Shown: piece after piece, positions 1 to 33,273 of the stretch
How positions within the stretch are numbered: position 1 is the stretch's first letter
Layout: the number at the start of each line of letters is the position of its first letter
Assembly: GCA_016185815.1 (NCBI GenBank)
Contig: JACPMT010000053.1
Span: forward strand, 1-33,273
Source of the DNA: Candidatus Woesearchaeota archaeon
GTDB lineage: Archaea > Nanobdellota > Nanobdellia > Woesearchaeales > GW2011-AR4
Direction of reading: 5' to 3'
Length of the DNA stretch: 33,273 bases
Notes under the pieces: generated by a model
Told to the model about the DNA's origin: nothing
The model's database searches: none
What the model saw: only the letters and a program-made list of their open reading frames with translations
Translations under genes and position numbers: made by a program

Positions 1-27
1 ATTGCAAGGTACAGGAAAGAAGGCAGC

Positions 28-564
28 ATGACCGGCACTTTTTTGGAGTTCTTGTACCATGAAGTGACTGCAACTTTAGTATTTTTCCTTTTGGCTTATG
101 GGGTGTTCTTGCAAACTGGCTATAAGTCTATTCTTATATTTGGATTTTTATGCTCCTTTTTTTCAAAATCTGTGGTGCTGTCAATAATAAACTTGGCAGC
201 TTTAAAGAATGCATTAAGGGACAATGCTGAAAAAAGAAAAGAGAAAATAAAAAAATGCATTGCCCTTATAGGAAAAGCCAATATAGAAGGAGGAAGCACT
301 GAAACCGGCAGGAAGCTGTTCAAAGCCTACGATTACATAAAAGAAATCTGGGGCCATCCATTTAACATTGTCCACATTAATATCCTTGTTATACTTGAGG
401 TAATCAATTCTTATTATAATTTTTTACCGATGTATTTCATGCTTTACTGGTACATAGTATTTTATGGAACAATATCTGTTATAGTTCAAATAGTATCTTT
501 TATAGTGCATTACAAAGGCAAAAGCGTGCACCATTACTACCTTGCCTTGTATGCGAAGAAATGA
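28..564 (+). CDS. hypothetical multi-pass membrane protein (reading frame is open back to position 1, so it may start upstream of the window)
   Basis: 178-aa ORF. Hydrophobic segments (LVFFLLAYGVFL, ILIFGFLCSFF, ILVILEVI, ISVIVQIVSFIV) flank a Lys/Glu-rich loop. No family recognised. Confidence 0.45.
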   Translation: MTGTFLEFLYHEVTATLVFFLLAYGVFLQTGYKSILIFGFLCSFFSKSVVLSIINLAALKNALRDNAEKRKEKIKKCIALIGKANIEGGSTETGRKLFKAYDYIKEIWGHPFNIVHINILVILEVINSYYNFLPMYFMLYWYIVFYGTISVIVQIVSFIVHYKGKSVHHYYLALYAKK

Positions 565-724
565 ATAGAAAGTTTTAAATAGCTATTAATCGAGGTAATG
601 ATTTGGGGGTGTGTAGTATCCCAAAAAAGGTGATGGGTTATAGACTTATCAGTTTTTTTCTTAGAATTTTCAATATAAAAGATTATTGCTCTATCAATTA
701 TAACAAACTAAGAGGTGGTTCTTT

Positions 725-1333
725 ATGAAAATAAACAGATATGTAGTTTTAGTTCTATTTACAGTTAGTTTGCTTGCATTGACAGTAGCAAGCCAGATTT
801 CTCAAGTAACAAATGCAATAAGCGTTGAAGAGATAAAAACCTGCACTACCTCCTTTTATGACGAAGTTCAGAATATATATGGAAATTGTGTTTATTACAA
901 TAACTACACAAGCTGCTTAAATACCTCAGGCTCAAATACAGATTGCTCTTTAGTGCAAGATTCAAGAAATCTTAGTTGCAAGACTGGTGAAATAATTATC
1001 AAAAAAAATTCAACAGAATGCCAACCACCAACAAAATTTATCGTATCAAGCATCAAAGACTCCATAACCGAAAAAAAGGAAATAGACTTTTCAAGCTGGG
1101 GTGCTTGTGTTCAAAATACGGAAAATGATTGCTTGATAGTTACATGCGTCTCATTATACGATGGCGCACACAATGGGCAATTCACTGACTGCAAAGGGGG
1201 AAAAAGCTGCCAGAAGTTCCAGTTTTGTAAAGATAGTGTAAAAGTTTTATACAAAAATTCAAGAGACGATTTTGTCGAGTACGATCCCTCCTTTTATCTG
1301 CCTCAACTGGCTATCAAGGAGGTGGGAAAATGA
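725..1333 (+). CDS. secreted or membrane-anchored cysteine-rich protein, first gene of the RHS operon
   Basis: GAGGTGG RBS lies 6 nt upstream of the ATG. N-terminal signal-like segment MKINRYVVLVLFTVSLLALTVASQ, many Cys residues and NxS/T sequons. The stop overlaps the next start (ATGA at 1330-1333). Confidence 0.6.
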   Translation: MKINRYVVLVLFTVSLLALTVASQISQVTNAISVEEIKTCTTSFYDEVQNIYGNCVYYNNYTSCLNTSGSNTDCSLVQDSRNLSCKTGEIIIKKNSTECQPPTKFIVSSIKDSITEKKEIDFSSWGACVQNTENDCLIVTCVSLYDGAHNGQFTDCKGGKSCQKFQFCKDSVKVLYKNSRDDFVEYDPSFYLPQLAIKEVGK

Positions 1334-2631
1334 GAAATCTAAATTTATTTTGGATTTTTGGATTGTTTTTGTTAATTTTGCCTTTTGTTAATGCAAACCA
1401 TATCCTCTATAATGCAACTCCATTTACTAATATTTCAGATTGGAATGGAGGTTGCACTTTGACTGATGGCAAGATTGACTGCACTTCTGCACAGAATATG
1501 AGATTTGTCCATAAGTTGATTAATCTTTCAACTAATGGCGGAACAAATATGACAATTATTTTTAATGCTTCAATTCCTGCGGCAAGCAATTCATTTGAAG
1601 CTATAACAACGCATACTGAAAATGTAACTGCTCCTACAACAAATAAAATTCATTTTTTAATACGATTTGCAGCGGCAAATATACATACAGTTGACCCTGG
1701 AGGAAGTACAGGTAATCAATTTCAATTATTTCCAGAAACAAGTGCCGCTTGGCACACTGAAAGGTGGGAATATCTATCAAACAGTTCTATCAATGTTTAT
1801 ATTAATGGAACTTTTAAGCATAATATAAAATTTGGTGATGTAGGTACAGATAAGCCGACAGGCAATTTTACTTATTTTTTTCTTAATCCTATCCCCCGAG
1901 CCGCTGTTACAATAGGCAGTTTTGTTGTTTTTAATGGGACAGGGGAGTTAAGTGACACATCATCAGATAGAACACCCCCAGAAATAACATTTTATAACAT
2001 GACCTCGGAAGGCGGAGCTGGATGTACTAACTGGACTACAAACAAGAGTGTTCCTTGTGTAACTAGCGATGCAACACCAACAGTAAAAATAAATACAAAT
2101 GAAAATGCTTATTGTGCTATCGGCATTTCTGATTTAAATTATTCAGATTTGGGACTTGGTAGACAATGTAGCGGAGGAGGAACAAGTGAACATACATGTA
2201 CTTTAACTTCACAAGACGAACTAGTGTATGAAATATCGTATGTTTATATGGGTTGTAGAGATTATAGTTCTAACCAAAATCAAAACAGAACAAGCACAAG
2301 CGGAGCTTTAAGCCTTAATATAACAGGTCTTGAAACAATTAGTAAGAATGCTATAGAATCTGGAATTCGAAACGCTTTGTTAAGCGGTTATACAATTTAT
2401 ACGGACCAAAAAATCTATGCAAGAAATTCTGCTAATAATCAGTCTGTAGGGGTATTTGATAAAGTTGCCAAAAAGCTCAATAAAATATGGGCGTTTAACC
2501 GTATAGGACAGTATGACGGCTATGTAAACATGTTCAATATAACGCCTGTATTCTATACTTTAGAATTTGCGAATAAAACTTCTGTGCAAATAACAAACCA
2601 AACAGAGTTGCTGATTAATTCAACTAAATAA
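1330..2631 (+). CDS. secreted sequon-rich protein, possibly a lectin/LamG-like plus Ig-like fold (fold assignment tentative)
   Basis: GGAGGTG RBS and ATGA overlap with the upstream gene. Signal-like LFWIFGLFLLILPFVNA, dense NxS/T sequons, and a DRTPPEITF segment followed by a Cys-containing beta-rich region. No family confidently recognised. Confidence 0.6.
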   Translation: MRNLNLFWIFGLFLLILPFVNANHILYNATPFTNISDWNGGCTLTDGKIDCTSAQNMRFVHKLINLSTNGGTNMTIIFNASIPAASNSFEAITTHTENVTAPTTNKIHFLIRFAAANIHTVDPGGSTGNQFQLFPETSAAWHTERWEYLSNSSINVYINGTFKHNIKFGDVGTDKPTGNFTYFFLNPIPRAAVTIGSFVVFNGTGELSDTSSDRTPPEITFYNMTSEGGAGCTNWTTNKSVPCVTSDATPTVKINTNENAYCAIGISDLNYSDLGLGRQCSGGGTSEHTCTLTSQDELVYEISYVYMGCRDYSSNQNQNRTSTSGALSLNITGLETISKNAIESGIRNALLSGYTIYTDQKIYARNSANNQSVGVFDKVAKKLNKIWAFNRIGQYDGYVNMFNITPVFYTLEFANKTSVQITNQTELLINSTK

Positions 2632-2662
2632 CATGGAGGTGAGAGCAAAAGAGGTGTTATAA

Positions 2663-5600
2663 TTGATAAACAAGAAATGGCTTATGTTTTTTGTATTTTT
2701 CTTAGCTTTAATTCCAATAGCTTATTCAGCAGACGACCAATATAAGCCTTACCTGCACAAGCCATCTGTTCCAGAGCATCCTAAAGCCAAACTTTATGGA
2801 AGATACCAAACTAATCTTTTTCCAGGTGCAGGAACTTACACTTATCCAATAGAAGTGCCAAAAGGCACCAATAATCTGCAACCAGCTATAAGTATTTCTT
2901 ACAATAGCCAGGCAGTAAAGCAAAGATCTTCTAGTTTAGGAGCAGGCTGGACATTAACCCAGAATTATATCTATAGAGATGTTAATTTTACGCCTTCAAA
3001 CACAACAGATGATGAATTTAAGCTTATCTTGAATGGCGCTTCTTATGACTTGGTCTATGATAATTCTGATAACTTTTATCATACAGAAATTGAGACTTTT
3101 GCAAGAATACAAAACCTAACTACCACTTCTAACACTTACAATATGTACTGGCTTGTGACTTTGAAAGACGGCACTCAACTAAGGTTTGGCTACAATTCTG
3201 ATTCTGAGCTAACGTCTAATGTTGGCTACAGCTATGCGTTGAAATGGAGCCTTGACCAGATTCAAGATACCCATAACAATAAAATATTTTATTCTTACAA
3301 TGAAAATCCTTATCCACAAGATAATGGAAGTGTTTATTTAAGCCAAATATTGTATAATAATGATCAAAAAAGAAAAATAGAATTTAGTTATGAAAATTCT
3401 ATAAGGCCTGACAGAAGGCGTGTTTTTGAACAAGGAAATGTGTTGGAGGAGAGCAGAAGGCTGAGCGATATTTATGTTTTCTTTAACAGCACTTTAGTTA
3501 GAAGACATAGTTTTGAGTACATAGGCTTGAATAATGAAAGCTCTTTATCTTCACTTTCAAAAATCAAATATATTGGTTCTGATAATTCTTCAGTATTGCA
3601 TACTATAATGTTAGGTTATTACCAATCAACTTCCTTTTACACTAACTCGACAACATATAATGTTTCTGAAGTTTTTTCTAACTCAGCAGGCACAGATTTA
3701 GGCTTGAGGCTGATTGATTTGAACAATGATGGCTATATTGACATAATTAAAGGGAGCGGCACGTCAAATAGGAAAGCATGGCTCAATAATAGGACTGGAT
3801 GGAATGAAAGCTTATCTTTTAACCCTCCAGACGATTTTACTGACGGCTCGAATTTTGACAAAGGACTAAGAATAGAGGATTTGAATAATGATGGCTTAGC
3901 CGACTTAATACAAGGATGGGGAGGTGTGAGAAAAGCTTGGCTTAATAATGTGACGGGGTGGAGAGAAGATTCTGTAACTTGGGCTCCGCCTATGGACTTT
4001 GTAACCAGCACAACAGACCAAGGCGCTCAATTGGTAGACTTTGATGGTGATGGCAAAGTTGATTTACTGCAAGCAAAAGACGGCTCTGCTAAAAAAGCTT
4101 ACCTTAACACAGGCAACGGATGGAAAGATGTAAGCAGTCAATGGTCAGCGCCTACTAATTTTGTCAAGTCTGATGGAAGTGACTTTGGCTCAAGACTTGT
4201 TGATTTAAATGGTGACGGTTTAGTTGATGTTATTGAAGGCTATAACTTCGGTACAGAAACAAAGAATGCTTGGCTAAATAATGGAAGTGGATGGGTTAGC
4301 TCAAGCATCTGGAACCCTCCTGATGTGTTCACTAGTTCTTCAAGAACAGATAATGGCATGAGGTTTGTTGATTTAAATGGCGATGGCTTAACAGATATAT
4401 TTCAAGACTATAAAAATGGCTCTACTACAGAAAGGGAAGCTTTCATCAATAATGGAAATGGATGGAGCAATAGCACTTCTTGGAATTCACCAGAGCCTTT
4501 TACTGATACTGGAAAAAACATAGGAAGAAGAATCGGAGACATAGATGGAGATGGATTTGGTGATATAATAATTGGATATAATGATGGCTCTGACATTAAA
4601 AGAACCTTAGTAAGAAATTCAACAATACCTTATTTGCTTAAAAATATAACCAATGAGTTTGGCGGTATAACTTATCTTTCTTATTCAAAGTCTACCTTGT
4701 TTAATAACACAGGAAATGACAGCTTGTCAGATATAGGATTTAATGTTTGGGTTGTTGAAGAAGTTTTGCAAAATAATTCATTATATAATGATTTTGGTAT
4801 TTTTTCAAATACTTCATATTACTATTTCGGCGGCAAATACGATTATGATGATTCAGAATTCAGAGGATTTAACATTGTAAATGAAACATTAAGCGATAAA
4901 TCAATAATTTCACATTATTTTAATCAAAACAAGCAGTTGAAAGGAAAGGAATACAGAACAGAAACTTACGATAGTGCTGGCATCATTTTTTCCAGAATAG
5001 ACAATAACTTTAATTTTACAACAACAAATTACAGCTACTTTATTGTGAACTTTCTTTCTACAGCTTCCTATACCTATGATGGAAATCCATCAAATCCAAA
5101 AATAACCAATATTTCATATAAATATGATGGTTATGGAAATATTTTAAGTGCAACAAGTTTTGGCGATATTTCCATTTCTGGAGATGAAAAATATGAAAAT
5201 TACACGTATGCAACCAACACAACCTCATGGATTCTAGACAAGCCAAGCTGGTACATTTTATTCGATTCTTCTTACAACAAAATTCGTGAGACAAAATACT
5301 TCTATGATAATGGCGAGTATGGCCAGCCGCCCAAGAAAGGAGATTTAACCAAGACAGAGCAATGGCTAGATACAGGCGGAGGAAATCCAACAACATATTA
5401 CACTTACGATAGTTTTGGCAATCTTTACAAACAAACAGACTCACTTGGAAGAACAACAACGTGGGAATACGGAGTAAGAGATGACACAAATACTTATCCA
5501 GATAGAATCACTAATGCTTTAGGTCATGCTATTGATTACACTTATGATGTTGGGACTGGAAACGTAATAAGATACACAAAAAATGGCATTAACTTTGATT

Positions 5601-8443
5601 ATGAATATGATACTTTTGGAAGAATCACCAAAGACATTGACCCTTACGATACAACAGATTTTCCAACAAAATCTTATACTTACAATTTTGATGGAATTGC
5701 TCCAGAGATAATAAAAGTAAGCCAGAGGACAACAGCAAACAATACTTTGGATGCTTATTATATCTATGATGGTTTTGCCAATTTAGTTCAGATTAAGACA
5801 CCATCAGATAACGGACAGCAAGTTGTTAAAAACTTATTTTATGACGGATTGTTTAGGGTTAAAGAAGAGCAAAACCCATTCTTCTATAACTTTTCAAACA
5901 ATATAACAATCACATCCAATGATACAATTCCAGCAAATAAAACTAGGTATAATTATGACGCACTTTCAAGAATAACATCTGTAATTAATCCTGACGGAAC
6001 AACCAAAAATACAACATTCAACAGGTGGGAAGTTAATGACTATGATGAAAATGGCAACAGGCATACTTATTTGCTTGATGCTTACGATAGGATAATTGCT
6101 GTTACTGAATATAACACAGATTTCTATTTGTTGGATAATGAGACATACAATACTACTTACTCATACAATGGTGCTGATGAGTTAGTCGGGATAAAAGATA
6201 CTTATGGGAATGAGTTTAACTTTAGTTATGACAGCTTGGGAAGAAAAGTTAGGTTGGATGATCCAGACTTGGGCAAATGGTTGTATGAATACAATTTGGT
6301 AAATAATCTAATCAAACAAACTGACAATAAGCAAAATCAAATCCTATTATCTTATGACGATTTAAACAGAATAAAACAGAAAAACACTACTTCAATTAAA
6401 TACAACTTCACTTACGATACGCAATATCAAGGCACATTATCAAAGATAGAATTTGGAAATATAACTTATTCTTACACTTATGACGATAGGTTAAGACCAC
6501 TAAAAGAAAAGAGAATCTCTGCAAAGAAAGATTGGAATATTTCTATGGAAAAGGAATTCTCTTATGATTCTATGAACAGGATAAGGCAAATACTAGAGCC
6601 AAATGGCAGGGATATTGATATTTATTACAACTACCAAAACAAAATCAACAAAATAAAGGGCTGGATTAACCAAAGCAGCCATACTGCAATAGGCAATCCA
6701 TTAAACAGAACTTACAACATCCAAAAAACAACACAATTTGGCTATTACTCAGATAATCTCAGGCTGCAACAAATAAAGACAGATACAACCCAGATTTTGA
6801 ATTATTCTTACGATAATGTGGGCAACATAGTCAAGATTAACGATTCTGCCCAAAACAGGACTTATGCCATGTCTTATGACAGATTGGATAGACTCACAAA
6901 TGTCACAATAGGCGGCTATAACTGGATTTACCATTACAATGCCATAGGTAATGTGCTTAAGATTGTTAGAAACTTCTCAACCACAACCTCCTTTAAATTT
7001 GATGGTTCATTAGCCCATGCACCACAAAGCTATATTGTAACGAACACTAGTGTCGATGTTTATAAGCAATCCAGCTTTAATACTTCCAATAAAACTAAAG
7101 TCTTTGAGTTTTATCTAATAAACGAGAAAAATTCATCTTTGGAGTACATTAATTGGACAGCAGAGTTTGGCGATGAAAACAGAGTTATATCCACACAGCC
7201 CTTTAACTTGTCCTTGAAGGAAAATGTATTATTTATCATAGAGCATAATTATTCTAAAGGTGGAGACTACAAGATAAACTTTACAGGAAGAATTAATGGT
7301 TCCCTATCTGATTATGAGATTCTAAAGCTTTTGTTTGGGGCAAAAGCCCAAGATTTGAATATAATCAAAAAGAATGGCAGCTTAATTGTTACAGAATTTA
7401 CAGCAAAGAATACAATTAATGAATTAAGCCAAAACTGGGGCTGGAACTGCTCCAATGGCGTTGCTTCTAGTGTGCCGTTTAATATGTCGGCAAATGAAGA
7501 GCTTTTAGTAGTTATGGAGCATAATTATAGTCTGGCTAGCTTAACAAAAAATCTCACTTGCATTGTTAACTCCACTGATGGTAATCAAAGCAAAACAATA
7601 TCATTCAAATTTGACGAGATAAAAATAGAGAATTATAACAGCACTAAGATAGATACTGATACAATGCAAGTAAAGTTCCAAATAGTCAATTACTTCGATG
7701 ATTTAACTAATATAAACTGGAATATCACCACTAATGATTTGATATTTAAGAGTTCTTCACCGATAACATTGAATCAAGGACAAGTTACAAGTATAGAGCA
7801 AGAAATTAATTTCACTAATGCTGGTATCAAACAAATAAAAATTGTTATAGGAGCTGGTAATTTCACTGATTCCTATACAGAGAATATTAGGCTTTATTCT
7901 TTGGGAGTACAACAATTTATTAATTACGTTAAAAACGGCACAACTAGAATTTTTAATTTCTTAGTCAAAAATGATTGGATTAATTTGACTGCTAACTGGA
8001 ACTTTACAAGCCCATCATTACAAAATGCAGTCAATCTGTCGCAGAATGAGTCTTTAATTGTAGTTATCGAAGAGGATTATTCACAGGGCAATAAAGAATC
8101 TATAATTAAAGTTTTCAACGGCTCAATTCAGGAAGATACCTTGTTGGACGTTTTCAAAATACGACAAATATCAATAGAATCATTGCAGACATTATTTGAA
8201 TCAGACAAAATAGCTGTTATTTCTTCTATTGTCAAAAACAATATTCAACCGCTTAATTTATCATGGAAGTTAAATAACACGGAATCCTCAATTATTTCCA
8301 GTCAAAATTTAGAATTGAATACCTCTGAGCAGGCTATAGTAGTCATTGAAATCAATTTCTCTTCATCTGGAATATATCCTTTGCAGCTTACCATTAATTC
8401 ATCAGCTTATAACGATAATCAAACAGGTGTTGCAGTATCATAA
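2663..8443 (+). CDS. giant surface/secreted protein: SpvB/TcB-like N-domain + FG-GAP beta-propeller + RHS/YD-repeat shell + five C-terminal beta-sandwich repeats
   Basis: TTG start lies 6 nt after GAGGTG (alternative ATG at 2684). Signal-like MINKKWLMFFVFFLALIPIAYSA. SpvB-type motif GAGTYTYPIEVPKGTNNLQPAISISYNSQ...LGAGWTL. Six DxDGDG blades. Many YD repeats (YKYDGYGNIL, YTYDSFGNLY, YEYDTFGRIT, FSYDSLGRKV, YSYDNVGNIV). Confidence 0.9.
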   Translation: MINKKWLMFFVFFLALIPIAYSADDQYKPYLHKPSVPEHPKAKLYGRYQTNLFPGAGTYTYPIEVPKGTNNLQPAISISYNSQAVKQRSSSLGAGWTLTQNYIYRDVNFTPSNTTDDEFKLILNGASYDLVYDNSDNFYHTEIETFARIQNLTTTSNTYNMYWLVTLKDGTQLRFGYNSDSELTSNVGYSYALKWSLDQIQDTHNNKIFYSYNENPYPQDNGSVYLSQILYNNDQKRKIEFSYENSIRPDRRRVFEQGNVLEESRRLSDIYVFFNSTLVRRHSFEYIGLNNESSLSSLSKIKYIGSDNSSVLHTIMLGYYQSTSFYTNSTTYNVSEVFSNSAGTDLGLRLIDLNNDGYIDIIKGSGTSNRKAWLNNRTGWNESLSFNPPDDFTDGSNFDKGLRIEDLNNDGLADLIQGWGGVRKAWLNNVTGWREDSVTWAPPMDFVTSTTDQGAQLVDFDGDGKVDLLQAKDGSAKKAYLNTGNGWKDVSSQWSAPTNFVKSDGSDFGSRLVDLNGDGLVDVIEGYNFGTETKNAWLNNGSGWVSSSIWNPPDVFTSSSRTDNGMRFVDLNGDGLTDIFQDYKNGSTTEREAFINNGNGWSNSTSWNSPEPFTDTGKNIGRRIGDIDGDGFGDIIIGYNDGSDIKRTLVRNSTIPYLLKNITNEFGGITYLSYSKSTLFNNTGNDSLSDIGFNVWVVEEVLQNNSLYNDFGIFSNTSYYYFGGKYDYDDSEFRGFNIVNETLSDKSIISHYFNQNKQLKGKEYRTETYDSAGIIFSRIDNNFNFTTTNYSYFIVNFLSTASYTYDGNPSNPKITNISYKYDGYGNILSATSFGDISISGDEKYENYTYATNTTSWILDKPSWYILFDSSYNKIRETKYFYDNGEYGQPPKKGDLTKTEQWLDTGGGNPTTYYTYDSFGNLYKQTDSLGRTTTWEYGVRDDTNTYPDRITNALGHAIDYTYDVGTGNVIRYTKNGINFDYEYDTFGRITKDIDPYDTTDFPTKSYTYNFDGIAPEIIKVSQRTTANNTLDAYYIYDGFANLVQIKTPSDNGQQVVKNLFYDGLFRVKEEQNPFFYNFSNNITITSNDTIPANKTRYNYDALSRITSVINPDGTTKNTTFNRWEVNDYDENGNRHTYLLDAYDRIIAVTEYNTDFYLLDNETYNTTYSYNGADELVGIKDTYGNEFNFSYDSLGRKVRLDDPDLGKWLYEYNLVNNLIKQTDNKQNQILLSYDDLNRIKQKNTTSIKYNFTYDTQYQGTLSKIEFGNITYSYTYDDRLRPLKEKRISAKKDWNISMEKEFSYDSMNRIRQILEPNGRDIDIYYNYQNKINKIKGWINQSSHTAIGNPLNRTYNIQKTTQFGYYSDNLRLQQIKTDTTQILNYSYDNVGNIVKINDSAQNRTYAMSYDRLDRLTNVTIGGYNWIYHYNAIGNVLKIVRNFSTTTSFKFDGSLAHAPQSYIVTNTSVDVYKQSSFNTSNKTKVFEFYLINEKNSSLEYINWTAEFGDENRVISTQPFNLSLKENVLFIIEHNYSKGGDYKINFTGRINGSLSDYEILKLLFGAKAQDLNIIKKNGSLIVTEFTAKNTINELSQNWGWNCSNGVASSVPFNMSANEELLVVMEHNYSLASLTKNLTCIVNSTDGNQSKTISFKFDEIKIENYNSTKIDTDTMQVKFQIVNYFDDLTNINWNITTNDLIFKSSSPITLNQGQVTSIEQEINFTNAGIKQIKIVIGAGNFTDSYTENIRLYSLGVQQFINYVKNGTTRIFNFLVKNDWINLTANWNFTSPSLQNAVNLSQNESLIVVIEEDYSQGNKESIIKVFNGSIQEDTLLDVFKIRQISIESLQTLFESDKIAVISSIVKNNIQPLNLSWKLNNTESSIISSQNLELNTSEQAIVVIEINFSSSGIYPLQLTINSSAYNDNQTGVAVS
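3701..4590 (+). repeat. six tandem FG-GAP/VCBS-like blades (about 160-171 nt period) inside the giant CDS
   Basis: Blades are LIDLNNDGYIDII, IEDLNNDGLADLI, LVDFDGDGKVDLL, LVDLNGDGLVDVI, FVDLNGDGLTDIF and IGDIDGDGFGDII. The first five are each followed by a (K/R/E)xA(W/Y/F)(L/I)N(N/T)xxGW motif. Confidence 0.85.
7030..8440 (+). repeat. five tandem, diverged repeats of about 95 aa (CARDB/PKD-like beta-sandwich, tentative) at the C-terminus of the giant CDS
   Basis: A recurring pattern of N(W)N/W...L..NE.L.VV.E.NYS..G...I appears five times: FIIEHNYSKGGDYKINFT, VVMEHNYSLASLTKNLTC, IEQEINFTNAGIKQIKIV, VVIEEDYSQGNKESIIKV, VVIEINFSSSGIYPLQLT. Confidence 0.6.
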
Positions 8444-8472
8444 AAAAATTAGCTTATATTAGGACTATTGCA

Positions 8473-9840
8473 ATGTTTATGGCAGTTTTGATAATATCCT
8501 TACCTATTATTTTTGCAGAGGAATATAGCAGATCATATGACGCCAATGGTAACTTAATTTACGATTCACAAACCGATATTTATCGTGAATATAATGAACT
8601 AAATCAATTAATAAGAACTAGACAAAATAATTCTACTGGGACTATTTTACAAGAATATACCTGGGAACCAATAAAAGAAAGAATATTTATTAAAGACGAG
8701 TTTTATACAAATGGTAGCCTAAAATCGTCCACGTACTACTTTGATGATGACTATATCGTATTACAAAATTCTAGTGGAACATACAATAGAACAAATATTT
8801 ATCAGGATGGAATTTTAGTTGGCTATGAAGATTTTGATGGAAGGAAAAGATATATTTTACCTGATCATGAAGGCAGTGTTCATATTGTTTTGAATGAGAG
8901 TGGTGATGTTATTGAGGAAAATTTGTTTAGTCCTTTTGCAGAGCCTTTACAAGATGTCCTAGAAAATAAATTTAGTTATGAGGCGAAGGAATATGACTCA
9001 TTGACTAAAGATTACAATTTCAACTTTAGGATGTTTAGCCCAAATGGGCCACCTATTTTTAACCAGCCTGATAGTTTGATTCCTAATGTTTATGATCCAC
9101 AGAGTCTTAATCGTTATAGTTTTGAGAGGAACAATCCTCTGAAAAATACTGACCCTACAGGGCATATAACTGGAACAGAATGGATAATTGGAATAGGAAT
9201 TGCTGCTACAGCAGTTGATTTAGCAACAGTAGTAAGTTACAATACCTTAATTAATATAAATGAAAACCCTACACTTGAAAATGAATTAGTCCAAGCTAGA
9301 GAAAATGCTTGGAAAGAATTTTTTGGTGGTTTCGGAGTTGATGAATTCTTAAATAGGATATTCGGACGATTATACGGAACTGTTGGAAATGTTGCTTTGA
9401 CAGCAAGCGGGGTCCAAACATATAATGATTATGCAAAAAAAGTTGCTTTAGCAAATCCTTTTAAGTATAAGGAATATATAGATTCAATTGCAGCCAATAG
9501 GCAATTTAACAGTGATGCGGAAAGGATTAGCTTCTATACTGTTGGAGGAGTAAATTTAATATCACTTACAGAATCTTTAACTCTCTACTCAACCTATGGG
9601 AGTGGTAGTAACATCAAAGAAAGCATGCAAAATACTGCAATGAGCGGGAAGGATATTAAATGGTATTATAATGAAAATACAGGAACTTACACGTGGAGAG
9701 TTGGAGATACTGCCCCTAGTGGAACAGGATGGAAAAGTAGTGGTAGTAGTTCTGGTGGAAGCTCTGGAAGAAGCAGTTCACCCGGAAAAGTAACTCAATG
9801 TAAATTAAATTGCGCGGCAATTAAAAAATTAAGAGGATAG
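8473..9840 (+). CDS. RHS repeat-associated core ('tip') protein with an unrecognised C-terminal putative toxin domain
   Basis: YD repeats (YDANGNLIYD, YREYNELNQLI). Core signature LPDHEGSVHIVLNESGDVIEENLFSPFAEPL ... FNFRMFSPNGPPIFNQPDS ... SLNRYSFERNNPLKNTDPTGH (D227 at nt 9151). The about 225 aa after DPTGH have no recognisable family. The N-terminus is hydrophobic (MFMAVLIISLPIIFA). Confidence 0.85.
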   Translation: MFMAVLIISLPIIFAEEYSRSYDANGNLIYDSQTDIYREYNELNQLIRTRQNNSTGTILQEYTWEPIKERIFIKDEFYTNGSLKSSTYYFDDDYIVLQNSSGTYNRTNIYQDGILVGYEDFDGRKRYILPDHEGSVHIVLNESGDVIEENLFSPFAEPLQDVLENKFSYEAKEYDSLTKDYNFNFRMFSPNGPPIFNQPDSLIPNVYDPQSLNRYSFERNNPLKNTDPTGHITGTEWIIGIGIAATAVDLATVVSYNTLININENPTLENELVQARENAWKEFFGGFGVDEFLNRIFGRLYGTVGNVALTASGVQTYNDYAKKVALANPFKYKEYIDSIAANRQFNSDAERISFYTVGGVNLISLTESLTLYSTYGSGSNIKESMQNTAMSGKDIKWYYNENTGTYTWRVGDTAPSGTGWKSSGSSSGGSSGRSSSPGKVTQCKLNCAAIKKLRG

Positions 9841-9901
9841 TACTGGCACTATTCTGAGTAAAATATTAATATTAAAAGAAATTAATGTCGTTAAAATAGG
9901 G

Positions 9902-16730: not shown

Positions 16731-18173
16731 ATGGACACAATAAGGAGAATATCAAGAAATTTATTCTTTCAGGGAATTTCAGAATTAACTGTCAAAGGGC
16801 TTCAGATACTTATACTGATTTATATTGCCAGATTACTAAGGGAAACTGAATTCGGAAAATTTAATTTTGCAATAGCATTCACAACAATAGCGCTCATATT
16901 TGTGGACATAGGCTTGCAGCCGCTATTTGTAAGGGAAATAAGCAGGAAAAGGGAGCTTGCAGATAAATACATATTCCATAGCATAATAATAAAATCAATA
17001 CTATCATTGGTTGCATTCTTTGTTGTGATATTTATCCTGAATATTATGGCCTATCCTAAAGACATAAGGGTTGTTGTTTATATTATGTTTGCATTCACTA
17101 TTCTTAAGTCATTTACCGATGCTTTTAGCTCTGTGTTTCTTGCATTTGAGGAAATGCAGTGGGATGGCTTTCTTAAGATATTAAGAGCAGTGCTGCTAGC
17201 TGCCCTAGTGATTTATGCCTTACAAAAGGGATATGCGCTGATTGTTATAACATGGATGTATGTGATAACAGAAGTTATTGTGCTTTCTTTATGTTTGATT
17301 GTACTATTTACTAAATTCATAAAATTTGTGGCAAAAGTGGAAAGGGAACTTATAAAAAGACTCACTCTTGAAGCCCTTCCATTTGCTATCACCGTACTAT
17401 TCTACAGTTTGTATTTCTATATAGATTCTGTTATGCTCTCAAAAATGAGGGGGTTGTATGAAGTGGGATTGTACAGCGCAGCATACAATCTGACCATAGC
17501 GCTGATTTTTATACCTACTATTTATATTAATGCTGTATTTCCAAGCCTTTCAAAATTCTATGTTAAATCAAAAGAATCTCTGAAGTTCGCGTACAAGAAG
17601 TCCCTTCTGTATATGTCTGTAGCAGCTTTGCCTATAACTACTGTGTTATTTTTTTCAGGGAGCAACATAATCCATTTTTTGTACGGTCCGGGCTACGGCA
17701 AGTCCGTGCTTGTGCTGCAGATAATAGCAATAACAGTGCTGTTCAGGTTCATCAGTTTTGTAAATGCAATTACTATGGTTTCCATAGACAGGCAAAAACA
17801 AAGACTGTATTTGCAGGGCATAACTGCAGGGATCAACATTGCATTAAACTTGATTCTGATACCAGCTTATGGCTACATAGGGGCGGCAATAGCGACTGTT
17901 GCAACAGAATTCTTCCTGTTCATTTCTTATTTTTCGCCGATACTGAACTATTTCCAGAACTGGGGAGATAGCACAACATTAGTAAAACCTGTTATTGCTG
18001 CAATACTCGCATCAGGATTTTTTTTCCTTAGCCTGAACACGCCCTTGAAAATATTGTTGGTTTTTGCTGTGTATCTTGTGCTATTGGTTCTGCTCAAAGC
18101 ATTTAAAAAGGAGGACTGGGTTATCTTCAAGGGGGTTTTGAGCAGCGCTAAACCGAGAAAAGAGGCTGTTTGA
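16731..18173 (+). CDS. Wzx-like polysaccharide/oligosaccharide flippase (MOP superfamily)
   Basis: 480 aa with about 12-14 TM helices. The N-terminal region LFFQGISELTVKGLQILILIYIARLLRETEFGKFNFAIAF is typical of polysaccharide biosynthesis (Wzx) proteins. Confidence 0.8.
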   Translation: MDTIRRISRNLFFQGISELTVKGLQILILIYIARLLRETEFGKFNFAIAFTTIALIFVDIGLQPLFVREISRKRELADKYIFHSIIIKSILSLVAFFVVIFILNIMAYPKDIRVVVYIMFAFTILKSFTDAFSSVFLAFEEMQWDGFLKILRAVLLAALVIYALQKGYALIVITWMYVITEVIVLSLCLIVLFTKFIKFVAKVERELIKRLTLEALPFAITVLFYSLYFYIDSVMLSKMRGLYEVGLYSAAYNLTIALIFIPTIYINAVFPSLSKFYVKSKESLKFAYKKSLLYMSVAALPITTVLFFSGSNIIHFLYGPGYGKSVLVLQIIAITVLFRFISFVNAITMVSIDRQKQRLYLQGITAGINIALNLILIPAYGYIGAAIATVATEFFLFISYFSPILNYFQNWGDSTTLVKPVIAAILASGFFFLSLNTPLKILLVFAVYLVLLVLLKAFKKEDWVIFKGVLSSAKPRKEAV

Positions 18174-18185
18174 ATTGTATTAAGC

Positions 18186-19157
18186 TTACGAAGGAGTGAT
18201 TTTAATTCTTCTTAAACCATTTATGGTTCTTTTTAGCCCTTCTTTCAATCCTATCACGGGCTGCCATTTCAATTCCTTTTTTGCTTTTTTTATGTCCGGG
18301 CACCTGACATGCGGGTCATCCAAAGGCAGCGGCTTAAACACTATTTTGCTCCTGCTTTTAGCCAATTCTTTTATTATTTCGGCAAACTCCAGAATTGTGT
18401 GCTCTTCCGGATTTCCGAGGTTGACAGGCTCATTTATTTCAGATATCATTAGTTTATATATCCCTTCTACCAAATCGCTTACATAGCAAAAGCTTCTTGT
18501 CTGCTTGCCATTGCCATAGACTGTGATAGGCTCGTTTTTTAATGCCTGTGTTATGAAGTTCGGAACAACCCTGCCGTCATCTTTCCTCATTCTTGGGCCA
18601 TATGTGTTGAAAATCCTTGCAATCTTCGTGTCGAGCTTGTGGATCCTGTGGTAAGCCATTGTCAATGCTTCAGCAAATCTTTTTGCCTCATCATAACATC
18701 CCCTTATTCCTATTGGATTTACGTTTCCCCAGTAAGATTCCGGCTGAGGGTTGACCAAAGGATCGCCATAAACCTCTGACGTTGACGCAAGCAGGTATTT
18801 CACCTTTTTTGCCAGTGCCAGGCCAAGAGTGTTGTGGGTTCCCAAACTTCCCACCTTCAAGGTCTGTATTGGTATTTTTTGGTAGTCCACAGGGCTTGCA
18901 GGAGATGCAAAATGCAGCACAAAATCAAGTTCTTCATTTACAACAATATGCTTGCTGACATCATGGTGGATATATTTGAAATCAGGATTGCTTCTCAAGT
19001 GCTCTATGTTTTTTATATCCCCTGTTACAAGATTGTCCATGGCAATCACTTTGAATCCCTTACCCAGAAGAAATTCGCACAAATGGCTGCCGATAAATCC
19101 TGCCCCTCCGGTTATCAATGCTGTTTTCATTTTGGTTTGGTTTTTATTTTTATTCAT
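18186..19157 (-). CDS. uxs: UDP-glucuronate decarboxylase (UDP-xylose synthase), SDR family
   Basis: [82 protein letters not shown] and [16 protein letters not shown] closely parallel UXS enzymes. The alternative start MKTALITGG is at 19130. Confidence 0.9.
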
Positions 19158-19198
19158 TTAATGGGTTTTTGTTAATGCGTTTATTTATTGCGTTTTAG

Positions 19199-19936
19199 TC
19201 AATTCTCTTCTTTATAGTACTTATTTGCCTTTTCCAGCTGCCCAATGCTCCCTATGTCATACCATTTTTTATCTGTGACAAAAGAGTGCACCTTTTCCCT
19301 TTTGTGAAGCCATTCAATAAAGCTGCCTGTTTTATCCGGGTTATTTCCCTGCTCAATGTATTTTTTAATGAGCGGTATCGTCTTCTTTGGGAACAGGTAA
19401 ATCCCGGTTGATGCCAGTGTTGATTTTGGGTTTGAGGGCTTTTCCTCAAAGTTTACGATAATGCCGTCTTTTACTTCAACAATCCCGTAATGCCTTGCCA
19501 GTTCAATGTCTTTCACGTCATAGAGCACTATTACATTTGACTTCTTTTTTTTGAAGAAATTTGCTGCATCTGCCAATGGCATCTCAAAAAGATTGTCGCC
19601 GGCAACAACTATGAGGTCGTTATCCAGGTTTTTTTTAGTGATGGTATGGTGTATGTCTCCCAATGCCCCAAGCCTGTCCTCATTGCTCTTGGTGCCGTCA
19701 TTTATTATTTCAACCGGCTTTTCAGCATCGAAATTGCCGAGCCATTTTTTGAAATGCTGCTCGAATTTGTCGTTTGTAACAATGTATATCCTGCTGATAG
19801 AGCCCACATGGCTTAATTTTTTTATTATGTGCTCTATTATGGGCTTTCCGGCTACTTCCAGCAATGGCTTCGGGGTGTTTTCCGTCAGGGGATGCAATCT
19901 TGTTGCATAGCCTGCCGCCAGTATTATTGCATCCAC
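19199..19936 (-). CDS. sugar-1-phosphate nucleotidyltransferase
   Basis: GTG start abuts the ugd stop (TAGGTG). N-terminal AIILAAGYATRLHPLTENTPKPLLEVAGKPIIEHII (GxGTRL-type signature). Confidence 0.85.
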   Translation of the reverse strand: MDAIILAAGYATRLHPLTENTPKPLLEVAGKPIIEHIIKKLSHVGSISRIYIVTNDKFEQHFKKWLGNFDAEKPVEIINDGTKSNEDRLGALGDIHHTITKKNLDNDLIVVAGDNLFEMPLADAANFFKKKKSNVIVLYDVKDIELARHYGIVEVKDGIIVNFEEKPSNPKSTLASTGIYLFPKKTIPLIKKYIEQGNNPDKTGSFIEWLHKREKVHSFVTDKKWYDIGSIGQLEKANKYYKEEN

Positions 19937-21238
19937 CTAAATCACTTCCTTTCTTCCGATGCTGATGTATGTGAAGCCTTCTTTTTTAACATCTTCGGGC
20001 CTGTAAATGTTCCTTCCGTCAATTATCAAAGGATGCTTCATCAGGGGCTTTATTCTTTTCAAGTCAAGCTTTTTGAATTCGTCCCATTCTGTTATGACAA
20101 CCAAAGCGTCTGCATCTATTGCGGCATCGTAAGGGTCGCTGGAGTATGCAACATTTTTCAGGATGCCTTTTGCTTTTTCCATTGCCTTTGGGTCATACGC
20201 CTTTATTTTTGCCCCTTCCTTCTGCAGCTCGCTTATTATATCAACTGAAGGCGCAAATCTCATGTCATCGGTGTTTGGCTTGAACGCCAGCCCCAGGATT
20301 CCGATTGTCTTGCCCTTTACAATCCACAATGCTTTTTCTATTTTCCTTACAAAATGCTTTCTTTGATTATTGTTTATTTCCTGCACTGCCTTAAGCAGCT
20401 TGAAATCGTACCCGAATTTTTCTGATATCCTTATAAATGCCTCTGCATCCTTTGGGAAGCAAAATCCCCCATATCCGATTCCGGCGTTGAGGAATACCCT
20501 TCCGATCCGCTTGTCACACCCCATTCCCTCAGCTACTTTTTCAATGTCAGCGCCTGCCAGCTCGCATATATTTGCTATGGCATTTATAAATGAGATTTTT
20601 GCCGCCAAAAACGAGTTTGAAGCGTGCTTGATTATTTCCGCGCTTTTTATGTCTGTGAAGATAATCGGCGATTTCAGCGACGAGTACAATTTTTTCATTA
20701 TATCCTTTGCTTTTTCGCTTTCGCACCCGATCACTATCCTGTCTGGGTGCATGAAGTCGTTCACCGCGCTTCCCTCCCTCAAGAATTCGGGATTGCTTAC
20801 AACATCAAAATCAACCTTGTGCGCATTGTAGCTTTTTATTGACTTTGCAACTTTCTCCCCTGTCTCAACCGGAACAGTGCTTTTCTCCACAATTATCTTG
20901 TAAGAATCCATTGCCTCCGCTATTGACAATGCTACGTTCTCAACATAGCTTAAGTCAGCCTCCCCGTTATCTTTTGGCGGAGTTCCGACGCAGATAAATA
21001 TGATTTCAGATTTCCTGATTGCGCCGTTTAAGTCTGACGAGAAAACAAGCTTTTTTTCTTTTTTGTTCTTCGCAACCAGCTCATCCAGATTTGGCTCATA
21101 GATTGGAACGATGCCGCTGTTAAGCTTGCCTATCTTATCTTTGTCTACATCAACGCAGATTACATCATTTCCAAGCTCTGCAAAGCACGCTCCTGTGACA
21201 AGACCTACATAGCCCGCTCCAACAACTGCAATTTTCAT
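19937..21238 (-). CDS. ugd: UDP-glucose 6-dehydrogenase
   Basis: MKIAVVGAGYVGLVTGACFAELGNDVICVD (NAD fold) and catalytic-Cys motif GYGGFCFPKD. Length 433 aa. Confidence 0.95.
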   Translation of the reverse strand: MKIAVVGAGYVGLVTGACFAELGNDVICVDVDKDKIGKLNSGIVPIYEPNLDELVAKNKKEKKLVFSSDLNGAIRKSEIIFICVGTPPKDNGEADLSYVENVALSIAEAMDSYKIIVEKSTVPVETGEKVAKSIKSYNAHKVDFDVVSNPEFLREGSAVNDFMHPDRIVIGCESEKAKDIMKKLYSSLKSPIIFTDIKSAEIIKHASNSFLAAKISFINAIANICELAGADIEKVAEGMGCDKRIGRVFLNAGIGYGGFCFPKDAEAFIRISEKFGYDFKLLKAVQEINNNQRKHFVRKIEKALWIVKGKTIGILGLAFKPNTDDMRFAPSVDIISELQKEGAKIKAYDPKAMEKAKGILKNVAYSSDPYDAAIDADALVVITEWDEFKKLDLKRIKPLMKHPLIIDGRNIYRPEDVKKEGFTYISIGRKEVI

Positions 21239-21301
21239 TATGGCTATAGAACAGAAACGTATTTAAATATCTTACCATTATCCTACTTTATACTACCCAG
21301 A

Positions 21302-22102
21302 ATGCCTAAAACAAAAATCTCCATAACAATCAACGAAAAGACATTACATGACATAGATTCCATCATTGACAATGTGTATATCCGCAACAGAAGCCAAGCT
21401 ATAGAGCACCTTGCCAAGAGCGCCTTGGGAGAGAACAAGTCAGCTGTAATTCTCCTTGGCGGCAATGACAGGCATTTGAGGATTTCAAAAGAAGACTACA
21501 GGCCGACTGCAAGGATAAAAAACAATCCTGTCATAGAACTTGGGTTGAAAAGGCTGAGGGAAAACAATTTCAAGACTGTGTTCATTGTCGCAAGGCATAA
21601 TTTATTGACTAAGTTGTTTGAGATGCTGAAAGACGGCACAGGTTACGGGGTAAAAATAAGCTATATTGAGGAGAAATCCTCCAACGGCACTGCTGATTCC
21701 TTGAGGCTCCTGAAAGGCAGGGTTAATGCAAATTTCCTTGTTGTTTACGGCGATATAATTTTTAACAGGATAAACATTGAGGAATTGTGGAATGACCACA
21801 TAAAACAGAATGCAATTGCAACAATAATGCTTACTACATCTTCAAAACCTAGCGAAAAGGGAACTGTAAGGGTTGAGGGCAACAAGGTGCTTACCTTCAC
21901 CCAAAAGCCTAAAAAATCAGACATTTACCTTGTTTTTTCACCCATCTTTGTCGCAGAGCCGCAGATTTTCGAATACCCGGGCGCAAGCCTTGAGTTCAAT
22001 GTCTTTCCCGAGCTTGCTGAGAAAGGGCTGCTTAACGGGCATTTAAGCTCTGAAAAGGAAGTTCATATACATAACAAAAGAGACATTGAAAAGTTAAGAT
22101 AA
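21302..22102 (+). CDS. fusion of an N-terminal ribbon-helix-helix domain with a nucleotidyltransferase-fold domain that has a diverged G-loop
   Basis: KTKISITINEKTLHDIDSIIDNVYIRNRSQAIEHLAKSAL (RHH). Then AVILLGGNDRHLR...RPTARIKNNPVIELGLKRL aligns to the canonical LAGGxGTRL...KPL..i.gkPii, but GTR is replaced. Divergent from the ugd operon across a 63-bp gap. Confidence 0.7.
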   Translation: MPKTKISITINEKTLHDIDSIIDNVYIRNRSQAIEHLAKSALGENKSAVILLGGNDRHLRISKEDYRPTARIKNNPVIELGLKRLRENNFKTVFIVARHNLLTKLFEMLKDGTGYGVKISYIEEKSSNGTADSLRLLKGRVNANFLVVYGDIIFNRINIEELWNDHIKQNAIATIMLTTSSKPSEKGTVRVEGNKVLTFTQKPKKSDIYLVFSPIFVAEPQIFEYPGASLEFNVFPELAEKGLLNGHLSSEKEVHIHNKRDIEKLR

Positions 22103-22103
22103 A

Positions 22104-23099
22104 TCATATTGTAAACCCACAATTAGCCTCTCTATACGATTCTAAAACTTGATTATTATTACCTGAGCTAGAATAAATTATTTTTGCTAATTCTACATCA
22201 GTACTCGGTCTTTTATTTTTCATCTCTGTTGTTATTTGTTTTATAAAATAAGAGTTTTGTTTATTTAGAATTTCATCGTAAATAATATAAAATGACATAG
22301 TTTGGCAATTGGTATCTTTTCTTTTTTCTCCGAACGACCAACCAGATATTGGAGGATTGGGTCTATTAGCCTCTAACATCGAGAAACCCACCCTATAAGC
22401 TTCTATCTGTGAGTCATATACCTGATGACACTCTGGAACATATTGATATACATACGTTTGGATTGGGAAAGTGAATACATGATTAAGATCGTAGTTAAAT
22501 TTACTCCAATCAAAATTTAAACAATTAAGGAAAGAATGTACTAATTCGTGATGAAAACTATAGCATTTGTCCTCAGCAGTTTCCCATTGATTATCTATAG
22601 AATATATAATTTTACCAGCAGAACATCCAGAGGCATTTTCTCCACAGTTTTTAATCAATTCGTCCTCTTTTACATAACGAAAAATAATGGGAGGTTTCCA
22701 ATTACAAGTATCAAAATTAGTATTAGTAATATCCTTTAAGACTTGAAAGAATTTCTCATGCACTATAGTAGATTTGCCACATTTCTCAATAAAATTTGGT
22801 ATATTTGGGCAATCTGATATTATATTGTCTGTATAGAATAATACCCTATCTGTATGATACACTGACGGAATATTAAAAAAATCTATCTTAAGTGAAGAGT
22901 ATCCTTTAGGGCATTTATTATTAAAAGCACAGTTTTCATAAATCTTATAGATATTCTTAATTTGTTTTTCTTCTAAATAGCTATTTTTGACGAATCTATA
23001 ACCTTCATAATTCCCAAACTTACTCTTAAAGAAAAGCATAATTATAATAATTGAAACCAAAGTTATAGAAAAATTAATTATTAAGTGTTTAAATTTCAT
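22104..23099 (-). CDS. membrane-anchored Cys-rich protein with HExxH motif (putative zinc metallopeptidase)
   Basis: N-terminal TM INFSITLVSIIIIMLFF, motif CYSFHHELVHSFLNC, many Cys residues. Very AT-rich gene. No family recognised. Confidence 0.55.
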   Translation of the reverse strand: MKFKHLIINFSITLVSIIIIMLFFKSKFGNYEGYRFVKNSYLEEKQIKNIYKIYENCAFNNKCPKGYSSLKIDFFNIPSVYHTDRVLFYTDNIISDCPNIPNFIEKCGKSTIVHEKFFQVLKDITNTNFDTCNWKPPIIFRYVKEDELIKNCGENASGCSAGKIIYSIDNQWETAEDKCYSFHHELVHSFLNCLNFDWSKFNYDLNHVFTFPIQTYVYQYVPECHQVYDSQIEAYRVGFSMLEANRPNPPISGWSFGEKRKDTNCQTMSFYIIYDEILNKQNSYFIKQITTEMKNKRPSTDVELAKIIYSSSGNNNQVLESYREANCGFTI

Positions 23100-23158
23100 A
23101 AGGTAATATTATAAGGTTCTTTATATAAACATTCCCAAAAGAAATTCTAAGATAAATT

Positions 23159-23220
23159 AAGGTGGACAGCTTTTCCAGGCTCCCACACATAAGTGCAGTA
23201 CTGCTGGAAACGGAGGCTTG
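23159..23220 (-). pseudogene. partial copy of the 3' half of the 5S rRNA gene (direct repeat of 24090-24151)
   Basis: 62 nt with 60/62 identity to 24090-24151. Differences are C/T at 23180 vs 24111 and A/G at 23189 vs 24120. Homology stops abruptly after ...GGAGGCTTG. Confidence 0.85.
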
Positions 23221-23412
23221 TTATAAGTATATTAACACTTAAAGCCTACTATCTTTGATTTATTCTCCATTTAAATCATCTTAACATAGTCTCAACCGCC
23301 AAATTATGATTTTTGTTTTCTATATTGAAAATAAGCACTGGACATTCTCACGTATAATATTTAAACTAAAATCATTTAAGCAGTTTCAACACAAAAAAAG
23401 TCAGTGATTTAA

Positions 23413-24084
23413 ATGATTTCAAAAAATTTCGCAAGATGCTTGGCTAAGATAAGTGGTGATGGATATTTACATCATCGATATATCAGATATAATAATACTT
23501 GTGAAGAACTTCTCCAAGAATTTAAAGAGGATATGGCTGAGGAGTTTGGCAATATTAAATTTACAGAAGGAATTAATAATTCTGGCACAAGATTCGTTCA
23601 CGTTACCAGAAAACAAATTGTAAATAAATTTCTTGAATATCAAGATGATTTTAGAAGTAGTTCAATTTATGTTCCAGAAATAATAAAGAGAGCTGACAAA
23701 TCAATACAAAAAGAGTATTTAAGGGTGTTATATGATGATGAAGGCTGCGCTGCTTTAAGACTCTATGTAAAAGGCAAAGAATGGAAGAGAAACATAACAT
23801 TGACATCTAATTCCTTAAGGCTGTTGGAAGATGTTAAGTCAATGCTTTTTAGTTTTGGTATTAAGTCAAACAGAATTACCAGAACAAAGTCTAATAGCCT
23901 TAAAGACAAGTCTTACGTTCTAAGCATAACAGGCAAAGATAATATAGCCAAATTCAGAGAAAATATAGGTTTTAAGCATCCAGAGAAGGCTAGAAAGCTG
24001 AATTTAATGGTAAAATCTTATATAGCTAATTCTAGAAATATTAGGGAATTTGAAAAATTAAAAGTGGAGCTCATGTTCCCATAA
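23413..24084 (+). CDS. LAGLIDADG-family (two-motif) homing endonuclease
   Basis: Motif 1 is [11 protein letters not shown] (aa 9-19) and motif 2 is [14 protein letters not shown] (aa 102-115), separated by about 90 aa. The 223-aa size is typical of monomeric archaeal enzymes. The stop lies 7 nt from the 3' end of the 5S gene. Confidence 0.85.
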
Positions 24085-24089
24085 TAATA

Positions 24090-24237
24090 AAGGTGGACAG
24101 CTTTTCCAGGTTCCCACACGTAAGTGCAGTACTGCTGGAAACGGAGGCTTGCTTAACTCTCACGCGAGCCGAGCTCCAAAGCTCAATCCGTGTTCGGGAT
24201 GGGAACGGGTGAACCAAGCCCCTATGACCGTCCAAGG
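24090..24237 (-). rRNA. rrf: 5S ribosomal RNA, about 145 nt, with a 28-nt extra segment
   Basis: The reverse complement reads TTGGACGGTCATAGGGGCTTGGTTCACCCGTTCCCATCCCGAACACGGA[TTGAGCTTTGGAGCTCGGCTCGCGTGAG]AGTTAAGCAAGCCTCCGTTTCCAGCAGTACTGCAC...CCTGGAAAAGCTGTCCA. It has the universal CCCGAACACGGAAGTTAAGC box (interrupted), helix I TGGACGG/CTGTCCA and helix II GGCTTG/CAAGCC. Confidence 0.85.
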
Positions 24238-24256
24238 CAATAAGTAGGTTTAAGGG

Positions 24257-24265
24257 ATTTAAAAA
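24257..24265 (-). promoter_or_regulatory. TATA-box-like element of the 5S rRNA promoter
   Basis: The minus strand reads CCTTTTTAAATCCC, centred about 26 nt upstream of the predicted 5S 5' end. This is the usual archaeal TATA-to-TSS spacing. Confidence 0.5.
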
Positions 24266-24272
24266 GGTTTCT

Positions 24273-25385
24273 CTATATTTCTACAATAACCTTCCTCTCT
24301 TTTTCATTAATCTCTTTTATTGTTTTGTGATTCTTTAATTTCTCCTTGATATCTTTCCATGAATGCTTTTTTGAGGCGTTGTTCAGCTCATCAATAACTT
24401 CCTTTATTAATTGATAGTTATGGTAAATCAATTCGCCTTTCTGCCTTGATTCATGCTCTTCCTTTCTAAGTTCTTCTATTGTCTTCTGTTGGTTTTCAGT
24501 TATCCTCTGCAATTCTTTTAATTTTCTGTCAAAGGCTGTTTCTTTCACCTCTTTGAATTGCGAATAAAAATAGCTTAATGCCTCGCTGAATGCATTGAAT
24601 TTCTGTTTTTTATTGTTTTTATAAAATTCCAAATCAAATGGAGCTACATCAATAACATTATTATTCTCATCGAAAACAACAAAAGCGTCAATTTTTTTAT
24701 TTATTATTTTTTTGAGTGAATTTGTGATTGATTGCGCTTGTTTTTCGTCAATGTTTTTTGGATTAATTGTCTTATCTGTGTTCGATAATAAACATACTTC
24801 TTCAGAATACAAGCCACCTAATCCCAATTCTGTCGCCAATGACGTTACAAGCGAGTCTTTTTTTGAATTTTTAGATAATTCTTCCAGTTGCTTTTCACTG
24901 ATTTCAAAAATGTTGTAGTTTGAGATTGGATACGAGTATTTCAGTTTCGGCTTTATGCTTCTCTCCCTGAAATCATGGCGCTCAAGGGCATTGATAATTA
25001 CATCATGCTCGTTGCACAGGATTGCATTGCCCTTGCCGAACAATTCAATATAAAGGTGTTTTTCATCGTCTTTAACCTTGAATGACAGTTTTATTATTCT
25101 CTCAGGCTCCAGTTGCCTGATATCAGTTAAAAAGTAACCATCAATATGCTTCCTTAGCAGCATTCCAAACCCCAGAATTTCGCCATATGCTTCTTTTTCC
25201 TCAGCAAGATAAAGGCACTGCCCTATATTGATTTTTAGTATTTTTTTGCCGGCATTTGCCTTGTACAAGCTAAAGACAATCAGGTTTGCCTCAGGCTGGT
25301 ATATCTTGTCTATTCTTGAGTCCTTCAGGGCCTGCAATTCTTTTACCAGATAATGCAGGTCTATTGATGACAGCTGTTTTTTCAT
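24273..25385 (-). CDS. NFACT-N domain protein (RqcH/Rqc2/FbpA-like), short form lacking the NFACT-R/DUF814 region
   Basis: N-terminus MKKQLSSIDLHYLVKELQALKDSRIDKIYQP...LYIELFGKGNAILC is typical of NFACT-N. The C-terminal part is a coiled coil (KLKELQRITENQQKTIEELRKEEHESRQKGE) and the ORF ends at 370 aa. Confidence 0.75.
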   Translation of the reverse strand: MKKQLSSIDLHYLVKELQALKDSRIDKIYQPEANLIVFSLYKANAGKKILKINIGQCLYLAEEKEAYGEILGFGMLLRKHIDGYFLTDIRQLEPERIIKLSFKVKDDEKHLYIELFGKGNAILCNEHDVIINALERHDFRERSIKPKLKYSYPISNYNIFEISEKQLEELSKNSKKDSLVTSLATELGLGGLYSEEVCLLSNTDKTINPKNIDEKQAQSITNSLKKIINKKIDAFVVFDENNNVIDVAPFDLEFYKNNKKQKFNAFSEALSYFYSQFKEVKETAFDRKLKELQRITENQQKTIEELRKEEHESRQKGELIYHNYQLIKEVIDELNNASKKHSWKDIKEKLKNHKTIKEINEKERKVIVEI

Positions 25386-25747
25386 GCTTTCTCCAAAACA
25401 ATTAAATCAGAATTCTTAACAGACTTGAAAATCTTTGCATTTTTTACATTCCCAAAAACATTGACTTTGGAGGCAGCCCTGATTTCATCTCCTTTAGAGG
25501 CTGGGGTTCTGCCAAAGAATATGCAAAAGCATGAGCCTTCAGGCCAGTAAGCAACATCTCCTTCTGAAACAACTTCTTTTGCACCGTCTTCCAAATCCAG
25601 ATTTACAGGAATCACAAAATAAATCTCGTCACCCCATCTGTTTGCAGCCCCTTCTATTGGCAGAGCATCATATACAGCTTTGGCTGTTGCTGTGTTTTTA
25701 AGCTCTGCAACAGCAGAAATATCTCCAGAAGTGATTTTGACTTTCAT
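25382..25747 (-). CDS. cyclophilin-like superfamily protein (TM1367-like)
   Basis: MKVKITSGDISAVAELKNTATAKAVYDALPIEGAANRWGDEIYF...VAYWPEGSCFCIFFG matches the small cyclophilin-like family pattern. The ORF track extends it to a GTG at 25801, which I consider less likely. The stop overlaps the NFACT start (ATGA). Confidence 0.7.
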   Translation of the reverse strand: MKVKITSGDISAVAELKNTATAKAVYDALPIEGAANRWGDEIYFVIPVNLDLEDGAKEVVSEGDVAYWPEGSCFCIFFGRTPASKGDEIRAASKVNVFGNVKNAKIFKSVKNSDLIVLEKA

Positions 25748-25860
25748 TTTATTGAATGAATAGGCGAGCCCGAATGTGCGGCAGACAATGAGGGCGAGCA
25801 CTAAATATTGTTGCGAAGCAACGGATTGAAATTGTGTATTATCTTAATGCTTATTAATTA

Positions 25861-27045
25861 TCAGATTTCTTCTTCATTTTCCATCCTGACAGCCTTCTGC
25901 TTCACCCATTTTTCAATCCTGTCCAGGCCCCTTTCAATCTCATGTATGGAAGTCGCATAGCTAAGCCTTACATGCCTGTCGCTTCCAAATGCGATTCCGG
26001 GCACTACTGCAACCAATGCTTCGTCAAGCAGCTTCGATGCAAATTCCATTGAGGACATTCCAGTTTCGCTTATGTCAGGAAAAGCGTAAAATGCGCCTTC
26101 AGGCTCGACACAAGAAATTCCATCAATCTCGTTCAATCTTTTGTGGATGAATCTTCTTCTTTCATCAAAAGCATGCACCATCTGTTTCACGCTGTCTTGG
26201 GGACCGTTCAAGGCTTCCAATGCAGCATACTGCGCAATTGAACTTGGATTGCTTGTGGAATGGCTCTGCAAGTTGTCCATTGCCTTAATGATTTCTTTTG
26301 GGCCTGCTGTGTAGCCAATTCTCCATCCGGTCATTGCGTAAGTCTTAGAGACAGAGTTTGAAGTTATTGCCAGATTTTTTATTTCGGCATTTAAAGACGC
26401 AATGCTTAGATGCTCTTTACCTCCATAGATAAAATGCTCGTAGACTTCGTCAGAAAGCACATAAAAATTGTGCTCAGTAGCCAAATCAGCTATTTTTTTT
26501 ATTTCAGCAGGCTCAACGATTGCCCCGCTTGGGTTGCTTGGAGAGTTCAGAATAAGCATTTTTGTCTTTGGAGTTATCTTTTCCTCTACCATTTTTGCAG
26601 TGAGCTTGAACTTGTCATCGGTTTTGCAGAAAACAGCATTTGCTTCTGCTATCTTTATCATCTCCTCATAGCTTACCCAGTACGGGGACGGAAGGATTGC
26701 CTCGTCTCCCTTGTCAAGGACAGCCATTGCAATGTTGAAAAGCGAATGCTTGCCTCCGCAGCTTACCAATATTTCAGAAACATCATAATCTATATTATTC
26801 TCCATCCTGAGCTTGTCAGCAACAGCCTTTTTGAGCTCTGGGATGCCTCCAACCGGCGTATATCTTGTAAAATTATTGTCTATTGCTTTCTTCGCAGCCA
26901 ACTTTATGTTTTCCGGAGTGTTGAAATCAGGCTCCCCTGCCCCGAAAATCACAACATCCCTGCCTTCCTTCTTGAGCTGCTTGGCTTTTGCATCAATTGC
27001 AAGAGTCGCGCTTGGCGCTATTCCCTTAACCCTTTGAGACAGCAT
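25861..27045 (-). CDS. class I pyridoxal-phosphate-dependent aminotransferase (aspartate aminotransferase-like)
   Basis: 394 aa. GEPDFNTPENIK, LILNSPSNPSGA and PLP-lysine motif SNSVSKTYAMTGWRIGY. Confidence 0.9.
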   Translation of the reverse strand: MLSQRVKGIAPSATLAIDAKAKQLKKEGRDVVIFGAGEPDFNTPENIKLAAKKAIDNNFTRYTPVGGIPELKKAVADKLRMENNIDYDVSEILVSCGGKHSLFNIAMAVLDKGDEAILPSPYWVSYEEMIKIAEANAVFCKTDDKFKLTAKMVEEKITPKTKMLILNSPSNPSGAIVEPAEIKKIADLATEHNFYVLSDEVYEHFIYGGKEHLSIASLNAEIKNLAITSNSVSKTYAMTGWRIGYTAGPKEIIKAMDNLQSHSTSNPSSIAQYAALEALNGPQDSVKQMVHAFDERRRFIHKRLNEIDGISCVEPEGAFYAFPDISETGMSSMEFASKLLDEALVAVVPGIAFGSDRHVRLSYATSIHEIERGLDRIEKWVKQKAVRMENEEEI

Positions 27046-27660
27046 TTAACCACCCAGCTTATGGATTAAGCTATTGATATTAAAACCTTTTGTTGTGTCA
27101 ATAACCAGAACTTCATGTTTTTGATGCAGTGCCTCGTTATAGCAGATGTCAAATATCTCAGCCTGCAGGTTTTCTTTTATTTTATCTTTGTAGAATCTTT
27201 TCTTTTTTAATCTTTTATTTAATTCATCAATGCCGCATTTGGTTACAATGCACAAATCGATATATTTTTTAGGAAGATAGTGGGATAGGTGCGAGTCAAT
27301 GATTATTCCCTTATATTTTTTAATTTGATTTTTAGTAATGTTTAATTTATTTAATGTTTTTTTGGATGTTTGCCTTGACAATAGGGCATCACCAATAAAA
27401 TTATATTTTTTAAAAAAAAGAATGATTTTTATCAGCTTTTTATTCAATTTTGCGATGTCAACAACCTTTGTTTTTCTTTTTCTGTCATAGCCTTCAACAA
27501 GCTTATACCTGGAAATAATATTATTTACATCAATATAATAATAATCCAATTCTTTAGCTAGTTTTTTTGATAATGTCGTCTTGCCAGTGCCCGGGGTTCC
27601 ACTAACGCATATGACTTTCATACTAATAAGGCAATGTGCAACATATTTAAATATATTCAA
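27046..27660 (-). CDS. P-loop kinase, adenylate kinase 6/Fap7-like (likely true start MKVICVSG at 27621)
   Basis: Walker A ICVSGTPGTGKTTLSKKLAKEL at the N-terminus. Small size, with a Lys-rich insertion in the middle. Confidence 0.65.
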   Translation of the reverse strand: MNIFKYVAHCLISMKVICVSGTPGTGKTTLSKKLAKELDYYYIDVNNIISRYKLVEGYDRKRKTKVVDIAKLNKKLIKIILFFKKYNFIGDALLSRQTSKKTLNKLNITKNQIKKYKGIIIDSHLSHYLPKKYIDLCIVTKCGIDELNKRLKKKRFYKDKIKENLQAEIFDICYNEALHQKHEVLVIDTTKGFNINSLIHKLGG

Positions 27661-27665
27661 TTACC

Positions 27666-28085
27666 ATGAGACTTATGCAGGAAGAATTTACAATATCAAC
27701 AAATAAAAAGCAGGAATTGATAGATATAACCGACAGAATAAACTCAATAATAAGAAAATCGAAAATAAAAAATGGCTTGTGCAATGTCTTTGCAGCCCAT
27801 GCGACAGCAGCAATTATTATAAACGAGAACTACGACCCGAACATTTGCCTGGATTTGATTGATGCACTAAACAAGCTTGTCCCAAGCGGAGTCTGGAGGC
27901 ATGACAAAATTGATGGAAATGCTGATTCGCATATTAAATACGCAATTTTGGGCCCTAGCGAAACTATACCTATAAAAAATGGCAAGCTTGATCTGGGAAG
28001 GTGGCAAAGCGTGATGTTTGCAGAATTGGACGGCCCGAGAAGCAATAGAAAAATTATAGTGACTGCACTGGGTGATAAGGATTAA
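27666..28085 (+). CDS. YjbQ/UPF0047 family protein (secondary thiamine-phosphate synthase-like)
   Basis: AHATAAIIINENYDPNICLDLIDALNKLVP...HDKIDGNADSHIKYAILGPSETIPIKNGKLDLGRWQSVMFAELDGPR matches the conserved YjbQ pattern. Confidence 0.85.
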   Translation: MRLMQEEFTISTNKKQELIDITDRINSIIRKSKIKNGLCNVFAAHATAAIIINENYDPNICLDLIDALNKLVPSGVWRHDKIDGNADSHIKYAILGPSETIPIKNGKLDLGRWQSVMFAELDGPRSNRKIIVTALGDKD

Positions 28086-28545
28086 CTGCGACTTGTGCGG
28101 CAAAGCAAGTGAAAGTTTAAACAGGACGCTGATTGAGGGCGTTGAACTGGATGTATGCTCTGAATGCAGCAGATTTGGGAAGATAATCTCGCCTGTCAGG
28201 CGGCTTTCTCCAAAGGAACAGCACAAGCAATTCCTAAGGAAATCAGAACCGCAGAAAGAAGAGAAAATAGAGCTTCTTGTTGAAAATTACGCTGAAATAA
28301 TAAAAAAGAAGCGCGAATCAATGGGACTGACGCAAAAAGAGTTTGCAAGCAGGGTAAATGAAAAGGAATCCGCAATGCACAAGATCGAGACAGGAATGTT
28401 CAACCCCACTCTGCCTTTGGCGAAAAAGCTTGAAAAGGCATTGGGCATAAAGATTGTTGAAGAGCACGAGGAAAGGCACGAGAAACCAAGCAAGAGCCGA
28501 ATGATGGGGTTTACGCTAGGAGACTTCATCAAAATAAAGAAGTAG
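28072..28545 (+). CDS. mbf1: archaeal multiprotein bridging factor 1 (Zn-ribbon + HTH)
   Basis: GTG start overlaps the yjbQ-like gene by 14 nt. Zn ribbon CDLCGK...CSECSRFGK. Cro/C1-type HTH MGLTQKEFASRVNEKESAMHKIETG. Confidence 0.85.
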   Translation: MIRINCDLCGKASESLNRTLIEGVELDVCSECSRFGKIISPVRRLSPKEQHKQFLRKSEPQKEEKIELLVENYAEIIKKKRESMGLTQKEFASRVNEKESAMHKIETGMFNPTLPLAKKLEKALGIKIVEEHEERHEKPSKSRMMGFTLGDFIKIKK

Positions 28546-29926
28546 CCTTTCTGTATATCTCATACCTGCAGGAGTTTATTCCTTTTTCATAGATCTTTCT
28601 GAATTTAGAGACTGCATTGTAAAGAATTTCCCTGCTCTCGCCGCACAAAGGATCGGCCTCTGCAGGGGGGCACGGGATATCGCAACTGTTGAACAAGACA
28701 ATATCCACATTATTTTTGTTTTTATTGATAAAATCAATCAGTTTTTCAGAGGAATAGAAATAAAGCAGCCCGCCAATTTTTTGACCGGAATAAAGCGCGT
28801 ACAGCGGATTTGTAGTCCATACATTCCCATTATTGTTTTTTAGATAATCCTGGAAATACAAGAATCCCTCGTCATTCCGCTGATAAGTATACCGGACAGC
28901 GTCATTAAAAGACATGAATGTTGTGGCTGTCCACGCCGCTAGGACCAAAATAAAAAAGGCTGACGCCAGTTTTTTGTATTTTATCTTTCCATGAATCTTC
29001 ATCAGGCAGTAAGACAGAAGCAGGTATAAAAACGGCATGACAAGGATGGCATACCTCATGTCCTTGTTCTTGGCTATTGAGAAAATAAAAAGATATATTG
29101 CCGGTATGAGAAAAACTGCAGTGAACCCCCGGTCTTTTCTGGGAAATAACGGGAGCGACAGCAGCAACACCAAAAAAAAATTCTCTTTAAGCAAGCCTTT
29201 GATGTAGAATGGGAATTCCTGGTAATGCGCCCAGGTTGTTGCTCTTGTCAAATGCGCCTGCACCTTAAATGGCTCAAACATGTCATTGTACAGGTAATAA
29301 TTAAGAATGAAATAAGGCAAAACAAGTATCAGAAATCCTGCAGCGCCGTAAAATAGTTTTTTGGCAGACTTGGGTTTCCTGTGTATGGATATTATGAAAA
29401 TTATCCCAAGACCTATCAAAGTAAAAAATTGAAAAAAGCGAGTCATTACGGCAATGCCTGCTGCCAGTCCCATAAAAAAGAATTTATTCTCCATAAAGAA
29501 GTACAAAGCCAGCAATAAAAATAACATGGAAGGTATTTCTGTCAGTATGTTCGGGCTGAAAAAAAGGAAATTGTACGAAAATGCAGTGAAAAACGCAGCC
29601 AATAAGCCTATCTTCTTAGAGAAAACCTTTAACCCGATTGCATATGTCATGCATATTACAAGAATTGCGAATATTATGGATACAAGCCTGGCAAAATACA
29701 CAGCATCAAAGCCAAGTTTCCAGCCAATGCCAAGGATAAAAGGCAGTATCAATGGCCTTGATTCCTCCCATAAGCCGGATTTTCCAGATGAGAAGATATA
29801 TTTGCCCATGCCAATGTAAACAGAGGAATCCCACCAGACATCTTTATAGAAATTAAGAAAAACTGCATTCGCGCAAATAAAGGCAAGTATTACTATGATT
29901 ATGCCAATATTGCTCCTCAGCCTCAT
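28529..29926 (-). CDS. GT-C fold glycosyltransferase (ArnT/PMT-like, dolichyl/undecaprenyl-phosphate-sugar dependent)
   Basis: 465 aa, about 11 TM helices, a first-loop acidic/aromatic motif (YKDVWWDSSVYIGMGKY) and a soluble C-terminal domain. Confidence 0.65.
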   Translation of the reverse strand: MRLRSNIGIIIVILAFICANAVFLNFYKDVWWDSSVYIGMGKYIFSSGKSGLWEESRPLILPFILGIGWKLGFDAVYFARLVSIIFAILVICMTYAIGLKVFSKKIGLLAAFFTAFSYNFLFFSPNILTEIPSMLFLLLALYFFMENKFFFMGLAAGIAVMTRFFQFFTLIGLGIIFIISIHRKPKSAKKLFYGAAGFLILVLPYFILNYYLYNDMFEPFKVQAHLTRATTWAHYQEFPFYIKGLLKENFFLVLLLSLPLFPRKDRGFTAVFLIPAIYLFIFSIAKNKDMRYAILVMPFLYLLLSYCLMKIHGKIKYKKLASAFFILVLAAWTATTFMSFNDAVRYTYQRNDEGFLYFQDYLKNNNGNVWTTNPLYALYSGQKIGGLLYFYSSEKLIDFINKNKNNVDIVLFNSCDIPCPPAEADPLCGESREILYNAVSKFRKIYEKGINSCRYEIYRKATSLF

Positions 29927-29965
29927 TTTATTAAAAAAAGCACAAGAATAAATAATACTTTCTAA

Positions 29966-30017
29966 AGAGAATTTTGAAATACATAAATTTTGTCAAAATT
30001 CTCTAAGAGAACTTTGA
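29966..30017. promoter_or_regulatory. operator-like repeats: one half-site plus a 25-nt palindrome built from the 12-mer TCAAA(A/G)TTCTCT
   Basis: AGAGAATTTTGA at 29966-29977 (reverse-complement half-site). TCAAAATTCTCT a AGAGAACTTTGA at 29993-30017. Located upstream of the GT-C gene start (29926). Confidence 0.5.
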
Positions 30018-30024
30018 GTGTCCT

Positions 30025-30069
30025 AAAAAATTGGTGACATGCGAGTGAGCTCGTTGCGAACTCGCTCAC
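30025..30069 (-). terminator. hairpin plus T-run downstream of the GT2 operon
   Basis: GTGAGC-tc-GTT-gcg-AAC-tc-GCTCAC (30045-30069) is a GC-rich island in AT-rich spacer. On the minus strand it is followed by T6 (30030-30025). A T5 run also follows on the plus strand (30082-30086). Confidence 0.45.
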
Positions 30070-30139
30070 AACTACCTGCAATTTTTGGGAACCTGAAAAT
30101 CTTGGATTTTCATGTTAAAGTAATAAAATGGTAGGTTAT

Positions 30140-30151
30140 TCAAAGTTCTCT
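30140..30151. promoter_or_regulatory. fourth copy of the 12-mer half-site TCAAAGTTCTCT
   Basis: Exact match to the right arm (reverse complement) of the 29993-30017 palindrome. Lies just downstream of the stop codon (30158-30160) of the upstream GT2 gene. Confidence 0.4.
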
Positions 30152-30157
30152 AAAGAA

Positions 30158-31492
30158 TCAGTCTATCTTGTTTCCCTGCTTGCTTAGCATGTACCATTCC
30201 ATAGGCGTTTTGGCTATTGCCTTGAAAATGCCTACATTAACATAGTAAGTAACGACTAGCCCGTAGCTGAATGAAGATGCTATCATTGGCAAGGTTAGTT
30301 TTGTTTTATTTGATTTTTTCAATGCAACAATGCTTGCAAAAAGCAGTCCGCTTGTGAGCAGCACATTCCTAAGCAATTTATAGGCAAATTCACCCCACTT
30401 AATTGGTTCCGGGGCATGGGTTATAAAGCTTAGTGTGCCTGTTATAAACAACCCCGCTAATAAAACTGATATTAGGTATCCGCTTAGGAAAATGCTTTGC
30501 ATGTAAAATTTATCTGCAAGGTTAAGGTATTTGCTTTTTGTAATAGGCTTAAAATGGTTTTTCCATGAATAAATAACACCATAAGCCCACCTCATCTGCT
30601 GCCTGTATAAATCCTTAAGCGTGTACGGAACTTCGCCATCGCATTCCAAATCTTCCAAATATGTTATCTTGTAGCCGTTCTCCAGCAATCTTAATGAAAA
30701 TTCAATATCCTCTGTAAGGTTTCCTTCCTCCCATCTTCCCAGCTTTATCAGCGTTTCTTTTCTTACAGCCTCTGCAGAGCCGCACAAGAAGACCATTTTT
30801 CTCCTGTCATGGACAAACGGCATTGCGATGTGGTGGTATGTAGTGACTATTGTCGCCCCTAAAACAGATATCATATTTTGATGCAGATTAATGAAATTCC
30901 ATCTTGCCTGCACTCCAGCAACATTCTTGTCATTAATAAAAGGCTGCACTATTTTTTTCAGGAAATCCTGAGGAGGCACAAAATCTGAGTCAAAAATGAC
31001 TAGTATTTCGCCTTTAGAGTGCTTCAGCATATTGTTGAGGTTGCCTGGCTTGTAGCCTATGTTGCTTGCCCTCTTCACCAGCTTTATGCCATTCTGCTCC
31101 GCAAATTCTTTTAGCTGCTTTGATATCTCAGGATCACTGCTGTCGTCACCTATTATTATTTCGTACTTATCTTTTGGGTAATCAAAATGCAGACAGCTTT
31201 GGGCGCATCTTATCGCCACAAGCTCGTTAAAAGTGGGTATTTGTACGCTAACAGATGGCAGTTCCCCATCATGGCTTTCTTCGGTCTTGTGCTCACGCTT
31301 TCTGAAGATAGCATAAACTGACATTATAACATAGAGCAACGACATTAAAAACGCTATGAGAAGCAGCACATCAAACACTTTGTCAAATATACTATGCAGA
31401 ATGTCAAGTATTTTCCTGCCTATGACGTTGTACCACGAGAAAAAATTGATTATTAAATCCATATATTGCTGGAAAATTCCGGTTATTGCCAT
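30158..31492 (-). CDS. family 2 glycosyltransferase, processive (cellulose/chitin-synthase-like) type with TM domains
   Basis: VSVQIPTFNE, IIIGDDSSD, VIFDSDF, TEDIEFSLRL, QQMRWAYG (D,D,D,QxxRW) and flanking TM helices. Confidence 0.85.
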   Translation of the reverse strand: MAITGIFQQYMDLIINFFSWYNVIGRKILDILHSIFDKVFDVLLLIAFLMSLLYVIMSVYAIFRKREHKTEESHDGELPSVSVQIPTFNELVAIRCAQSCLHFDYPKDKYEIIIGDDSSDPEISKQLKEFAEQNGIKLVKRASNIGYKPGNLNNMLKHSKGEILVIFDSDFVPPQDFLKKIVQPFINDKNVAGVQARWNFINLHQNMISVLGATIVTTYHHIAMPFVHDRRKMVFLCGSAEAVRKETLIKLGRWEEGNLTEDIEFSLRLLENGYKITYLEDLECDGEVPYTLKDLYRQQMRWAYGVIYSWKNHFKPITKSKYLNLADKFYMQSIFLSGYLISVLLAGLFITGTLSFITHAPEPIKWGEFAYKLLRNVLLTSGLLFASIVALKKSNKTKLTLPMIASSFSYGLVVTYYVNVGIFKAIAKTPMEWYMLSKQGNKID

Positions 31493-31498
31493 TTTACA

Positions 31499-32743
31499 TC
31501 ATTTTATATAAAAGCTCTTGGCCCAAAATCTGTGCCTTAACAGGCTGATTAAAATTATAATATTTAAAACTATTGTATATGGGAAGTAAAAAAAGATTGC
31601 AAAAATGTTCTTAAGGCCAATCCTGTCCTTAAAAATCACTACAGCCGCTACGCTAAGCACAGTTGTCATCACTCCCGATAAAACGCCAAAAATGCTGTAA
31701 ACCGAGATCCCGAAATCGGGTATTTTATAAAGGACATAAAACGGCCCCATCAGGCTGAACCACCTGAAAAAGTAGCTTATGGAGCTAAGCAGGCTTTGGG
31801 AGTTGTATGGAAGCCAATAATTTATCTGGTATATTATCAATGGCAAGGACAAAAATGCGTAGAAAGACCACCAAAAATGGGTTATATAAAGGAATATTAT
31901 TGACGGCGTTGACTTTCTTGAAAAGAGTTCCTTGTTTTTGACTATGGCCTGCAGGGTGCCCATCCACCACCTAACGCGCTGCCTGTAAAGCTCCTTGAAC
32001 CTGCTTGGGACGATAGTGCTGCCAAACGCTGCAGAAACAATAACAGTTTTATAACCGGCTTTTTTCAACTCCAGTGCAATATCTATGTCCTCTGCAAGGG
32101 TATCTTTTTTGAAATAGCCGATCTTTTTTAAGGCTGTTTTCCTGTAGCATGCCAATGAGCCTGCAATCCATATCCCGCTTTTGAAAACAGCTGAAAAGCT
32201 GTTTCTTATCAGGTTGCTAAAGTGGTACTCAATGTTTTGAAACAAGCCCAGGATTGATTTATTGTTTTTTACTGTGTTGTTTCCTGTAGTTGCGCCAATG
32301 TCTTTGGCCGAGAATGGCTTTACAAGCTCTCTGATGCAGTTTTTATCCAAGGTTGTGTCTGCATCAAGCGTTATTACAAATTCATTGGAGGAATTCAGCG
32401 CTCCAAGGTTCAAAGCCTCTACTTTGCCAAGATGATTTTGACTCAATGTCTTTATTTTTTTGTACGCCTTCAAAATACTTGGCGTGCTGTCTGTTGAGCC
32501 GTCATCAACAACAATAACTTCAATCTTGTTTTTCGGGTAATTTGAGCTGAAGATGGAGTCCAGGCATGCTTTTATGCCGTATTCCTCATTGTATGCTGGG
32601 ATGACGATGCTGACTTTTGGCTCAGAGAAATTATCTTCCTTCTTTAAAAATCTGGAGATTATGAATATGGCAAATATAAAGGTTAAAAGTGAAAAAACAA
32701 TCCCAAAAAGTACACTGGACATCAGCATTATTGCATCTTTCAT
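31499..32743 (-). CDS. family 2 glycosyltransferase, processive type with TM domains
   Basis: VSIVIPAYNEE, VVDDGSTDST, ITLDADT, AEDIDIALEL, RQRVRWWMG and a C-terminal multi-TM region. Confidence 0.85.
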   Translation of the reverse strand: MKDAIMLMSSVLFGIVFSLLTFIFAIFIISRFLKKEDNFSEPKVSIVIPAYNEEYGIKACLDSIFSSNYPKNKIEVIVVDDGSTDSTPSILKAYKKIKTLSQNHLGKVEALNLGALNSSNEFVITLDADTTLDKNCIRELVKPFSAKDIGATTGNNTVKNNKSILGLFQNIEYHFSNLIRNSFSAVFKSGIWIAGSLACYRKTALKKIGYFKKDTLAEDIDIALELKKAGYKTVIVSAAFGSTIVPSRFKELYRQRVRWWMGTLQAIVKNKELFSRKSTPSIIFLYITHFWWSFYAFLSLPLIIYQINYWLPYNSQSLLSSISYFFRWFSLMGPFYVLYKIPDFGISVYSIFGVLSGVMTTVLSVAAVVIFKDRIGLKNIFAIFFYFPYTIVLNIIILISLLRHRFWAKSFYIK

Positions 32744-32800
32744 ATCATTAAATAAGAATATATAAGACGAGTGCTTTTAAATATTTCTATGGAATTGCTG

Positions 32801-33088
32801 TCATGCCAGGGCTGCCAATCCAATGTTTTTACATACCCCTCCATAACCATAACCGTACAGGCACATGCCAAAGCCTATCAAGTAAGTAACATAGACAAGC
32901 GCTCCGAGAATTATGCCAGCGATTGCAAATCCTTTTCCAGAATATTTAGCAGGGTCTTTTTTTATTTTTATCAAGGATTTCGCTCCCAGGTATATGGCAA
33001 ATGCACTGGATATTATGTTAATCAACGGGATCCAAAAGAATAATCCAAATACAAAGGCTGCAATGGCTGTACTCCTTGACTTTTCCAT
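32801..33088 (-). CDS. small DUF4190-like membrane protein
   Basis: 95 aa. AIAAFVFGLFFWIPLINIISSAFAIYLGAKSLIKIKKDPAKYSGKGFAIAGIILGALVYV is the typical two-helix DUF4190 pattern. Confidence 0.65.
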   Translation of the reverse strand: MEKSRSTAIAAFVFGLFFWIPLINIISSAFAIYLGAKSLIKIKKDPAKYSGKGFAIAGIILGALVYVTYLIGFGMCLYGYGYGGVCKNIGLAALA

Positions 33089-33133
33089 AAGCTATGATGG
33101 TCTTGAGATGTATTAAAATCTTTCCTTAAAAAC

Positions 33134-33160
33134 GGCTTTGTCCCAAGAGGCGACAAAGCC
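33134..33160 (-). terminator. perfect 9-bp hairpin, possible terminator of a minus-strand gene entering from the right edge
   Basis: GGCTTTGTC-ccaagaggc-GACAAAGCC. On the minus strand it is followed by GTTTTTAAGG. Confidence 0.35.
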
Positions 33161-33273
33161 AAATAAATAAATTGTACAATATCGCCCTGCAATAAACTTC
33201 TGACCTTGCAGTATTTGCCAGCTTCGAGCTGATACTGCTTCCATATCTCTGCTTGAATGAATGAAATAAGCTC

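Follow-up and report, generated by a model that had tools for sequence, protein, structure and literature searches.

It is probable, at something like 0.78, that the 5S rRNA gene in the window (the whole stretch of 33,273 nucleotides analysed here, from a Candidatus Woesearchaeota archaeon) is itself the target of a LAGLIDADG homing cassette. The sequence comparisons behind this reading bear out the original prediction of a 5S-targeting homing element that carries its own replacement 3' half, in that empty sites exist in related genomes, the cassette boundary is shared, and the 3' part now within the gene appears to be an imported one.

The 5S locus and its predicted endonuclease gene

The features of the locus are as follows; site B is the insertion point defined in the next section, and loci other than the window are given by L numbers.

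24187..24235, minus strand: 5' part of the 5S rRNA gene (5S positions 1-49, ending ...CGAACACGGA), in the Rfam 5S_rRNA match
24159..24186, minus strand: 28-nt insert at site B (UUGAGCUUUGGAGCUCGGCUCGCGUGAG), a 27-nt insertion in the Rfam alignment
24092..24158, minus strand: in-gene 5S 3' part (positions 78-144, AGUUAAGC...CCACC), contiguous with the 5' part and completing the Rfam model
23413..24084, plus strand: LAGLIDADG ORF of 223 aa, convergent with the 5S gene (Pfam LAGLIDADG_3)
23221..23412, plus strand: cassette spacer, 5' of the endonuclease gene (presumed promoter or leader)
23161..23220, minus strand: displaced, putatively native 5S 3' part (positions 85-144), a direct repeat beside the downstream flank
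23228..24186, no strand: whole cassette, about 959 bp, from alignment of filled and empty alleles

The cassette is thus made up of the 28-nt insert, a new 3' part, a gap of 7 nt (24085-24091, between the stop codon of the ORF and the 3' end of the 5S gene), the endonuclease gene and the spacer. The Rfam 5S_rRNA match covers the full model (24235..24092, minus strand), as expected of the intact gene first noted there, and scores 41.3 bits, the gathering score being 38; this low value is caused by the 27/28-nt insertion. The Pfam match and the coordinates likewise agree with the two-motif LAGLIDADG ORF that had been described 7 nt from the gene. The direct repeat of the 5S 3' part extends over 66 nt (23155-23220 and 24086-24151, 95% identical, with starts 931 nt apart), and a repeat search of the 2.5-kb region returned no other repeat longer than 30 nt or above 85% identity; within it, the 62-nt repeat reported earlier (23159-23220 and 24090-24151, 60/62 identical) does show exactly two mismatches. 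The boundary proposed for this homology, AGTTAAG|CAAGCC, is where it ends in the window, but the original junction lies 7 nt further 5' and coincides exactly with the 3' edge of the 28-nt insert; the first 7 nt of the spacer (23221-23227) are a decayed remnant of the beginning of the displaced 5S part. The worry that the arrangement might come from a collapsed or chimeric assembly can be set aside, as independent assemblies show the same one (L001/L051, L002/L064/L091/L132, L003, L018 and L109).

Within the spacer, the motifs GCACTGGACATT (23335-23346) and CACTTAAAGCC (23236-23246) are kept across loci. Read in the 5S sense, the motif AATGTCCAGTGC lies about 65 nt upstream of the ATG in the window, L001-L004, L007, L008 and L018, and about 41 nt upstream in L012/L013, while GGCTTTAAGTG is kept in the window, L001, L002 and L018. 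A further open reading frame, ORF331, is situated in or beside the 5S region of the window.

Archaeal LAGLIDADG enzymes are known from 16S and 23S rRNA introns and from inteins. The ORF found here matches Pfam LAGLIDADG_3 with an E-value of 5.8e-16 and has more than 100 homologues of about 225 aa each; its two motifs are CLAKISGDG and LRVLYDDEG (LR(A/V)(F/L)YDDEG across the alignment), each with an acidic residue in the penultimate position, and these residues, D16 and E110, are invariant among 29 aligned homologues. Searching the PDB by sequence with a family profile gave no match at E ≤ 0.01, so that a fold search was needed. In the AF2 model (pLDDT 93.5, pTM 0.90), and in its comparison by Foldseek, two pseudo-symmetric alpha-beta-beta-alpha-beta-beta-alpha domains can be seen; Foldseek matches include I-DmoI, I-Tsp061I, PI-PfuI and the TliVMA endonuclease domain (E 1e-10 to 1e-8), with a probability of 1.00 for 7qsu, 1dq3, 2dch and 2vs7, and also the LAGLIDADG-fold proteins WhiA and bI3 maturase. 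The product is accordingly a predicted endonuclease, resembling active archaeal LAGLIDADG enzymes in the fold of its model and in the invariant acidic residues of its sequence. Judging from dN/dS values of 0.06-0.18, and from an intact ORF in each copy examined, the gene is under purifying selection.

Filled and empty alleles

Homologues of the ORF (42-82% identity) lie some 10-115 nt from a 5S gene in 24/24 assessable loci, and in 22 of these 24 they are convergent with it at a distance of 10-50 nt; the linkage persists even where the unit of 5S gene and ORF is inverted relative to its flanks. In a metagenomic set of 76 unique 5S sequences with at least 1 kb of downstream sequence, 69 are without it, many of them with the identical neighbours NFACT-5S-p266-p433, and most related 5S loci in the shared gene neighbourhood have neither ORF nor duplication nor 28-nt insert, i.e. 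they are empty sites. The search for such sites in relatives, suggested as a check on the original proposal, found them with matching flanks in L055, L137/L144, L121, L125, L128 and L048; L137/L144, in particular, match the 5S gene of L002/L064 in everything except that they have no 27-nt insert, no ORF and no duplication.

When filled and empty alleles are aligned (L064 with L144, and the window and L051 with L055, together with junction alignments), they differ by one insertion of about 960 bp at a single point, CGGA^AGTTAAGC or CGAACNCGGA^AGTTAAGC. This point, site B, is where helix III of the 5S structure meets loop B. The boundary of the cassette is identical in several species: the displaced copy of L018 and of L002 begins exactly at AGTTAAGC/AGTCAAGC, AGT(T/C)AAGC, which is the 3' edge of the insert, and in L015 decayed homology can still be traced up to site B. 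What is seen is a presence/absence polymorphism at one precise site, with filled and empty alleles sharing both flanks and junction. Across the genomes some alleles are empty and others filled, the displaced copy of some filled ones being decayed (L015, L024, L012, L005 and L107), and there are also alleles that keep the insert while the endonuclease gene is lost or truncated; this range of states is consistent with a cycle of gain, decay and loss. Short perfect copies in L012, L015, L024 and L005 were also considered as independent insertions with different breakpoints, and this was rejected: since the residual homology of L015 reaches site B, decay of a single type of junction is the more economical explanation, L012, L024 and L005 in themselves being ambiguous.

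As to which of the two 3' parts is the original, the displaced copy adjoins the end of the p266 gene in relatives, just as the 3' end of the 5S gene does in empty alleles. The displaced copy of L018 shows no mismatches to the empty alleles of L137/L144, with one difference in the following 41 nt of flank, whereas its in-gene part shows three differences from them. That of L001 has 0-1 mismatches to L053/L055, and that of L003 belongs to another lineage of 5S, its helix changes being compensatory. Overall, the displaced part is closer than the in-gene part to the uninterrupted genes of relatives in L018, L001, L003 and L109, which argues that the in-gene part was imported; by sequence comparison, then, the distal copy is the native 3' part and the in-gene one the import. 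In the window itself the copies differ at only two positions, too few to tell native from imported there.

The 28-nt insert

The insert, which L002/L064 have and L137/L144 lack in 5S genes that are identical apart from it, forms a 4-bp helix with the exon, followed by a 3-nt bulge and a hairpin. This pairing holds in 92.6% of cells, as against 75% in shuffles, with compensatory changes in 8/9 pairs, and RNAalifold alone predicts the identical structure. Exon positions -6 to -3 pair with the 3' 4-mer of the insert in 96% of cells, the helix occurring in four covarying versions (CACG/CGUG, CUCG/CGAG, CACA/UGUG and CCUG/CAGG). In the BHB motif of archaeal introns, the bulge is cut 2 nt after the helix. 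Here the 5' junction falls inside the 3-nt bulge, ahead of the hairpin h', and the 3' junction is also 2 nt past the helix strand. No convincing outer exon-exon helix h was found around the insert, so the strict hBHBh' motif was rejected and only a relaxed form is claimed; pairing of the 3' tail of the insert with loop B (UCAC) was likewise discarded, as it is without covariation. The insert is therefore put forward as a candidate small archaeal intron of BHB type, in the relaxed HBh' form (nomenclature from PMC3978253), that is probably spliced out of the pre-5S RNA.

The insert is part of the mobile element, a refinement of what had been described earlier. Site-B insert and ORF co-occur (counts 5 / 6 / 2 / 51; Fisher p = 0.001), and L074, one of the six loci with the insert alone, still has the final 13-22 codons of the ORF and over 189 nt shares 94% identity with the window. 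The insert probably disrupts the target of the enzyme, and it is proposed as the determinant of immunity. The association is not strict in either direction. The insert is present in 16/24 ORF-bearing genome loci, and the ORF is absent beside about half of the insert-bearing 5S sequences; eight ORF-bearing loci without a site-B insert (L006, L009, L011, L016, L019-L021 and L023, plus L107 and L145) have 5S genes that look uninterrupted at that site, which implies that the insert is not required for coexistence with the endonuclease. A search of site B in these loci for immunising substitutions gave no more than 1-nt insertions in L006, L019 and L020, which are at most suggestive. Inserts of three classes, lying within 12 nt of each other, occur in 29/91 unique related 5S sequences.

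Mechanism, alternatives and parallels

In the mechanism proposed, the enzyme would cut uninterrupted 5S DNA at or near site B (a location read from junction positions alone), and repair of the break would copy the cassette-bearing allele, using as homology arms the 5' portion of the 5S gene and its displaced 3' portion. Because both arms are 5S sequence, the cassette could, like an intron, enter any related 5S gene regardless of what surrounds it; and because it supplies a new 3' end, no removal of some 900 nt from a 120-nt RNA would be needed. In the filled allele the original 3' part lies about 0.9 kb downstream, where it has been left beside its own flank as a dead copy. The first such structure probably arose by one-sided copying and subsequent end joining. 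In the healed gene the insert would split the recognition site, while the displaced copy would be without the left half-site, so that the carrier genome would be immune. A wider scheme, which is offered tentatively and held to be possible rather than probable, is that of a two-part homing system of DPANN archaea, in which 5S introns of BHB type would confer immunity against an endonuclease encoded outside the gene, the cassette would heal the gene by providing a new 3' exon, and the insert classes would be the footprint of an arms race of 5S alleles with this family of endonucleases.

Among other explanations, the one with most to be said for it is that the protein is a domesticated LAGLIDADG host protein acting on 5S (for example as a regulator of transcription in the manner of WhiA, as a processing factor, or as a maturase-like aid to the insert), the duplication being an old, immobile scar. 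The low dN/dS and the intact state of every copy examined would suit such a role, as would the outlasting of flank rearrangement by the 5S linkage and the presence of WhiA and bI3 maturase among the fold matches; moreover, the divergence of the ORF runs roughly parallel to that of the flanking p266 gene, which, with strong purifying selection, is also compatible with long vertical residence or a host function. Against this, some 90% of related 5S loci do without the ORF, and by p266 identity the non-carriers L124 (93%) and L055 (89%) are as close as, or closer than, the carrier L001 (89%). Both catalytic acidic residues are invariant, a truncated remnant of the ORF survives in L074, and the distinction between imported and native 3' parts points to transfer between lineages; domestication is on this evidence unlikely. 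Less likely again is that the 5S 3' end acts as a general hotspot of insertion or tandem duplication (by replication slippage or illegitimate recombination) in which a LAGLIDADG gene merely landed or was trapped. Partial copies of the 5S 3' end do occur in two loci without the ORF, as a 141-nt tandem duplication including the last 23 nt of the 5S gene in L092, and in L057 as a decayed copy 1.44 kb downstream with a TauD-family gene, and no endonuclease gene, between; such duplications can therefore arise or persist without a LAGLIDADG gene. Other genes are also found in or beside the region (a DndB-like gene in L025, a toxin-antitoxin pair in L053, ORF331 in the window). However, among 111 loci compared, long partial copies are confined to those bearing the ORF, and all six long duplications start at, or no more than about 12 nt from, site B and bracket one gene family and one spacer motif, with the junction coinciding with the position of the insert. 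No partial tRNA duplications were found near distant tRNA-adjacent LAGLIDADG relatives (L027, L031, L028 and L032).

Archaeal rRNA introns often carry LAGLIDADG genes, and the distal copy begins exactly at the position of the insert, so it might be supposed that the whole segment of about 960 nt is one large intron, the working gene being the 5' part plus the distal 3' part with the proximal one a passenger. This is very improbable, given that distal copies are decayed or truncated in L015, L024, L012, L005 and L107 while the proximal part always completes a canonical 5S fold, that the distal copy is preceded by neither a 4-bp helix nor a tail, and that the ORF is read from the strand opposite to 5S. 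Integrative elements are, finally, usually marked by direct repeats of an RNA gene's 3' part, and the locus could on that ground be the remnant of an integrase-type element with the 5S 3' end as attachment site; a degraded integrative element had indeed been named as an alternative at the outset. There is no recombinase gene between the repeats, nor in the flanks compared; the repeat-bounded segment is under 1 kb, its sole conserved ORF of at least 60 aa is the LAGLIDADG gene, and the same minimal content recurs in every locus. With no integrase present this alternative is unnecessary, and it is regarded as the least probable of all.

The architecture of the proposed homing cassette matches that of fungal mitochondrial mORF elements and of phage collaborative homing; it is a novelty in an RNA gene, in 5S rRNA, and on an archaeal chromosome. 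In mORF elements an endonuclease ORF is inserted with a foreign C-terminal part and the native C*-terminal part is displaced, as in atp6 of Allomyces macrogynus and atp6, atp9, cox2 and nad3 of Glomus sp. (PMC3630166). The order (5' part of the gene, imported 3' part, endonuclease gene, displaced native 3' part) is the same, the native part is the one matching close relatives, the endonuclease is of LAGLIDADG type, and transfer between lineages has been inferred for both. The mORF hosts, in contrast, are mitochondrial protein genes with the ORF in frame, whereas here the host gene encodes a structural RNA on an archaeal chromosome, is non-coding, and has the ORF on its opposite strand and a 28-nt structured insert at the cassette junction.

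In the collaborative homing of phages (2009; summary in PMC6083498) an insert within the gene protects the carrier and is mobilised together with the endonuclease; T4 mobE similarly brings about trans-homing of the nrdB intron (PMC2790892). Common to these phage systems and the 5S element are an endonuclease gene outside but adjoining the target gene and an ORF-less insert at the presumed cleavage site. They differ in that protection and cleavage at 5S are only inferred, the 5S insert would be a BHB-type intron of 26-31 nt rather than a group I intron, the enzyme is LAGLIDADG rather than Endo VII or HNH, and a gene-part duplication accompanies the 5S element. The enzymes of archaeal rRNA introns (I-DmoI, I-Tsp061I, I-PorI and others) are alike in fold and size (Foldseek E 1e-9 to 1e-8, TM about 0.7, target-normalised) and in having a conserved archaeal rRNA gene as target, presumptively so for the 5S cassette, but they are encoded in sense within 16S/23S introns, as opposed to 7 nt beyond the gene on the other strand. 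Expansion segments of 5S rRNA, in Halococcus morrhuae and others (the archaea of that survey being Halobacteriales only; PMC7812874), are also structured insertions within the 5S coding sequence; the Woesearchaeota inserts, unlike these, vary in presence among genes that are the same in all else, occupy three sites no more than 12 nt apart, and have a splice-motif geometry that favours introns over retained segments. A survey of CPR bacteria found no insertions of at least 100 bp in 5S genes (PMC11270868). 5S rRNA is not known to have been described as a homing target, in line with the earlier remark on archaea, and a literature search turned up neither homing elements that target 5S nor archaeal 5S introns.

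If read correctly, the locus would show how a gene too small to house a selfish endonuclease can still be colonised by one, which settles just outside, replaces the 3' part and leaves a 28-nt insert at the junction. It would bring together the BHB introns of archaea, the collaborative homing of phages and the 3'-end replacement elements of mitochondria, each so far described on its own, and its empty, filled, decaying and lost states would form a natural series for the life cycle of a homing endonuclease in uncultivated archaea. A new meganuclease specificity, for a conserved 5S sequence of about 20 bp, is predicted. There is in addition a warning for 5S annotation, since the inserts cause the 5S genes of these archaea to score near or below Rfam thresholds.

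Architecture of the 5S locus and its empty alleles

The contig belongs to a genome bin assigned to Candidatus Woesearchaeota, and the features relevant here are as follows.

Features of the 5S locus
24235–24092, minus strand: 5S rRNA gene; sole Rfam 5S match, covering the full model at 41.3 bits (gathering score 38)
23413–24084, plus strand: LAGLIDADG ORF, 223 aa; Pfam LAGLIDADG_3, E 5.8e-16
23155–23220 and 24086–24151: direct repeat, the single strong one in a repeat search; 66 nt, 95% identical, 931 nt apart
about 23228–24186, no strand assigned: insertion at site B (CGGA^AGTT, within the 5S gene), comprising insert, new 3' part, antisense ORF and spacer

The Rfam score is low because 27–28 nt are inserted after ...CGAACACGGA. 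Only 7 nt separate the 3' end of the 5S gene from the stop codon of the ORF, the product of which is identical to NCBI protein HYX04_04125. The original prediction of a 62-bp direct repeat of the 3' half of the 5S gene (with two mismatches in the 62 nt), and of a convergent two-motif LAGLIDADG ORF lying 7 nt from that gene, is borne out by these matches, and in the window the homology does stop at AGTTAAG|CAAGCC as proposed.

A single metagenome scan with a pattern for the 5S 5' end gave 120 loci, only about 10% of which carry the ORF. The neighbourhood of the window, NFACT–5S–p266–p433 (the others being flanking protein genes, with p266 at 21302–22102), is common to many of the ORF-less metagenome loci, and in the syntenic ones an insert-free 5S gene of 115–117 nt stops 2–12 nt away from the end of p266. 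Empty sites in relatives, which the original prediction had proposed looking for, were thus found between the same flanking genes, examples being L055 (p266 89% identical to that of the window), L137/L144, L121, L125 and L048; in L128 the neighbours are shared too, with about 200 nt of additional DNA before p266. The 5S of L137/L144 is exactly that of L002/L064, minus the 27-nt insert, ORF and duplication. In L001–L004 and L018 the end of p266 directly meets a partial 5S copy, which therefore occupies the place of the 5S 3' end in empty alleles; the start of this copy in L018 and L002 is exactly AGTTAAGC/AGTCAAGC, the nucleotide right after the 27/28-nt insert of the complete gene (its first 3–7 nt are decayed in the window and L001). 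Filled and empty alleles therefore differ by one insertion at CGGA^AGTT.

As to the origin of the two 3' parts, the displaced copy of L018 shows no difference from the empty alleles L137/L144, the next 41 nt of flank differing at one position, whereas its in-gene 3' part has a different helix IV (GTACTTACGTAC vs GTGCTCAGCAC). The displaced copy of L001 is the same as L053 and one step from L055, L112 and L128, the in-gene part differing at three positions; that of L003 comes from a separate 5S lineage showing the compensatory changes CTGG...CCAG, its in-gene part being that of L142; and that of the window is the in-gene version of L001. The matches for L018, L001 and L003 indicate that the in-gene 3' part was imported with the cassette (the whole inserted element), the distal copy being the recipient's own; the same logic has been used to tell native from imported parts in fungal mitochondrial mobile-ORF elements (PMC3630166). 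That the element carries its own replacement 3' half had been predicted, and the displaced copies of L018 and L001 match uninterrupted genes. Since several displaced copies are short or decayed (L015, L024, L012, L005/L063 and L107) and a full 5S model is obtained with the in-gene copy in every case, the proximal copy is most likely the working one.

The window also contains a 331-aa ORF (22104–23099, minus strand) between p266 and the displaced 5S part, with a G+C of 0.22–0.32 (0.40–0.44 in its neighbours), an N-terminal hydrophobic segment, many cysteines and no match in a Pfam search; it was found in none of the syntenic relatives, and is therefore taken to be a window-specific insertion of about 1.06 kb.

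The endonuclease and its linkage to 5S genes

Scanning the genome collection gave 33 loci. Given enough sequence, a 5S gene adjoins the ORF in every one of L001–L024 (protein 42–82% identical); in 22 of these 24 it is convergent and lies 10–50 nt past the stop codon, other orientations occurring in L022 and L023. In L008, L010 and L013 the 5S and ORF are inverted as a unit relative to the flanking genes, yet kept together.

More than 100 homologues of the protein (about 225 aa, 47–86% identity) were found, nearly all in Woesearchaeota/Nanoarchaeia genomes and metagenomes. Both motifs are present (CLAKISGDG and LRxxYDDEG), and among 29 aligned sequences D16 and E110 are invariant, as are W124-K125-R126 and S132-N133-S134 in predicted beta-strands. 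A profile search of PDB sequences with the family gave no match; the AlphaFold model, which is confident (pLDDT 93.5, pTM 0.90), matches archaeal LAGLIDADG enzymes, namely I-DmoI, I-Tsp061I and the endonuclease domains of PI-PfuI and TliVMA, with E 1e-10 to 1e-8 and a target-normalised TM of about 0.7. Pairwise dN/dS among six orthologues is 0.06–0.18, and every ORF is intact.

Some further observations concern these loci. A 12-nt motif (AATGTCCAGTGC in the 5S sense, GCACTGGACATT on the plus strand; window 23335–23346) is kept 41–66 nt upstream of the endonuclease start codon in the window, L001–L004, L007, L008, L012, L013, L018 and L107, though the proteins share only 50–82% identity; it may serve as promoter or operator or, given its resemblance to GGAAAGCTGTCCACC, be what is left of an earlier displaced 5S 3' end. 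Distant LAGLIDADG relatives (30–32% identity) at L027 4001–4713 and L031 3720–5238 are immediate neighbours of tRNA genes (in L027 tRNA-Asp, 54 nt downstream; in L031 an intron-containing tRNA upstream and tRNA-Lys downstream), and partial tRNA duplications sought around both were not found. L013 (labelled as a "Nanoarchaeia" bin) and L014 (labelled Candidatus Portnoybacteria, a CPR bacterium) have matching 5S genes, endonucleases (both 50% to that of the window) and p433 (both 52%), which suggests mis-binning; the label "uncultured Methanosarcinales" is attached to several further loci. In L015 an Rfam match to RT-16 RNA (RF03019, 58.6 bits; 2555–2712, minus strand) is located some 1 kb away from the displaced 5S copy.

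The 28-nt insert and other 5S inserts

Of the unique metagenomic 5S sequences, 76 have at least 1 kb downstream; five of these have both insert and ORF, six the insert only, two the ORF only and 51 neither, while 12, all without ORF, could not be parsed at site B (Fisher p = 0.001 for co-occurrence, ignoring relatedness among sequences). The insert is present in 16 of the 24 ORF-bearing genome loci. L074, with insert only, has the exact insert of the window and retains the last 13–22 ORF codons, followed by unrelated DNA, and L110, without ORF, shares its 5S gene with ORF-bearing L140. The link is strong but not obligatory. The insert-less ORF loci L006 (GGA-T-AGTT), L019 (CAG-C-AAGTT) and L020 (CAG-T-AAGTT) each have one additional nucleotide at site B or adjoining it, which may confer immunity or be a scar of repair.

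The 21 distinct site-B inserts (26–31 nt) share one plan, namely [A/U]U, hairpin, A, 4-nt tail and AG, the tail always being complementary to exon positions -6 to -3 (CACG/CGUG, CUCG/CGAG, CACA/UGUG or CCUG/CAGG). In the alignment 92.6% of cells are paired, against 75% in shuffles and 21–57% with partner columns slid; eight of the nine pairs show compensatory change, and RNAalifold unaided gives the same structure (4-bp helix, 3-nt bulge, hairpin). The two junctions are each 2 nt 3' of a helix strand, and in the archaeal splicing motif the cut inside the bulges falls 2 nt after the helix. The substrate of the archaeal splicing endonuclease is a 4-bp helix flanked by 3-nt bulges with the splice sites (PMC7714728, PMC3978253). 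Given that the outer helix is missing here, the insert, as far as its sequence allows one to judge, fits a candidate splicing motif of the relaxed HBh' form.

In a set of 91 unique 5S sequences from related loci, 29 contain inserts of 25–100 nt, which fall at three sites no more than 12 nt apart (after CCCAU, CCCGAA and CNCGGA); they are found within L034–L153 (e.g. L036, L041, L066, L095, L039), in L004 and at window 24159–24186. Every one of the three classes shows pairing between a 4-mer of the exon and the 3' 4-mer of the insert, with both junctions 2 nt further, and the pairs covary (TCCC/GGGA vs TCTC/GAGA; CCCG/CGGG vs CTCG/CGAG); these inserts look like BHB-type mini-introns. L004, L053, L131 and L098 have two in one 5S gene. 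Insert-bearing 5S genes score only 38–45 bits against RF00001 (gathering score 38), and the 5S genes of several relatives (L002–L005, L007, L010, L012–L015, L017 and L018) fall below threshold, so that standard annotation will miss many 5S genes in these genomes.

A possible mechanism and its alternatives

The comparisons themselves establish how the locus is built, where its junction lies, that empty alleles exist, which parts are imported and which native, and the structure of the insert; the mechanism joining them would run as follows. Uninterrupted 5S DNA would be cut by the enzyme at or near site B, and repair would copy the cassette, 5S sequence providing homology on both sides. Carriers would be immune through the insert, which replaces the left half-site in the healed gene, and also through truncation of the displaced copy; the allele states observed would then fit a cycle of gain, decay and loss. 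Such a cassette joins two described schemes: 3'-end replacement, as described for mobile ORFs (PMC3630166), and collaborative homing, in which an intron lacking an ORF is mobilised by a free-standing endonuclease encoded next to it (PMC6083498, PMC2790892).

Because divergence of the endonuclease tracks that of p266 and selection on the ORF is strong, it may be that the ORF has been kept by long vertical residence or a host role; domestication is made less likely by the scattered occurrence of the ORF in close relatives, by catalytic residues that never vary and by the import of 3' parts. It may also be that the 5S 3' end is fragile in its own right, since copies of it occur in two loci without the ORF: L092 has a tandem duplication (5S-sense +93 to +397) of a 141-nt unit comprising the last 23 nt of the 5S and downstream spacer, and in L057, where a TauD-family gene intervenes, a decayed 3'-end copy is located at a distance of 1.44 kb. 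Readings as a large intron or as the work of an integrase fail on the anatomy.

The literature search found no report of a 5S-targeting homing element, in keeping with the earlier statement that 5S genes were not known to have been described as homing targets in archaea, nor of an archaeal 5S intron; a survey of rRNA insertions of at least 100 bp in CPR found none in 5S (PMC11270868), and one of 5S expansion segments found, among archaea, only those of Halobacteriales (PMC7812874).

Other genes also occur at related loci: in L057 (5S-sense +146 to +1615) the gene of the TauD-family dioxygenase lies between the 5S gene and its displaced 3' part, in L025 (2635–3825) the gene of a DndB-like protein separates the displaced part from that of the endonuclease, and in L053 (5S-sense +175 to +860) an AbrB/SpoVT-like and PIN-like pair of toxin–antitoxin type, identified by eye from translations, lies between the two-insert 5S gene and p266.
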